A stretch of 63,468 nt of DNA, taken from the NCBI GenBank assembly GCA_030596125.1, contig JAUVKT010000004.1, positions 1 to 63,468 of the forward strand, read 5' to 3'. Of the stretch, positions 1-63,468 are shown one piece after another. The notes beneath the pieces were generated by a model. That model worked only from the letters and a program-made list of their open reading frames with translations, was not told the origin of the DNA and searched no databases. Positions within the stretch are counted from its first letter, which is position 1, and each line of letters starts with the position of its first letter. The stretch is from Bacteroidales bacterium (GTDB lineage: Bacteria > Bacteroidota > Bacteroidia > Bacteroidales > VadinHA17). The position numbers were made by a program, and so were the translations under genes.

Positions 1-1
1 T

Positions 2-292
2 TGTAAACTGACCAGCCATTACTATATTAATAATTTCGAATGGTTTATTGTTAATGCAAAGTGCATTAACATTTAACAGTTCAGCAAGCCTGCAAAGCAT
101 CCTGTTGGTGAAGAAATCAGGATGTTTGGGAGCCAGGATAAGGGAATCGAAAATAACTTCATTGAATATAAAAGCTACTATTGCAACCAGAAAAATAGAT
201 AGCAGGGCCCTGACTATATGCCACCTTAAGTCCTCGAGGTGTTCCAGAAATGACATCTCATTTTCACTGCCTTTTTTCTTTTTTCCAGCCAT
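2..292 (-). CDS. tatC: Twin-arginine translocase subunit TatC, N-terminal ~97 codons (rest of the gene lies beyond the window start)
   Basis: Not in the supplied ORF track because there is no stop in the window. Minus-strand translation from ATG 292-290 gives MAGKKKKGSENEMSFLEHLEDLRWHIVRALLSIFLVAIVAFIFNEVIFDSLILAPKHPDFF...INIVMAGQFT. The FLEHLEDLRW opening, the first TM helix and the MAGQF motif are TatC-like. The + ORF 48..332 is its antisense shadow. Confidence 0.7.
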   Translation of the reverse strand, partial: MAGKKKKGSENEMSFLEHLEDLRWHIVRALLSIFLVAIVAFIFNEVIFDSLILAPKHPDFFTNRMLCRLAELLNVNALCINNKPFEIINIVMAGQFT

Positions 293-514
293 TCTTTATT
301 TGTATTTGTTTGCCGGTAATTTTAGCCTGTAAAGATGATAAAACAATTTTATCAAAACAAGGCAGAATCATTGTTTAAAGTCATTGCCGGGTAAAAGAAG
401 TAATAATAATCGAAATTATTTTGTACACGTTATGGATTCAAATGAAAAAATTTGGTAACTTTATATAAATGTAACTCTCAAAAAATGATTTGAGTTGTTT
501 CAGAAGGAAAAGGG

Positions 515-2695
515 ATGATCAATAGTAAATCGTTACATAACTATTTAAAACAATACTTCGGTTTTAGTACCTTCAAGGGGAACCAGGAAGAGATAATTTT
601 AAATGTACTTAATGATAATGATACATTTGTTCTGATGCCCACAGGAGGTGGCAAGTCCCTTTGCTATCAGCTCCCGGCTGTAATACGGGGAGGAACGGCA
701 ATAGTTATATCCCCGCTTATTGCATTGATGAAGAACCAGGTTGATGCAATGCGTAACTTCAGTACCGAGGATAATGTAGCGCATTTTTTGAATTCTTCTC
801 TGACTAAGAGTGCTATTACAAAGGTAAAGGAGGATGTGCTTGCAGGGATTACCAAACTACTCTATGTGGCACCTGAATCACTTACCAAGGAGGAAAATAT
901 TAAATTTCTGCGAAAAGTCAATATATCTTTTTATGCAATTGATGAAGCTCATTGTATCTCCGAGTGGGGACATGATTTCAGACCTGAGTACAGAAAGATA
1001 AGACCAATTATTGATGTGATTGGCCGTGCTCCCATAATTGCGCTTACGGCAACAGCTACCCAGAAGGTACAGCACGATATTCAGAAAAATCTCGGAATTC
1101 TTGGTGCACATATTTTTAAATCATCATTTAACAGGCCAAATCTTTATTATGATGTACGTCCCAAACTTAATGCTGCCAAGGAGATTATTAAATATATTAA
1201 GGAAAACAGTGGAAAATCGGGGATTATTTATTGTCTGAGCCGTAAAAAGGTTGAGGAGCTGGCACAAATACTGCTGGTAAATGGCATTAAGGCGTTACCT
1301 TATCATGCAGGAATGGATTCTGCAACAAGATCAGGTAATCAGGATAAATTCCTGATGGAAGAGGCTGATGTTATTGTTGCTACAATAGCATTTGGTATGG
1401 GGATAGACAAACCGGATGTAAGATTCGTTATTCACTACGATATACCCAAAAGCCTGGAGGGTTATTACCAGGAGACAGGCAGGGCCGGACGTGATGGTAG
1501 AGAAGGACGCTGCATAACCTATTACAGCTATGATGATATCCAGAAACTGGAAAAGTTTATGCAGGGTAAACCTATTAATGAACAAGAGATAGGGAAACAA
1601 CTGCTGCTTGAAACTGCTTCGTATGCTGAGTCTTCCATTTGTCGCAGGAAATTATTGCTTCACTATTTCGGCGAAGAGTATAAACCCGGTAATTGCGAGG
1701 CATGTGATAACTGCCTCCATCCTAAAAAGGAGTTTGAAGGGAAAGATTACGTGGTTAAGATACTGAAGGCAATCCTCGAGGTGAAGGAGAAGTTCAAGGC
1801 AGACCATATAGCACGAATTCTTGCGGGTAAGACAAATTCAGCAATAAAATCGTATCAACATCATAAGCTGGAGATATTCGGCTCCGGTGATGAAAAGGAT
1901 GAGAAATTCTGGAATATGGTTGTAAGGCAGTCTCTGATTGCAAGATTGGTAGTAAAGGAGATAGAGAATTATGGTCTTCTTAAGCTTACAGAAAAGGGTC
2001 ATGAGTTTATTGCCAACCCGGAGTCTTATATGCTGTCAGAAGACCATGATTATTCCGGTGGGACTGATACAGAGGGATTATACGGTAGTAGTACTGCGGC
2101 TGTTGATGAGGAGCTTTTCAGTATACTTAAAGACCTCAGAAGAACAATATCCAAGCAAAAGGATGTCCCTCCATTCGTTATTTTTCAGGATCCTTCACTA
2201 GAAGATATGGCTATTCAATACCCGGTTACAGTTGAGGAGTTACAGAATGTCTCCGGGGTTGGTGTAGGCAAGGCCCATCGTTATGGCGAGGAGTTTATCG
2301 AGATCATTAAACGGTATGTCGAAGAAAAAGAGATAACCCGTCCACAGGATCTTGTAGTTAAATCAGTTGTGAATAAATCGGGGTTAAAGGTTTATATCAT
2401 TAAGCGTATCGATAATAAAAGGACACTTGATGATATTGCCGATGCAAGGGGTCTCGATATGCCTGCCCTGCTTACAGAGATAGAGACAATAGTGCACTCA
2501 GGAACCCGGCTAAACCTCTCTTATTACATAGATATGGTTGTTGATGATGAGCATCAGCAGGATATATTCGCATATTTCCGCGAGGAGGCAGAATCAGACT
2601 CCCTTGAAGAGGCTCTTGTGGAACTCGGAGATGAATATGAGGAGGAAGAGATAAGACTTGTAAGGATAAAGTTTCTTTCGGAAATGGGGAATTGA
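515..2695 (+). CDS. recQ: ATP-dependent DNA helicase RecQ
   Basis: 726-aa ORF with PTGGGKS Walker A, a DEAH box (AIDEAHCISEWGHDFRPEY), the RecQ zinc-binding cysteine cluster (CRRKLL..CEACDNC) and a C-terminal HRDC-like region. Confidence 0.95.
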   Translation: MINSKSLHNYLKQYFGFSTFKGNQEEIILNVLNDNDTFVLMPTGGGKSLCYQLPAVIRGGTAIVISPLIALMKNQVDAMRNFSTEDNVAHFLNSSLTKSAITKVKEDVLAGITKLLYVAPESLTKEENIKFLRKVNISFYAIDEAHCISEWGHDFRPEYRKIRPIIDVIGRAPIIALTATATQKVQHDIQKNLGILGAHIFKSSFNRPNLYYDVRPKLNAAKEIIKYIKENSGKSGIIYCLSRKKVEELAQILLVNGIKALPYHAGMDSATRSGNQDKFLMEEADVIVATIAFGMGIDKPDVRFVIHYDIPKSLEGYYQETGRAGRDGREGRCITYYSYDDIQKLEKFMQGKPINEQEIGKQLLLETASYAESSICRRKLLLHYFGEEYKPGNCEACDNCLHPKKEFEGKDYVVKILKAILEVKEKFKADHIARILAGKTNSAIKSYQHHKLEIFGSGDEKDEKFWNMVVRQSLIARLVVKEIENYGLLKLTEKGHEFIANPESYMLSEDHDYSGGTDTEGLYGSSTAAVDEELFSILKDLRRTISKQKDVPPFVIFQDPSLEDMAIQYPVTVEELQNVSGVGVGKAHRYGEEFIEIIKRYVEEKEITRPQDLVVKSVVNKSGLKVYIIKRIDNKRTLDDIADARGLDMPALLTEIETIVHSGTRLNLSYYIDMVVDDEHQQDIFAYFREEAESDSLEEALVELGDEYEEEEIRLVRIKFLSEMGN

Positions 2696-2704
2696 TCTTA
2701 ACGA

Positions 2705-2728
2705 TTCCACAATTCCACAGTTCCACAA
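2705..2728. repeat. Tandem 8-mer TTCCACAA/TTCCACAG/TTCCACAA between recQ and the ABC operon
   Basis: Read directly: ttccacaa ttccacag ttccacaa, three head-to-tail copies 17 nt upstream of a -7 box. Confidence 0.6.
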
Positions 2729-2744
2729 TTTTTATACATTTGTT

Positions 2745-2752
2745 ACATTCAT
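2745..2752 (+). promoter_or_regulatory. Candidate Bacteroidota -7 promoter box (TACATTTG = TAnnTTTG) for the ABC-2 operon
   Basis: Exact match to TAnnTTTG, 40 nt upstream of ATG 2792. Confidence 0.3.
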
Positions 2753-2791
2753 CAATTTCATACGTCTTTATAGAAACGTTAATTCATATTT

Positions 2792-3673
2792 ATGATATTA
2801 GAAACAGCCAATTTGAGTAAGCGGTATGGCTCTATTCTGGCCGCTGATAAAATAACACTGCAGATCGAAGAGGGCTCAGCATTCGGCCTCCTTGGACCTA
2901 ACGGGAGTGGCAAAACTACAACCCTGGGAATGGTGATGTCGGTATTAAAACCTGATAGTGGATGGTATAAATGGTTTGATTCTGAACCTAATAGCCCGGT
3001 TTATAAACAAATTGGCTGTCTGCTCGAAGTCCCTAATTTCTTTCCTTATCTGTCATTAAAGAAGAATCTTGAGATAATTGTCCGGATAAGAGAGGTTGAG
3101 ATGAGCGACATTAACAGGGTTCTTGATGAGACAGGTCTGATAAATCGAAAAAATTCAAGGTTCGATACTCTTTCACTGGGGATGAAGCAGAGGATGGCAA
3201 TAGCTGCAACCCTGCTTGGAAATCCTGGAGTTCTGGTTCTTGATGAGCCTGCCAATGGCCTTGATCCTGAGGGTATCGCTGAGGTAAGGTCATTGATACT
3301 CAGGCAAAGAGAAAGGGGTAAGACAATCATTATGGCAAGTCATATACTTGACGAGGTCGAAAAAGTATGTACTCATGTGGCAGTATTAAAAAAGGGGACA
3401 GTAATAGCATCAGGGGAGGTTGATAAACTTCTTCAGATGGATGATGTGATTATCGTTAGTACCGATAAACCCGAAATACTTAAAGCTGAGCTTGAATCAA
3501 GGGTGCTTGTTAAGAGTGTGATCATAAATGGTAATTCGCTGGAAATAATTCCCGCAGGTGGTGTCGATTCGGCAGCCATAAACAAGCTGGCTTATGAAAA
3601 GGGAATAGTCCTGACAGAGTTAAGAATAAAGAAAAGCACTCTTGAGGATCAGTTCCTTCAACTAATCAAATAA
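2792..3673 (+). CDS. ABC transporter ATP-binding protein (ABC-2 exporter type)
   Basis: Walker A GPNGSGKTT, signature LSLGMKQR, Walker B VLVLDEP, H-loop ASH. Confidence 0.9.
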   Translation: MILETANLSKRYGSILAADKITLQIEEGSAFGLLGPNGSGKTTTLGMVMSVLKPDSGWYKWFDSEPNSPVYKQIGCLLEVPNFFPYLSLKKNLEIIVRIREVEMSDINRVLDETGLINRKNSRFDTLSLGMKQRMAIAATLLGNPGVLVLDEPANGLDPEGIAEVRSLILRQRERGKTIIMASHILDEVEKVCTHVAVLKKGTVIASGEVDKLLQMDDVIIVSTDKPEILKAELESRVLVKSVIINGNSLEIIPAGGVDSAAINKLAYEKGIVLTELRIKKSTLEDQFLQLIK

Positions 3674-3689
3674 TTTAGAACTATTATAT

Positions 3690-4508
3690 ATGCTACGATT
3701 AATAAAAATTGAGTGGGCAAAGGTCTCATCCTATAATCTGTTCAGGGTAATATTAATTATGACAGGATCACTTTTTCTGTTGGTGCTTTTTGTCCTGTCG
3801 CGGATAGACATTTCTGTTCCCGGCTTCTCCACCAGAAATATTGTGAGATTTCCTAATATATGGCAATCGTTTGTATGGGTAGCGAGCTGGTTTAATGTAT
3901 TGCTCGCAATACTGGTTATTGTACTTACAGGTAATGAGTTTGCTTCAAAGACCTTCAGGCAGCAGGTTATGAGCGGGCTAAGCAGGAATGAGTGGCTCGC
4001 GGGAAAGGGTATCCTGATTGTAGGACTGGCCCTGTTCGGACTTATTCTAATAATACTTGCAGCATTAATTTATGGTGTGATATTTACAAGGGATATGACC
4101 CTTGGATTGATCTTTGAAAACAGTTCAATACTGTTTGTATACTTTTTACAGTCAATAGGTTATATGGTATTGGGACTACTTTTTATAACGGTGTTGAGAT
4201 CTAATGCTCTCGGAATAATATTGTACCTCTTATATTTTATATTTATTGAACCTATAACCCGTTTGCTTTGTCCGGTCGAGGTCAGAGGCTGGTTTCCTGT
4301 TAAGATTATCAGTCACCTTACACCGATACCCGAATTTTTGCAGTTAGCATCTCAGAATGGTAATCTGCAGACCGATAATTTTTCTTTCGAGAGTATGGGA
4401 TTGATTGCAAAACAGCTTTCTCAGACAGTAACCCTTGCGATGGCTGTTTTTTATGTAATTCTGTTTAGTTTCCTTACCTGGCTGGTAGTTCGGAAGAAAG
4501 ACCTGTAA
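3690..4508 (+). CDS. ABC-2 family transporter permease
   Basis: 272-aa polytopic membrane protein starting 16 nt after the ATPase gene, the typical ABC-2 pair arrangement. Confidence 0.7.
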   Translation: MLRLIKIEWAKVSSYNLFRVILIMTGSLFLLVLFVLSRIDISVPGFSTRNIVRFPNIWQSFVWVASWFNVLLAILVIVLTGNEFASKTFRQQVMSGLSRNEWLAGKGILIVGLALFGLILIILAALIYGVIFTRDMTLGLIFENSSILFVYFLQSIGYMVLGLLFITVLRSNALGIILYLLYFIFIEPITRLLCPVEVRGWFPVKIISHLTPIPEFLQLASQNGNLQTDNFSFESMGLIAKQLSQTVTLAMAVFYVILFSFLTWLVVRKKDL

Positions 4509-4514
4509 ACAGGT

Positions 4515-5642
4515 TTATTTTTGGTTCCACCTGGGAATTGAGATCATTCCGGCTATCGTTGAAATCACCACATAAAAAGGGTACAGAAGCTCTGCCGGGA
4601 TAAAGTATCTCAACAGTTTCAACCTGTTCCTGTGCTTAGCATACCTTGAGAGAAGAAGAAGATCTGCTATTGATTTCCAGAAATATATTAATCCTGCAAC
4701 ATAGAGAAACCGGTGGTAAAAGGCCGATATTGCCAGCATGATAACTATAAGTGTGTTAGTGATAAAAACGAGTAGTGCCAACAGTATTGTATCCGGGTCA
4801 TTATATTTCAATCCTTTCCCTGCCCATCTCATTCTCTGCTTTATAAAAGACTTTATATTGCCAGGACTATCTGTAACAACCCGCGTATCTTTCCTGCTGC
4901 AAAATACAATTATTCCATTTTTGCGTTTAATCTCGTGCAGAAGGAATATATCATCACCTGAGGCAACTTCTTTCTTAACAATGTCTGAATAGTTTGATAC
5001 AGAGTCTTTTTTAAAACAAAGATTTGCCCCACTGCAAAGAACAGGATGTCCGGAGCAGGCTGAAGCAGCAGTTATTGCCTGCAGGCTTAAATATTCAAGA
5101 CTGCCCAGTTTGCCAAACAGGCCGGGCCGGATTGCCAGATCTGCTTCTCCAATGATCAGGTCTGCATTTGTCTTTTTACAGATCTTGGCTAACCCGTTTA
5201 ACCACATCGGATTGATCCTGCAATCTGCATCGGTAGTAACGATATAATCATTTTTGGCTAATTCAATAGCAGTACTTATTGCTGCTTTTTTACCGTTGCC
5301 CTTTGAACGGATAATATTAATGTTATCTGACTCTTCAGAACTTTTTTTAATTAGTAACCAAGTGTTGTCAGCCGAATTATCATCTGAAAAGATTATTTCG
5401 TAGCTACCCGGAGGATACTTGAGATTCTTCAGATCTGAGATGAGTGACGGCAGGTTGGGTTCCTCGTTCTTAACTGCAATTATTACCGTGAATTTTATAT
5501 CGGGGGGGTGAGGGTCCGGACTGCTGTCTGAAATTTGCAGATGCTGTCCTTTATTCCCTAATGAATACCAGAGATACAGAATTGTCAGAAAGTATGGTAT
5601 TACTAATACCTGAAACCATAATATATTTAGTCCCTGAGCCAT
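4515..5642 (-). CDS. Family 2 glycosyltransferase, membrane-anchored (processive-type QxxRW motif)
   Basis: VIIAVKNE..FSDDNSADNT, TDADC (DxD) and QRMRWAGKG motifs, with N- and C-terminal TM helices. It lies 36 nt downstream of carB on the same strand. Confidence 0.85.
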   Translation of the reverse strand: MAQGLNILWFQVLVIPYFLTILYLWYSLGNKGQHLQISDSSPDPHPPDIKFTVIIAVKNEEPNLPSLISDLKNLKYPPGSYEIIFSDDNSADNTWLLIKKSSEESDNINIIRSKGNGKKAAISTAIELAKNDYIVTTDADCRINPMWLNGLAKICKKTNADLIIGEADLAIRPGLFGKLGSLEYLSLQAITAASACSGHPVLCSGANLCFKKDSVSNYSDIVKKEVASGDDIFLLHEIKRKNGIIVFCSRKDTRVVTDSPGNIKSFIKQRMRWAGKGLKYNDPDTILLALLVFITNTLIVIMLAISAFYHRFLYVAGLIYFWKSIADLLLLSRYAKHRNRLKLLRYFIPAELLYPFYVVISTIAGMISIPRWNQK

Positions 5643-5678
5643 TCATATATTTTGTAGTGCTCACCGTCCATTCGACTT

Positions 5679-8600
5679 TTAATTGTATTCATCCCAGCTA
5701 TTAATGCTGATTTCTTCGATTTTCATGCTGCAAAATGCCAGAATAAATGCACTTGCAAGTCTTGCATTGGTAATTAGAGGAACATTGTAATCAACTGCAC
5801 TTCTCCTGATAGAGTAGTCATTATGAAGCTCATCCTTTGAGAGGTTCTTTGGTATATTTATCACAAGGTCAACTTCACGGTTTTTAATTAGCTCGATTGT
5901 GTTGGGAGACTGATCTTCATCAGGCCAGTAAGCCACTTCAACATCAACTCCCGAATTGGCTAAAAACTGCCGGGTTCCCCTTGTTGCATAAAGTTTGTAA
6001 CCTTTTTCCTGTAATGCACGAGCGCTGTTTAACATTTCCACCTTCGATCTGGCGGGGCCTGTCGATAATAGAATTGCTTTCTTTGGGACTGTATAACCAA
6101 CCGAAAGCATTGATTTCATTATTGCCTCATAGAAGTCATCTCCTATACAACCTACCTCTCCGGTTGATGCCATATCAACACCGAGCACCGGATCAGCTTT
6201 GGCAAGTCGTGTAAATGAGAACTGAGGTGCTTTTACGCCTACATAATCGAGCTCAAATGCCGATTTATGTGGCTTCTCCGGAGTGAGACCTATCATTACT
6301 TTTGTAGCCAGTTCAATAAGGTTTATTTTAAGGACTTTCGAAACAAAAGGCATACTGCGACTGGCGCGAAGGTTGCATTCAATTACTTTTATATCATTAT
6401 CTTTCGCAAGGAACTGGATATTGAAGGGCCCACTGATATTCAGCTCTTTGGAAATCTCTCTTGTTATCTTCTTTATTCTTTTTACAGTTTCAAAATAGAT
6501 TTTCTGGGGAGGGAATACGATTGTTGCATCACCTGAGTGTACACCGGCAAATTCAACATGTTCACCTATGGCATAAGCGATTACCTCTCCATCCTGCGCT
6601 ACTGCATCAACCTCTATCTCTTTAGCGTTCTCGATAAATTCGGATACCACTACAGGGTATTGCTTTGAAACACTTGCAGCCAATTCAAGAAAGTGAGTCA
6701 ACTCCTCTTTGTTGGATACAATGTTCATGGCAGCTCCTGACAATACATATGATGGTCTGACCAGTACAGGGAACCCTGTTCTGTCAGCAAAATCGTGTAT
6801 CCCGTCGACGCTTGTTAATTCCATCCATTCAGGCTGGTCAACTCCAAGCTCATCAAGCATGGTGGAGAATTTATGTCTGTTCTCTGCCATGTCGATTGAC
6901 ACCGGAGAGGTTCCAAGGATCGAAACGTTATTATTATGAAGCCTCATTGCCAGACTGTTGGGGATTTGACCTCCCACCGATACGATTACCCCCTTAGGCG
7001 ACTCCATATCAATAATATCCATTACCCTCTCGAATGATAATTCATCAAAGTAAAGTCTGTCGCATGTATCATAGTCGGTGCTTACCGTTTCGGGATTATA
7101 GTTTATCATTACCGACCTTAAGCCATTCTGCCTCACTGTTTCAATGGCATTTACCGAGCACCAGTCAAATTCTACACTCGATCCGATCCTGTAGGCTCCT
7201 GACCCAAGGACTATTACAGATTTTTTATCATTCTCACAACTGATATCGTGTTCTGATCCACTGTATGTTAAATATAGATAATTGGTAACTGCCGGATATT
7301 CTGCAGCCAGCGTATCAATCTGCTTAACATACGGAATAATACCTTTTGATTTTCTCTGTCTGCGCACTTTGGCAAGGTCATCTTCTATTTTGTCGGGGTC
7401 AGATTTAAGAACACATCTTGCGATCTGGAAATCACTAAAACCGAAAATTTTTACCTGTTTGAGAAGTTCATCAGGAAGTGTTTCGAGGCTATTATATTCA
7501 GAAAGTTCAGATTCTGTTTTTATTATATTTTTCAGCTTATAGAGAAACCATTTATCTATCCGGGTAAGATCATATATCCTGTCAACACTATATCCCTTTT
7601 TAAAAGCCTCAGCAATTGAGAATATTCTCATATCGGTAGGCTCCTTAAGTTCATTCTCCACATCCTTAAAGATGAGATTGCGGTTACCCACGAAACCATG
7701 CATCCCCTGGCCTATCATCCTGAGTCCTTTCTGAATGACTTCTTCAAAAGTACGACCAATTGCCATTACCTCACCCACGCTTTTCATACTGCTGCCTATC
7801 TGGCGCGAGACCCCATGAAACTTATTGAGGTCCCATCGGGGTATTTTACAGACTATATAGTCGAGAGCCGGCTCAAAACAGGCCGTTGTAGATTGTGTAA
7901 CTGAATTTTTTAATTGATGGAGGCCGTAACCCAGTCCAAGTTTGGCTGCGATAAAGGCCAGAGGATAACCAGTGGCTTTGGAAGCCAGGGCGCTTGATCT
8001 TGAAAGCCGTGCATTTACCTCTATAACCCGGTAATCTTCTGAGTCCGGATCGAGAGCATACTGAACATTGCATTCACCAATAATGCCAATATGCCGGATA
8101 ATTTTTATGGAGAGCTCTCTTAACTTATGATATTCCCTGTTGGTAAGTGTCTGGGAGGGTGCAACAACAATACTTTCGCCGGTATGGATGCCGAGCGGGT
8201 CAAAATTTTCCATATTACATACCGTAATACAATTGTCGAACCGGTCTCTTACAACTTCGTATTCTACCTCTTTCCAGCCCTTTAAAGATTCTTCTACAAG
8301 GATCTGGCCGGAGTATGCAAAAGCCTTGGATGCCATATCATTTAACCCGGCTATATCAAAACAGAAACCACTTCCCTGACCACCAAGTGTGTATGCAGCC
8401 CTGATTATGACAGGAAAACCCAGTTTTGATGCAGCAACGGCAGCTTCTTTAACAGAATTAACTGCGATACTGTCAGGCGTTTTAACATCTATCTCGTTTA
8501 ATTTGTTAACAAATAATTCCCGGTCTTCGGTATCCATTATGGCATTCACGGGCGTTCCCAGAACCTCTACATTATACTTTTCAAAAATCCCGTTTCTGTA

Positions 8601-8900
8601 GAGTTCAGTGCCGCAGTTTAGAGCGGTCTGACCACCGAACGATAACAATATACCATCAGGTCTCTCTTTTTCTATAATACGTTCAACAAAGTAGGGTGTA
8701 ACGGGGAGAAAGTATATTTTATCAGCCAGTTCTTCAGAAGTTTGAACAGTGGCGATATTTGGATTGAGAAGTATTGTGGTTACACTCTCTTCACGGAGTG
8801 CCTTTAATGCCTGTGAGCCACTGTAATCGAACTCACCCGCTTCACCAATCTTGAGTGCGCCTGATCCGAGGATTATTACTTTTTTAATATTTTCATACAT
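5679..8900 (-). CDS. carB: Carbamoyl-phosphate synthase large subunit
   Basis: 1073 aa with two ATP-grasp halves and a C-terminal MGS-like domain. The sequence is unmistakably CarB throughout. Confidence 0.97.
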   Translation of the reverse strand: MYENIKKVIILGSGALKIGEAGEFDYSGSQALKALREESVTTILLNPNIATVQTSEELADKIYFLPVTPYFVERIIEKERPDGILLSFGGQTALNCGTELYRNGIFEKYNVEVLGTPVNAIMDTEDRELFVNKLNEIDVKTPDSIAVNSVKEAAVAASKLGFPVIIRAAYTLGGQGSGFCFDIAGLNDMASKAFAYSGQILVEESLKGWKEVEYEVVRDRFDNCITVCNMENFDPLGIHTGESIVVAPSQTLTNREYHKLRELSIKIIRHIGIIGECNVQYALDPDSEDYRVIEVNARLSRSSALASKATGYPLAFIAAKLGLGYGLHQLKNSVTQSTTACFEPALDYIVCKIPRWDLNKFHGVSRQIGSSMKSVGEVMAIGRTFEEVIQKGLRMIGQGMHGFVGNRNLIFKDVENELKEPTDMRIFSIAEAFKKGYSVDRIYDLTRIDKWFLYKLKNIIKTESELSEYNSLETLPDELLKQVKIFGFSDFQIARCVLKSDPDKIEDDLAKVRRQRKSKGIIPYVKQIDTLAAEYPAVTNYLYLTYSGSEHDISCENDKKSVIVLGSGAYRIGSSVEFDWCSVNAIETVRQNGLRSVMINYNPETVSTDYDTCDRLYFDELSFERVMDIIDMESPKGVIVSVGGQIPNSLAMRLHNNNVSILGTSPVSIDMAENRHKFSTMLDELGVDQPEWMELTSVDGIHDFADRTGFPVLVRPSYVLSGAAMNIVSNKEELTHFLELAASVSKQYPVVVSEFIENAKEIEVDAVAQDGEVIAYAIGEHVEFAGVHSGDATIVFPPQKIYFETVKRIKKITREISKELNISGPFNIQFLAKDNDIKVIECNLRASRSMPFVSKVLKINLIELATKVMIGLTPEKPHKSAFELDYVGVKAPQFSFTRLAKADPVLGVDMASTGEVGCIGDDFYEAIMKSMLSVGYTVPKKAILLSTGPARSKVEMLNSARALQEKGYKLYATRGTRQFLANSGVDVEVAYWPDEDQSPNTIELIKNREVDLVINIPKNLSKDELHNDYSIRRSAVDYNVPLITNARLASAFILAFCSMKIEEISINSWDEYN

Positions 8901-8942
8901 ATTGGTTGCTCTTTCTGTGAATAGATATTGAGGTAGCCTCCC

Positions 8943-10034
8943 TTATCGGTTACTATCCTTATGTTTTTTAATATTATCTAAGAAAATATCAAACAGGAAA
9001 TTAGTATCTGTCGGTCCGCCCGAAGCCTCGGGATGGAACTGGGTAGAAAAGAAAGGCTTTGTTTCATGTTTCATTCCTTCATTGGTATTGTCGTTCACGT
9101 TAATAAAAAGAGGACTCCATTCCCTGGGTAATGTTTCGTTATTAACTGCAAATCCATGGTTCTGGGAAGTTATGTAGGCCCTTTCTGTTCCCACCTGCAA
9201 TACCGGCTGGTTATGACTTCTGTGTCCGTATTTCAGCTTATAGGTATCAGCGCCTGCTGCAAGTGCCATAAGTTGGTTCCCAAGACATATTCCAAACAGA
9301 GGTATATTCCCTTCAAAGGATTTTTTGATATTACTTATCGTAGGTGTACACATTTTGGGATCACCCGGTCCGTTGGAAAAAAACAGGCCGTCAAATTCCT
9401 CGTTGTGATAGTCATAATCCCATGGGACCCGTATTATTGTTGTATCACGTTCAAGAAGGTTTCTTATAATATTATACTTGACTCCACAATCAACGAGTAT
9501 GATCTTATACTTTCCTTTTCCGTAGGTTACAGGTTTGTCAATACTTACCTCTTCTACGAGATTAACCTTGTTGGGATCATAAAACGTTGTTTCATTACCT
9601 TCAGGCTCAATCTTGCCGAGCATAGATCCTTTCTCCCGGAGGCGTTTGGTCAAAGCTCTTGTATCGATTCCGAACAGACCGGGAATATTGTGTTTTTCGA
9701 GCCAGTCGTGAAGACTTTCACTGGCATTCCAGTGGCTGTATTCAAACGAGTAGTCAGATACAATAAGTCCGGATATGTGGATAGATGACGATTCATGGAA
9801 TTTATACATATCATTTTCCTCTTCAACCCCGGGGGCTCCGTAGTTTCCAACAAGAGGGTAGGTGAGACATAAAATTTGTCCGCGGTAAGAGGGATCAGTC
9901 AAACTCTCAGGGTAGCCTGTCATGGCAGTATTGAAAACAACCTCTCCGGCTGATGGTATTATCTTACCAAATGATTTCCCGTGGTAGATACTACCATCCT
10001 CAAGTGTCAGTTTAACAGAAGTAATTGAACTCAT
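8943..10034 (-). CDS. carA: Carbamoyl-phosphate synthase small (glutaminase) subunit
   Basis: 363 aa with the class-I GATase active-site region GICLGNQ and HGF...HPE. It sits immediately upstream of carB. Confidence 0.95.
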   Translation of the reverse strand: MSSITSVKLTLEDGSIYHGKSFGKIIPSAGEVVFNTAMTGYPESLTDPSYRGQILCLTYPLVGNYGAPGVEEENDMYKFHESSSIHISGLIVSDYSFEYSHWNASESLHDWLEKHNIPGLFGIDTRALTKRLREKGSMLGKIEPEGNETTFYDPNKVNLVEEVSIDKPVTYGKGKYKIILVDCGVKYNIIRNLLERDTTIIRVPWDYDYHNEEFDGLFFSNGPGDPKMCTPTISNIKKSFEGNIPLFGICLGNQLMALAAGADTYKLKYGHRSHNQPVLQVGTERAYITSQNHGFAVNNETLPREWSPLFINVNDNTNEGMKHETKPFFSTQFHPEASGGPTDTNFLFDIFLDNIKKHKDSNR

Positions 10035-10044
10035 CTATTTTCCT

Positions 10045-11217
10045 TTATAGTGTTTTTATTGCATTTTCTATCTTGTCGAAAGCTTCGGAAATTACTGCCA
10101 GGGGAGTTGCCAGGTTCATCCTCATAAATCCTTCACCCCCCGGGCCGAATACAGATCCTTCATTCAGACCCACTCCTGCTTTCAGGGAGAAGAATTTTCC
10201 CAGCTCTTCAGGACTGAGGTCCATTTCCCTGCAATCTAACCATATCAGATAAGTAGCTTCAGGTCTGACAGGTTTGATGAGTGGGATGGAGTTGGTGCAT
10301 CTTTGTATCACATAATCGATATTTTTTGTAAGATAAGCCAGGAGTTGATCGAGCCATTCTGCTCCATGCCTGTAAGCAGCTATAGAAGCCTCATTTCCAA
10401 AGATATTACCCTTTTCAATGTGCAGGTTAGCAATCTCTTTGTTAAACATTTCCCTCAGGTTATCGTTGGAGATTATTATCGAAGATGTGGCTAATCCTGC
10501 AAGATTAAATGATTTACTCGGCGCCATGCAGGTAACTGTTATTGCTGCCAGTTCTTTTGAAAGTGAAGCCAATGGTGTATGCGTGTTGCCGGGAAATACC
10601 AGGTCGGAATGAATTTCATCAGAGATAATTATAATATCGTTTTCGAGACAAATATCACCGATCTTTTTCAGTTCATCAGGAGTCCATACCCTTCCAACAG
10701 GATTGTGAGGGTTTGAAAGGATAAGAATTCTGGCTCCTTTTGAGGCTCTTTTTCTTAAATCTTCAAAATCAACAGACCACTGCCCGTCATCTTCTTTTAA
10801 CTGATTGTATTCGAGGATCCTTTTATGTGGTTCTACAGCAGAAAAGAATGGGAAATATACGGGAGGTTGAACAATAACACTGTCACCAGGGTTTGTGTAT
10901 GCCAGTGTTGAAATATTAAGGGCCGGTACTATACCAGGGCTAAAAAGAATCCACTCTTTCTCTATCTTCCAGTTATGCCTTTTACCAATCCAATCTATTA
11001 TGGAGTTATAATATTCGCCCCCATGGTAGGTGTATCCCAGGATCTCATGATCTAATCTTCTTTTAAGTGAATCGATGATAAACGGAGCTGTTCGGAAATC
11101 CATATCGGCAACCCACATAGGTATAAGATCTTTATTGTCAAAAATCTCCTTTCTTAAGTCGTATTTAACGCTACATGTATGGTGCCGGATGACAGGCTCA
11201 TCGAAATTGTATGTCAT
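10045..11217 (-). CDS. PLP-dependent aminotransferase class I/II, PatB/MalY-type C-S lyase (cystathionine beta-lyase-like)
   Basis: 390 aa with the PLP-lysine motif SPSKSFNLAGL and NPHNPVGRVW. Length and N-terminus are typical of the MalY/PatB family. Confidence 0.8.
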   Translation of the reverse strand: MTYNFDEPVIRHHTCSVKYDLRKEIFDNKDLIPMWVADMDFRTAPFIIDSLKRRLDHEILGYTYHGGEYYNSIIDWIGKRHNWKIEKEWILFSPGIVPALNISTLAYTNPGDSVIVQPPVYFPFFSAVEPHKRILEYNQLKEDDGQWSVDFEDLRKRASKGARILILSNPHNPVGRVWTPDELKKIGDICLENDIIIISDEIHSDLVFPGNTHTPLASLSKELAAITVTCMAPSKSFNLAGLATSSIIISNDNLREMFNKEIANLHIEKGNIFGNEASIAAYRHGAEWLDQLLAYLTKNIDYVIQRCTNSIPLIKPVRPEATYLIWLDCREMDLSPEELGKFFSLKAGVGLNEGSVFGPGGEGFMRMNLATPLAVISEAFDKIENAIKTL

Positions 11218-11427
11218 ATCCCAGAGTATAATTTCCGGGGTTCAAAGTTATACATAAAATTGTTGAATGCCAATTTGAGATGATTTTCAGGATATTCAGT
11301 TACCTTTTCAATTAATTTCATATTTTTATACCTGCTAAGTAACAAGTACAGATATATATTCAAATTGTTTTCTTACTCTTATTTGGATTATGCATATAGA
11401 TTTAATAATTATTAAATTATAGAACCA

Positions 11428-12246
11428 ATGAAAAAAGTTATCCTGCTTGTATTACCATTATTTATTATTTCAGTTACAGGAATTATATCCTGTAAGAGTA
11501 ATAAAGGAACCAACGACCAGAAAAAAATTGAATTAGAAGAGATTGAAGAGCTTACCAGGGAATTGGAAGAAGCAATTTATCCACTGCCAACCTCAGCAGA
11601 TGTTATTAAAATGCTTACCGAACTCGAAGTGGGTTATATGATAGGTATCTCCAACCCTGTTGAAAACACATCGAAATATGTTACAAGTAGTAGAAAAGCT
11701 CTCAATCTGGGGATTTATGGAGCAGATCTTAGTTATGCTACCCTCTATAATATGAATCAGGATGTGATTAATTATCTTGATGCTATCAGGGTGCTTGCCA
11801 ATGACCTCAATATGAGCAAAATATATAATAAGGCTCTTTATGATGAGATTAAAACAAACTTCGATGACAGGGACGAACTGGTTTCTATCTTAACCCTGGC
11901 ATTTAACGAGACCTATAGATATCTGAGTGAAAATGAACAGCAGTCGCAGGCACTTATGGTTGTAGCCGGAGCCTGGATTGAGAGTATGTACATTACAACA
12001 CATATCTCTGAAGCTGTTTACCATGTTGAAGGAATAGTGAGGGTTTTGCTTGAACAAAAACAATCATTTGAACTATTTTTGGCAATAGCTGAACCTCATA
12101 AAGATGACCCTGCAGTGAAAGAACTTCTTGAGACTTTTGAACCAATAAAGAAAGTTTATGAAGGTATTGATACAGGTCTTACACTAAAGAATGTGGATGA
12201 CATTACAAAAACAATTGAGAAAATCAGAGAAGAGCTGATATCTTAA
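11428..12246 (+). CDS. Hypothetical all-helical lipoprotein
   Basis: Signal peptide ending in the lipobox-like TGIISC, followed by a helical, acidic sequence with no motif I recognise. Confidence 0.6.
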   Translation: MKKVILLVLPLFIISVTGIISCKSNKGTNDQKKIELEEIEELTRELEEAIYPLPTSADVIKMLTELEVGYMIGISNPVENTSKYVTSSRKALNLGIYGADLSYATLYNMNQDVINYLDAIRVLANDLNMSKIYNKALYDEIKTNFDDRDELVSILTLAFNETYRYLSENEQQSQALMVVAGAWIESMYITTHISEAVYHVEGIVRVLLEQKQSFELFLAIAEPHKDDPAVKELLETFEPIKKVYEGIDTGLTLKNVDDITKTIEKIREELIS

Positions 12247-12264
12247 TTAATGATTTACAATAAG

Positions 12265-12297
12265 GCCGCGAATGCATTATCATGACTGCTTCGCGGC
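12265..12297 (+). terminator. Hairpin GCCGCGAA-17 nt-TTCGCGGC followed by TTTATAAT (weak intrinsic terminator or attenuating hairpin)
   Basis: 8-bp GC-rich stem read directly. It lies between the lipoprotein stop (12246) and the next start (12314). Confidence 0.4.
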
Positions 12298-12313
12298 TTT
12301 ATAATATACTGTT

Positions 12314-15300
12314 ATGAGGGAACCTGTTCTTTTAGCCTTAATACATATTTTCGCCATTCTTTCAAATATGAATCCCGGGGGGATTACACCCAGGGGGAGG
12401 AGAATCCTTAAGGGCTATCTAAGACGTTACCTTAATCCTGAACTTGAAGAGGAATATTTCAAACTTTTCGGGGAGACACTCGAGTTTTACTCACGTGAAT
12501 TATCCAGTATTGGGTCGGACGAACTGACTGGCAAGAGTTCAATTATTAGTTTTCAGATTACAAATATATGCCGCCAGATCAGGAAAGGCCTTTTTCTGAA
12601 TGAAAGAATGATTGTTTTTATGCAGTTGCTTGAATTCGTTTACGAAGATGAAGAACTTTCAAAGCAGGAGAAGAAAATAATTGACATCGTTGCGAGTACA
12701 TTCAATATCTCAGAAAGGGAATATAAGAATTCATTTGCGTTTATGTTTGGCAAGCATCTCGATGATGTGTCACCAGAAAGCTTGATGCTTATTGAGAGCT
12801 CTGAGAGGGAGGAAACCGATTCCGGACAATACAAAAACAGGGATATATGGCATATTTTAAATATTGAAGGGCTGATAGGGAGTATTTATGTTCTTCATGT
12901 TGAAAGCATCAATGCATTAGTATTCAGCTATAAAGGATCGCAGGCACTGTATTTCAGAGGTCGGACTATAGTTCCGGGAAGGCCCTATCTTCTTGATCCG
13001 GGTGTTAGCATAAAGGGCAGGGCTATCAGCCCTATTTATTATTCAGGCATTATCCGGGTATTTTTCCGTAATAATTACAGCGAAAGACTGATTTTTGAGG
13101 GCCATGGTATAGAGTATACTTTTAAGAATTCCGATAAAGGAGTTAAAGAGATGAATTTCAGGGCAGATTCGGGAAATCTTATTGGCATTATGGGGGGTAG
13201 CGGTGTTGGTAAATCCACCCTTTTGGATTTAATGAACGGGAAACTGATCCCTGATAAAGGTGAGATTTTTCTGAATGGCTATAATATTCATACAGAACCG
13301 GAACAAATAAAGGGTTTGATAGGTTATGTGCCTCAGGATGATCTGCTTTTGGAAGAACTTACAGTTTATCAGAACCTTTACTATAATGCGAAGTTATGTT
13401 TTGGTAACTGTTCCGACGACGAGATCAGGGTTCTTGTCAGCAAAGTGTTGGATGACCTTGAGTTGGATGATATCAGTGACCTGACCGTTGGTGACCCTCT
13501 AAATAAAAAGATTAGTGGCGGACAGAGAAAAAGGCTCAATATAGGACTTGAGCTTATTAGAGAACCGCCGATAATGTTTGTTGATGAACCGACGTCCGGG
13601 CTTTCATCGCACGATTCAAGAAAGGTTATGGAACTTCTCAAGAATCAGACAAAAAAGGGGAGACTCGTTTTCGGGATTATACATCAGCCCTCATCTGATA
13701 TTTTGAAGATGTTTGATCGCTTGTGGATACTCGATCAGGGAGGATACCTGGTTTATGATGGCGATCCTGTTGATTCGCTTGTTTATTTCAAGACGGAGAC
13801 ATCAGTAGCTAATGCTGCTGAAAGTGAATGTCCCTCTTGCGGAAATGTCAGAACGGATGATATTTTACATCTAATAGCAACCAGGGAAGTTGCGGAGGAC
13901 GGCTCAGAAGGCACCCGCAGACAGGTGGAGCCGCTAGACTGGTATGAACGATATTCGAAAAGCATGAAGCCTGTTGTATCAAAACCGGCAAAAACAGAGC
14001 TTCCTGTAAGCAATTTTTTGGTACCTGAAAGATTATCCCAGTTAAAGACTTTTTTTATAAGAAATGTGCTTCGTAAGATTTCCGATAAACAATATCTGAT
14101 TATTAATCTGATTGAATCACCCCTTCTTGCTTTTATCCTCGCCTACCTTACCAAATACTCTCCTAATGGTGAATATATTTTTGCCGATAATAAAAACCTG
14201 CCGGTGTTCCTGTTTATGGCGATAGTGGTGGCACTTTTTTTTGGGCTTACTGTTAGTGCCGAAGAGATATTCAAGGACAGAACAATACTTGAGAGACAGA
14301 AGTACCTGGATATAAGCCGGATTAGCTACCTTGGCTCAAAGATCCTGTTTCTGTTGGCGCTTTCTGCAATTCAGACACTCCTGTTTGTAGTTGTTTCCAA
14401 CTTTATACTCGAGATAAATGGCATGGTATTCAGATACTGGCTTATACTGTTTTCTGTTGCTCTGTTCGGGAATATGCTTGGACTTAATATCTCAGCCGGA
14501 ATGAAATCGATTATAAGTATATATATTCTTATTCCGCTGATTCTTGTGCCCCAGTTACTCCTTGGTGGTGCGATGATCAATTTTGACGACCTGCACCGAT
14601 CTATGACCAAAAAGATGTTTGTTCCTGTAGTAGGGGATATAATGACAATAAGGTGGGCATATGAAGCAATAACCGTTGAACAATTCAGGAATAACCATTA
14701 TCAGAAACTGTTTTTTGATTATGATATGGCAATAAGTCAGAACGACTGGTATGCCTCATTTCTGATACCACTACTTAACCGTAAGGTACGTGAGAGTGAG
14801 CTGGCAATAAGCAAAGAAGAGTATCGGGACCATTCTGAAAATAACCTGGAAAAACTCAGAAAATATATCGGGATTTTGTCTGACAAGGCTGAGATCGATA
14901 ATAATGGGCTAATAGAATCACTATATTTTGAAGAATATGATTCATTTGCAGCGGCAAGAACACTGGAGGGGCTCGATTCCCTTAAAACATACTTCAGACA
15001 CAAATCCCTGAGATTTGTTGGTATTAAAGATACCCTGATGATACAGATAGAATCAGAATTCGGAAGAGATTATATTATAAGGTTAAAACAGGAAAACAAG
15101 AATAAATATCTTTCAGATATTTTGCTTAACCGAACAGGTTTGGAGAAAATTTATGAAAACAGTACCGGAATTCATCAGAAGGCTGATCCTGTTTTTATGG
15201 AACCGGAATCATCTGCCGGCAGGTCGCATTTCTATGCTCCCTATAAAATGGTTGGCAAGTTTAAGATAAATACTTTCCTGTTTAATCTCTCAGTAATATG

Positions 15301-15400
15301 GATAATGACCATTCTATTGTTTATTACACTTTACTGCAATACTCTTAAATGGATTCTTGATTTCTTTGAGTCTCTGTCAATAACCTTTAAAAGGGAATGA
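12314..15400 (+). CDS. ABC transporter, fused ATP-binding and permease protein (NBD-then-TMD, ABCG/White-like) with a ~290-aa extra N-terminal region
   Basis: Walker A GGSGVGKST (aa ~294), signature ISGGQRKRLNIG, Walker B IMFVDEPTSG, then an ABC-2-type membrane domain with about 6 TM helices. Confidence 0.85.
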   Translation: MREPVLLALIHIFAILSNMNPGGITPRGRRILKGYLRRYLNPELEEEYFKLFGETLEFYSRELSSIGSDELTGKSSIISFQITNICRQIRKGLFLNERMIVFMQLLEFVYEDEELSKQEKKIIDIVASTFNISEREYKNSFAFMFGKHLDDVSPESLMLIESSEREETDSGQYKNRDIWHILNIEGLIGSIYVLHVESINALVFSYKGSQALYFRGRTIVPGRPYLLDPGVSIKGRAISPIYYSGIIRVFFRNNYSERLIFEGHGIEYTFKNSDKGVKEMNFRADSGNLIGIMGGSGVGKSTLLDLMNGKLIPDKGEIFLNGYNIHTEPEQIKGLIGYVPQDDLLLEELTVYQNLYYNAKLCFGNCSDDEIRVLVSKVLDDLELDDISDLTVGDPLNKKISGGQRKRLNIGLELIREPPIMFVDEPTSGLSSHDSRKVMELLKNQTKKGRLVFGIIHQPSSDILKMFDRLWILDQGGYLVYDGDPVDSLVYFKTETSVANAAESECPSCGNVRTDDILHLIATREVAEDGSEGTRRQVEPLDWYERYSKSMKPVVSKPAKTELPVSNFLVPERLSQLKTFFIRNVLRKISDKQYLIINLIESPLLAFILAYLTKYSPNGEYIFADNKNLPVFLFMAIVVALFFGLTVSAEEIFKDRTILERQKYLDISRISYLGSKILFLLALSAIQTLLFVVVSNFILEINGMVFRYWLILFSVALFGNMLGLNISAGMKSIISIYILIPLILVPQLLLGGAMINFDDLHRSMTKKMFVPVVGDIMTIRWAYEAITVEQFRNNHYQKLFFDYDMAISQNDWYASFLIPLLNRKVRESELAISKEEYRDHSENNLEKLRKYIGILSDKAEIDNNGLIESLYFEEYDSFAAARTLEGLDSLKTYFRHKSLRFVGIKDTLMIQIESEFGRDYIIRLKQENKNKYLSDILLNRTGLEKIYENSTGIHQKADPVFMEPESSAGRSHFYAPYKMVGKFKINTFLFNLSVIWIMTILLFITLYCNTLKWILDFFESLSITFKRE

Positions 15401-15414
15401 CTATTCCTGAATAA

Positions 15415-15491
15415 GTCGTACCCCAACCCGGTCGTACCCCGACCCGTCAAGCAAAGCCGGACAGGCTCCAGTTCGGGTTACGACTGATGCT
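15415..15491. repeat. GC-rich REP-like hairpin element, copy A
   Basis: Two forward arms, GTCGTACCCCAA (15415-15426) and GTCGTACCCCGA (15431-15442), a loop, the reverse arm TCGGGTTACGAC (15473-15484) and then TGATGCT. 50 of 53 nt are identical to copy C at 30247-30299. Confidence 0.8.
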
Positions 15492-15524
15492 TTACCGGTT
15501 GTTTATGCCTGAATAGCGTTGAGG

Positions 15525-18500
15525 TCAAACCTTAAAGCCTAAAACAACAATATCATCAAGTTGTTCGTGTTCTCCCCGCCATTCAGTAATGGTTCTATTG
15601 AGAATATCCTTCTGGGTTATCATATTTTCATCCTGTATATCAACCAATAATTGTTTAAATTTTTCACTCTTGAATTTTTTTCCTTCCGGGCCTCCAAACT
15701 GGTCGGCAAAACCATCGGAAAATATATAGAGAGAATCACCTGTCTCAATTGGGATATTATGTTTTGTAAATTCATCCATTTTTATATGAATAGCAACCGG
15801 CATTCGATTTCCTCTGGTTGATAAAAGCTCTTTATTCCTTATGAGGTAGAGCGGATTATTTGCTCCTGCAAATGATAAGTGTTTCAGTTTTTTATTATAA
15901 GAGCAAATAGCCATATCCATCCCGTCCTTTGATTCAGTTTCCAGACCTCTTTGTCTGAGAGCAGTAACAATATTTTCCCTTAAGGTATTCAAAATTTTCT
16001 CGGGAGAGGTAATATTATCTTTTTCAACTATCTCATTTAAGAAAGATATACCAAGCATACTCATAAAAGCACCCGGAACGCCATGACCTGTACAATCTGC
16101 AGCTACAATGACAAGTGATTCGTTTTTTTCTTTCATCCAGTAAAAATCTCCGCTAACAATATCTTTTGGCAGGTAAAGCACAAATGAATCTTTCAGATTA
16201 TCCTTAATCACTTTTAAAGATGGCAATATTGCATCCTGAATTCGCTTTGCATACCTGATACTATCTGTAATATCAATATTTTTCTGTTCAATGACATCTT
16301 TTTGATCCTCGATCTCAGTTTTTTGTTTTTGTATCTCAGCAGTTCGTTCATCTACTTTTTGTTCCAGTATTCGTTTTTCACGAATCAACTGTTTTTCACG
16401 ATACTTGATATAGACAAAAATGCCAAAAAATGCCAAGACAATCATAATAGAAATAAACCACCATGTTTGATAGAATGGGGGCTTAATGGTAAAATTAAAT
16501 ACAAAAGGTTTTTCACTCCAAATTCCGTTTTCATTTTCAGACATAACCATAAATGAATAATCACCCGGACTGATTCCTGAATAGGTTTGTTCCGGTAGCT
16601 GCCTGGATGGAGACCAGTCTTTATCAACCGGGTCAAGCTTATATTTATATCTGACATTTTCAGGATTGCTAAGGGATATCCCTGTCCACTTAAATGTCAG
16701 ATGGTTTTCACTATGCGGTAATCTGAGTGAGCGAGGCAACAAAGTCCATGAATACAAACTATCGGTATATTCAGCCCAGTCAACTTTTTTAAACAGGAGA
16801 TTCAGTTCAGTTAAATGATTTATAGGTGGTTTGGTGTTTATTTTCTCCAGTTCAGGTTTATAACATGTAACTCCCTTAACTGTTCCAAACCATATATTCC
16901 CTTTGTTATCTTTAAAAATCGAATTCAGATTATTCTCCATTCCGATAAAGCCGCTTGATTTATAATAATTTTTTGCACTTATTATCTCGCCCTGTTTATC
17001 AAGAACAAGTTTATCAAATCCAATATTGGTTCCAACAATTAGCACACTATCGTTTTGGAATACAAGAGATACAATATTTGTGGATCTGAGTATGGTATTG
17101 TCTGCAATTAATTTAATCGGTTGTTCTTTCTGCGAACCTGTTTCATATTTAAAAAGTCCGCCACCATTTGTTCCGATCCATATATTCCCCTGTGTATCTT
17201 CCGCAAGTGCATAAATTTCTTTATAATACAATCCCTCTTTCTCATCGAAGGTTGTCATCGCATTATCTTCAAACGTAAACTTAGCTAAACCTGCAAGAGT
17301 GCCAACCCAGATATTTCCTGTCTTATCTTCTATAATAGTTTGGACTTCATTATGTGGCAGCTCATAATTATCTTCGTTAATAGTAAAAAATCCCTTACCG
17401 TTTAACAGGCTTATTCCTTCTTTAGTGCCACTCCAGACTTGTCCTCTGGAGTCAACCATGATACAGTTTACATAGTTATTTGCCAGATGACTATCTTCGT
17501 TATAATTAATAAATCTTCCCCCTTCAAACCGGGCAATACCATTCTCTTTTGTTGCCAGCCATATTTTATTGTCTGCTGTAATATATATTGAATTAATATA
17601 GTTATCAGGCAGTCCATTGTTAACGGTATATGATCTGGAAAAAGGCTTGCCGTTAATAAAAGATAGTTTTATTAATCCCCTGCCATGTGAAGCCAGCCAG
17701 TAATTACCATCTGTATCCTGATCAATATCATATATTTGACAGTTTGTAAGCCCCTGTTCCTCAGTGTAATGACAAAAATGCTCTCCCATTAACCGGCATA
17801 TACCACTACTAAATGTACCTGTCCAGATATTTCCTTCAAGATCCTGATAAAGACATAATACCTGTTCATCAGGGAAGCCCTGTTCAATGGAATAATTCCT
17901 GAATTGATCCTGATCATATTTTACAACTCCTGCTTTATCTGTACCAAACCAAAGATCTCCTTCGTTATCCAAAAGAATATCCCATACAGTGTTATCGGGA
18001 AATCCGCTGTGTATATTAAAAGTTTGTATTTTCCCGAGACTTGAATCGGTAAAATCTTCAATTTTGAATACTCCTTCATCACCTGTACCAAACCAAAGAT
18101 CTCCTTCGCTGTCTTCTTCTATACATAGGATAATATCACTTGGAATAGTTCCGTGAAATAATTTATCTACCTGTAACCCTGTACTATCTGAAAAAGTTAA
18201 AACATTTATTCCTCCGCCATAAAATGCCAACCATAATCGTTCATACCTGTCTTCATAAATATCAAATATTAAATGGTAACTTAAACCATCTAAATATGAA
18301 TAAGTTTTAATATTAACCGAATCATAACTGTTTACAAATACGATTTTATTTAAACCTTCATCTGTGCCTGCCCATATATTGTTATGCCTGTCTTCATAGA
18401 TCTTCAGGACCTGGGTTCCGTATAACCCATCATATTCGTTGATTGTACGGAAAAGATGCCCATCATAAAAACTAATTCCATTATCTGTTCCGAACCATAA

Positions 18501-18599
18501 ATTTCCATTACTATCCTCCATGATTGTTCTTATGGTATTATCTGCCAGACCTTTTTCATTATTAAAATTAACAAAATTGTATCCGTCAAACCGACTCAC
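15525..18599 (-). CDS. Sensor protein: two-component-regulator propeller repeats plus Y_Y_Y-type domain, one TM helix, coiled coil and a C-terminal PP2C/SpoIIE serine phosphatase (main part, downstream of an in-frame TAG)
   Basis: Many repeats of the type NIWFGTxxGlxxyD. TM helix WWFISIMIVLAFFGIFVYI. The C-terminus has PP2C motifs (VAADCTGHGVPGA, DGMDMAICS, FSDGFADQFGG). Confidence 0.85.
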   Translation of the reverse strand: MSRFDGYNFVNFNNEKGLADNTIRTIMEDSNGNLWFGTDNGISFYDGHLFRTINEYDGLYGTQVLKIYEDRHNNIWAGTDEGLNKIVFVNSYDSVNIKTYSYLDGLSYHLIFDIYEDRYERLWLAFYGGGINVLTFSDSTGLQVDKLFHGTIPSDIILCIEEDSEGDLWFGTGDEGVFKIEDFTDSSLGKIQTFNIHSGFPDNTVWDILLDNEGDLWFGTDKAGVVKYDQDQFRNYSIEQGFPDEQVLCLYQDLEGNIWTGTFSSGICRLMGEHFCHYTEEQGLTNCQIYDIDQDTDGNYWLASHGRGLIKLSFINGKPFSRSYTVNNGLPDNYINSIYITADNKIWLATKENGIARFEGGRFINYNEDSHLANNYVNCIMVDSRGQVWSGTKEGISLLNGKGFFTINEDNYELPHNEVQTIIEDKTGNIWVGTLAGLAKFTFEDNAMTTFDEKEGLYYKEIYALAEDTQGNIWIGTNGGGLFKYETGSQKEQPIKLIADNTILRSTNIVSLVFQNDSVLIVGTNIGFDKLVLDKQGEIISAKNYYKSSGFIGMENNLNSIFKDNKGNIWFGTVKGVTCYKPELEKINTKPPINHLTELNLLFKKVDWAEYTDSLYSWTLLPRSLRLPHSENHLTFKWTGISLSNPENVRYKYKLDPVDKDWSPSRQLPEQTYSGISPGDYSFMVMSENENGIWSEKPFVFNFTIKPPFYQTWWFISIMIVLAFFGIFVYIKYREKQLIREKRILEQKVDERTAEIQKQKTEIEDQKDVIEQKNIDITDSIRYAKRIQDAILPSLKVIKDNLKDSFVLYLPKDIVSGDFYWMKEKNESLVIVAADCTGHGVPGAFMSMLGISFLNEIVEKDNITSPEKILNTLRENIVTALRQRGLETESKDGMDMAICSYNKKLKHLSFAGANNPLYLIRNKELLSTRGNRMPVAIHIKMDEFTKHNIPIETGDSLYIFSDGFADQFGGPEGKKFKSEKFKQLLVDIQDENMITQKDILNRTITEWRGEHEQLDDIVVLGFKV

Positions 18600-18608
18600 T
18601 CCTCCACC

Positions 18609-18803
18609 CTAAGTACCAAGCCACAGATAACCCCTTGAATCCTGCATCATTGTTAATACGGTGGAAACCGGCATACCATCTTCAATTGAATAGTACTTAA
18701 AATTATTTATCTGTGAAGAAATTTCAGAGGAATAAAAGAGTACAATGGACATTAAAATAAATAATGCTCTTTTTATGCGGTTCCATATGACCATTGAAAA
18801 CAT
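18609..18803 (-). pseudogene. N-terminal fragment (signal/TM plus first propeller blade) of the same sensor gene, cut off by an in-frame TAG at 18611-18609
   Basis: The minus strand reads ..YLWLGT TAG GGGVSRFDGY.. in one frame. The flanks together form one canonical WxGTxxGGvxxFDG blade motif. ATG at 18803 (MFSMVIWNRIKRALFILMSIVLF) is the likely start. The track's TTG start at 18839 lies inside a terminator hairpin. Confidence 0.6.
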
Positions 18804-18825
18804 ATTATAAAAATATGAATATAGA

Positions 18826-18863
18826 ATAAAAAATCCCAAAACTTTGCAGTTTTGAGATTTTTT
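18826..18863 (-). terminator. Intrinsic terminator after the caspase-like gene (A-run, hairpin ATCCCAAAACT-TTGC-AGTTTTGAGAT, T-run); looks bidirectional
   Basis: 10/11-bp stem flanked by an A-run and a T-run, starting 21 nt after the stop at 18884. Confidence 0.6.
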
Positions 18864-18883
18864 ATTTGTCTCAGTTTACTATA

Positions 18884-20215
18884 CTAAAAGTCTTTTCTGA
18901 TAAATAGAAACTGTCCTCCTTCGTCACCAGTATTTTTTATTGGTTGTAAAATTGGTGATTGAGTTGAATTGTTAACTACCGGAATACGTATATCGGTATA
19001 AAGGGAGAAAGCATCAAAGAATCTTTTATTGTTATTGTTCAAACTTTTTAGAAGATAATAAGCGAAAACCGAATGTCCGTCTCTTCCACCATCCATCACA
19101 GGTTCAATACCTCCTGATGTTATAGCCTGACGGGAAAGCTTGGCATGTACATCACGGTAATATCGTTCAGTATCCTGGAAAGGAATTGAAATTGTTTTCC
19201 CCCTGAAGATATCTCCGCTGAAACAGGCATCAGAAATAAGGAGGGTATGCTTTGACTTTATTGATGAAAGGAATGTTTGCAGGTCATTGTTTGAAACATA
19301 TTGATATGTTGATTCCTCAGTAGCATCTGCCGGGACCCAATATCCTTTATTATAATCACTCTTAAACTCCCCGTGTCCCGAATAATAAATAAACACATTA
19401 TCCTCTTCCTTAACATTACGTACTAACCATTCGAGTTCTCTTATTATATTTTCACGTGTTGCAAGCCTGTTATAGAGTGTCCGGAAGTGGTCAAATTTAT
19501 ATTTCGATTCCAGCATTTCCTTGATGGCTTTAGCATCGCCTACTGCATTACGAAGCGGGGTCCATGTTCCGCTATAATCATCAATCCCAATGATCAGGGC
19601 AAAATAATCGCCAACTATCATCTCCGGTCTCTCTCTCGAAACATTGAGACCTTTCAACGGGTCACCAACTCCCCTGTAAGCTGTTTCCGGAACAACCTCT
19701 TGCTTTATTCCCTCAACTACAGTAACTTCAGGTGTGTATTTCTGTGTCTCAATTCTCATTGCAAGTGGGTGTGCATCTAAACCATTCTTCTCCAGAATTT
19801 CAATATTAAAAAGAACTGAACCGGTTTGAATATCCTTGCTGGCAAGAATAGGGATAGCAACATCCCTGGATTCATTGGGTTTAATATCCCCGATATAAAC
19901 AATCTCATCGTATGTCAACCCTTTTGTTTCAGGGTTGGTAAGCGATAATTTAACCTGTACACCGCTTGCTAATCCTTCTCCTGAATTAACAATTTTGAAT
20001 GTAATCTCACTGGTCTCGTAAGCATCAATGATCTTATTACTATTTTTATCAGAAAATGCTTGTTCTTTAATCTCCAGGATTGGTAATAATATTTTTTCCT
20101 CTTCCTGTTCGGTGAAAAGCTTTTTCACTTTACTTTTACCGGTGATAACCTTTTCCTGACCGTATGAGTAACCTGCCAGGAGAATAAGCACAATGATCAA
20201 AATTTTTGTTTTCAT
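18884..20215 (-). CDS. Secreted caspase-family (peptidase C14) protein with an N-terminal beta-sandwich (CARDB-like) domain
   Basis: Signal peptide MKTKILIIVLILLAGYSYG. Catalytic dyad contexts IYYSGHGEF (His) and LLISDACFSG (Cys). Confidence 0.85.
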   Translation of the reverse strand: MKTKILIIVLILLAGYSYGQEKVITGKSKVKKLFTEQEEEKILLPILEIKEQAFSDKNSNKIIDAYETSEITFKIVNSGEGLASGVQVKLSLTNPETKGLTYDEIVYIGDIKPNESRDVAIPILASKDIQTGSVLFNIEILEKNGLDAHPLAMRIETQKYTPEVTVVEGIKQEVVPETAYRGVGDPLKGLNVSRERPEMIVGDYFALIIGIDDYSGTWTPLRNAVGDAKAIKEMLESKYKFDHFRTLYNRLATRENIIRELEWLVRNVKEEDNVFIYYSGHGEFKSDYNKGYWVPADATEESTYQYVSNNDLQTFLSSIKSKHTLLISDACFSGDIFRGKTISIPFQDTERYYRDVHAKLSRQAITSGGIEPVMDGGRDGHSVFAYYLLKSLNNNNKRFFDAFSLYTDIRIPVVNNSTQSPILQPIKNTGDEGGQFLFIRKDF

Positions 20216-20270
20216 GGCTTAAAGTTTTATATCAAGTCAGTACCTGTATGTTTAATCTCATTTATATTCT

Positions 20271-20310
20271 TGCCCGCCCGGATGACTCCGGTCGGACGGA
20301 CCGACTGATT
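20271..20310. repeat. Degenerate member of the GC-rich hairpin family, copy E
   Basis: GACTCCGGTCGGACGGACCGACTGAT compares with GACTCCAGTTCGGGTTACGACTGAT/TAA of copies A, B and C. It contains a CGGTC/GACCG hairpin and lies between two co-directional genes. Confidence 0.4.
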
Positions 20311-21101
20311 CAAAATGTTATTTTTAAAGTCATAAGTGGACTTTTACTTATTGGATCGATAGCATATCCAATTGTTGGTACTATCTCATTTTGATTATAC
20401 GTTAGATTCTTAGGTTTGTTACCCTTAATTAACAGAATCGTTATATCTGTTATCCATATTGCTGCAGCGCCAGCCAATAAGATAGTGGACAGTTGATCCT
20501 GTGACTCAGCATCACTGAACAATTGGTTTCTTTCGTCTATATCAAGAGATGCCTTGTAATCTTCAAGACTCTGGGCACTTTGCATATTGCACAATACCGA
20601 ACCGGCTACACAGCCATATCCTGCAAATCCAAATAACCAGTAAGGGCCACCTGAGATACTTGAGTTTCCCCAACCCGGGAATGCCAGGGACTTAACAAAA
20701 GCTCCTCCCAGGCTCTTCTTTTTCGGAGACTTTGGCTTCTCAATCACCAGAAGTGATTCTGCGATTACCTCAACATATATTCCTTCTGAAAGTTTTATAT
20801 TATCATTTTTAAAATCCCACGTAACTGTTTTATTCTTTCCACCGCCTATATTTCTTCCGATATTTCCTGTCAATGACCTGACATCCAGTTTTTTTCCGGA
20901 TTCAGTAATAACTTTTATTGTAATATCAAATTTTTCTCCCGGTGCATAATTAACTATATCATAGGTAATAACTATATCTTCACCAACCAGATTAAAATCA
21001 ATATTTAAAATTTTGGCTTCTGTTTGCCCGAATCCATTAACAGGTAACAAACAAAAACAAAATAGAATTAGCAAAACAGTTATGAATGGTCTTTTGGTCA
21101 T
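20310..21101 (-). CDS. Hypothetical protein: signal peptide, small beta-sandwich domain, C-terminal membrane-embedded region
   Basis: 263 aa. N-terminal signal MTKRPFITVLLILFCFCLLPVNGFG, with hydrophobic segments near the C-terminus. No catalytic motif recognised. Confidence 0.55.
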   Translation of the reverse strand: MTKRPFITVLLILFCFCLLPVNGFGQTEAKILNIDFNLVGEDIVITYDIVNYAPGEKFDITIKVITESGKKLDVRSLTGNIGRNIGGGKNKTVTWDFKNDNIKLSEGIYVEVIAESLLVIEKPKSPKKKSLGGAFVKSLAFPGWGNSSISGGPYWLFGFAGYGCVAGSVLCNMQSAQSLEDYKASLDIDERNQLFSDAESQDQLSTILLAGAAAIWITDITILLIKGNKPKNLTYNQNEIVPTIGYAIDPISKSPLMTLKITF

Positions 21102-21180
21102 GGTTTTATATAAGGATTTTACATATTATCATTTTCACATTCAAGGCTAAGGTTTCTAATTAGAGATATTAACCTCTTTA

Positions 21181-21217
21181 AACTTTAGTCACTTTAGGCA
21201 CTTTTAACTTTAGTCAC
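21181..21217 (-). promoter_or_regulatory. 13-nt direct repeat AACTTTAGTCACT x2 (24-nt phasing) upstream of gene 20310..21101
   Basis: Exact copies at 21181-21193 and 21205-21217, 80-116 nt upstream of ATG 21101. Confidence 0.3.
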
Positions 21218-21236
21218 TCTCTTTACATTTTCTCAT

Positions 21237-22823
21237 TTATTGATAAGGCAAATACTCCCAAAAATCATTCATATACACACCGTAAGCGCCTGTACCAACA
21301 TATCCTATATTATTGATTGCGAAACCAGCGGGCATGTAACGGGACTGACCCGGGAAATCCGCCATTTTTATCCAACTATCTGTTACAGGATTGTATTGCC
21401 ACAGATCATTATCTTTAAAGATATATGCCTTATTTCTAATAACAAAGCTAACCACCCCAATGCCGGGAGGTCCGGGATAATCTGTTTTTTGAGACCATGC
21501 CCCCATTGGATTGCCATTAGCATCAGTGCCATTATCGGTTGAGAACGGGTCATATTGCCAGAGATCGTAAAATTCACTACTGTTATCTTCCCCGCAGCAA
21601 ATATAGGCGTAGGTCGTAATAGAGAATCCTTCTCCAAACACTCTGCCTGCACCCTGGAAATCAGCTTTTTGCGTCCAGCTTCCCATAGGATCTCCATTTA
21701 TATCAGTACCATTTGTTATTTCATCCTGCGGATCAAATTCCCAGAGATCATATAAATAAACATCCGTTGTTCCATCATAGTACTTTCCGCTGCCAACATA
21801 TCCTCTATTGCCTATACCAAAAGCGAACACTTCATATCTGGGAGTTCCCGGAAAGTTTGTTTTGCCTACCCACGTCCCATTATCAGGATCAAATTCATGT
21901 AAATGCATCGCATCAAAAACATATGCTTTATTACCTATTGTAAAAGCAGTACCATTACCTTGTGAACCTGCAGAAGACAAAAGAATCCACTCTTCCGGAT
22001 CGGGAGAGAACTGATAAAAGTCATCTATAGATCCTGCATCCTCACCGCCGGTAATATATCCAAATTCTCCCAATGAAAAGGCCAGAGCCTTAAATCTTGC
22101 GCTACCCACAAAATTTGCTATCTGAGTCCAAACATTTTCAATTTTGAGATTTCTGACATCTCCGAATTTAGTTTCACTATCATTTTCTGCAAAAGCTACA
22201 AAATAATAGTCGGCATAAGGTGTAAGCCCGGTTAATGTATAATTGAATGAAGCTGCGTCTACAGCAACTCCTAACGATATTTTATTTTCCGGAAAATTCT
22301 GTGGATCAGGATCATCAGCCCAGTAAAACCCATGGTTAGTAACACTTTCAAATCCCAGGCCATTAATTGCGCCATTCATCACTGCTGTAGAATTGGTCCG
22401 GATTATGGCAGTTTGTGTTGATACAATCAGGTCGGGAGTAGAAAAAGTTTTTATTTCACCATATATTGTTTCTCCTCCGGTTGTGGCAAAAGCCCTGAAA
22501 TAAAAATTAAGTCCGCCCCCTGCATCTGATAAATTGCATGTAAACTGTCCGGTTCCTGCAGCAGAGCCCAAACGCAATACTGTTCCATAGGTGATTGATG
22601 GACCAGGAGTATTTGATACTGCAAACCCATAATCGGAAATCCCCTCACCCATGTCAATGATGGTGCCTGTCAGAGTAATTGCAGCGTCTCCTATACTATG
22701 TGAATTTGTTTGAATAAGGGCCTCCCTGGTAAGATCAATTTCCTGGCATGTATTAATAAATATAAGAATTAATAAGCTACAGAAAGCAATAAGAACTCTG
22801 GAATAATAGCTTCTTCTGTTCAT
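21237..22823 (-). CDS. Secreted Kelch-repeat beta-propeller protein with N-terminal Ig/FN3-like repeats
   Basis: Signal anchor, then repeated DLWxYDP...W.xxxDFPG units (LWEFDPQDE, LWQYDPFS, LWQYNPVTDSW, FWEYLP). Confidence 0.7.
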   Translation of the reverse strand: MNRRSYYSRVLIAFCSLLILIFINTCQEIDLTREALIQTNSHSIGDAAITLTGTIIDMGEGISDYGFAVSNTPGPSITYGTVLRLGSAAGTGQFTCNLSDAGGGLNFYFRAFATTGGETIYGEIKTFSTPDLIVSTQTAIIRTNSTAVMNGAINGLGFESVTNHGFYWADDPDPQNFPENKISLGVAVDAASFNYTLTGLTPYADYYFVAFAENDSETKFGDVRNLKIENVWTQIANFVGSARFKALAFSLGEFGYITGGEDAGSIDDFYQFSPDPEEWILLSSAGSQGNGTAFTIGNKAYVFDAMHLHEFDPDNGTWVGKTNFPGTPRYEVFAFGIGNRGYVGSGKYYDGTTDVYLYDLWEFDPQDEITNGTDINGDPMGSWTQKADFQGAGRVFGEGFSITTYAYICCGEDNSSEFYDLWQYDPFSTDNGTDANGNPMGAWSQKTDYPGPPGIGVVSFVIRNKAYIFKDNDLWQYNPVTDSWIKMADFPGQSRYMPAGFAINNIGYVGTGAYGVYMNDFWEYLPYQ

Positions 22824-22928
22824 TTTTCTTTACTTATTGTTAACTAACACTCACTCGGTCAGACTAAATTACACAAATCTGTGATAAGTACATGTAAATT
22901 TACAAAAAATAATCATGGCCCCCAACAA

Positions 22929-22983
22929 CTCGTACCCCGACTCCAGTTCGGGTTACGACTAAATTGTCAATTCGGAGTACGAC
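22929..22983. repeat. GC-rich REP-like hairpin element, copy B (short form)
   Basis: CTCGTACCCCGA-CTCCAGT-TCGGGTTACGAC hairpin plus a second reverse-type arm TTCGGAGTACGAC. Its 5' flank (GGCCCCCAACAACTCGTA) parallels the second sub-element of copy C (GGCAACCCACAACTCGTA). Confidence 0.75.
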
Positions 22984-23050
22984 TAATCAATAATAAGTAA
23001 AAATATTTTCTTAAATTGCTAATAATTATACGATAATAAGTACTACACAA

Positions 23051-26000
23051 ATGAAAAAAATTATACTGGTACTTTCTATATTTTGTGTTCTTACAGGTTT
23101 CACAAAAGCTCAAATCACTGTAACTGATTATGACGGGAACATTTATCAAACGGTAGTGATTGGTAACCAGATTTGGATGTCGGAAAACCTGAAATCCATT
23201 CACTATGCTGATGGTACTCCACTGGTTGATGGTACAGGAGCAGGTGATATATCGGATGATTATACTACAAAGTATTATTTCTGGTATGATGACGATTCTA
23301 TAACATATGCAGATACATACGGCGCTTTATATACCTGGGCAGCAGTGATGAATGGTGCAGCAAGCAGCAATAATAACCCCAGTGACATACAGGGTGTATG
23401 TCCGGATGGGTGGTATTTACCAAGTGATACAGCATGGAAAGAACTGGAGATGTACCTCGGGATGAGTTTGGCACATGCTGATAGTACAGGGACTCGTGGA
23501 ACAGATGAGGGTGGAAAATTGAAACAAACCGGTACAACTTATTGGTACACTCCCAATACAGGTGCCACTAACAGTACTGGGTTTACTGCTCTGCCTGGCG
23601 GGCTTAGATCTAATTTGGGCAATTACGGTTATATAAATGATCTGGCCATTTTATGGACCTCTACAGAGTATGATGTTGATAACGCATGGGACCGGGGATT
23701 GAAATATATTTACTCGGGAGTTAACCGCGGCTTTTACAGTAAAGCAAATAGTTATTCTGTAAGGTGTGTTAAAGCAAATCCTTTAAGCGGAACCTATTCC
23801 ATTGGTCCATCATCCCCTGATTTTTTAAACTTCACTGAAGCAGTTAACTATCTGAAAAATGCCGGAATAGACGGATCTGTAGTTTTTAACGTGGAATCCG
23901 GTACCTATAACGAACAAATCTCCATACCTGAGATTGCCGGAGCTTCTGAAGTAAATACCATTACTTTCCAATCTCAATCAGGTGTTAATACAGACGTTAT
24001 TTTAACATTTGCTTCAACAGTTGCCGATGCAAATTATACGTTAAGACTTGATGGTGCAGATAATGTTAAATTCCAAGATCTTAATATTTCATCCTCAGGC
24101 GCACAATATGCACGGGTAGTCGATATAGATAACGAGGCTTCGCATAATTATTTTACAAATAACCAAATAATTGGTTTAAACATTGAAACATCCTTAAACG
24201 ATAAAGCACTGGTTTATTCAGGAACGTCTTCTTACGATAGTAGTAACGTATTCCAGAATAATACATTCAAGTACGGAAGTTATGGTATTTATTTTTCCTG
24301 TGCTGGCAGTGGTCAGTTTGAATCTGGCAACTCTATTTATGGAAACGAATTTCTTAACCAATCTTCCTGTGCGATAGATATTCAATACCAGGATGCACCA
24401 TATATTTATGATAACACAATAACGACAAACTCAACAGAATCCTTTACCGGAATTTATTTATACGGATGTGTCAACTCTGTTGATATACAGGAGAATAAAA
24501 TCTCAGCACCAAATTCCGGAGGTGGATATGGACTAAAATTCTTAAATACGAACTGCAGTCCGGGATATGAAGGCCTGATCGCAAATAACTTTGTTCATTT
24601 GAATACAACAGGCGGCACAAAGAGTTCAGAATGTTATGGGATTAAGATTGATTCATCATCCTACCTTAATTATTATTTTAACACAATAAATATTACAGGT
24701 ACCAATACTGCAAGCACATGTATTTACCTCGATTACACTGATTTTATAACCATTATTAATAATCTCACAAGTAACTTTGCCGAAGGTTATATTTTTTATT
24801 TTGATACTTATACCGATAATACCAATTCAGATTATAACTGTCTGTTTACAAGCGGTGCTTTTATCGGATTTGCTTGGGGTCAGTTTTTTACTGATCTGGC
24901 TGCCTTACAAGTCTATGATCCGGGGAGTAATCAAAATAGTATTTCGGTTGATCCTCAATATGTCTCCTTTGTTGACCTTCATGTTACAAACAATGCACTT
25001 AAAGCCGGTACATATATTACCAATGTAACTGCAGATATTGATGGTGAATCAAGGGATATGAATACCCCTTTTATAGGCGCTGATGAGGCTTTAGCTAGTG
25101 TAACATTCAATGTAAATATGTTTTATTGGGAATCCCTTGGGCAATTTGATCCGATAGCAGATACGGTGGATATAGCAGCAAGCTTTAATAACTGGGGCTC
25201 TCCTATTGATAGTTTGATTGACAATAACAACGACCTTATTTACACAAAAACTTACCAGTTACCTGTTGGTGCAGAAATTGATTATAAATTCCGCATTGAT
25301 GGCTCCTGGGCTGTAGATAAACATGAATTTCCTGGAGGGCCCAACCGTCAATATACAATCCTTCCGGGCGACAATACACTTGATTGCTGGTTCAACGACG
25401 ATGTGCCTGACACCCTTAGTTTTGCAGATGTTGATGAGGCTTTCAGGATGTGGTTTAGTGCTACTCATCAGGGTAATAGTCCTGCACTTGCTATGGGAGT
25501 TATAGCAGACCAGTTAACATGTTCCTGGAAGAATTTTGGTATGAATGACCTGTCATCTGAACCGAGAACATCATTTCAAAACTCGGAATCTTATTCATAC
25601 CGCGGTATTATCGAAGATTACTGGGAAAATATGTATTTAACACTTTCAATAGTTAATAATGCACTTGCTGAAATTGAAGGAGGAGCAGAAGCTGGTGCAG
25701 GTGGTGAACACAATGAAATGGTTAAAGCGTGGTGTTACTTTATCCAGGGAATTACACATGGTTATCTCGGACTGGTTTTCGACCAGGCATTTATAATAAA
25801 TGAAACAACCGATGCTTCCAACCTTGTATTACAACCATTTACAGATATTATCGATTCAGCTATTATATATCTTGATAAAGCCATTACCATTGCTGATGTC
25901 AATTCATTCACTTTACCGTATGGCTGGATCAACGGACCCCTTTATTCAAACACAGAATTTTCTATGCTGGCGAATTCATTTGTTGCCAGGTTACTGGTTT

Positions 26001-29000
26001 ATCAGTCAAGGAACGGTTCGCAAAATAATAATGTTGACTGGGACAAAGTGCTGAACTATGCAAACAATGGAATAAGTTTCACATTTGAACCCGTTATGGA
26101 CGATGTTAAATGGACCGATTGGTATAAAGTCTATGGCTCATATCCGATTTGGGTAAGGACAGACCACAGGATAATAAATTTGATGGATAATAGTTATCCT
26201 CCAAGATGGCCTGCAGATAATATTTCATGGTCCACTCCCGATGGAAATGATCCAGGTGAAGCTTTGTCGCCAGATAACCGATTGGTGCAGGATTTTGAAT
26301 ATTTGTCAGATAATAATTTCAATCCAGACAGGGGTTATTACCACTTTTCTCATTATAAGCTTAAAAGATTTGATGATTATTTAGCAACCTGGGTAGGCCC
26401 GGTCCCTGAATTCTATGAAAGTGAAAATGATCTGATCAAGGCAGAAGCACTGGCCAGGACCGGTGACCTGTCAGGTGCAATAAGTATAATTAATGCAGGA
26501 ACTTATGTTACCAGGGGAGGCCTTCCACCATTGGGCACAGGACTTTCACCGGAACAAATCCTCGATTTAACATTCTATGAACGTGATATTGAACTGATCT
26601 TGTCAGGAATGGGAATAGGCTTTTTTGATATGCGTAGAAGAGATATGCTTCAAAAAGGCTCACTATTACATTTCCCGGTTCCCGCAAAAATCCTGAATAA
26701 CTATAATGTGTCTGTGTACACATTCGGTGGAGAAGCCAACGCTGACGGTATCAATACTGCCCTTGGCTGGAACAGTTGGGATGGTGGAGTTTATGTTGAG
26801 TTGAGCAAGGTAAGTTGCGGAGGGTCAGGCGACTGGACCTTTACACTCCATGCAACGGAAGATCATTCTCCATTCCAGTATTCAATTGATAATGCTAATA
26901 CTTTCCAATCCGATAGTGTGTTTAATTTGTTATCAACCGGAATATACGATATAGTAGTTAAAAATTCACTTGGTGATACCTCCAGTGTAAAACAATATGA
27001 AATACAATTTCTGGCTGATTCTGTGTATTCAAGCAGAAATACCTCTTACGGAGATAGCACCGGCTATATAAATCTAGTTGTCTATGGCGGCGTTTTACCT
27101 TATACATACAGTTGGTCAAATGGCGCTACTACTAAAGATATTAGAGACTTATTAGCCGGATCATATTCTGTAACAATCACTGATAATATGGGATGTATTG
27201 TATCTGATGTTATTGATATAGGAGAATTCCCAGAGGTTATAACTGGAGAGATATCAGGGCCTGAGGATGTTTTACTAAATGAAATTACAACCTATAAACT
27301 TTCTGAACCGGTTGGTTATCTGGCATATTGGTATGCTGTTGGTGGTGACCTGGAATATAATTACTCAGATGGCTCTTCTTATCTGGCTGACAGTGTTGAT
27401 GTTACCTGGACGCAAACAGGAATCCAGATGGTTTATGTAAGACAGTATGATGTAAATGGTAATTCTGGAGAAAATGATACTCTTTTTGTATCAGTAACCA
27501 ATTCTAATCAACCGCTTGCTAATTCGGGTACGGATAAAACTGTTGATGAGGGTTTGACAGTAAGTCTTGATGGTTCTGGCTCGAGTGATCCTAATAATGA
27601 TGAACTTACATATAAATGGTATGCTCCGCAAGGTATTGAACTCTCGAATGATACTATTGTTAATCCAACATTCTCTGCTCCAATGGTTACAGGAAACACA
27701 AACCTGATTTTTGTGCTTGAAGTAAATGACGGATATCTCAATTCATTGCCGGATAGTATTGTAATCACAATTAACGACAAATATACTATACTTGCGGGCA
27801 CCTATATAATTGGTCCATCATCTTCTGATTTCTTAAACTTCACCGAAGCGGTTAACTCTCTGAAAAATGCCGGAATAGACGGACCGGTAATTTTCAATGT
27901 GCAGTCAGAGACATATACCGAACAGATATCTATCCCCGAAATAACCGGAGCTTCTGAAACCAATACTATTACTTTCCAGTCGCAAACAGGAGACAGTACG
28001 GATGTAATATTAACTTATTCAGCAAATAGTACAAACCATTATACTGTACAACTTGATGGCGCAGATTATGTTACTTTTAAAAACCTTACCCTTTCTTCCC
28101 AATACGAAGATAATCCGCGAATAGTCGATTTTACCGGTAATGCCACACATAATACGTTTGTTAATAACGTATTTACGGGTGCCGGAGTAAATGGTGATAA
28201 ATTTTATAAAGCCTATTTAAGATCTGAGGGTCCTGGAGATTCTTATAATATTATTTCCGAAAACCTGTTCCAGGGAGGTGTAGCGGCAATCCATTTTGAA
28301 CAAAATACCGGGAATATAATATCGAAGAATGTTTTCGAAAATCAGGTAGTCAGTGGCATTCTTCTTCAGTCTGAGGACTATTGCTATGTAGGAGAGAATA
28401 TCATTACCAGCAATTTCACCGATTACTCATTGGGTATCCTGATAAATTATTGCGATGATTCAGTCAGGGTTGTAAAAAACAGGATTGAATTATCATCCGT
28501 TGTCAGTCAAGGCATATCCATCAATCAATCCAATGGATCCGCAGCCGCCAGGAATCTAATTGCAAATAATTTTATCAGTGTTGGTGACAATGGAATTTCC
28601 TGTCTTCACTCTTCCAATATTGATATATATTTCAACAGTATCCTTGTTCACGGAAGCGCCAGAACCACCAGTAAGGCGATCGAGATTCCTGACTTGGGAG
28701 TATCTTTTTCGTCCGTAAGTGTATTCAATAATAATCTTATTAATTTTGCCCAGGGATATGCCATCTCTGTCGATAATATTTCCGAAATATCATGTAATTA
28801 CAATAATCTCTATACCACCGGATCAAACCTGGGTTATTATAATAGCACCGATATTACAGATATCTCAGCATGGCAGACAGTTACAGGACAGGCTATAAAC
28901 TCAATTTCAATTGATCCTGAATATCTTTCGGATACAGATCTGCATACGTATAATACTGCCCTCCAGGCAGGAACATATCTTGGAGAAATAACAGATGATA

Positions 29001-30217
29001 TCGACGGAGAAAGCAGGGATATAACTACTCCATACATCGGTGCTGATGAATATTATTATATTACAAGTAGTGGGAATGATATCCCAACATACAGTTTCCC
29101 TGAACAGACGAGTCCGGCCATAATAGATTATGGAAATCATTTGGTTGATATAGAAGTAGCAAATGGCACAGATGTTACCGGTTTGATAGCCACCTTCACT
29201 GTTTCTGATCTTGCAACCATTGCTATTGGGGGAACAACCCAGGAAAGCGGCGTGACAGCCAATGATTTTACAAACCCGGTTACCTATACAGTTACCGCCG
29301 AAGATGCCACGGCACAGAATTGGGTGGTAACTGTTACGATCTCTTCAGTAACTGTAATTTCTGATTTTCCATATTCAGAGGATTTTGAGAGTGGCAACGG
29401 TGGATGGAATACAGGAGGCACCAATTCTTCATGGCAGCTTGGTAGTCCTGCAGGTGGTACTATAAATTCACTGGCATCGGGTAGCATGGCCTGGGTTACC
29501 GGCCTGACAGGAGATTATAACCAGGATGAAGTTTCTTATGTTACAAGTCCGCAATTTGATTTATCAGATATTGATTGTCCGAAAATCGTGTTTAGTGTAT
29601 GGTGGGATTCTGAAGGATTCTATGACGGAGCGAACCTTCAATATAAGAAGGGCACCGATGAATGGAAAACATTGGGCACAATCGAAGATGATGACACATG
29701 GTACAATAGTTCATATTTATATTCCATAGAGCAAGGATTTGGATTCGATATGTATAGTTCAGCAGGATGGTCTGGCGATGGAGAATGGGGTTATGGGAGT
29801 GACGGCTGGGTAACTGTTTCACATGAACTGACAGGTCTTGGCAACCAGCCTGATGCAGTCGTTAGGATCGCTTTTGCATCTAACTCAACCTATCAGAATG
29901 ATGGATTTGCATTTGACGATATAACTGTCTTCAATGATCCTACAGGAGTTAATGATATTAGAGCATTGTTATCTGAGATCCAGATTTATCCAAACCCGAA
30001 TGAAGGCAAATTCAGATTGGTATATAACGGGGAAAGGGAAGTTGATCTGAAACTGGAACTTGTTAATCTCTATGGACAGGTTATTTTGTTGGAACAGATA
30101 GAAGCCGGTTACAGATTCAGCAAAGAGTATGACCTTGATTATCTCTCTCCGGGCATATATTATTTCCGATTAATACATAAAAAGGGCGTTATCGTAAAAA
30201 AGATGGTCGTAAGATAG
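23051..30217 (+). CDS. Giant (2388 aa) multidomain T9SS-secreted protein: FISUMP domain, beta-helix module 1, CBM-like beta-sandwich, SusD/RagB-like domain, SprB-type repeat, PKD-like domain, beta-helix module 2, MAM/LamG-like domain, T9SS C-terminal sorting domain
   Basis: The signal peptide is followed by a FISUMP-type pattern (VTDYDGNIYQTVVIGNQIWMSENL...CPDGWYLPS...GFTALPGG...SVRCVK). SusD-type motifs are KAEALARTGDLSGAISIIN and FYERDIELILSGMGIGFFDMRRRDM. The SprB-type motif is YTYSWSNGATTKDIRDLLAGSYSVTITDNMGC. The C-terminus IQIYPNPNEGKFRLVY...GIYYFRLIHKKGVIVKKMVVR is a type-A T9SS sorting domain. Confidence 0.9.
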   Translation: MKKIILVLSIFCVLTGFTKAQITVTDYDGNIYQTVVIGNQIWMSENLKSIHYADGTPLVDGTGAGDISDDYTTKYYFWYDDDSITYADTYGALYTWAAVMNGAASSNNNPSDIQGVCPDGWYLPSDTAWKELEMYLGMSLAHADSTGTRGTDEGGKLKQTGTTYWYTPNTGATNSTGFTALPGGLRSNLGNYGYINDLAILWTSTEYDVDNAWDRGLKYIYSGVNRGFYSKANSYSVRCVKANPLSGTYSIGPSSPDFLNFTEAVNYLKNAGIDGSVVFNVESGTYNEQISIPEIAGASEVNTITFQSQSGVNTDVILTFASTVADANYTLRLDGADNVKFQDLNISSSGAQYARVVDIDNEASHNYFTNNQIIGLNIETSLNDKALVYSGTSSYDSSNVFQNNTFKYGSYGIYFSCAGSGQFESGNSIYGNEFLNQSSCAIDIQYQDAPYIYDNTITTNSTESFTGIYLYGCVNSVDIQENKISAPNSGGGYGLKFLNTNCSPGYEGLIANNFVHLNTTGGTKSSECYGIKIDSSSYLNYYFNTINITGTNTASTCIYLDYTDFITIINNLTSNFAEGYIFYFDTYTDNTNSDYNCLFTSGAFIGFAWGQFFTDLAALQVYDPGSNQNSISVDPQYVSFVDLHVTNNALKAGTYITNVTADIDGESRDMNTPFIGADEALASVTFNVNMFYWESLGQFDPIADTVDIAASFNNWGSPIDSLIDNNNDLIYTKTYQLPVGAEIDYKFRIDGSWAVDKHEFPGGPNRQYTILPGDNTLDCWFNDDVPDTLSFADVDEAFRMWFSATHQGNSPALAMGVIADQLTCSWKNFGMNDLSSEPRTSFQNSESYSYRGIIEDYWENMYLTLSIVNNALAEIEGGAEAGAGGEHNEMVKAWCYFIQGITHGYLGLVFDQAFIINETTDASNLVLQPFTDIIDSAIIYLDKAITIADVNSFTLPYGWINGPLYSNTEFSMLANSFVARLLVYQSRNGSQNNNVDWDKVLNYANNGISFTFEPVMDDVKWTDWYKVYGSYPIWVRTDHRIINLMDNSYPPRWPADNISWSTPDGNDPGEALSPDNRLVQDFEYLSDNNFNPDRGYYHFSHYKLKRFDDYLATWVGPVPEFYESENDLIKAEALARTGDLSGAISIINAGTYVTRGGLPPLGTGLSPEQILDLTFYERDIELILSGMGIGFFDMRRRDMLQKGSLLHFPVPAKILNNYNVSVYTFGGEANADGINTALGWNSWDGGVYVELSKVSCGGSGDWTFTLHATEDHSPFQYSIDNANTFQSDSVFNLLSTGIYDIVVKNSLGDTSSVKQYEIQFLADSVYSSRNTSYGDSTGYINLVVYGGVLPYTYSWSNGATTKDIRDLLAGSYSVTITDNMGCIVSDVIDIGEFPEVITGEISGPEDVLLNEITTYKLSEPVGYLAYWYAVGGDLEYNYSDGSSYLADSVDVTWTQTGIQMVYVRQYDVNGNSGENDTLFVSVTNSNQPLANSGTDKTVDEGLTVSLDGSGSSDPNNDELTYKWYAPQGIELSNDTIVNPTFSAPMVTGNTNLIFVLEVNDGYLNSLPDSIVITINDKYTILAGTYIIGPSSSDFLNFTEAVNSLKNAGIDGPVIFNVQSETYTEQISIPEITGASETNTITFQSQTGDSTDVILTYSANSTNHYTVQLDGADYVTFKNLTLSSQYEDNPRIVDFTGNATHNTFVNNVFTGAGVNGDKFYKAYLRSEGPGDSYNIISENLFQGGVAAIHFEQNTGNIISKNVFENQVVSGILLQSEDYCYVGENIITSNFTDYSLGILINYCDDSVRVVKNRIELSSVVSQGISINQSNGSAAARNLIANNFISVGDNGISCLHSSNIDIYFNSILVHGSARTTSKAIEIPDLGVSFSSVSVFNNNLINFAQGYAISVDNISEISCNYNNLYTTGSNLGYYNSTDITDISAWQTVTGQAINSISIDPEYLSDTDLHTYNTALQAGTYLGEITDDIDGESRDITTPYIGADEYYYITSSGNDIPTYSFPEQTSPAIIDYGNHLVDIEVANGTDVTGLIATFTVSDLATIAIGGTTQESGVTANDFTNPVTYTVTAEDATAQNWVVTVTISSVTVISDFPYSEDFESGNGGWNTGGTNSSWQLGSPAGGTINSLASGSMAWVTGLTGDYNQDEVSYVTSPQFDLSDIDCPKIVFSVWWDSEGFYDGANLQYKKGTDEWKTLGTIEDDDTWYNSSYLYSIEQGFGFDMYSSAGWSGDGEWGYGSDGWVTVSHELTGLGNQPDAVVRIAFASNSTYQNDGFAFDDITVFNDPTGVNDIRALLSEIQIYPNPNEGKFRLVYNGEREVDLKLELVNLYGQVILLEQIEAGYRFSKEYDLDYLSPGIYYFRLIHKKGVIVKKMVVR

Positions 30218-30226
30218 TTCTACTAA

Positions 30227-30342
30227 GTCGTACCCCGAGTCGTGCTCCGACCCGTCAAGCAACGCCGGGCGGGCTCCAGTTCGGGTTACGACTGATGCTG
30301 GCAACCCACAACTCGTAGCCCGGACTGAAGCCGGACTACGAG
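30227..30342. repeat. GC-rich REP-like hairpin element, copy C (long, composite form)
   Basis: Arms GTCGTACCCCGA and GTCGTGCTCCGA, a loop, the reverse arm TCGGGTTACGAC (30281-30292), TGATGCTG, then a second hairpin CTCGTAGCCCGG-ACTGAAG-CCGGACTACGAG (30312-30342). Confidence 0.8.
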
Positions 30343-30389
30343 GAATAACTATCATGTGTTTGTTTAAATCATTCTGAAAAGCTTATTTT

Positions 30390-31175
30390 GTGGTTGTTAT
30401 GACCGGAGTTAGACCAAAAAAGCATCTTGGTCAGCATTTTTTGACTGACAAGGCCACAGCAAAAAGGATTGCCGATACCTTAATGCTGGAAGGTGTTGAT
30501 TCACTTCTTGAAGTTGGACCAGGAACCGGTATGCTAACCGGCTTTCTTTTAGAGAAGGGAGTTCCTGACTTCAGAGTTATTGAGATAGATAATGAGTCGG
30601 TTGAATATTTGAACAGTGCCTACCCTGAACTTGATATTATCAAGGGAGACTTTCTGAAGTATGACCTGAATGCCAACTTTGAAAGCAAAGTGGCAATTAT
30701 TGGAAATTTTCCTTTTAATATATCGAGTCAGATATTTTTTAAAGTTCTGGAAAACAGGGATAAAGTTTCACAGCTTGCAGGGATGATACAAAAGGAGGTG
30801 GCTGAAAGAATTGTGGCAGGCCCGGGGTCAAAAACTTATGGTATATTAAGTGTTCTGCTCAAATATTATTATAATATAGAGTATCTTTTTACAGTTCCTC
30901 CCGATGTTTTTAAGCCGAGACCAAAAGTTGAGGCAGCCGTTATCAGGATGAGCCGAAATGATAGCACGGGCCCTGCATGTGACGAAAAATTGCTAAAAAG
31001 GGTTGTTAAGGCTACCTTTAACCATCGTAGAAAAATGATCAGAAATTCAATAAGGTCAGCGTTTGATATTGGAGAGGAGCAGATGAATCTGTTTAAATTG
31101 AGACCCGAGCAGATTGATCTGGATGATTTTGTAAATCTTACAAACTGGGTGGAAGAGGTATTAAACAAGAAATAA
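30390..31175 (+). CDS. rsmA: 16S rRNA (adenine1518/1519-N6)-dimethyltransferase
   Basis: The KKHLGQHFL opening, the SAM motif LLEVGPGTGMLT and the IGNFPFNISS motif. The true start may be ATG 30399 rather than GTG 30390. Confidence 0.92.
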   Translation: MVVMTGVRPKKHLGQHFLTDKATAKRIADTLMLEGVDSLLEVGPGTGMLTGFLLEKGVPDFRVIEIDNESVEYLNSAYPELDIIKGDFLKYDLNANFESKVAIIGNFPFNISSQIFFKVLENRDKVSQLAGMIQKEVAERIVAGPGSKTYGILSVLLKYYYNIEYLFTVPPDVFKPRPKVEAAVIRMSRNDSTGPACDEKLLKRVVKATFNHRRKMIRNSIRSAFDIGEEQMNLFKLRPEQIDLDDFVNLTNWVEEVLNKK

Positions 31176-31186
31176 ACTGAGGAATC

Positions 31187-32557
31187 ATGGCCAGACGGTT
31201 AGAAATTACAAAGGAATTCATATTTGCTCTGAAAGAGTCGGTAAGGGAAAATGATGAGAATGTGGCAATTAAGCTGCTGGGAGATATGCATGCTGCCGAT
31301 ATTGCTGAAATATATAACGAACTGAATATTGAAGGTGCAAGATTCCTTTTCCTTTTGCTCGATGGTGAAAAGGCATCTGATGTTCTGGCCGAACTTGATG
31401 AGGACGACAGGGAACAATTCCTGAAGGTTCTCCCCAGTGAAGTTATAGCCCAGAAGTTTATTGATCATATGGATTCCGATGATGCTGCGGATGTTATTGG
31501 TGATCTGTCGGAAGAGAAACAGCAGGAGGTGCTGTTACATATCGATGATGTAGAACAGGCTGGCGATATTGTTGACCTGTTGTCGTACGATGAGGATACT
31601 GCCGGGGGGCTGATGGCGAAGGAGATGATCGAAGTGAACGAGAACTGGACTATCCTTACCTGCCTTAAAGAATTGGCCAGACAGGCAGATGAAGTAGATG
31701 AAGTGTATTATCTCTATGTAATTGATAACGATAATTTACTTAAGGGGATAGTCTCCCTGAAGAAGATGTTGCTTACCAATAATGCCACAAAGATAAACTC
31801 AATCGTAGATGAAGACATTATGTCAGTTAAGACTGATACTTCAAGCGAAGAGGTAGCAATGATTATGGACAAATACGATCTTGTTGCACTGCCTGTAGTT
31901 GATTCAATCGGACGTCTTGTGGGAAGGATTACAATCGATGACGTAGTTGATGTAATCAGGGAAGAGGCTGAAAAAGACTATCAGATGGCTTCGGGTCTTA
32001 CGGAAGATGTTGAATCATCTGATAAAGTGCTTCGCATAACACGTGCCAGGCTACCCTGGTTGCTGATTGGACTGGCAGGAGGAATCCTCGGTGCAATGGT
32101 GTTGGGAAAGTTTGAGTCGAGTCTGAAGATATACCCCGAAATGATCTTTTTTATTCCCTTGATTGCGGCAATGGGCGGAAATGTTGGGATACAGTCGTCA
32201 GCCCTGATTGTTCAGGGTCTGGCGAATAAAACTTTGCGCACCGACAGGACGATTCAAAAACTAGGTAAGGAATTTATTGTGGCTTTGGTAAACGGACTTT
32301 TGCTTGCCGGGCTAATTTTTCTTTATAACTTTTTTACAAGTGATTCATTCGCGCTTACTATTACAGTAAGCATTTCGCTTGTATCGGTTATTATCTTTGC
32401 TGCCCTTGTCGGCACAACCATACCATTAGTGCTGAACAGGTATAAGATCGATCCGGCAGTAGCAACAGGGCCATTTATCACGACAATGAATGATGTTTTA
32501 GGGTTACTTATATATATGCTAATAGGAAGAGGATTGTATGCTGTTTTTACTGGCTGA
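31187..32557 (+). CDS. mgtE: Magnesium transporter MgtE
   Basis: N-terminal MgtE-N domain, tandem CBS domains and a C-terminal 5-TM channel with the GGNVGIQSS motif. Confidence 0.93.
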   Translation: MARRLEITKEFIFALKESVRENDENVAIKLLGDMHAADIAEIYNELNIEGARFLFLLLDGEKASDVLAELDEDDREQFLKVLPSEVIAQKFIDHMDSDDAADVIGDLSEEKQQEVLLHIDDVEQAGDIVDLLSYDEDTAGGLMAKEMIEVNENWTILTCLKELARQADEVDEVYYLYVIDNDNLLKGIVSLKKMLLTNNATKINSIVDEDIMSVKTDTSSEEVAMIMDKYDLVALPVVDSIGRLVGRITIDDVVDVIREEAEKDYQMASGLTEDVESSDKVLRITRARLPWLLIGLAGGILGAMVLGKFESSLKIYPEMIFFIPLIAAMGGNVGIQSSALIVQGLANKTLRTDRTIQKLGKEFIVALVNGLLLAGLIFLYNFFTSDSFALTITVSISLVSVIIFAALVGTTIPLVLNRYKIDPAVATGPFITTMNDVLGLLIYMLIGRGLYAVFTG

Positions 32558-32559
32558 GA

Positions 32560-33810
32560 TCAGAAACTAAAACCTATTGCATCAACAGGATTCATTTTTG
32601 CTGCCGACCATGCCGGTGCATACCCGGCAATTACTCCTATGGTTACTGATATCATCAGGGCTACAAAAAAATTTCCAAAAGTAAGGTTAATACTTAGTTC
32701 CCAGAGGTAGTTGACCACCTGTGTTCCGATAAGTACCAGGAGGAGACCGAGCAGTCCGCCAAGTATCGACAGTATTATCGACTCATAAAGGAATTGCCAG
32801 AGGATAAATGATCTCTTTGCACCCAATGCTTTCTGTATTCCTATTATGCTTGTGCGCTCCTTTACAGATACAAACATTATGTTGGCAATCCCGAATCCTC
32901 CGACAAGAATGGAGAATCCCCCTATTATCCAGCCACCGACATTTAGACCTGCAAAAAATGATTGAAAGATCTGAGTAGCAAGACTTGCCTTGTTAACTGA
33001 AAAATTACTTGTCTCATCCGGCTGGAGACGCCTTGATGCCCGCAGGATCATAATTGTTTCATCGGTAAGCTCAACAACAGAAACCCCTTCACGTGATTTT
33101 AGCATTATGTTCGAATCAACAAACCTGTTTCTGAGGTTAATCATGTTCTTTGCAAACTCGATCGGGATAAGGGTCATTTCATCCATACCGCTATCGCTCA
33201 GTCCTCCCTCTCCCTCTTTTTTAAAAACACCTATTATTGTTGCTTTATGTCCGCCTACTGATATCACCTTTCCGACAGGATTTACAATATCAAAAATCGT
33301 TTCTGCAATTACTGCGCCTATAATTGCCACATTCTTACCGGAAGAGCTCTCATAAGGAGAAAAGTAGCGACCCTTTTCAATCTCAAACGATCTGACATCC
33401 TCAAATTCATGGGTTGTAGCCCATATACGTGCATTGTCAGCAACCTTATTACGGTATTTGAGAGATCTTGCATAGATTACCGAGTAGGCCGCAGCCTGCG
33501 TTTTTGTTGATCTTTTCTTGATAGCCTTATAATCATCCATAGATGGCGCCGGCCAGTTAATAATATCCCACCATGCAAGATCCGGATCCATCGTCCATGG
33601 GAACTTTTGGATGTAGATAACATCATCTCCGAGAGTTGCAATGTTCTCACGGATAGCACTCTCCATCCAGTCGAGAACGGTAAATACGGAGATTATGGTA
33701 AAAATACCGATGGCAATACCAAAGAGCGATAGAAATGTTCTTAGCTTATTTACAACTATTGAATGAAGCGCAAACAGAAAACCCTCCTTAAGTAATCGAA
33801 AAAATATCAT
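32560..33810 (-). CDS. ABC transporter permease, MacB/FtsX-like (no cognate ATPase adjacent)
   Basis: 416 aa: N-terminal TM, a large periplasmic MacB-type domain and a C-terminal FtsX-type 3-TM bundle. Confidence 0.85.
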   Translation of the reverse strand: MIFFRLLKEGFLFALHSIVVNKLRTFLSLFGIAIGIFTIISVFTVLDWMESAIRENIATLGDDVIYIQKFPWTMDPDLAWWDIINWPAPSMDDYKAIKKRSTKTQAAAYSVIYARSLKYRNKVADNARIWATTHEFEDVRSFEIEKGRYFSPYESSSGKNVAIIGAVIAETIFDIVNPVGKVISVGGHKATIIGVFKKEGEGGLSDSGMDEMTLIPIEFAKNMINLRNRFVDSNIMLKSREGVSVVELTDETIMILRASRRLQPDETSNFSVNKASLATQIFQSFFAGLNVGGWIIGGFSILVGGFGIANIMFVSVKERTSIIGIQKALGAKRSFILWQFLYESIILSILGGLLGLLLVLIGTQVVNYLWELSINLTFGNFFVALMISVTIGVIAGYAPAWSAAKMNPVDAIGFSF

Positions 33811-34186
33811 ATATTAAATCATTCATTATTTTCCAATTTTCTCAAAGATAATGAATATAGCCTGAATAATTACCTCCGGTGAGCTCTACTTCGTTCCGGT
33901 TCACAAATTGATCTATTGCGAAGTCAAATTACTGTGATTAAAGGCAATGCTCGATTTTTGATTCTCAATATAGCTATGGCTATGTCTGTGAGTCTCAAAT
34001 CTGCGCTTACCTTTACTCTTTGTACTTTAACTTCTCATGACGAAAAACTTATAAATTAATCAGGCTAAAGTGAACAATTATTATCTGACTGCCTGAAAAA
34101 GGCTTAATAGATTGGTTGACAATAAAAAAATATCTATTTTTATTTGCCTTAAAAAACAATGACCATATTATTGTATATAATTGATA

Positions 34187-35710
34187 ATGAGAGAAAAAAG
34201 AATTAGGTCGGCACTTATATCGGTTTACCATAAGGAGGGACTCGACAGGATTACAGGTAAGCTTGACAGATTAGGTGTAAAGATTATTTCAACAGGTGGC
34301 ACACAAAAGTTCATAAGCGGGATGGGTGTTGATGTTGAATCTGTAGAAGACCTTACAACATATCCTTCAATTCTTGGAGGAAGGGTGAAGACTCTCCACC
34401 CGAAAGTTTTTGGTGGAATACTGGCTCGCAGGGATAACAAGGAGGACATTGATCAACTAAAGCAATTTGGCATTCCTGCAATAGACCTGATTATTGTGGA
34501 CCTCTACCCGTTTGAGGAAACAGTAGCATCAGGTGCCGGTGAACAGGATGTGATTGAGAAGATTGATATAGGTGGTATATCACTTATCAGGGCAGCAGCC
34601 AAAAACTACCGGGATACTCTTATTGTTTCTGAAAGGGGACAGTATGACCATTTGTATGAACTTCTTGAGAGTGGTGAGGGTGTAACAACATTAACTGAAC
34701 GCAGGCGTTTTGCTGCAGAAGCATTTGATGTGTCATCAGATTACGATAGTGCCATCTTCAACTATTTTAACATGGAGGAAGGTATTGCTTCATTTAAAGA
34801 GAGCAGGCGCCAGGTGAAAAAACTGAGATACGGAGAGAATCCACACCAGGAAGGTGCATTTTATGGCAGGCTAAATGACCTGTTTGAGCAGGTTCACGGG
34901 AGGGAGATCTCTTATAATAACCTGCTCGATATTGATGCTGCAGTAAACCTGATATCAGAATTTGATGAAACAACATTTGCAATACTGAAGCATAATAATG
35001 CTTGCGGTATTGCTACAAGGAATAAACTCTCCGATGCATGGAAAGATGCTCTGGCAGGTGACCCTGTCTCTGCTTTTGGCGGAGTTCTGATCACTAACAG
35101 GGTAGTTGATGATGTGACTGCTGCCGAAATTGATAATCTTTTCTTTGAGGTAATTATAGCTCCGGAATATGACGATAAAGCGCTGGAGATATTAAAGAAG
35201 AAAAAGAACAGGATTATTTTGAAATTGCAAGGTCAGCCCACCGGTAAAGGAAGTTTCAGAACTGTTCTGAACGGAGTTTTATGGCAGGAGAAGGATACCC
35301 GTACCGAGGGCGTCTCTGATATGAATCCTGCAACTAAGACTGTGCCTTCTGCAAGCCAGATGGAAGATCTTGTTTTTGCCAATAAGATAGTTAAACACAG
35401 TAAGTCCAATACTATTGTTCTCGCAGGCAACAGACAACTGTTTGGTAGCGGGGTTGGTATGACATCGCGTATCGATGCGCTTAAGCATGCGGTAGAAAAG
35501 TCAAAAGGCTTTGGCTTTGACCTTACAAAGGCAGTGATGGCATCTGATGCATTTTTCCCCTTCCGGGATAGTGTTGAAATTGCAGGGAAAGAGGGAATTA
35601 CTGCTGTTATTCAGCCAGGGGGATCGGTAAGGGATAATGAATCAATTGATTATTGTGACGCTAATGGAATGTCGATGGTATTTACCGGCATAAGACATTT
35701 CAGACATTAA
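34187..35710 (+). CDS. purH: Bifunctional AICAR transformylase / IMP cyclohydrolase
   Basis: SALISVYHKEGL...STGGT...GGRVKTLHP motifs along the full PurH length. I prefer ATG 34187 over the track's TTG 34181. Confidence 0.95.
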   Translation: MREKRIRSALISVYHKEGLDRITGKLDRLGVKIISTGGTQKFISGMGVDVESVEDLTTYPSILGGRVKTLHPKVFGGILARRDNKEDIDQLKQFGIPAIDLIIVDLYPFEETVASGAGEQDVIEKIDIGGISLIRAAAKNYRDTLIVSERGQYDHLYELLESGEGVTTLTERRRFAAEAFDVSSDYDSAIFNYFNMEEGIASFKESRRQVKKLRYGENPHQEGAFYGRLNDLFEQVHGREISYNNLLDIDAAVNLISEFDETTFAILKHNNACGIATRNKLSDAWKDALAGDPVSAFGGVLITNRVVDDVTAAEIDNLFFEVIIAPEYDDKALEILKKKKNRIILKLQGQPTGKGSFRTVLNGVLWQEKDTRTEGVSDMNPATKTVPSASQMEDLVFANKIVKHSKSNTIVLAGNRQLFGSGVGMTSRIDALKHAVEKSKGFGFDLTKAVMASDAFFPFRDSVEIAGKEGITAVIQPGGSVRDNESIDYCDANGMSMVFTGIRHFRH

Positions 35711-35736
35711 TTTTTAAATATATAAAACAGTTGCTA

Positions 35737-36759
35737 ATGGGGATATTTTCATTTTTGACACAAGAGCTTGCTATTGATCTGGGGACTGCTAATACAATTA
35801 TTATTCATAATGACAAGATAGTTGTTGATGAGCCATCAATTGTAGCAGTAGATAAGAATACGGGTAAGCTGATTGCAATAGGGGAGAGGGCCAGGCAGAT
35901 GCATGGAAAGACACACGATAGTATAGTTACTATAAGGCCTTTGAGAGATGGTGTGATTGCAGACTTTAATGCTGCAGAGCAGATGATGAGGGGGATGATC
36001 AAGATGATAAACAAAGGTTCCAGTCTGTTTACCCCTTCTCTTAAAATGGTAGTTTGTATACCTTCGGGGAGCACAGAAGTAGAAGTAAGAGCGGTTAGAG
36101 ACTCATCAGAACATGCCGGGGGTCGTGATGTTTACCTGATCTATGAGCCAATGGCTGCAGCAATTGGAATAGGGCTGGATGTTGAAGCCCCTGAGGGGTG
36201 TATGGTTATAGATATAGGAGGGGGAACAACAGAGATTGCTGTTATCGCTCTCGGAGGGATTGTTTGTAATAAGTCTATCAGGACAGCCGGTGACGGATTC
36301 ACAACGGATATTCAGGCATATATGAGACATCAGCATAATATTAAGGTTGGAGAAAGAACTGCCGAAGATATTAAGATTAATGTTGGCGCTGCGTTGCCTG
36401 ATATCGAAGACCATCCTGCTGATTATATAGTTCGCGGTCCGAATTTAATGACTGCCATGCCTATTGAAATACCGGTATCATACCAGGAGATTGCTCATTG
36501 TCTTGATAAATCGATATCAAAAATTGAGACAGCAATTCTTGGTGTGCTTGAACAGACTCCGCCGGAACTTTATGCCGATATAGTAGGTAAGGGAATCTAT
36601 ATGGCCGGAGGAGGAGCTTTATTAAGGGGGCTTTCAAAAAGATTTAGTGACAAGATATGTATTCCATTTAAGATGGCTGAGGATCCTCTGCATGCAGTGG
36701 CGAGGGGAACAGGCGTCGCTTTGAAGAATGTTGATAACTTTTCATTTCTGATGAGATAA
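35737..36759 (+). CDS. mreB: Rod shape-determining protein MreB
   Basis: Actin-fold motifs IDLGTANT and DIGGGTTE. I prefer ATG 35737 (MGIFSFL..) over TTG 35731. Confidence 0.95.
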   Translation: MGIFSFLTQELAIDLGTANTIIIHNDKIVVDEPSIVAVDKNTGKLIAIGERARQMHGKTHDSIVTIRPLRDGVIADFNAAEQMMRGMIKMINKGSSLFTPSLKMVVCIPSGSTEVEVRAVRDSSEHAGGRDVYLIYEPMAAAIGIGLDVEAPEGCMVIDIGGGTTEIAVIALGGIVCNKSIRTAGDGFTTDIQAYMRHQHNIKVGERTAEDIKINVGAALPDIEDHPADYIVRGPNLMTAMPIEIPVSYQEIAHCLDKSISKIETAILGVLEQTPPELYADIVGKGIYMAGGGALLRGLSKRFSDKICIPFKMAEDPLHAVARGTGVALKNVDNFSFLMR

Positions 36760-36773
36760 CCGGGGGGATTTTA

Positions 36774-37604
36774 ATGAGAAGTCTGCTAAACTTCTTACTT
36801 AGGTACCAAAATATTATAATACTGCTCCTGCTTGAAGCAGCAGCATTCTATTTGCTTGCTAACAGCACCTCTTACCATAATGCTAAAATAACAAATAGTC
36901 TCAGAGGATGTGAGACCGCTATGCAGGAAAAAGTAGCAAACTTTGTTGAGTATTTTAAGCTGAGGGAGATTAATAATACTTTGTCAGAGGAGAACACGCG
37001 GTTAAGAAACACGCTGGAAAGGACTTACAGTAACAGTGAGATCAGTTTTTTTGCTGTTAATGATTCTGTTCAGAGACAGCAGTATGTATATACCCAAGCC
37101 TATGTGGTGAACCAATCTCTAACAAAACAGAAGAATTTTTTTACTTTAAATAAAGGTACAAGTCACGGTATTGATGAGGGAATGGCTGTGGTTGGTCCGG
37201 ATGGTATTGCCGGTGTTATTGTGGGGGTAGACAAAAACTTTTCAGTTGCAATGTCGTTACTGAATCTTGATTTCAGACTGAGTGCCAGGTTTAGAAAAAA
37301 TGGGTATTTCGGATCACTGAACTGGAAAGGTCTTGACAGATCGCTGTTGTCATTTGATGAAATACCACATCACTTAATAGTTAATATCGGGGATACAATT
37401 GAGACCAGCGGTTTTTCTGCTCTTTTCCCGGCCGGCCTTATGGTAGGTTGTGTATCGGGGTTTGATGATAAGGATGGTGACTTTTATAATATTGATGTGA
37501 AACTTGCAACAGATTTTCATAACCTAAACTATATCTATATAATAGGGAACCTGAAAAGATATGAGCAGGTTACCCTTGAAGAGAGCATTGAAGAAATAAA
37601 GTGA
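36774..37604 (+). CDS. mreC: Rod shape-determining protein MreC
   Basis: N-terminal TM, a coiled coil, then the MreC beta-barrel region (GMAVVGPDGIAGVI). Position between mreB and mreD. Confidence 0.85.
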   Translation: MRSLLNFLLRYQNIIILLLLEAAAFYLLANSTSYHNAKITNSLRGCETAMQEKVANFVEYFKLREINNTLSEENTRLRNTLERTYSNSEISFFAVNDSVQRQQYVYTQAYVVNQSLTKQKNFFTLNKGTSHGIDEGMAVVGPDGIAGVIVGVDKNFSVAMSLLNLDFRLSARFRKNGYFGSLNWKGLDRSLLSFDEIPHHLIVNIGDTIETSGFSALFPAGLMVGCVSGFDDKDGDFYNIDVKLATDFHNLNYIYIIGNLKRYEQVTLEESIEEIK

Positions 37605-37611
37605 TTAAGAA

Positions 37612-38118
37612 ATGATTACAGGTATAATTAAAAATACGGGTCTTTTTATTTTTCTGTTACTGCTACAGATCCTGCTGATGGATAATATTGAATTTAGCGG
37701 GTATGTAAATCCGTATATCTATCTTCTGTTTATTATACTTCTTCCTGTGGAGATCCCTGCATGGTTGCTGCTTATTCTCTCTTTTTTTACCGGACTGTCT
37801 GTTGACCTGTTTAACGGAACGCCTGGCATGCATGCCTCGGCAACCACATTCGCCGGATTTGTACGTCCTTATATATTAAGGATCCTGGCCCCAAGGGATG
37901 GTTATGACACCGGGGTATTACCTGTGCCCGGAGCGTATGGATGGAGATGGTTTCTTGTTTATGTTATATTAATAGTGACAATACATCATTTTGCCCTCTT
38001 TTACATTGAGGTTTTCAGGCTGGCTTATTTTTTCAGTACATTGTTGCGAGTCCTGCTCAGCTCTCTCTTTAGCATCGGATTTATCTTAATTATTCAATTA
38101 TTGATTGTTAAACGATAG
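37612..38118 (+). CDS. mreD: Rod shape-determining protein MreD
   Basis: 168-aa polytopic membrane protein in the canonical position after mreC. Confidence 0.75.
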   Translation: MITGIIKNTGLFIFLLLLQILLMDNIEFSGYVNPYIYLLFIILLPVEIPAWLLLILSFFTGLSVDLFNGTPGMHASATTFAGFVRPYILRILAPRDGYDTGVLPVPGAYGWRWFLVYVILIVTIHHFALFYIEVFRLAYFFSTLLRVLLSSLFSIGFILIIQLLIVKR

Positions 38119-38121
38119 GTA

Positions 38122-39951
38122 GTGCCAGATATTAAGGATATATATTCAAACAGGAGATTCTTTTTCTTCGGAGTTATCTTTCTGGTTGTGATGGTAATCC
38201 TTATTAAGCTTTTTATAATCCAGGTTGTTGATACATCTTACAGACTTTCTGCCGAAAATAATGTACTGAGGCATGTTACACAATACCCGGCAAGGGGGTT
38301 GATATATGATCGTAACGGGAATTTGCTGGTTTATAACCAGGCTGCTTATGACCTTATGGTTATACCCGGTCAGACTACTGAAACAGACACATCACTTTTA
38401 TGCACAATCCTTGATATTACAAAAGAGTCATTCCTTGAGAGACTCTCTGTGGCGAGTGATTATTCTCTATATGCACCATCTGTCTTTTTGAAAATGGTCT
38501 CAACAGAAACATATGCCCGGTTGCAGGAGTTACTTTATAAATATCCGGGGTTTTATGTCCAGAGACGTACATTACGGAGATATTCATATCCTGTGGCTGC
38601 CCATGTTTTGGGGTATGTAAGTGAGGTAGATGCAGATGATATTAAGTCAGACAGTTATTATAAGATGGGCGACTATATCGGGGCAAGTGGAATTGAGGTA
38701 GCTTATGAAAAGGAGTTAAGAGGGAGAAAAGGTCTGAAAATCCTGCTTGTAGATGTGCATAACAGGATAAAGGGATCTTACCAGAACGGGCGTTATGATT
38801 CTGTTCCTGTGCCGGGGAGAGATATTGTGTTAACCATTGATATTGAATTGCAGCAGTATGGAGAGAAACTCTTGAAAAACAAAAATGGAAGTATCGTTGC
38901 CATTGAACCATCTACCGGTGAGCTTCTCGCACTCGTAACAGCACCAAATTACGATCCTTCATTGCTGGTTGGCAGGATCAGGTCTGACAATTTCAGGGCT
39001 CTTCGGAGAGATACCCTTGAGCCACTGTTTAACCGTGCCGTTATGGCTTCATATCCTCCCGGATCAACATTTAAACCGGTGAATGGATTAATTGCGCTTC
39101 AGGAGGGTGTAATAAGCAGAGGATATGAGTACTTCTGTGATAATGGTTACTATGCCCGCGGGGTCTATGTAAGATGTCACCATTTCGAAGCCTTTAATCT
39201 GCCTGAAGCCATAATGACATCATGTAATTCCTATTTCTGTAATGCGTTCAGGCGAATACTTGAAAATCCTGAATATGAGACTATAGCAGATGCCTTTAGC
39301 AAGTGGAAGTCTTACCTTTCCCGGTTTGGTTTTGGGTCGAAGCTTGGAAGTGATATTAGAAATGAATTACCTGGTTTTGTCCCGGAGACAAAATATTATG
39401 ACCGGTTTTATGGAGAGGGCAGATGGAAGGCTCTGACGGTACTATCCCTTGCTATTGGTCAGGGCGAACTGGGAACCACACCACTACAGATAGCAAATAT
39501 GACTGCTGCCATTGCTAACAGGGGTTATTATTATATCCCGCATATTGCAAAATCTATAGATGGCAGTAAAGATAATATTAGTCCGTTGTTCAGGCAAAAA
39601 CACAATATTGGTATTGACTCATCCCATTTTGAGGTTATTGTTGAGGGGATGAAGGCAGTAGTAAATGGCCCTCAAGGCGCTACTGCAAGGTGGGTGGCTT
39701 TGAAAGATATTGTGGTTTGCGGCAAGACCGGTACAGCCGAAAATCCACATGGCCCTGATCACTCGGTATTTATTGCTTTTGCTCCTGCTGACGATCCCAA
39801 AATTGCGATAGCAGTTTATGTTGAAAACAGTGGGTTTGGATCAACTTATGCTGCACCGGCAGCAACACTGATGATAGAAAAATATCTGAAGGGCGAAATA
39901 TCAAACCAGTGGCTCGAAGATTACATATTAAGAACCGATAATAACAGGTGA
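38122..39951 (+). CDS. mrdA: Penicillin-binding protein 2 (elongasome transpeptidase)
   Basis: The PBP dimerisation domain is followed by a transpeptidase domain with the STFK, SCN and KTGT motifs. GTG start. Confidence 0.92.
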   Translation: MPDIKDIYSNRRFFFFGVIFLVVMVILIKLFIIQVVDTSYRLSAENNVLRHVTQYPARGLIYDRNGNLLVYNQAAYDLMVIPGQTTETDTSLLCTILDITKESFLERLSVASDYSLYAPSVFLKMVSTETYARLQELLYKYPGFYVQRRTLRRYSYPVAAHVLGYVSEVDADDIKSDSYYKMGDYIGASGIEVAYEKELRGRKGLKILLVDVHNRIKGSYQNGRYDSVPVPGRDIVLTIDIELQQYGEKLLKNKNGSIVAIEPSTGELLALVTAPNYDPSLLVGRIRSDNFRALRRDTLEPLFNRAVMASYPPGSTFKPVNGLIALQEGVISRGYEYFCDNGYYARGVYVRCHHFEAFNLPEAIMTSCNSYFCNAFRRILENPEYETIADAFSKWKSYLSRFGFGSKLGSDIRNELPGFVPETKYYDRFYGEGRWKALTVLSLAIGQGELGTTPLQIANMTAAIANRGYYYIPHIAKSIDGSKDNISPLFRQKHNIGIDSSHFEVIVEGMKAVVNGPQGATARWVALKDIVVCGKTGTAENPHGPDHSVFIAFAPADDPKIAIAVYVENSGFGSTYAAPAATLMIEKYLKGEISNQWLEDYILRTDNNR

Positions 39952-41372
39952 AGAGGAGTATTAATATATGGCGCAGTCTCGACTGGATCACAGTATTTAT
40001 ATATCTTACTATGATCTTTTTCGGCTGGATAAATATTTATGCAGCCGTTTATAACGAGGAGTTTAGTAGTATTTTTGATATCTCGCAGAGGTATGGTAAA
40101 CAGATTATATGGATTGGCGCTTCATTGGTAATAGCTGCTCTGGTTATTGGTATCGATAGCAGGTTTTACCTCTTCTTCTCATATCTGTTTTATATTGCTG
40201 TTATAGCAATGTTGGTACTGGTGCTCATTTTTGGTAAGGAGGTTAACGGAGCAAGATCATGGTTTGAGATTGGCGGCTTCAGCTTTCAACCTTCAGAATT
40301 TGCAAAATTTGTAACTGCTCTTGCTTTAGCCAGGTACCTTAGCGTGAAAGGAAGAACACTCAACTCTTATAAAACTATATTTACCTCTTCAGTAATTATT
40401 CTTACACCTGCGCTATTAATTGTTTTTCAGCCCGATATGGGATCAGCGCTTGTATATTTTGCCCTTGTGCTTGTGTTGTTCAGAGAGGGACTTTCTCCAT
40501 ACCTTTTTATTACAGGGATCCTTGCAATTCTTCTTTTCGTTGTTACTCTTATTGTTGACAATCTATATATATATTCCATACTCGTTATTCTGGCTATCCT
40601 GATTCATCTTATTATCTCTGGTAATCCCGGTTTAACACTTAAAGGCACTTTAATAATGGCGATTATCGGAGGTGCGGTCTTTTCAGTTTACAGGTGGGGA
40701 GTAGGCGCAATAAGGGTGGAGCAGATCTTTATTATTTCACTTCTTCTTGCCGTTGCAGCGTTTACTTATTATATATACCGTTTCAAGGCATACCTGATAT
40801 TGGTTATTTATGCCTTTCTCCTGGGAAGTATGCTTTTTATCTTTACGGTAGATTATTCCTTTAATAATATCCTTAAACCACATCAGCAAAGCAGGATAAA
40901 TGTTGTTCTTGGTATAGAGTCTGATCCCTCCGGATCGGGATACAATCTTAACCAGTCAAAAATATCGATCGGTTCAGGAGGTTTTACCGGGAAAGGGTTT
41001 TTACAGGGAACCCAGACCAAATTTAAATTTGTGCCTGAACAGAGTACCGATTTTATCTTCTGTACGGTTGGAGAAGAGTGGGGTTTTCTCGGAACATCAT
41101 TCGTTATACTGATGTTTGCATTTCTTTTTACCCGGCTTATTATCATTGCAGAACGGCAGCGATCATCCTTTTCAAGGATTTTTGGCTATGGGGTTGTTTC
41201 AATACTACTGTTTCATTTTGTTATTAATATTGGCATGACTATCGGATTGGTGCCTGTAATAGGTATCCCGCTGCCATTTTTTAGCTATGGGGGCTCATCA
41301 TTATGGGGTTTTACTCTATTGCTTTTTATCTTTCTGAGGCTCGATGCCAGCCGTAATGAGTATATGGTTTAG
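39948..41372 (+). CDS. rodA: Peptidoglycan glycosyltransferase RodA (SEDS family)
   Basis: FtsW/RodA/SpoVE-type 10-TM protein (QPSEFAKF, PEQSTDFIF). Its GTG start overlaps the mrdA stop (GTGA). Confidence 0.92.
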   Translation: MKRSINIWRSLDWITVFIYLTMIFFGWINIYAAVYNEEFSSIFDISQRYGKQIIWIGASLVIAALVIGIDSRFYLFFSYLFYIAVIAMLVLVLIFGKEVNGARSWFEIGGFSFQPSEFAKFVTALALARYLSVKGRTLNSYKTIFTSSVIILTPALLIVFQPDMGSALVYFALVLVLFREGLSPYLFITGILAILLFVVTLIVDNLYIYSILVILAILIHLIISGNPGLTLKGTLIMAIIGGAVFSVYRWGVGAIRVEQIFIISLLLAVAAFTYYIYRFKAYLILVIYAFLLGSMLFIFTVDYSFNNILKPHQQSRINVVLGIESDPSGSGYNLNQSKISIGSGGFTGKGFLQGTQTKFKFVPEQSTDFIFCTVGEEWGFLGTSFVILMFAFLFTRLIIIAERQRSSFSRIFGYGVVSILLFHFVINIGMTIGLVPVIGIPLPFFSYGGSSLWGFTLLLFIFLRLDASRNEYMV

Positions 41373-41980
41373 AATGGGATAGACAGACGGTGAGAAAGAT
41401 GGATCCCAAAATCGTTCTCAACATATTCAATCAACTGCGGAAAGAACTCCATAAAATCATCATCCAGAGAATAGTAGTTTTTCTTAAGTGTTTTGATAGC
41501 ATACCTCGATTCGTTGGGCAGGCTTGTCCGTTTACTTAAAGCCTTGAAAACAGAACGTAATCCATTGGTGGTTTTGTATGACTCCAGCCAGTTGTTTATA
41601 ATAAAAAAAGGGATTCTCTCTTTAACCTTGTCGGGTAAGATATGATGATTGTTAACCATAGCCCTGTAGAACTGGTAGATAATACTCTCAAGAGGCCTCC
41701 GGGAGTAAAAATCCCACTCTCTTGTGAGAAAGTGATCATACATGATATCAATTACCACGCCGGCATATTTATGGTACTTTTTGGTGAACAGGAGCTTACT
41801 GCGGTGTACTACCGGATGTTTGTCGGTGAACGCATCAATATTCCTGTGAATAATTATCCCTTTACGAATCTGTTCGGGATATTTCAGATAGTCCCGCCCC
41901 TTAACATAATCACCAATGTAATTGCCTATTATAATCTCATCAGAATCACCTGAAAGATATATGTGGGCGAGTACATTCAT
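41369..41980 (-). CDS. acpH: Acyl carrier protein phosphodiesterase
   Basis: MNVLAHIYLSG... N-terminus and ~200-aa length are typical of AcpH. Its stop overlaps the rodA stop (convergent TTTAG). Confidence 0.75.
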   Translation of the reverse strand: MNVLAHIYLSGDSDEIIIGNYIGDYVKGRDYLKYPEQIRKGIIIHRNIDAFTDKHPVVHRSKLLFTKKYHKYAGVVIDIMYDHFLTREWDFYSRRPLESIIYQFYRAMVNNHHILPDKVKERIPFFIINNWLESYKTTNGLRSVFKALSKRTSLPNESRYAIKTLKKNYYSLDDDFMEFFPQLIEYVENDFGIHLSHRLSIPF

Positions 41981-42228
41981 TTCCTTTTTAAGATTATTAC
42001 GTTGAAATTAACTATTTGTTTTGTTCCACCCTAATATTTTATTTAACATATTTTGCTGTAAGGGGAGTCTTATAGACAAGTTTCAGGTAAACAAGTATAT
42101 ACAAGCATTATGCCAGAAAGAAAAAAATGAGATAAATCAGAGGAATTTAAACAGTTAAATTATAGATTTGCTAATTCTTAATTAATTGAATCAAACACAT
42201 ATAAACATTACTTAGAAAGGAGATTATT

Positions 42229-43566
42229 ATGGCTAAAAAAAATGTCATTATTATCGGTGCTGCCGGTAGAGACTTTCACAATTTTAATACTTACTACAGA
42301 GATAACGAAAATTATAATGTGGTAGCTTTTACTGCTGCCCAGATTCCTGACATTGATGGCAGAAAATACCCTGCTGAATTGGCCGGAAGCCTTTACCCTG
42401 ACGGGATTCCTATTCATGCTGAAGAGGATTTGCCAAAACTGATCAAGGAGTTGAATGTTGATGATTGTACATTTTCATACAGCGATATAACATATGGGAA
42501 AGTGATGTCGGTTAGTGCTATTGTTAATGCTGCAGGCGCTAATTTTATTCTGCTGGGACCCGGTGATACCATGGTAAAAAGTACTAAGCCGGTTATTTCC
42601 GTTGGTGCAATTCGTACAGGTTGTGGTAAAAGTCAGACATCGCGCAGGGTTATTGAACTGCTTATGGAGAAAGGATTGAAAGTAGTTGCAGTAAGGCACC
42701 CCATGCCATATGGCAACCTGAATGCCCAGAAAGTACAGCGTTTTGCAGAGATTGATGATCTTGCCAAACATAAATGTACCATCGAAGAGATGGAAGAGTA
42801 TGAACCGCATGTTGTAAGAGGCAATGTAATTTATGCAGGAGTAGATTATGAAGCAATACTGCGTGCAGCAGAGGAAGACCCTAAAGGATGTGATGTGGTG
42901 CTGTGGGATGGTGGTAATAACGATTTTCCTTTCTACAAGTCCGATCTGACTATAACAGTAACAGACCCTCACAGGGCCGGACATGAACTGAGATATTATC
43001 CCGGTGAGGTAACATTAAGGCTGGCTGATGTTGTGATAATAAACAAGATGGATAGCGCTGCTCCTGAAGATATACAGACAGTCAGAGACAGCATACAAAA
43101 GGTTGCCCCCGATGCAATAGTTGTAGATGGCGCTTCTCCAATCAAGGTTGACGATCCTTCGGTTATTAAAGGTAAGAGAGTACTTGTAGTGGAGGATGGT
43201 CCCACTCTTACTCATGGGGAGATGAAGATTGGTGCCGGTGTTGTTGCCGCACGTAAATTCGGTGCAGCAGAACTGGTTGACCCAAGGCCGTTCACTGTTG
43301 GTAAAATGTCAGAAACATTTGAGATATATCCCAATATTGGCACTCTGTTACCTGCTATGGGTTATGGAAAACAGCAACTAAAAGACCTTGAAGCTACAAT
43401 AAACGGAGCCGATTGTGATGCTGTTGTTATTGGTACACCTATCGACCTGAACAGGATTATTAATATCAAAAAACCCAACACAAGGGTTTATTATGACCTT
43501 CAGGAAATAGGTAACCCTAACCTCGGTGAGATAATCGACGATTTTATTAAGAAATATAATTTGTAG
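42229..43566 (+). CDS. Predicted GTPase / cyclic 2,3-diphosphoglycerate synthetase-like protein (COG2403-type)
   Basis: 445 aa. The N-terminus VIIIGAAGRDFHNFN and a P-loop-like GAIRTGCGKSQTS resemble the family as I remember it. An unusual SD-like AGGAG lies 8 nt upstream of the ATG. Confidence 0.6.
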   Translation: MAKKNVIIIGAAGRDFHNFNTYYRDNENYNVVAFTAAQIPDIDGRKYPAELAGSLYPDGIPIHAEEDLPKLIKELNVDDCTFSYSDITYGKVMSVSAIVNAAGANFILLGPGDTMVKSTKPVISVGAIRTGCGKSQTSRRVIELLMEKGLKVVAVRHPMPYGNLNAQKVQRFAEIDDLAKHKCTIEEMEEYEPHVVRGNVIYAGVDYEAILRAAEEDPKGCDVVLWDGGNNDFPFYKSDLTITVTDPHRAGHELRYYPGEVTLRLADVVIINKMDSAAPEDIQTVRDSIQKVAPDAIVVDGASPIKVDDPSVIKGKRVLVVEDGPTLTHGEMKIGAGVVAARKFGAAELVDPRPFTVGKMSETFEIYPNIGTLLPAMGYGKQQLKDLEATINGADCDAVVIGTPIDLNRIINIKKPNTRVYYDLQEIGNPNLGEIIDDFIKKYNL

Positions 43567-43570
43567 ATAT

Positions 43571-44872
43571 TCAATACCCTTCTTTCCCAAGCAGTCTGAA
43601 CATATTTGACTTATAGGCTTCCACACCTGGTTGATCGAATGGATTAACACCAAGTTCATAACCGCTCGTAGCACATGATATCTCGAACAGATAGAGTAGC
43701 TGCCCGAGTACATGCTCATTAATCTCGGGCAGATCTATCTTTATAACAGGTACACCTCCTTTAACATGGGCCATTATAGTTCCTTCTTCTGCTTTTTTGT
43801 TAACATAAGAGACACTCTCGCCGGACAAAAAGTTGAGCTTATCAAGGTTTCTCTCATCTTTAGGTATTACAAGGTTCTTATTGCAATTGTCAACCGATAA
43901 TACCGTCTCAAAAATAATTCTCTGTCCATCCTGAATATATTGCCCAAGGGAGTGAAGATCTGTTGTAAAATCTGCTGATACCGGAAATATACCTCTCCCT
44001 TCCTTTCCTTCGCTCTCTCCAAAAAGTTGTTTCCACCACTCTGCGATAAAGTGAAGCTGTGGGTTGTAATTAACAAGCATTTCAATATTAAAATTTTTTC
44101 TTAACAGAAGGTTTCTTATCGCGGCATAAATTAATGCAGGGTTCTTAGCGCTGGTATCATTATCCCGAGTTACAGAAGCCATCTCAATAGTGCCGGATAT
44201 GAACTGTCTGATATCAATTCCTGCACATGCTATTGGGAGCAGACCTACAGGTGTGAGTGCCGAGAATCTTCCTCCTACATCATCAGGGATAACAAATGTT
44301 TCATAGCCCTCTTCTTCCGCAAGTGTTCTGAGTGCTCCTTTGTTCTTATCTGTTATTGCAACAATATGATCAATAGCCTCTTTTCTGCCAATATTTTCCT
44401 CTAAAAGTTTTTTCAGCAGACGAAAAGCTATAGCTGGTTCGGTGGTGGTCCCCGATTTTGAAATAACAATGATATTGAATGATACTCCCGACAGATAGTT
44501 TAACATGTTTGAGAGATAATCCTCTCCCAGATGATGTCCGGCAAACAGTATCTGATGTCCGTTAATTTTCCCATTATCAAACGGGTTGGTAAATGCATCA
44601 ATTACTGCTTTTGACCCGAGGTAAGAGCCGCCGATACCTATCACAACAGAAATGTTGGCGCTATTTCTAAGTCTGAGAGCTGCCTTTTCGATCTTGTTTG
44701 TTTCAATCATAACCTCATTCGGCAGGTTAAGCCATCCCAGGAAGTCATTCCCTTTTCCGCTTTTTGATTTTAGCCGGTTCAGGTGATTCATCCCATTTTC
44801 AGCAGCTATGAGAATATCTTTTTCGTTGATAAATTGAAGGCAGTCAGAATAATCAAGTTCAATGTTTTTCAT
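43571..44872 (-). CDS. pgi: Glucose-6-phosphate isomerase (short, ~430-aa type)
   Basis: GIGGSYLG and ISKSGTTTEP motifs, and the C-terminal PGI signature region GVNPFDQPGVE. Confidence 0.9.
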   Translation of the reverse strand: MKNIELDYSDCLQFINEKDILIAAENGMNHLNRLKSKSGKGNDFLGWLNLPNEVMIETNKIEKAALRLRNSANISVVIGIGGSYLGSKAVIDAFTNPFDNGKINGHQILFAGHHLGEDYLSNMLNYLSGVSFNIIVISKSGTTTEPAIAFRLLKKLLEENIGRKEAIDHIVAITDKNKGALRTLAEEEGYETFVIPDDVGGRFSALTPVGLLPIACAGIDIRQFISGTIEMASVTRDNDTSAKNPALIYAAIRNLLLRKNFNIEMLVNYNPQLHFIAEWWKQLFGESEGKEGRGIFPVSADFTTDLHSLGQYIQDGQRIIFETVLSVDNCNKNLVIPKDERNLDKLNFLSGESVSYVNKKAEEGTIMAHVKGGVPVIKIDLPEINEHVLGQLLYLFEISCATSGYELGVNPFDQPGVEAYKSNMFRLLGKEGY

Positions 44873-44966
44873 GTGTTAATAATTTATTTTCAATGGTCAC
44901 ATGCAGCTCGCAAGACAAAATTTAATCATGCTCGGTTCATGTTCGGTTCATCTCTGGTTTAATAAT

Positions 44967-45977
44967 CTATTTAAGAATTCGTGTGATCTTTTCAATTTCC
45001 CTGGCAGGGCTTGCATTTTTATAGAGAATATTATAGACTCCCTCAGCAATGGGGATCTTTACCTTCAGTTGCTTATTAATTGCGTTAATACAGTCTGAAG
45101 AGTAGTATCCCTCAGCTACCATAATCATCTCCATAAGAGCATATCTTACCGAAGTGCCTTTGCCGATCATATTCCCGAACATCCTGTTCCGGCTGTATCG
45201 GGAGTATGCTGTAACAAGCAGGTCTCCGAGGTAGGCAGAGTCATTTATTCGCCGACTGTTCTTATATATTGCCTGAATAAACCGTTTCATCTCTGTAACA
45301 GAGTTTGAAAGGAGAACGGCAAGGAAATTATCTCCATATCCCAGTCCGTGAGATATACCTGTTGCGATAGCATAAATATTTTTTAACACTGCAGCGTATT
45401 CGATCCCAAAAATATCATCCGAGATAATAGTTTTGAGATAATAATTATCCAGCATTCCTGCAACAATTTTGGCCCGGCTCTCAACTTTCGAAGCCACAGT
45501 CAGATATGTAAGTTTTTCCATGGCTATCTCTTCAGCATGAGTAGGTCCGGTAAGTATCACCATGTTATCGAAGGGAATGGAATAATTATAATGAAAAAAC
45601 TCACTTACGATCCTGTTTTCCTCCGGCACTATTCCCTTAATAGCCGAGCAGATTGTCTTGCCTGAAATGTCTGTAGTAAAATTCTCCATGCTGCTTTTCA
45701 GGAAGGCAGACGGAATTACAAAAATTAATATGTCAGACATTGAAACAGCATGGTTGATATCGTTGGTAAGAATCAGCTTATCGAGCCTGAAATCAACACT
45801 GCTAAGGTATTTTGGATTATGATTATGCTTTTGAATATGGTCAATGATTTCCGGTTCACGGATATACCAGGCGATTTTTTCTGTGTTCCGGCAAAGAAGT
45901 TTAACTATTCCGGTTGCCCAGCTTCCTGATCCGATAACAGTAATATTTGCCTCCATATTATTGATGCTTTCATGCAT
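44967..45977 (-). CDS. gpsA: NAD(P)H-dependent glycerol-3-phosphate dehydrogenase
   Basis: Rossmann motif VIGSGSWATG and a GpsA-type C-terminal domain. The true start may be the internal Met (MEANITVIGSG). Confidence 0.9.
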   Translation of the reverse strand: MHESINNMEANITVIGSGSWATGIVKLLCRNTEKIAWYIREPEIIDHIQKHNHNPKYLSSVDFRLDKLILTNDINHAVSMSDILIFVIPSAFLKSSMENFTTDISGKTICSAIKGIVPEENRIVSEFFHYNYSIPFDNMVILTGPTHAEEIAMEKLTYLTVASKVESRAKIVAGMLDNYYLKTIISDDIFGIEYAAVLKNIYAIATGISHGLGYGDNFLAVLLSNSVTEMKRFIQAIYKNSRRINDSAYLGDLLVTAYSRYSRNRMFGNMIGKGTSVRYALMEMIMVAEGYYSSDCINAINKQLKVKIPIAEGVYNILYKNASPAREIEKITRILK

Positions 45978-45990
45978 TTTGGCAAAGGTA

Positions 45991-46027
45991 ACAAAAAAAG
46001 CTGTGGACGAATTACGCCCACAGCTTT
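45991..46027 (-). terminator. Intrinsic terminator after the DUF2807-like gene
   Basis: The minus strand reads AAAGCTGTGG-11 nt-CCACAGCTTT followed by a short T-run. It is a perfect 10-bp stem starting 29 nt after the stop at 46057. Confidence 0.7.
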
Positions 46028-46056
46028 ACGAAACAACTGGAGTATATATGGGATAT

Positions 46057-46779
46057 CTATTTCCTTACAACGTCACCTGCACTTGATGATCGTGCATCAA
46101 CCTTGTCGGGATTACCCATGTAGTATATATCGCCTGCACTGCTGGCTCGTGCTTTGAGCCTTTCAGTAACAGTAATTTTTACGTCACCTGCACTTGAAGC
46201 GGAAATGTCAGCCTCTTTAACTGTTAGCTCATATGCTTTAATGTCACCTGCGCTGCTGGTGCTTGCCTCAAGGTAATCAGCTTCACCCGAAAGAGTAATA
46301 TCACCTGAACTGGAGGTGCTCAAATCCAACGATTTGGCATATACCTCAAGTTTGACATCACCCGCGCTGCTTGTGGATATTTTCAGATGATCTGTTCTGA
46401 CAGGGGTCTGACCATAAACATCACCGGCACTTGAAGCCTTTATGTAGTTGATCTCTTTCATGGTAACATGAACAATTCTCTTTTTCGCCCAGGTAATATT
46501 TACGCGGTCAAAATAAACATTCAGGACGTCATCCTTAACCTCTGTAACGATATGTTCAATCAGATTATCGTCTGCTTCTACCACAACTTCAAATTTGTCA
46601 CCCTGAGTAAGGTAAATATCAATAGCTGTAGATGTTTTAACACCGGTAAAGTTTTTTATATTACGGGTCTCTGATGTAATATCCCCGCTACCTTTCACTC
46701 TCTCTCTCCTCTGTGCATCAACAGTTGTTACTGTCCCGAGGCAGATCAGCGCAACAAATAAAATTTTCAGGCTTTTCAT
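46057..46779 (-). CDS. Secreted DUF2807-like protein (putative adhesin head 'GIN' repeat)
   Basis: Signal peptide, then periodic SSAGD(V/I) repeats every ~18-20 residues (beta-helix-like). Confidence 0.7.
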   Translation of the reverse strand: MKSLKILFVALICLGTVTTVDAQRRERVKGSGDITSETRNIKNFTGVKTSTAIDIYLTQGDKFEVVVEADDNLIEHIVTEVKDDVLNVYFDRVNITWAKKRIVHVTMKEINYIKASSAGDVYGQTPVRTDHLKISTSSAGDVKLEVYAKSLDLSTSSSGDITLSGEADYLEASTSSAGDIKAYELTVKEADISASSAGDVKITVTERLKARASSAGDIYYMGNPDKVDARSSSAGDVVRK

Positions 46780-46885
46780 TTTTTTAATTTTAAGTTTAAC
46801 ATTCTATCTAAAGACAGTTTAGAAATAGGAATGATGCATATTAACAGAAGTAATTAAAGAGAGGCTGCCTCAAAGTTGTATCAGA

Positions 46886-47037
46886 TGTCATTTCGAATCC
46901 CGGTATTCCCGGGTGAGAAATCTAACTATTTGATAATCAGGAATGACAAATTTCCAATATCCGGCACGGATCCAGCCTTCGCAAAGCTTCGGCCGGCAGT
47001 GCTGGAGATCCGCGCCAGCGAAGTGAGTCAGATCCGT
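46886..47037. other. Structured GC-rich element in a 443-bp gene-free gap (possible ncRNA or degenerate REP-like element)
   Basis: Two nested structures. TGTCATTTC (46886-94) pairs with GGAATGACA (46940-48) and encloses the CCCGG/CCGGG hairpin. ACGGATC (46966-72) pairs with GATCCGT (47031-37) and encloses CTTCGC/GCGAAG (46977-82 / 47018-23). Confidence 0.3.
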
Positions 47038-47222
47038 ATCAGCAAAGTAATTGTTATATGGTCATTACTATATAATCATCAATTATCAGATCATACTTGA
47101 CTTGTGTTAGTTAATACCGTATCTTTAATAGACCGTGAAATGAGCATGAAAATCAGAAAGTAAATTTTAAGCAGATAAACCAATAGACATAATATTACTA
47201 ACAATTCAGGGAGGATATAAAA

Positions 47223-48644
47223 ATGGTACAAAAAAAATTATACCTGGTTATTTTAGCTTTGCTGATACCCCTTTCAGGCTGGTCGCAAGGCAATGAGATT
47301 CAAATTACTACCTCTTCGGAGGAGGCAAGGGAAATGTTTATTGCCGGGAGACAAAAAAAGGAGAATGTACAGGCGGAAGCAGCCACGAACCTTTTTGACC
47401 GTGCAATTGAAATTGATCCCGAGTTTGCACTTGCATATCTGTACAGAGGCAGACCTCAGGATATTGATAAAGCCAATGTGCTGATCGATAATGTCTCGGA
47501 AGGAGAGAAGATCGAAATACAATATTTTACTGCCATTGAGTCTTTCGAACTGAAGAAAGCTAAAGAGTACCTTGATCAGCTATTGGAGGAGTATCCATCC
47601 GATAAGCATGTACACCTCTGGGCAGGTCTTTTTTATGAAAATATTCTGCAAAATTACCAGCTGGCACTTGATCATTTCCATATAGCTTCAAAGCTTGATG
47701 AGAAATATGCTGCTCCACATAACGAGACAGGGTACAGATATATGCGTCTGGGAGATTATGAGAGGGCTGAAGCCTCTTTCAGGAAATATATAAGCCTGGC
47801 CCCGGATTGTCCGAATGCATTTGATTCGTATGCCAATTTTCTTATGATGCTTCAGCGTTATGACGAATCAATTGAACAATATAAAGAGGTTTATAATCTT
47901 AATCCCGATAATCCTGTTACGATCGCAAGGATTGGACAGAATTATGCTTTCAGGGGTGAGTATGACGAGGCAAGGACATACTATAAGAGATATTCTGAAA
48001 TTACTGATAGCCCGGGGCCTAAGGTTGCAGCGCTTGATCTTGAAGCTGCCTCCTATGTTGCTGAGGGTAACATTGATGCTGCTATGAAATGTATGGAGGA
48101 TTATTGCAATTTTGGCAGGAATACGGGGAGAAATATTGATATTGTAACAGGCACTGCGAATATGGGTTTTATTTCACTGGAACTTGGAGATCCTGAGAAT
48201 GGACTGAATTATTATCATGAAGCTGCAGATATGGTGGCAAGCTTTAACTTACCTGACGCTACGCGGAAAAGATACCGGTTATTATTACTTGGCTGGTTAT
48301 CAATTGCAAATGCGGCTAATAATAATTTAGAGGAGGCAGATGCCTACCTTACAAAAGCAAGGGTATTAATGGAGTTAACCAATAACCCTGCACTCAGAGG
48401 TAATTATATGTTTTTTTGCGGCTACGTTGATATTGCAAAAGGAAACTATACAGATGCTATCGATAATCTCCTGGGAAGCAATCAGGATGAACCGTTTAAT
48501 GTATATTTATTAGCACTTGCTTATGAAAAGGCAGGTGAGTCGGAGGAGGCTGAAGACCTGTTTGACAAACTCAGGTCGTGGGAGAACTTTGGATTGAATT
48601 ATGCTGTTGCAAGGGTTAAAGCACTTGAGAAACTGGCTGATTGA
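47223..48644 (+). CDS. Secreted tetratricopeptide-repeat (TPR) protein
   Basis: Signal peptide, then repeated TPR-like A..Y...G.y..A...f...l.l.P units. Confidence 0.8.
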   Translation: MVQKKLYLVILALLIPLSGWSQGNEIQITTSSEEAREMFIAGRQKKENVQAEAATNLFDRAIEIDPEFALAYLYRGRPQDIDKANVLIDNVSEGEKIEIQYFTAIESFELKKAKEYLDQLLEEYPSDKHVHLWAGLFYENILQNYQLALDHFHIASKLDEKYAAPHNETGYRYMRLGDYERAEASFRKYISLAPDCPNAFDSYANFLMMLQRYDESIEQYKEVYNLNPDNPVTIARIGQNYAFRGEYDEARTYYKRYSEITDSPGPKVAALDLEAASYVAEGNIDAAMKCMEDYCNFGRNTGRNIDIVTGTANMGFISLELGDPENGLNYYHEAADMVASFNLPDATRKRYRLLLLGWLSIANAANNNLEEADAYLTKARVLMELTNNPALRGNYMFFCGYVDIAKGNYTDAIDNLLGSNQDEPFNVYLLALAYEKAGESEEAEDLFDKLRSWENFGLNYAVARVKALEKLAD

Positions 48645-48705
48645 TCTTTTTTAGTTTTTACAGGAATGATATCTTTATACCGATAATTGGTATAATACAG
48701 TACGT

Positions 48706-49437
48706 ATGAGTTATTCTTTTTCCTGGGATCCTCTTTTTTTCGAACCTGTTGTTATTCTGAGTGTGGTATTATTCGGGCTTGTGACATATCATCTGTTAAT
48801 TTATTCAGACAGGTTAAAGAGTAAGTTTATTGACTTTTTCGGAGAGGAAAGGTCAGAAGTAGAATGGATAATGTTCTGGCGCTATGCAGGGGTCTTCTTT
48901 TTCGCTGTTATTCCGCTGATTGTTATTATTACCCTTATGCCTCAGGGTATCTCTTATTATGGTATAAAATTTATCAATATATCCGAATCGGCTTTGTGGA
49001 TAATTGGTATTGGCTTGGTTATTATACCGATACAGTCGAAGAGTGCCCGGTCGGAAGCTAATAGAAAACTGCATCCCCGCATCAGGGTAAAGGAATGGAA
49101 CAGAGCGCTTGTATTAAAAAACTCTTTTGGCTGGTTTATTTATCTCCTCTCATATGAGTTTCTTTTCAGGGGATTACTGCTATTCGGGCTGATTCCTTTT
49201 TTTGGTGTTTGGCCGGCAGTTTTGATAAACATCCTGATCTATTCACTTGTACATATTCCAAATGGATACAGGGAAGCAATTGCAGCCATCCCGTTTGGTC
49301 TTATACTTTGTATCCTTACTATTCGTACAGAAACAATATGGATAGCCTTTTTCGTGCATCTGATCCTTGCCCTTTCGAACGACTGTTTCGCATTAACCGG
49401 GAACGATTTCTTTAAATTCAGAACTAAAAGAAATTAG
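48706..49437 (+). CDS. CPBP-family intramembrane glutamic endopeptidase (CAAX protease-like)
   Basis: YEFLFRG (EExxxR-type motif 1) and LVHIPNG (H motif) in a polytopic membrane protein. Confidence 0.8.
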   Translation: MSYSFSWDPLFFEPVVILSVVLFGLVTYHLLIYSDRLKSKFIDFFGEERSEVEWIMFWRYAGVFFFAVIPLIVIITLMPQGISYYGIKFINISESALWIIGIGLVIIPIQSKSARSEANRKLHPRIRVKEWNRALVLKNSFGWFIYLLSYEFLFRGLLLFGLIPFFGVWPAVLINILIYSLVHIPNGYREAIAAIPFGLILCILTIRTETIWIAFFVHLILALSNDCFALTGNDFFKFRTKRN

Positions 49438-49466
49438 AAGGAGCATTGTATAAGAGCTCCTTCTAA
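49434..49466. terminator. Hairpin TTAGAAGGAGC-11 nt-GCTCCTTCTAA between convergent genes
   Basis: Perfect 11-bp stem overlapping the CPBP stop codon. The U-rich tail exists only on the minus strand (AAUUUCUUUUAG), so it more likely serves trpB2. Confidence 0.5.
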
Positions 49467-49496
49467 AAACCTATATTAATAGAAAGCGCAACAATA

Positions 49497-50849
49497 TCAT
49501 GATATTTTAGCCAGGCTGGCATTTATCTCCGCATCGGCTAATTCATGATCAACCAGTTCCCCTGAGAAATATTTATCATACGCCATAAGATCAAAATGAC
49601 CATGTCCGCTTAGGTTAAAAAGAATTGTTTTAGGCGTGCCTTCCTTGTCTGCTTTTTTAGCTTCATCGATAGCTCCGGTAATCGCATAATTAGCTTCGGG
49701 AGCAGGAATGATCGCCTCTGTACGGGCAAACAACACTCCGTTATCAAAGCACTCTTTCTGGTATTTTGACTGTGCTTCAATCAGCCCGTCTTTCAACAAC
49801 TGGCTTACAAGTACTCCTGCACCATGATATCTCAGACCGCCTGCATGAATTTTAGCAGGTACAAAATTATGACCAAGAGTATACATTGCTAAAAGCGGTG
49901 TCAAACCAACTGAATCACCAAAGTCATACATAAACTTACCTCTCGTAAGTTTCGGGCATGAAGCCGGTTCGATAGCCACCATTCTCGTATTTTTGCCGTT
50001 AAGAATATTTTCCCTGATAAATGGGAATGATATCCCGGAAAAATTTGATCCGCCTCCGAAACAGCCAACAATTATATCAGGATAGTCTCCTGCTTTCTCC
50101 ATCTGCAGGAGGGCTTCTTCTCCTATGATGGTTTGATGCATGAGTACATGGTTTAATACGCTACCCAAAGAGTATTTTACATCAGGATTTTTTGCCGCTC
50201 TCTCAACGGCTTCTGATATTGCTATCCCAAGACTGCCGGGCGAATCAGGGTCCTGATTCAATATTTGTTGTCCTGCTTCAGTAAGGTTGCTGGGAGAAGG
50301 TATGACTGAAGCATTATATGTATTCATCATCATTTTGCGGTAAGGTTTCTGCTCATAACTAATCTTTACCATAAACACTTCAAGATCGATACCGAAATAT
50401 TGACATGCAAAACTCAGGGCACTTCCCCATTGTCCGGCTCCTGTTTCAGTTGTAAGCTTCTTAACGCCTTCCATTTTATTATAATAGGCCTGTGGTATAG
50501 CGGTATTGGCTTTATGAGATCCGGCATAACTAAGTCCCTCGTACTTGTAATAGATTTTACAGCTGGTGCCGATGGCTTTCTCAAGTGCCGATGCCCTGAA
50601 AACAGGACTTGGACGGTATGTTTTGTATAGCTCCAGTACTTCCTCCGGAATATCAATAAACCTGTCGGTTGCCGCCTCCTGTTTTATCAGCTCCATCGGA
50701 AACAGAGGCAAAAGGTCCTCTGGTGTAATAGGCTCTTTTGTAGCGGGATGCAGTGGAGGAAGGGGCTTATTCGGCATATCGGCCATTATGTTATACCATT
50801 TTGTCGGCATTTCATTCTCATTAAGGGTAATCTTCTTAAAGTTTTTCAT
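49497..50849 (-). CDS. trpB: TrpB2-type tryptophan synthase beta-like PLP enzyme (stand-alone)
   Basis: 450 aa, longer than TrpB1. The PLP-lysine context is GLSYAGSHKANTA, with a GGGSNFSG glycine loop. No trpA or other trp genes are in the window. Confidence 0.88.
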   Translation of the reverse strand: MKNFKKITLNENEMPTKWYNIMADMPNKPLPPLHPATKEPITPEDLLPLFPMELIKQEAATDRFIDIPEEVLELYKTYRPSPVFRASALEKAIGTSCKIYYKYEGLSYAGSHKANTAIPQAYYNKMEGVKKLTTETGAGQWGSALSFACQYFGIDLEVFMVKISYEQKPYRKMMMNTYNASVIPSPSNLTEAGQQILNQDPDSPGSLGIAISEAVERAAKNPDVKYSLGSVLNHVLMHQTIIGEEALLQMEKAGDYPDIIVGCFGGGSNFSGISFPFIRENILNGKNTRMVAIEPASCPKLTRGKFMYDFGDSVGLTPLLAMYTLGHNFVPAKIHAGGLRYHGAGVLVSQLLKDGLIEAQSKYQKECFDNGVLFARTEAIIPAPEANYAITGAIDEAKKADKEGTPKTILFNLSGHGHFDLMAYDKYFSGELVDHELADAEINASLAKIS

Positions 50850-50889
50850 AGTTTCTAAGTTTAATTATTAATAGTTTTTCATTTAAGAC

Positions 50890-50921
50890 AAAAAAAAGGC
50901 ACGCTGTGAACAGCGTGCCTT
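50890..50921 (-). terminator. Intrinsic terminator inside the trpB2 5' leader (putative attenuator terminator)
   Basis: The minus strand reads AAGGCACGCTG-TTCA-CAGCGTGCCTT followed by T8, ending ~40 nt upstream of the trpB2 ATG. Confidence 0.7.
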
Positions 50922-50943
50922 AAGAAGTAATTTGTATATTTTA

Positions 50944-51018
50944 TTACATAACGGTCTGTATCACAGTATAATTATTTATTCTGTGCCACCGCCAATTATG
51001 TAGAGTTATCTTAAACAT
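50944..51018 (-). CDS. Candidate 24-codon Trp leader peptide MFKITLHNWRWHRINNYTVIQTVM
   Basis: ATG 51018-51016. Trp codons at 50994-50992 and 50988-50986. Double stop TAA TAA at 50946-50941. It lies between a -7 box and the terminator above. Confidence 0.5.
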   Translation of the reverse strand: MFKITLHNWRWHRINNYTVIQTVM

Positions 51019-51050
51019 CGTGTCAAAATTAAGAATTATTTTAAAGTTTC

Positions 51051-51058
51051 CAAATTTA
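51051..51058 (-). promoter_or_regulatory. Candidate -7 promoter box TAAATTTG (TAnnTTTG) for the leader/trpB2 transcript
   Basis: Exact consensus match on the minus strand, 32 nt upstream of the leader ATG. Confidence 0.4.
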
Positions 51059-51324
51059 TGGTAATGTTCAGTGCCGTTGTTATTATCTTTTCCAGGCAGG
51101 TGTATTATACGCTTATTCTGATTACCCCGATTCTGATTTGTAACGGCAGAATGAAGTTTGGATTTATTTGAATTTAACTCTGCTTTTTTATCATTTTATA
51201 TTTTATTGTCTGTGAGTTATCTGCTGTTTTGCTTTGAAATTGATTATTAGATAGTTATTTTTAGAGAGAAAAATTTTCAGAAATATGCAATAATCATTTT
51301 CTGATCTAACCTAAAACAAGTATC

Positions 51325-52095
51325 ATGAGTAATGAATCATTCAACTTTGGGAGTTTTCTAAAAGATTCTGTAGATTCTGTATTAAACCCCAAAAATTATT
51401 TTTCATCCCTGAATATTGAGGGAGGAATTGGTGAGCCGGTTATCAAAGCTTTGATTTATGGGGCTCTTTCAGGTATTTTCGCTTTTCTGTGGAGTGTTCT
51501 CAACATCTCAGGGTTTACCGGAGGGATGTTTGGGGGTGCAATTGGTATTGCGGTCTTTATCTGGGCAATTGTAGGAGCAGTAATAGGTCTCTTTATCGGG
51601 GCAGTTATTGTTCTTATTATTTCTGCTATATGCGGTGGAAGCACCGATTATATTGCCAATGCCCGTGTAACTGCATCACTTATGGTGCTTATGCCTATCA
51701 GTTCACTCTTCGGGTTTTTAATCGGTATTAGTGGACCTCTCTCAGCCGTAGTGAGTCTTCTTATTAATATTTACGGACTCTATATGCTCTATTTTGCCCT
51801 GGTCGGGCCATTGAAGGGGAAAGAGAGTTCTGCGAAGGTTTTAACATGGATACTGGTAGCGGTACTTGCACTTTTTCTTGTTATAGGCCTCTTTACGAAA
51901 AAGGCAGCGAATAAATTTCTCGACCAATATGGCATTGATACAGAGGAAATGGGGAAAGATCTTGAGGAGATGGGGGATGATCTTGAGAAAGGTCTTAAGG
52001 ATCTGACAAAAGATCTCGAGGAGGCTCTTGACGAAATTGTGGAAAAAAGCGAAGAAGAAAGCGAAGAAGAAGGCGAAGAGGAAATCGAAGAGTAG
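51325..52095 (+). CDS. Yip1-like membrane protein with an acidic C-terminal tail
   Basis: N-terminal soluble segment, 5 glycine-rich TM helices, then a K/E/D-rich tail (..EEESEEEGEEEIEE). Confidence 0.65.
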   Translation: MSNESFNFGSFLKDSVDSVLNPKNYFSSLNIEGGIGEPVIKALIYGALSGIFAFLWSVLNISGFTGGMFGGAIGIAVFIWAIVGAVIGLFIGAVIVLIISAICGGSTDYIANARVTASLMVLMPISSLFGFLIGISGPLSAVVSLLINIYGLYMLYFALVGPLKGKESSAKVLTWILVAVLALFLVIGLFTKKAANKFLDQYGIDTEEMGKDLEEMGDDLEKGLKDLTKDLEEALDEIVEKSEEESEEEGEEEIEE

Positions 52096-52099
52096 CCTG

Positions 52100-52894
52100 T
52101 TAGTATTTTTCAGGCACAAAAGTTTGTTCATTAATAGGAGGTCGGATATACCCTGTTTTGTTAACATCAGGGAGTTCGATCTCTTTATATTTTATCTTTT
52201 CATATGGAATCTTTGATAGCAGATGGTGAATACAGTTAAGCCTTGCCCTTCTTTTGTCGTCACCGTTAACTACCCACCATGGTGAAAGTTTTGTGTCGGT
52301 GTATGAGAACATTTCATCTTTAGCCTTTGAATACTCAACCCACTTGCTTCTTGATGCGAGGTCCATCTCACTGAATTTCCATCGCCTCAAGGGGTCATTA
52401 AGTCTTTCCGTGAATCGCTTCTCCTGTTCATCATCACTAACCGAAAACCAGTATTTTACCAGGATAATTCCCGAATGTATCAGCATCTCCTCAAAACGCG
52501 GACAGGATCTCAGGAAATCCCAGTATTCTTCATCAGTACAAAACTCCATTACCCTTTCAACGCCGGTCCTGTTATACCAGCTACGGTCAAACAATACTAT
52601 TTCACCGGCTGATGGCAGATGTGATACATATCTCTGGAAATACCACTGTGTTTTTTCTTTCTCTGTTGGCACACCCAGTGCCATAACCCTGCAAATCCTG
52701 GGGTTCAGGCTCTGGGTTATTCTTTTGATGACACCCCCTTTACCGGCAGCATCCCTTCCTTCAAAGAGAACTACAACCTTCAATCCTTTTGCCTTTACCC
52801 ACTCATGCATTATGACAAGCTCTTCCTGTAATTTTTCAAGCTCTTTAAAATAAAATTTCTTTTGAAGTTTATTATTTGGTGTATTATTGCTCAT
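52100..52894 (-). CDS. ppk2: Polyphosphate kinase 2 family protein
   Basis: Walker A-like FEGRDAAGKGG and the PPK2 lid region RSWYNR. Confidence 0.9.
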   Translation of the reverse strand: MSNNTPNNKLQKKFYFKELEKLQEELVIMHEWVKAKGLKVVVLFEGRDAAGKGGVIKRITQSLNPRICRVMALGVPTEKEKTQWYFQRYVSHLPSAGEIVLFDRSWYNRTGVERVMEFCTDEEYWDFLRSCPRFEEMLIHSGIILVKYWFSVSDDEQEKRFTERLNDPLRRWKFSEMDLASRSKWVEYSKAKDEMFSYTDTKLSPWWVVNGDDKRRARLNCIHHLLSKIPYEKIKYKEIELPDVNKTGYIRPPINEQTFVPEKY

Positions 52895-52977
52895 AGGTTT
52901 ATAATCACTAGTGATTATTAATAATGGAATGTTGTTTTGGCAAGTTACAAAAATCTGACAAAAGAAGATTGATAGTA

Positions 52978-54222
52978 TTATTTTAATAACAACTCCATCA
53001 TCAGGAGGGCTGATATTTCCCCCTTTTTCTTAATAAAATCCCTTGGAGTATTATCTCCGATTTCATAAGTAATACCTTCAGCATGGAATTGATTATAGAA
53101 CCAGTTCTTTGATGTCAGGGATGGAAAAGGTTCTGACGGTTCCTCATTTGTTATTTTACCCGGAACTGACTCGGAGATACTTCTTAGCCACATGTTCTTA
53201 AAATTGCCAATAATAAGGGTCTCTCTATCTACAATATTTGTGTAGTAGATATCCTGGTATGTAGAGTGGAAATCAATACCGAGTATTATGTCAGATTTGT
53301 TTCGTTTTGATTCATATACTATCCTGTCAGCAATGATCCTTACTTCAGGCTGGTGATAAATACCCCAGTCACGGTTAAGATCGACGCCACCTGTATTAAA
53401 CCTCCAATGTCCCAGGTCAACACCGTCCGGATTAATTAACGGAAATACAAGAACCCTGTATTTGTTTAAGAAATTTGTTGTTAATTCATCATGTTGTATC
53501 AGCCTATCAACGAATGCTTTCATGGCATAGTAACCGGTAACCTCAGGAGGATGCTGCCTGCTGAATATCACTATAATTGGTTTACCCTTCTTTTTCCCAC
53601 GATACAGATCCAGCATTACAAGAGGCCTGCCGAGTTCTGTTTCACCTACCAGATTAAAGCTAACTGCCTCATTGCCTTCCTTCCCTTTCCAATATGAAAT
53701 AACTCTTTCTGAGTTTTCAATCTCCTGAGACGAAATCCAGGTAGTGTCGGTTGAGATATTATACCTGATGGTTATTCCCATAGTATCCGGAGCTGTGGCA
53801 AAGTCTTTTTTGTTGATACTGTTCCAGTGTATCCCATTAACACTGAATTTTGGATTATACCGATGTTTTGCCTGTTTGTACCTGATATTGATTATTATTG
53901 ATGGATGGGTATTTGATACAATTCTGAAAGCATACCATGGAGAAGAATTTATTGGTACATTTTCAGGTTCAATGGAGATATTGAAGGTGGAATCATTTTC
54001 CTGAGTGCAACTGTTTAGTCTGGCACCATCAAACAGGTTGTCAAACGTTATGGTACCTTCATTAAAGGTATAGGTCGTTTTGTTCTGGTAAAAAATCTCT
54101 TTAGATCGTGTATCAACCGGAGGTTTGTGATCAACTGTGATTGCACTGTATTTTGTTGGAGAACATGAGATTGAAATAGCAATAATAAATGTAATCCGGA
54201 GTATTTGGAACTTATGTTTCAT
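52978..54222 (-). CDS. M14-family zinc carboxypeptidase-like lipoprotein
   Basis: The signal peptide carries a Cys (ISISC). Zn and catalytic contexts are QHPPEVTG (HxxE), NPDG, NRDW and DFHS. Confidence 0.8.
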   Translation of the reverse strand: MKHKFQILRITFIIAISISCSPTKYSAITVDHKPPVDTRSKEIFYQNKTTYTFNEGTITFDNLFDGARLNSCTQENDSTFNISIEPENVPINSSPWYAFRIVSNTHPSIIINIRYKQAKHRYNPKFSVNGIHWNSINKKDFATAPDTMGITIRYNISTDTTWISSQEIENSERVISYWKGKEGNEAVSFNLVGETELGRPLVMLDLYRGKKKGKPIIVIFSRQHPPEVTGYYAMKAFVDRLIQHDELTTNFLNKYRVLVFPLINPDGVDLGHWRFNTGGVDLNRDWGIYHQPEVRIIADRIVYESKRNKSDIILGIDFHSTYQDIYYTNIVDRETLIIGNFKNMWLRSISESVPGKITNEEPSEPFPSLTSKNWFYNQFHAEGITYEIGDNTPRDFIKKKGEISALLMMELLLK

Positions 54223-54309
54223 GATGAACAGGTTTCTGCAAAAATAGCTAGATTAATAATAATTAAAAAGACCGGCCAGGCAGGACTATCCTTTTCGTTC
54301 ATATCGGCA

Positions 54310-54343
54310 GTAGAGGCGCAATGCATTACGCCTCTACTTTTTT
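54310..54343. repeat. Palindrome family copy 1 (GTAGAGGCGCAATGCATTACGCCTCTAC plus T6)
   Basis: 28-nt palindrome with one mismatch, centred on ATGCAT, in a divergent promoter region. Confidence 0.85.
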
Positions 54344-54482
54344 CATGTATTTGATCGAAAATTAATATCTTAGGGAGATTTTTTAATTAGCTTTTTAGGT
54401 CTACAGGCTAATTGCAGGGTTAAGTGGTTGTCAAACCTTGCGTTAAGCCTAAGAATACTATCAAGCTGAAATTCATTATTTA

Positions 54483-55325
54483 ATGAGTATTTTTTCCAGG
54501 ATAATATCCCACATAAAAGCAGGCTTTTCTACAGATCAGTATTATAAATCAATGAATCGGGCATTGATGCGACTGAATGACGAGTATACAATGTTACATT
54601 ACCCATATTACAGGAAGGATAATGATAGTTTCTATGATGGCCAAAGGAATCTTACCGATTTTTGCATGTCACAGCTCTCATCAATAAAAGGGAAGCAAGT
54701 TCTGGAAATAGGCTGTGGGAACGGAGTACAGGCAAACTATATTTTGGAGAAATATTCTCCTGCGTTCATGACCGCCATTGACCTTAATGCTCTAAATATT
54801 GAAATTGCCAGAAAAGAAGCTGAAAGACTTGATTCAAATGATATTAAATTTCAGGTTGATGATGCCCAAAAACTTTCAACTATCAAAAACAGATCTATGG
54901 ATTGTATTATCAATATAGAGAGTGCTTTTCATTATCCGGACAAAGCTTCCTTTTTCAGGGAGATAAATAGAGTTTTAAAACCAGGTGGATCTTTCCTGAT
55001 AGCAGATATCCTGACTAAACCACGCAAAAAAAGTGAATTTCGAAAATTCTGGAAAAGGAAAATGCACTTTAACCACTGGGCAAGACATACCTATGAAGAT
55101 GAATTGTATAAAGCCGACCTGCATATAAAAAGTCTTTCAGATATTACGACAAAGGTAAATCAGGGGTTTCAAAATTACAGGCACTGGCTGAAGACTATGA
55201 AAAAAAAGAATTTTATTGATGGTCTTTTCTTAAAGATGTATTATTCCATCCATGTTGAACTAAATATGTATCTCCTTCGTTCACGCCGGCAGTACTGTGT
55301 GATTGTAGGAAGAAAGCCTTTCTAA
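54483..55325 (+). CDS. Class I SAM-dependent methyltransferase
   Basis: SAM motif I VLEIGCGNGV, with the acidic post-I and motif II regions (AIDLN, DCIINIES). Confidence 0.85.
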   Translation: MSIFSRIISHIKAGFSTDQYYKSMNRALMRLNDEYTMLHYPYYRKDNDSFYDGQRNLTDFCMSQLSSIKGKQVLEIGCGNGVQANYILEKYSPAFMTAIDLNALNIEIARKEAERLDSNDIKFQVDDAQKLSTIKNRSMDCIINIESAFHYPDKASFFREINRVLKPGGSFLIADILTKPRKKSEFRKFWKRKMHFNHWARHTYEDELYKADLHIKSLSDITTKVNQGFQNYRHWLKTMKKKNFIDGLFLKMYYSIHVELNMYLLRSRRQYCVIVGRKPF

Positions 55326-55342
55326 ACCTAATTTTTTAAAGT

Positions 55343-55366
55343 AGAAGCGCAATGCATTGTGCCTCT
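55343..55366. repeat. Palindrome family copy 2 (AGAAGCGCAATGCATTGTGCCTCT)
   Basis: Imperfect copy (one mismatch, one G-T wobble) between convergent stops, flanked by T/A runs. Likely a bidirectional terminator. Confidence 0.8.
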
Positions 55367-55660
55367 TTACCTTTTTTTAAGACCTGTGGACTTTCCTTTT
55401 AAACAAAGTGAATAAATACCTATTGCATACAGGGCAATATTGAAGATGCTGACAGAAAAGATACCTATCGAGAAAATCCCAATGGAGAAAATACCGATCG
55501 AGAAATTTCCGGCAGCGAAAACCCCGGCAGCAAAATTTCCGGCGGCAAAATAGCCAAAGGCAAAGTCACCTGCTGATGCGACACAATTACCTTTTATATA
55601 CAAAACAATTCCTATTATTATAAGAATTACAGCTACAACTAAGATCCAAAGTTTTTTCAT
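55367..55660 (-). CDS. Small (97 aa) membrane-anchored protein made of hydrophobic pentapeptide repeats
   Basis: N-terminal TM helix, then GYFAA GNFAA GVFAA GNFSI GIFSI GIFSI GIFSV SIF. At DNA level this is eight head-to-tail 15-nt units. Confidence 0.6.
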   Translation of the reverse strand: MKKLWILVVAVILIIIGIVLYIKGNCVASAGDFAFGYFAAGNFAAGVFAAGNFSIGIFSIGIFSIGIFSVSIFNIALYAIGIYSLCLKGKSTGLKKR

Positions 55661-55723
55661 GTCTGATAATTTTAATTTAAAAAATAATGTCGGATCAAAA
55701 ATGACTTTTAATTATTTGAATCT

Positions 55724-55731
55724 CAAAAATA
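55724..55731 (-). promoter_or_regulatory. Candidate -7 box TATTTTTG for the 97-aa gene
   Basis: Exact TAnnTTTG match on the minus strand, 63 nt upstream of ATG 55660. Confidence 0.35.
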
Positions 55732-55803
55732 TGTGACGGTTAGCAAGTTTCTGTGACGTATGACAAGTGCAGGGATGAATAACAAACTTTCCCGGGATGA
55801 ATA
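55732..55803 (-). promoter_or_regulatory. Two pairs of phased direct repeats (candidate LytTR-type operator) upstream of the 97-aa gene
   Basis: GGGATGAATA at 55772-81 and 55794-803 (12-nt spacer, 22-nt phase). TGTGACG at 55732-38 and 55752-58 (20-nt phase). On the coding (minus) strand these read TATTCATCCC x2 and CGTCACA x2. Confidence 0.45.
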
Positions 55804-55814
55804 CCAAAAGGAAT

Positions 55815-56678
55815 TTACTGCTCACTGAATATTTTGATGAATGGCCTCGAAACAGGAATCTCCCTGTTCACATTTTTCAGATTCAGTTTTAAACCCTGGG
55901 CATTCCCGTTTACCTGTAATACCATATTACGGTTTACAATATAAGAACGGTGACATTGAACTATTAATGAGAAATCTGAAAAGTAACTGAGAACAGAACT
56001 GAGTGTAGCCCTTACCATTTTTTTTTGGATGGAATCTTCATCTGAAAATATGATGTACACATAATTCCCTTTTGATTCGATATATGCCAGAGAGTGAGGA
56101 TCTATTTCAAGATTGTCTTTTCCGCTTTCAGATTTAATAGTTACGACAAAGCCAGAAGTTTTACTTGCAGGTAATTCGGGTAGCCATGGCAAGGAAGAGC
56201 CAATTTTTTTTGCCGTGAGAGTATTTGTTGTGTTAAGGTACTGATACCTCAGCAGGGTGATTATTAATACGGGAAAAACACCTATCGCAAGAGTGTATAA
56301 TTCCAGGTTAATAAAACTTTTAATTACCGATGTGTGGAATTCAAAGAGTGAAGTTGTAAATAGGAAATTAGCAAAGCCTATGGAGAATATTATCCATAGA
56401 TTCCAAAAAAGTTCTTTGAAAACTTTCCAGTTCTCTGCATTGAATTTTTTTCTGACAACCAGTAAATTGATAACCAGGACAAGGAAACTAATCAGGCCGT
56501 AACCTGCAAAAACAGGGATCTTATATCTGGCAGGAATGTTAACAAGGCCAAAAGGCTGGAATATTATCATAAAAAAGGTTACAAACAGACTTATCGAGAT
56601 TATAATTATCCAGTTACGTTGTCTCGAACCAGATAACGGATAGGGTTGATAAAACAGATTAGGTTTTTTTTCTTCCAT
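55815..56678 (-). CDS. Membrane-embedded LytTR-domain DNA-binding protein (4 TM helices plus LytTR, no receiver domain)
   Basis: The C-terminus has LAYIESKGNYVYIIF...VQCHRSYIVNRNMV...REIPVSRPF, the LytTR signature. I prefer ATG 56678 (MEEKKPNLF) because the track's TTG start at 56753 lies inside palindrome copy 3. Confidence 0.8.
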   Translation of the reverse strand: MEEKKPNLFYQPYPLSGSRQRNWIIIISISLFVTFFMIIFQPFGLVNIPARYKIPVFAGYGLISFLVLVINLLVVRKKFNAENWKVFKELFWNLWIIFSIGFANFLFTTSLFEFHTSVIKSFINLELYTLAIGVFPVLIITLLRYQYLNTTNTLTAKKIGSSLPWLPELPASKTSGFVVTIKSESGKDNLEIDPHSLAYIESKGNYVYIIFSDEDSIQKKMVRATLSSVLSYFSDFSLIVQCHRSYIVNRNMVLQVNGNAQGLKLNLKNVNREIPVSRPFIKIFSEQ

Positions 56679-56743
56679 GAGCTGACTAAGGTAGGGAAAT
56701 GATATCGAAAAAATTGAAGTATTCAAAGATTCATCATTTGAGT

Positions 56744-56767
56744 AGAGGCGCAATGCATTGCGCCTCT
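56744..56767. repeat. Palindrome family copy 3 (AGAGGCGCAATGCATTGCGCCTCT, perfect 24-mer)
   Basis: Perfect palindrome in the divergent region between the LytTR gene and the BASS gene. Confidence 0.9.
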
Positions 56768-56875
56768 GCTTTTTCCGGGGTCTCCTGTTTAATCATTTTT
56801 TCATATATTACAATAATTTTGGTTTCTTTATATTCTTTGTGATTGTGATTTATCAATAAAAATGGAGCTAGTATT

Positions 56876-58261
56876 ATGATCTTACTAAAACATTATCAAT
56901 CAAAGAGTAATAGAAGGTTGAAGTTTATCAGCCTTATTTTGATCGTTTTTTTCTCTATGTTTCTTTTTATCCCTGCTGCCAATGCCGGGGATCGTTCCGG
57001 AGAGGATCTTTATAAACACCTCAGTTTGTTAACCAATGCCGGGAATAATGCTTATATCGAAGAGTTGAATACCACTCCGGGGAGTCTTGATTGGAGTAAT
57101 GCTGAGGTACTTGAATTTAAGGGACATTTAAGATTTCTTAGTTCAACAAAAGAGGGCAGCGCCGACCAGACCAGGCTTTTTTTTATCAGAAGCGCTAAAG
57201 AAGGTAACATCTATATACTTAGTATTCCTGATAGTGATGACCCAAATTATGAAAATATTGAAGAACTTATTAAGAGTAAACTTTTGTTCAATATCAAAGT
57301 TCTTGACTCAGAGATCAGGGGTGAAAAATACCAGTTTGCACAGTTTATAACAAGTCCGGTACAACCGGCATTTGATAAAATATTCAGGTTAATGATTATC
57401 CTGATGCTTTTTCTGGTAATGATTGGCATGGGTCTCACTCTAACAGCTAAAGATTTTGCAGTTCTGATTTCAAAACCAAAAGGAATATTAGTCGGAGAAA
57501 TCCTTCAGTTTGGCGTGATGCCTCTGATTGCTGCGGGACTGGGTTATTTATTGGGCTTTCATGAGAACTATCCCTATATCTATGTGGGAATGATCCTGAT
57601 TACTGCAACACCCGGTGGAGTTACATCCAATTTAATGACACATTATGCCAAAGGGGATGTGGCGCTTTCAGTTTCGTTGACGTCTATTTCTACTGTGTTA
57701 TCAATATTTTTCCTCCCCTTGCTCTTGCAAGCATATTGCTCAAATATCCCCGATGTTAAAGTACCAACCAGCACCATAGCTGTGACCATTATTGTGCTTG
57801 TAATCATTCCTTTAGGCATTGGTATGATGTTTAGAAAGATTAATGAATCTCTGGCTAAAAAGCTTATTCCTGTATTCAGTATCTTAGGAATTGTCGCTCT
57901 GTTATTTTTAATTATTGCAGGAATCTTTAATAATCTGGAGGGATTTGCAGATACACAGCGTCATGGTTTTCGGTTTTATTCCATGGTTTTGTTGCTGACT
58001 TTCACAGGCATGGTAGTAGGGGGATTAGTACCTTTCCTTTTCAAAATTGCCAATTATCAGATAAGGGCAATTTCACTTGAAACAGGCTTGAGGAATGCAT
58101 CTCTGGCCATGACAGTTGCCTTACTAATACAGGACTCCATGGGAGATTTTCACTCCTCAATGTTCTGGGTTTCAGGGATGTTTGGATTATCAATGTATAT
58201 AGCTGGTATAATAGCTATTAAGGTATATCCCAAAATTTTTCCTGTAAAAAAAGTGGAATGA
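56876..58261 (+). CDS. Bile acid:sodium symporter (BASS) family transporter with a ~165-aa N-terminal extracytoplasmic extension
   Basis: The core starts near aa 170 (MIGMGLTLTAKDF, TATPGGVTSNLMTH). It is preceded by a signal anchor and a soluble domain of unknown type. Confidence 0.8.
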   Translation: MILLKHYQSKSNRRLKFISLILIVFFSMFLFIPAANAGDRSGEDLYKHLSLLTNAGNNAYIEELNTTPGSLDWSNAEVLEFKGHLRFLSSTKEGSADQTRLFFIRSAKEGNIYILSIPDSDDPNYENIEELIKSKLLFNIKVLDSEIRGEKYQFAQFITSPVQPAFDKIFRLMIILMLFLVMIGMGLTLTAKDFAVLISKPKGILVGEILQFGVMPLIAAGLGYLLGFHENYPYIYVGMILITATPGGVTSNLMTHYAKGDVALSVSLTSISTVLSIFFLPLLLQAYCSNIPDVKVPTSTIAVTIIVLVIIPLGIGMMFRKINESLAKKLIPVFSILGIVALLFLIIAGIFNNLEGFADTQRHGFRFYSMVLLLTFTGMVVGGLVPFLFKIANYQIRAISLETGLRNASLAMTVALLIQDSMGDFHSSMFWVSGMFGLSMYIAGIIAIKVYPKIFPVKKVE

Positions 58262-58276
58262 ATCCCGGGAATAATC

Positions 58277-59524
58277 CTATTTAATATTCATATAATTTTC
58301 AAGGGCATTACTCAACACCTCCCTCGATTGCTCAATTACAGTTGATTTCCATGCAGGGTCAGAAGGGTAGTACATTTCAATAAATGATGATTTAATCTTT
58401 TTTTCCTGTTTGTTATTTTTGTATCCATGCTGAATACCCTGGTTCTCAATGATAGTCTTCTGAATTGAATGTAAGGATCCGAATGTTACCTGGCTGTTCA
58501 AAGTGCCGAATTCGAATGGCATTGAAATATATGTAGCTTCAGGATTAATGTCACCCATAAAAGAGCAGAAATCTCCGTTAACTGTATAAAAATCACCGGA
58601 ATCACCCCAATCAATCTCATAGCCTTCAAAAATAGTTTCAGTTAGCTCCTTTATGTTATCATCTTCAACAGGATTAGTAAAGAGGTGTAGCTTTCCTATT
58701 TCACCATATCCGGTATGAAGGTCAACAAGGAAAATATTGTCGTATTTATCGAAATACTGAGGTAAATATTCATTCATCATAACAATTTGAGGCTCCGGCT
58801 GTGTCCCCCCAAAATAGAGTCCTTCCGGAAACTGGTACTGGCCCTGTAATACAGCCTGCCTGAGAACAGGCATAGACGATTTTACAATTTTTACAATTGC
58901 AACAACATAAAAGAACCTGTTGAACAGGTTACTGGTTGAGGCAACTTGTAAAGGATTAATAAAATTATAGAGATCAGCATAACCACTGTTTTCAGTACTG
59001 TATAATTCTATACTTACGCTGCTGTTACGGTTAAGATCAACATTATTCTCTGTTACCCTTCTTTTGTACTTAAACCCGTAGGGATTCATCCCATGAATTA
59101 ATAAGATCCCCGGCCTGTCATCACCCATATCAGGGATTAGTTCCGACATAAACATCTTCTGGATTGCACTGCCGGTATACCCCTCAATTCCGTGGACCCC
59201 GGATGACATAACAAACAGTTTGCCGGCATCCTGTACTGGTGGAATATAGCATATATCAATAGTGAGATTCTGGTCAACCTTGCTTTGTACTGTTAGTGAT
59301 TCTATTGTAGTACTATCTATCTCTTTTTGTAGTTGATCTGCCAGACGAATAAAGTCGGAACGACATTCATCATAACTATCAGTAAAGTACGAAGTGTTCT
59401 GGCTCGTGGTAACTACATCTTCAACTTCCGGAGAAAATGACCAGTAGCTGATATAAGATCCGATTATTATCAGAACAATTAGTCCTGCCAGGGAATAGAG
59501 AGTAATTTTAATTGCTTTTTTCAT
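58277..59524 (-). CDS. DUF2817-like M14-type metallopeptidase homologue, membrane-anchored
   Basis: SSGVHGIEGYTGS (HxxE) and VDLHTGYG contexts. I prefer ATG 59524 (MKKAIKITLYSLAGLIVLIIIG) because the upstream ATG 59569 reads through palindrome copy 4. Confidence 0.75.
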   Translation of the reverse strand: MKKAIKITLYSLAGLIVLIIIGSYISYWSFSPEVEDVVTTSQNTSYFTDSYDECRSDFIRLADQLQKEIDSTTIESLTVQSKVDQNLTIDICYIPPVQDAGKLFVMSSGVHGIEGYTGSAIQKMFMSELIPDMGDDRPGILLIHGMNPYGFKYKRRVTENNVDLNRNSSVSIELYSTENSGYADLYNFINPLQVASTSNLFNRFFYVVAIVKIVKSSMPVLRQAVLQGQYQFPEGLYFGGTQPEPQIVMMNEYLPQYFDKYDNIFLVDLHTGYGEIGKLHLFTNPVEDDNIKELTETIFEGYEIDWGDSGDFYTVNGDFCSFMGDINPEATYISMPFEFGTLNSQVTFGSLHSIQKTIIENQGIQHGYKNNKQEKKIKSSFIEMYYPSDPAWKSTVIEQSREVLSNALENYMNIK

Positions 59525-59540
59525 TTCAGGTCGGGTTTTA

Positions 59541-59564
59541 AAAGGCGCAATGCATTGCGCCTTT
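59541..59564. repeat. Palindrome family copy 4 (AAAGGCGCAATGCATTGCGCCTTT, perfect 24-mer)
   Basis: Perfect palindrome between two co-directional minus-strand genes. Confidence 0.9.
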
Positions 59565-59673
59565 ATCATATTACAAGGGTAAATTTAGACCAAAATGTTT
59601 GAAAAGCAAAAAAGGTTATGTTATAGATGGTTTACAACCTTCGGGCTCAATGTCTGTCCGGTCATCTCTTCAT

Positions 59674-60048
59674 CTATTTTTTAGTAGCTGAATAATATAT
59701 TGCAGCCCAGAACAGATAGGAGATCAGGAAAATTATCATTCCATAAATTGTTGTTATCATGGAAATCTTCAGACCTCCGGCAAGAATTACCGGGGATATT
59801 TCCCTGGCTGCTTCAATATGTGTAAAAGCAGAATAAAGGCCAATCAACTGGCCCAGAATTCCTGTTGCAAGTGCAAAGATGCCAGTAGTTTTAATAAACT
59901 TCAGCTTTTTTATTGTCAGGTCAAGACTTTTATACTCTTTTTTGATAATCAGATAGAGGAAGTAAACTGACAATACAACAACTATAAAAAGAAGGATTGT
60001 TAAAATTCCCATAAAGAGCGGACCGCCCTGGTAAAATAGATTAAACAT
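59674..60048 (-). CDS. Small (124 aa) MotA/TolQ/ExbB-family proton-channel-like protein, with no ExbD/TolR/MotB partner nearby
   Basis: 3 TM helices. GILGQLIGLYSAF and PVILAGGLKISMITTIYGMIIFLIS resemble the conserved ExbB/TolQ TM2-TM3 motifs. Confidence 0.65.
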   Translation of the reverse strand: MFNLFYQGGPLFMGILTILLFIVVVLSVYFLYLIIKKEYKSLDLTIKKLKFIKTTGIFALATGILGQLIGLYSAFTHIEAAREISPVILAGGLKISMITTIYGMIIFLISYLFWAAIYYSATKK

Positions 60049-60078
60049 AGCTTTTATTTTAGTTAAACATTAATGCTT

Positions 60079-60086
60079 CAAAGTTA
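60079..60086 (-). promoter_or_regulatory. Candidate -7 box TAACTTTG for the MotA/ExbB-like gene
   Basis: Exact TAnnTTTG match on the minus strand, 30 nt upstream of ATG 60048. Confidence 0.35.
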
Positions 60087-60119
60087 GTGGAGGATATCAC
60101 TTGCTGCAAGGTTAAAACC

Positions 60120-60153
60120 CGATGAAAACAGGTTATTCGTCGATAAAAACAGG
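60120..60153. promoter_or_regulatory. 13-nt direct repeat CGAT(G/A)AAAACAGG x2 with 21-nt phasing (candidate LytTR-type operator) in the divergent region between the MotA-like and LytTR genes
   Basis: Copies at 60120-32 and 60141-53. The minus strand reads CCTGTTTT(T/C)ATCG and shares a TT(C/T)ATC core with the repeats at 55772-55803. Confidence 0.45.
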
Positions 60154-60195
60154 GTATCTCTGGTATCTTACAAAATTTGGTGTCAAATTTACAGA

Positions 60196-60948
60196 GTGAA
60201 AAGACGATTTAATATAATTTACTGGCTGGCTGTTTCAGCTATTCTTATCCTGATTTTTGGCACCAGGTCAGGCAGTTTCATAAATGCTTTCTATTTTGTC
60301 TCATTTCTTGTTCCAGTAGTTCTGGTTACTTCGTGGTATTTTAATAATTACCTCGTCCCATATTATCTGTTAAGAAAGAGATACGGCCGGTTCATTATCC
60401 TGACAATTTTCACAGTGATCATTTCACTGGATATAATAATGATAATTGTGTTTATAGCGTTCATTCTTATCGCCAGGTATCAGCCTGATCAGCTAAAAAG
60501 CCTTATTACATACTATTATTCTTTTCCTGTGATCCTGTATTTAACCGTAATAGTAAATGCCTTTCTTAATATGGTATATGATTACCTGGAAATAGCAGAA
60601 GATATGAAAGCCCTCAGTGCAAAGAAGAAAAACTATTCAGACGGGCATCTTATTGTGAGGTCAAACCGGCAGACCAGAAAGATATCTTATAGCTCAATTA
60701 ATTATATTGAGAGTATGTCTGATTACATAATAATCAGGACAACGGAAAATCATAAGATCGTCACACGAGAAACGATAAGCCGAATAGAGCAGAGGTTGCC
60801 GTCACAATTCCTCAGAATTCACAGGTCGTTCATAGTGAATCTCGAAAAAGTTGTATCATTTACCCGTGATCAGATTACAATTTCGGATACTGAACTTCCG
60901 GTAAGCAGAACTTATAAAAAGAGTGTTTTCGAAAAAACCCGATTATAG
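60196..60948 (+). CDS. Membrane-embedded LytTR-domain DNA-binding protein, paralogous architecture (4 TM plus LytTR, no receiver)
   Basis: INYIESMSDYIIIRT...LRIHRSFIVNLEKV...TELPVSRTY LytTR signature. GTG start. Confidence 0.8.
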   Translation: MKRRFNIIYWLAVSAILILIFGTRSGSFINAFYFVSFLVPVVLVTSWYFNNYLVPYYLLRKRYGRFIILTIFTVIISLDIIMIIVFIAFILIARYQPDQLKSLITYYYSFPVILYLTVIVNAFLNMVYDYLEIAEDMKALSAKKKNYSDGHLIVRSNRQTRKISYSSINYIESMSDYIIIRTTENHKIVTRETISRIEQRLPSQFLRIHRSFIVNLEKVVSFTRDQITISDTELPVSRTYKKSVFEKTRL

Positions 60949-60958
60949 AGGCGCAATG
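60947..60958. repeat. Palindrome family copy 5 (left half only, AGAGGCGCAATG)
   Basis: The left arm is identical to copy 3 and then diverges. It overlaps the LytTR stop codon. Confidence 0.6.
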
Positions 60959-60972
60959 AAAAGCAGGAATCA

Positions 60973-61686
60973 ATGAAAAACGTCTTAGCTATAATGAATG
61001 AATTGCAACAGAACATAAATGTTGAAAAAGCAAAAGGTCTGTCAAAATTTTTCCAGGTATTCCCGGGTGGTTATGGAGAGAATGATAAGTTTTTAGGCGT
61101 TTCAGTGCCAACTCAGAGGAAAATCGCAGGCAAATATTACAAAGTCTGTTCATTGAGTGAAGTGGAGCAATTGCTGAACGAGTCAGTTCATGAATATAGA
61201 CTTACGGCACTTTTTATTATGGTTTCTAAATTTGAGAAATCAAAAACATCACCAGAACAAAAGGCAATTGTGGATTTATATACAGATAATGTTGGGAACA
61301 TAAATAATTGGGACCTGGTTGACTCATCAGCATATAAAATTCTTGGTCCATACTTAATGGATAAAGACAAGAGTTTGTTATATGAATATGCCAATTCCGG
61401 ATTCATCTGGAAACAGAGAATTAGCATAATAGCGACATTACATTTTATCCGAAACAGGCAGTACAACGATACGCTAAATATTGCAGAACTTCTGTTGAAT
61501 CATTCTCATGACCTGATTCATAAGGCTGTTGGCTGGATGCTCAGGGAAATAGGGAACCGGGATTTTAAAGTGGAATTTGATTTTCTGAAAGAGCACTATA
61601 CATATATGCCCAGAACAATGTTACGCTATGCCATAGAAAGGTTTGAGGAAGATGTCAGACAACAATTTTTAAAAGGAAAGCCGTAA
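60973..61686 (+). CDS. DNA alkylation repair protein (AlkD-like HEAT-like repeat family)
   Basis: 237 aa, all-helical, with a GWMLREIGNRD-type motif and a length typical of this family. Confidence 0.8.
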   Translation: MKNVLAIMNELQQNINVEKAKGLSKFFQVFPGGYGENDKFLGVSVPTQRKIAGKYYKVCSLSEVEQLLNESVHEYRLTALFIMVSKFEKSKTSPEQKAIVDLYTDNVGNINNWDLVDSSAYKILGPYLMDKDKSLLYEYANSGFIWKQRISIIATLHFIRNRQYNDTLNIAELLLNHSHDLIHKAVGWMLREIGNRDFKVEFDFLKEHYTYMPRTMLRYAIERFEEDVRQQFLKGKP

Positions 61687-61687
61687 A

Positions 61688-61707
61688 AGGCGCAACGCAT
61701 TGCGCCT
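61688..61707. repeat. Palindrome family copy 6 (AGGCGCAACGCATTGCGCCT)
   Basis: One central mismatch. It lies between convergent stops. Confidence 0.8.
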
Positions 61708-61723
61708 CTAATTTGTTTGATTA

Positions 61724-62680
61724 TTAGTACATATCTGCAAGCAATTCGGATCTGATTAGCATCACATTATTCTCAAGCATTCCCAGATAAACAAGTGACC
61801 AGCTTGTCCAGTTACCACTAAACATCATTTCACTCCACATCTGATTCTCTCCATCAATGGTTGTAAACTCAAGCAACTCTGTTGCAATTGCGGGGGTTAC
61901 CCGTTCATTTCCGGTTAAGGCAATTGTCTCAATAAGTTCCTTTATGCTCTGTTCCAGACGATACCCAAGGTATGGCTCCGCCCCCCTAAACATAATTTCG
62001 GTTGACAGACCTTTGGAATCGACATACTTCATAGTATACGGATCACTTGCAAGTGTTTCACTATTTGAGAGCGTTCCTGTCATAATTTTATTCTTTGCCT
62101 CCCCGAGCAGCTTAAGAACCTTTTCCGAAGAAATAATGATATCCTCACTTCCAGCTATGCTCTTAATAATCTGTTGCTCTTTGAGAATAGCAGTACGATG
62201 ATACATGGAAGCCAGAAACATTGAATCAACCAGTTTAACCTTTGAAACATTCAGTGCCAGTAATGCGTTGAATGCCGACATAAATGTCAGGAGCAACAAA
62301 ACAGAGACAGTCTTATAAATGCTGAAATTTTCAATCCGTTTGGTTACTATCAGAAACACAGGCAGGAAAACCAGGAATGGGAAGGGTAATGCTATTAGAA
62401 GTAATAAGCTTGCCATAGGCCAGTGCATTATTTTGAATAGCATGCCCGTAAACAAAATAAACATCGTTATATATGTAACAATGTAGAGTGGTTTCAGGCT
62501 TTTGTTTTTCTCACTTCGAAAAGCATTTATCAACTCAAGGGGAAAGAAGATGATTATAAGCCCAAAAAACCCCAAAGTTAGGAGTATTCCTGCACCTGGG
62601 TAGTGCATTATTTTAAAAAGAGTCCCGAAAATTGTAAGAATAAAGAAAATTATTCCAATTAAGTATATCTTCTGTTTCAT
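61724..62680 (-). CDS. Membrane protein combining two GldL/PorL-like TM hairpins (LFKIMHYPGAG, LFKIMHWPMAS) with a GldM-N-like TM and periplasmic helical domain
   Basis: 5 predicted TM helices. The fifth ends in ALLALNVSK, compared with GldM's IAMLAMNVSKE as I recall it. The C-terminus (MWSEMMFSGNWTSWSLVYLGMLENNVMLIRSELLADM) parallels the end of the first GldM periplasmic domain. Confidence 0.55.
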   Translation of the reverse strand: MKQKIYLIGIIFFILTIFGTLFKIMHYPGAGILLTLGFFGLIIIFFPLELINAFRSEKNKSLKPLYIVTYITMFILFTGMLFKIMHWPMASLLLLIALPFPFLVFLPVFLIVTKRIENFSIYKTVSVLLLLTFMSAFNALLALNVSKVKLVDSMFLASMYHRTAILKEQQIIKSIAGSEDIIISSEKVLKLLGEAKNKIMTGTLSNSETLASDPYTMKYVDSKGLSTEIMFRGAEPYLGYRLEQSIKELIETIALTGNERVTPAIATELLEFTTIDGENQMWSEMMFSGNWTSWSLVYLGMLENNVMLIRSELLADMY

Positions 62681-62685
62681 GAGAT

Positions 62686-63468
62686 TTATTTTGTATTGTT
62701 AGACTCTGTATTAAGGTTCCTGATGGTTGCCGCTTCTGCATCGAGAATTGCCCCTTTCAGAGTTTCAAGACTTTGAACAATCGCAATAGGGGCAATCCAG
62801 TGCTCACTATCTTTTCCTTTAATATATTCAGGCAGGTATTGATACAGGTCGAGTGTTGCAAGCAAGATTGTCTCCGGATAGGTCATGCCTAATGTATTGA
62901 CCATTTCCTTATAAGCCTCCAACTTGTTCTCAAGATCAGGCAACAGTTTTACCCCAGGGGCAAAAATCATTTTAGTGTTATCATAATAAAAGAGTTGACT
63001 CTGAAGGTCTTTCTCACCGGTAAATATTAGTTGTTTATTATCTCCAAATGATGGAATAATTGTATTTTCAATATTCTCAATCTGGCTCAACAGATCTGTT
63101 GCTATACTGTTTAGCTGCTCGATTTCCTGATTTTTACTAAATTCCCTGCTAGTCAGGAGCTCTTCATTCCTCGCGATCCTGAATTCTAAATTCCTATTGT
63201 TCAAATCGGATGTAACCAGGAACATCTTTTCGAAATTCCTGGAAGTATCAAGACTTACAATGGCAATTGGGACAATAAACACTACCGCTACAAAGATTAT
63301 TAATACGGCTTCAAGTGAGATAGAATTATCCTTTCTCCAGCGATGATAAAAATATTTAGGGACAATTAGAATGGCAATCAGGAGAGAGCTTACTATAAAT
63401 AGAAAAGAGGCTCCTGGCCAGTGCATAGTTTTAAGTAGAAACCCTGCAAGGTAAAGTGCTATCACAAT
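62686..63468 (-). CDS. Tandem paralogue of the preceding gene (LLKTMHWPGAS motif plus GldM-N-like domain); N-terminus probably truncated by the window end
   Basis: It has the same architecture as the preceding gene. The reading frame is still open at the window edge, so the track's GTG at 63465 is probably not the true start. Confidence 0.55.
   Translation of the reverse strand: MVIALYLAGFLLKTMHWPGASFLFIVSSLLIAILIVPKYFYHRWRKDNSISLEAVLIIFVAVVFIVPIAIVSLDTSRNFEKMFLVTSDLNNRNLEFRIARNEELLTSREFSKNQEIEQLNSIATDLLSQIENIENTIIPSFGDNKQLIFTGEKDLQSQLFYYDNTKMIFAPGVKLLPDLENKLEAYKEMVNTLGMTYPETILLATLDLYQYLPEYIKGKDSEHWIAPIAIVQSLETLKGAILDAEAATIRNLNTESNNTK

Follow-up and report, generated by a model that had tools for sequence, protein, structure and literature searches.

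A conserved Trp-codon leader upstream of stand-alone trpB2 in Bacteroidales, very probably a ribosome-mediated transcription attenuator

The principle of the Trp leader is already known in Bacteroidota. The Bacteroid-trp leader (Rfam RF01692; Weinberg 2010) is a predicted Trp leader of this phylum that was described as "a loosely conserved hairpin", with no antiterminator in the published description (PMC2864571), and no experimental test of it was found in the literature. It shares with the leader described here its phylum, a short ORF in which AUG and about 8 codons precede a run of UGG codons in the 5′ strand of a hairpin, and a terminator of the AAAGGC… type; the seeds for which the downstream flank was examined all precede trpE or the canonical trpB1 heading a trp operon, whereas the present family precedes stand-alone trpB2 only. 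The E. coli trpL leader (RF00513), which differs in phylum and promoter type, likewise places Trp codons in region 1, uses alternative 1:2, 2:3 and 3:4 pairings, and combines a G+C-rich terminator with a weaker antiterminator, which has to prevail over it by kinetics. A further parallel is offered by the actinobacterial trp attenuators, leader peptide attenuators for which Seliverstov 2005 (PMC1262725) gives the conserved triple gGCC-rGCy-GGCC. There, as with CACAG, CUGUG and CACAG in the leader described here, a word and its complements are kept in three places since each is shared by two alternative helices, although the sequences and phyla are unrelated. The "trpB2A" of that paper is a second operon in Corynebacterium, with no link to the stand-alone TrpB2-type gene seen in the relevant passage.

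Here we analyse a leader of this kind in a 63,468-nucleotide stretch of Bacteroidales DNA (contig JAUVKT010000004.1), referred to throughout as the window. Orphan paralogues of tryptophan synthase β, the TrpB2 proteins are widespread and make Trp from indole; their physiological role is debated, with indole salvage as the leading idea. A TrpB2 of B. thetaiotaomicron improved the growth of E. coli ΔtrpA under cross-feeding, an effect that the authors credited to indole (PMC11535334). The open-access literature yielded no earlier report of attenuation ahead of trpB2 in Bacteroidota. From its sequence features, we propose that the leader is very probably a ribosome-mediated, Trp-sensing transcription attenuator that follows the classic three-structure scheme and serves monocistronic trpB2 alone; the new elements are the trpB2 target and the resolved mechanism. 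The features of the locus, in the direction of transcription, are as follows.

51051..51054, minus strand: TTTG, candidate -33 element (inferred assignment), 3′ end of TAAATTTG, 19 nt upstream of the -7 box
51024..51031, minus strand: conserved Bacteroidota -7 box TAATTTTG, predicted transcription start site (TSS) at 51019 or 51018
50944..51018, minus strand: leader ORF, ATG at 51018, 24 codons + TAA, peptide MFKITLHNWRWHRINNYTVIQTVM
50980..51003, minus strand: region 1, 5′ strand of P1 (anti-antiterminator), both Trp codons inside, from the minimum free energy (MFE) fold and covariation
50986..50994, minus strand: sensing codons UGG-CGG-UGG (Trp-Arg-Trp), W-x-W family-wide
50944..50967, minus strand: region 2, 3′ strand of P1, whose core CUGUGAUACAGACC (50966-50953) doubles as the antiterminator 5′ strand
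50904..50919, minus strand: antiterminator 3′ strand, GG (50919-50918) and CUGUUCACAG (50913-50904), from the masked fold and covariation
50890..50921, minus strand: intrinsic terminator AAGGCACGCTG-TTCA-CAGCGTGCCTT (50921-50896) with T-run 50897-50890, 11-bp stem with 7 G-C pairs
49497..50849, minus strand: stand-alone trpB2, TrpB-like PLP enzyme of 450 aa (NF009057, 716.7 bits; TIGR01415, 620.4 bits)

The original prediction had placed a promoter, a Trp-codon mini-ORF and a terminator before trpB2 in the manner of trpL, and all of its coordinates were reproduced on the minus strand. Of 80 orthologous TrpB2 loci (about 9 kb each), 70 keep this order, with a matching leader at an equal distance from the gene. 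The hairpin follows the leader stop (TAA, 50946-50944, with a second TAA immediately after) by the 22 nt originally given, and 40 nt separate the end of the T-run (50890) from the trpB2 ATG (50849). The run does total eight T (50897-50890), but these do not all follow the hairpin as had been stated, two of them forming the last stem pairs and six lying beyond the 11-bp stem. The absence of a minus-strand gene upstream also held, the neighbouring gene (51325-52095) being on the plus strand; with no plus-strand T-run and no upstream minus-strand gene, a terminator serving another gene was ruled out.

The gene after trpB2 is convergent, so trpB2 is monocistronic, and it appears dependent on read-through since no TAnnTTTG box was seen in the 40 nt of the window between the terminator and its ATG. 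The missing box also argues against the promoter, mini-ORF and terminator being an independent small RNA or micropeptide gene beside a trpB2 with its own promoter, an account that we regard as very unlikely. Attenuator-derived rnTrpL and peTrpL act in trans in Sinorhizobium (PMC7968998, PMC7298713), and sub-threshold Rfam small RNA matches overlap the terminator, both of which would suit such a gene; yet the element stands before trpB2, at a fixed distance, in all 64 assessable cases that were collected independently of the gene, its peptide is unconserved outside W-x-W-(R/C/H)-S and ranges from 14 to 24 aa across the family, and the covariation of the antiterminator would be without a role in a stand-alone small RNA. 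The leader may nonetheless have a trans role on top of attenuation.

The comparison of upstream regions of orthologous trpB2 genes that had been suggested as a check found the W-codon mini-ORF and the terminator conserved, and a covariance model of 133 positions (R1) was built from 70 orthologs with the window excluded. R1 matched the window at 101.8 bits (E = 2.1e-21; 51020-50889, minus strand; model positions 1-133 of 133), immediately upstream of trpB2 and within the range of its training members (90.6-140.4 bits). This is the only strong match in the window; no further leader copies were found there or in the 80 loci, the weaker R1 matches being reverse-strand terminators. A scan of metagenomes for the leader pattern, blind to the downstream gene, recovered 66 true leaders, and in the 64 with downstream sequence the gene was trpB2 every time, some of these TrpB2s being only 55-60% identical to that of the window. 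On this comparative sequence evidence, the leader element is conserved across Bacteroidales.

The same data bear on whether chance could have brought together a terminator and an ORF with W codons in AT-rich DNA between genes. Two Trp codons are few, and small ORFs are abundant, with 734 of 10-60 aa in the window; W.?W occurs in six of these, and only one of the six, the leader ORF, has a terminator within 90 nt after it, so that the combination is seen once in 734. Judged against the orthologous and metagenome loci, the R1 score and the covariation of three helices, the chance explanation is already refuted, and we give it almost no credence.

The leader ORF occupies the predicted position, with its two Trp codons at 50994-50986; Trp accounts for 1.17% of residues in long ORFs. 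That the window leader has only two Trp codons was counted against the attenuator reading. Across the family, W-x-W occurs in all 71 leaders having the conserved terminator, as WWW in 15 of them. The leader alignment was anchored on TGGNNNTGG, and UGG invariance is therefore partly by construction; terminator-based detection, which is independent of this anchor, recovered W-x-W in every complete conserved-terminator locus except L029.

The pause hairpin that had been thought plausible is real: the leader adopts P1 as its MFE fold (-45.7 kcal/mol, z = -5.45, equalled by 0 of 200 shuffles), and this hairpin is formed, with the antiterminator absent, in 61 of 71 leaders folded without a ribosome. 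The folding that had been proposed as a check recovered P1, the terminator and an antiterminator that excludes both. The last of these had escaped the original prediction, which found no convincing antiterminator; a pairing between region 2 and the terminator exists and is supported by covariation. Its 3′ strand runs across the 5′ arm and loop of the terminator and 3 nt into the 3′ arm, and so reaches further than the antiterminator of trpL, which covers the 5′ arm only.

All three helices covary across the family, by statistics that are uncorrected for phylogeny, and each is 91-96% paired where slid controls reach 22-47%. P1 is paired in 91.5% of cells, compared with 22-47% in slid controls, with covariation at columns 37:71 (GC 24, CG 19) and 27:80 (UA 43, CG 7); an outer-stem register joining columns 25-30 with 78-83 was rejected, as only 55% of its cells are paired against 88.7% for register i+j = 107, that of the window MFE. 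The terminator is paired in 92.9% of cells, with double changes at 8 pairs. In the antiterminator, pairing reaches 95.6% at columns 60-67:122-129, where 4 pairs show compensatory changes, terminator-loop positions among them, and columns 74:112 carry CG 54, UG 9 and UA 6; together with columns 72-74:112-114, the helix is 88.7% paired (25-42% in slid controls). The covariation reaches loop columns 122-125, and the terminator hairpin alone therefore cannot account for it. The linked triple C74U/G112A/C134U distinguishes L050 from L063, which are close relatives.

When a stalled-ribosome mask was applied to the window leader and its transcript was ended after CAGC, the MFE structure was the antiterminator (12 bp, -12.1 kcal/mol). 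Under the stall mask, region 2 folds onto the terminator in 70 of 71 leaders, with a mean of 15.0 pairs as opposed to 3.2 when region 2 is shuffled. The window antiterminator falls short of the family consensus in strength, with an A-C mismatch at column 60:129. The full terminator is always thermodynamically favoured over the antiterminator (about -22 versus -12 kcal/mol in the window), and the model thus depends on a presumed kinetic competition during transcription, as in E. coli trpL.

These three structures could in principle be toggled without a translating ribosome, by a Trp-activated RNA-binding protein, uncharged tRNA-Trp or a small ligand, with the UGGs kept for pairing or binding and not as codons. 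The first UGG does belong to P1, where it pairs with a conserved (G/A)CC(G/A) segment, the middle codon varies with RNA covariation (columns 37:71) and not with the amino acid, and a conserved AUA/GAUA spacer block, for which no pairing partner was found, could be a binding site. The leader nevertheless has the marks of a translated frame. All 71 leaders have an ATG or GTG placed exactly 8 codons ahead of the first Trp codon; within the first 13 codons the leader frame is open in all 71, whereas stops fill the other two frames in 68 and 32 of 71; the second UGG is invariant even though it is unpaired in the P1 consensus; and the leader stop codons cluster just before or after region 2. A search of the window against Rfam returned no riboswitch or T-box match, and the position of the -7 box would make the AUG the first thing transcribed. 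We consider a toggle of this kind very unlikely, and favour the translating ribosome.

The Bacteroidota promoter consensus at -33/-7 is TTTG/TAnnTTTG (PMC6847099, PMC7366714), in which the -7 box spans -12 to -5 and leaves 4-5 nt to the TSS (PMC6847099, PMC9723704). The box to which the -7 role had been assigned, TAAATTTG (51058-51051, minus strand), is present in the sequence but was displaced as the functional -7 element by the conserved proximal box TAATTTTG; the ORF accordingly lies not 32 nt downstream of its promoter, as had been proposed, but only 5 nt after the -7 box. Exactly 5 nt separate TAnnTTTG from the leader start codon in 59 of 71 leaders, and the gap is 3-6 nt in 64. The distal TAAATTTG more likely supplies the -33 TTTG, a motif present 17-24 nt upstream of the -7 box in roughly 30 of 64 orthologs. 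Under spacing rules measured in Flavobacterium, a different organism from the host, a -7 box 5 nt before the ATG implies that the leader ORF is probably (near-)leaderless, its transcript beginning at or 1 nt before the AUG. This would set it apart from trpL, as it has neither a Shine-Dalgarno sequence nor a 5′ UTR. The TAnnTTTG box, along with the relatives of its TrpB2, points to a Bacteroidales-like host. TAnnTTTG also lies 4-6 nt before the AUG in many non-Bacteroides seeds of RF01692, and many Bacteroidota Trp leaders are probably leaderless. The direct repeat AATCAGAAT ×2 (minus strand, 51138-51130 and 51123-51115), which had been remarked on in the same region, is present but conserved in no relative; as ATTCTGATT ×2 it was dropped from the element, some 9-mer repeat occurring there by chance in about 10% of loci.

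In the mechanism that we propose, transcription from the TAATTTTG box would begin at the leader AUG or 1 nt ahead of it, and a ribosome would load on the (near-)leaderless mRNA and translate the 24-codon ORF. With ample charged tRNA-Trp, the ribosome would clear UGG-CGG-UGG and reach the stop codon, where its inferred footprint would cover region 2, or after its release regions 1 and 2 would re-pair as P1. Region 2 being covered or held in P1, the terminator would fold and transcription would end about 40 nt before trpB2. With charged tRNA-Trp scarce, the ribosome would stall on the UGG codons and mask region 1; the freed region 2 (CUGUGA-ACAG-CC) would capture the terminator as it emerges, by pairing with its 5′ arm, its loop and the start of its 3′ arm (GG…CUGU-UCACAG), and the antiterminator, forming ahead of the terminator, would allow RNA polymerase to read into trpB2.

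Conserved before a stand-alone trpB2, a Trp-codon attenuator constitutes regulatory evidence for TrpB2 production when charged tRNA-Trp is short; on the sequence features described, trpB2 is most likely switched on when Trp runs short. Production under Trp shortage fits a Trp-producing or salvage role and argues against an unrelated function. The gene often lies directly after aroA, an adjacency that points toward the same role. A joint reading, which we advance only tentatively, is that loading of the ribosome at a 5′-terminal AUG as soon as this clears RNA polymerase provides a built-in coupling of ribosome and polymerase in a phylum lacking Shine-Dalgarno sequences, that the whole forms a dedicated Trp-starvation switch for indole salvage by TrpB2, independent of the canonical trp operon, and that the attenuated transcript of about 130 nt could also act in trans, like rhizobial rnTrpL.

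The evidence fits the trpB2 leader being a diverged relative of the Bacteroid-trp leader. In the alignment to the Bacteroid-trp model, the AUG, UGG-NGG-UGG and hairpin of the window are in register, and in 8 of 8 folded Bacteroid-trp seeds region 2 likewise pairs with the terminator 5′ arm and loop (14-21 pairs). An explicit, covariation-supported antiterminator is now supplied for Bacteroidota Trp leaders. A profile HMM of the trpB2 leaders, searched against 8 RF01692 seeds, matched the trpE leader of NZ_AAWS01 nearly from end to end (E = 1.6e-13, 40 bits) and four other seeds weakly (E = 1e-4 to 3e-3), E values that refer to a tiny database. The core pairing words differ, being GCUGUGA/UCACAGC in the trpB2 leaders and GUCGUGA/UCACGAC in most Bacteroid-trp seeds. 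The likeness to E. coli trpL is probably convergent, and the target differs in scale, one salvage-type gene being controlled here in place of the trpEDCBA operon. At gathering thresholds, Rfam gave no match in the window, and assignment to RF01692 or RF00513 was rejected on score. RF01692 reached 25.2 bits (E = 2.2; gathering threshold 49) in the window and the threshold in 0 of 17 orthologous leaders; RF00513 reached 24.5 bits (gathering threshold 41) and was passed by 3 of the 17 (L050, L063 and L075, 42.5-44.3 bits). The covariance model R1 recovers members that currently escape Rfam or are assigned by it to the proteobacterial Trp leader.

The 450-aa product of trpB2 is a TrpB2-type enzyme (NF009057, 716.7 bits; TIGR01415, 620.4 bits), and the box, mini-ORF, Trp codons, hairpin and ATG of the original prediction were all located on the minus strand as placed. 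The features of the window are listed here, with columns referring to the leader alignment and P1 denoting the hairpin between region 1 (the Trp-codon stretch) and region 2:

51115-51138, minus: exact direct repeat, AATCAGAAT-CGGGGT-AATCAGAAT
51058-51051, minus: TAAATTTG, the box originally taken as the -7 element
51031-51024, minus: TAATTTTG, the TAnnTTTG box from the upstream-region alignment
51018-50944, minus: leader ORF of 24 codons, MFKITLHNWRWHRINNYTVIQTVM, with a double TAA stop
51003-50980 : 50967-50944, minus: P1 (columns 24-30:77-83, 33-37:71-75 and 42-47:60-65)
50994-50986, minus: UGG-CGG-UGG within the leader ORF
50921-50896, minus: hairpin AAGGCACGCTG-TTCA-CAGCGTGCCTT, 22 nt 3' of the leader ORF
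50849, minus: ATG of the 450-aa ORF (trpB2)

The terminator has 11 bp with 7 GC in a consensus scan of the hairpin, and the T8 said to follow it (50897-50890) does contain eight T residues, although two are stem bases, a trivial correction. The downstream neighbour of trpB2 is convergent and the upstream neighbour divergent; trpB2 is therefore monocistronic and, as had been noted, there is no gene upstream that could end at the terminator. The leader folds at -45.7 kcal/mol (z = -5.45 versus shuffles) into an MFE structure comprising the terminator and the anticipated 'pause hairpin' over the Trp codons. W.?W occurs in 6 of the 734 small ORFs of the window, just one of which, the leader ORF, is followed by a terminator.

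A protein-anchored scan, taking one genome per species, yielded 80 TrpB2 loci (69-83% identity to the window protein), nearly all from Bacteroidales or Bacteroidota metagenome-assembled genomes, in which short W-containing ORFs and terminators were searched independently. In 70/80, a W-x-W-containing short ORF was found at about -165 and, at about -70, a terminator with almost invariant arms (GGCACGCUG / CAGCGUGCC); two of these 70 loci have a GUG start codon. The element is absent upstream of TrpB2 in 8/80 loci, mostly labelled as other Bacteroidota orders; one locus is cut by a contig end and one (L029) retains the terminator only. A covariance model trained on the 70 orthologs, window excluded, recovered the window element at full length (101.8 bits, E = 2e-21) as its sole strong match there; chance co-occurrence of a W-containing ORF and a terminator is accordingly a poorly supported account. 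The model detected no second leader copy in any of the 80 loci. Separately, the L029 match (3904-3978) covers only the terminator portion (33.5 bits), without leader ORF or Trp codons and directly 3' of the stop codon of a gene with an aroA-family-like C-terminus; this looks like a natural leader deletion.

A gene-blind metagenome pattern describing the leader core only (ATG, 21 nt, TGGNNNTGGNNCAS, gap, CTGTG, gap, CACAG) returned a further view of specificity. It gave 80 loci, of which 14 were obvious chance matches (GC-rich, with neither terminator nor -7 box) and two were true leaders truncated at a contig end. The other 64 all precede a TrpB2 gene, 154-189 nt from the leader ATG, some encoding proteins just 55-60% identical to that of the window; trpB2 is therefore the dedicated target of this leader type.

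The mini-ORF is conserved as a translated frame would be: in 71/71 aligned leaders the distance from the start codon to the first UGG is exactly 8 codons, and a stop within the first 13 codons occurs in 0/71 in the leader frame versus 68/71 and 32/71 in the others. The peptides carry two (56 leaders) or three (15 leaders) Trp residues; the remainder is poorly conserved and bimodal in length (14-16 or 23-24 codons), and conservation of an 'AV..AVI' tail reflects RNA constraint, its nucleotides being retained in and out of frame alike. An independent small gene upstream of trpB2, an alternative reading, is poorly supported.

Both hairpins and a mutually exclusive antiterminator, which the original prediction had sought by eye without success, are supported by covariation. 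In P1, 91.5% of cells are paired (22-47% with the partner slid), with compensatory changes at 37:71 (GC 24, CG 19), 27:80 (UA 43, CG 7), 24:83 and 29:78; the middle codon of W-x-W is variable and changes in step with the RNA segment it pairs with. In the terminator, 92.9% are paired, with double changes at 8 pairs. The conserved region 2 word GCUGUGAA (columns 60-67) has two complements: C(G/A)CAGC, 3' of the Trp codons, and UUCACAGC (columns 122-129), made up of the terminator loop and the four bases that open its 3' arm. This antiterminator helix (60-67:122-129) is 95.6% paired, with two-sided changes at four pairs (60:129 AU x4, 65:124 AU x5, 66:123 UA x2, 67:122 UA x7). Since columns 122-125 lie in the terminator loop, their conservation and covariation are inexplicable by the terminator itself. 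GCC (columns 72-74) additionally pairs with the GGC opening the terminator 5' arm (columns 112-114), with 74:112 found as CG 54, UG 9 and UA 6. Slid controls for the antiterminator are 25-42% paired. The close relatives L050 and L063 show a linked triple difference, C74U/G112A/C134U. Many members have a longer antiterminator owing to an A/U-rich extension (UUAUAUA:UAUAGAG). The spacer between region 2 and the terminator also holds an A-U-A core (columns 94-98, mostly AAGAUAU or GGAUAAU) that is kept in 65/71 leaders and degenerate in the window (~50938-50930, minus); no consistent pairing partner was found for it.

Folding under a stall mask, with columns 24-52 kept unpaired as by a ribosome stalled at the second UGG and the transcript cut after CAGC, brought region 2 onto the terminator in 70/71 leaders (mean 15.0 pairs versus 3.2 with region 2 shuffled). 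Without the mask, P1 formed without the antiterminator in 61/71, and the MFE of most full-length leaders contained the terminator. The window antiterminator (CUGUGA:UCACAG + ACAG:CUGU + CC:GG; 50966-50953 : 50919-50904; -12.1 kcal/mol) does not form in masked folding with the ribosome placed at the stop codon. Leader ORFs end with stop codons in columns 51-57 or 78-81, flanking region 2, so a terminating ribosome would cover and occlude region 2 in both short and long leader ORFs. Of the two structures the antiterminator is thermodynamically the weaker, a feature shared with E. coli trpL, and presumably must win by forming first. A translation-independent switch in place of ribosome sensing is poorly supported; the best explanation, which we consider likely, is that the element is a classic ribosome-mediated Trp attenuator. 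The original reading thus stands in its essentials, apart from the promoter box position and an overlooked known relative.

The TAAATTTG box exists, but the conserved -7 box is TAATTTTG, 5 nt before the ATG; the TTTG ending TAAATTTG lies 19 nt 5' of it, the expected -33 place. TAnnTTTG is exactly 5 nt 5' of the start codon in 59/71 leaders and 3-6 nt in 64/71. In Flavobacterium johnsoniae and F. psychrophilum, the -7 box spans -12 to -5, with the TSS 4-5 nt on (PMC6847099, PMC9723704). This spacing predicts a TSS at G 51019 or A 51018, with little or no 5' UTR before the leader ORF; a leaderless or near-leaderless arrangement is probable here and, by box placement, appears common but non-obligatory among the leaders. 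Few mRNAs of the phylum are of this type (PMC7366714, PMC9723704): 5' UTRs <10 nt account for about 3.7% in Bacteroides thetaiotaomicron (PMC7366714) and leaderless mRNAs for 5.5% in F. psychrophilum (PMC9723704). Five loci (L028, L039, L042, L049, L060) have TAnnTTTG ~32-45 nt 5' of the leader ATG and a normal 5' UTR; L044 and L047 have none within ~85 nt.

The overlooked relative is the Bacteroid-trp leader (RF01692), which apparently controls trpB and trpE in Bacteroidetes and was described by Weinberg et al. (2010) as a presumed peptide leader with "a loosely conserved hairpin", without a consensus diagram (PMC2864571); it has been cited as an in-silico prediction only (PMC6414381). Rfam matches in the window all stay below threshold, among them 25.2 bits with RF01692 (gathering score 49) and 24.5 bits with the Trp_leader family RF00513 (gathering score 41); 0/17 orthologs reach the RF01692 threshold and 3/17 pass that of RF00513 (42.5-44.3 bits). 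Automatic annotation would give these three leaders (L050:3858-3961, L063:3858-3961, L075:3859-3963) the 'wrong', proteobacterial, family. Bacteroid-trp seeds with downstream flank examined precede canonical operons—a TrpE-like gene, or TrpB1 (MKTYQVD.NGYYGEFGGAYVPE…) in Parabacteroides and the related seed NZ_AAXE02—whereas the window's element precedes TrpB2. Seeds and trpB2 leaders have in common AUG + 8 codons + UGG, a AUACAUAU-UGG block and, ahead of the terminator, AAGAUAU, the A-U-A core being seen in Bacteroides seeds too. Many Flavobacteriia and Cytophagia seeds, like most trpB2 leaders, have TAnnTTTG 4-6 nt before the AUG and are probably leaderless; in Bacteroides and Parabacteroides seeds it lies ~27 nt upstream.

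Under the same masks, 8/8 Bacteroid-trp seeds formed 14-21 region 2:terminator pairs (GUCGUGA…AGCC : GGCU…UCACGAC), region 2 being complementary to the terminator 5' arm and loop; this antiterminator lies outside the seed structure line, which contains a P1-like hairpin only (PMC2864571). Among these eight, a trpB2-leader HMM matched the NZ_AAWS01 trpE leader (E = 1.6e-13) and, weakly, four others. In its predicted working the element resembles Bacteroid-trp, of which it is most likely a diverged relative; it falls outside the family by both score threshold and gene context. We found no description of an attenuator before a Bacteroidota trpB2 in the open-access literature; the kind of element is already known, and new here are trpB2 as its target, an explicit antiterminator and a probably leaderless layout.

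TrpB2 forms Trp from indole, and a B. thetaiotaomicron TrpB2 (BT_RS23500) benefited growth of E. coli ΔtrpA only under cross-feeding from wild-type E. coli, an effect that the authors ascribe to indole secretion (PMC11535334). A Trp-codon attenuator predicts TrpB2 production when charged tRNA-Trp is scarce and would fit a Trp-producing or salvage role. The same-strand gene immediately 5' of the leader is aroA (TIGR01356, 344 bits) in 43/80 orthologous loci and a DAHP synthase/chorismate mutase-like fusion in 5/80, a further link of trpB2 to aromatic amino acid biosynthesis; in the window, a divergent Yip1-like membrane protein gene takes the place of aroA. Other same-strand upstream genes are hisF-like (6/80) or leuB-like (4/80), and upstream genes lie ~230-1500 nt 5' of the trpB2 start (for example, L055, L063, L025). 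At aroA-trpB2 loci, the two genes are separated by the leader, which has a -7 box of its own.

The direct repeat, an exact one in the window, is absent from 80/80 related loci, ~10% of which have some exact 9-mer repeat in the corresponding region; it may be due to chance or may serve the divergent gene as a site particular to this lineage. Two public Logan metagenome contigs (SRR18936874 and SRR18936875) encode a TrpB2 protein identical to that of the window, and there the gene caller passed over the leader ORF and called a 37-aa ORF on the other strand of the intergenic stretch (window 51058-51171, plus strand) that is probably spurious.
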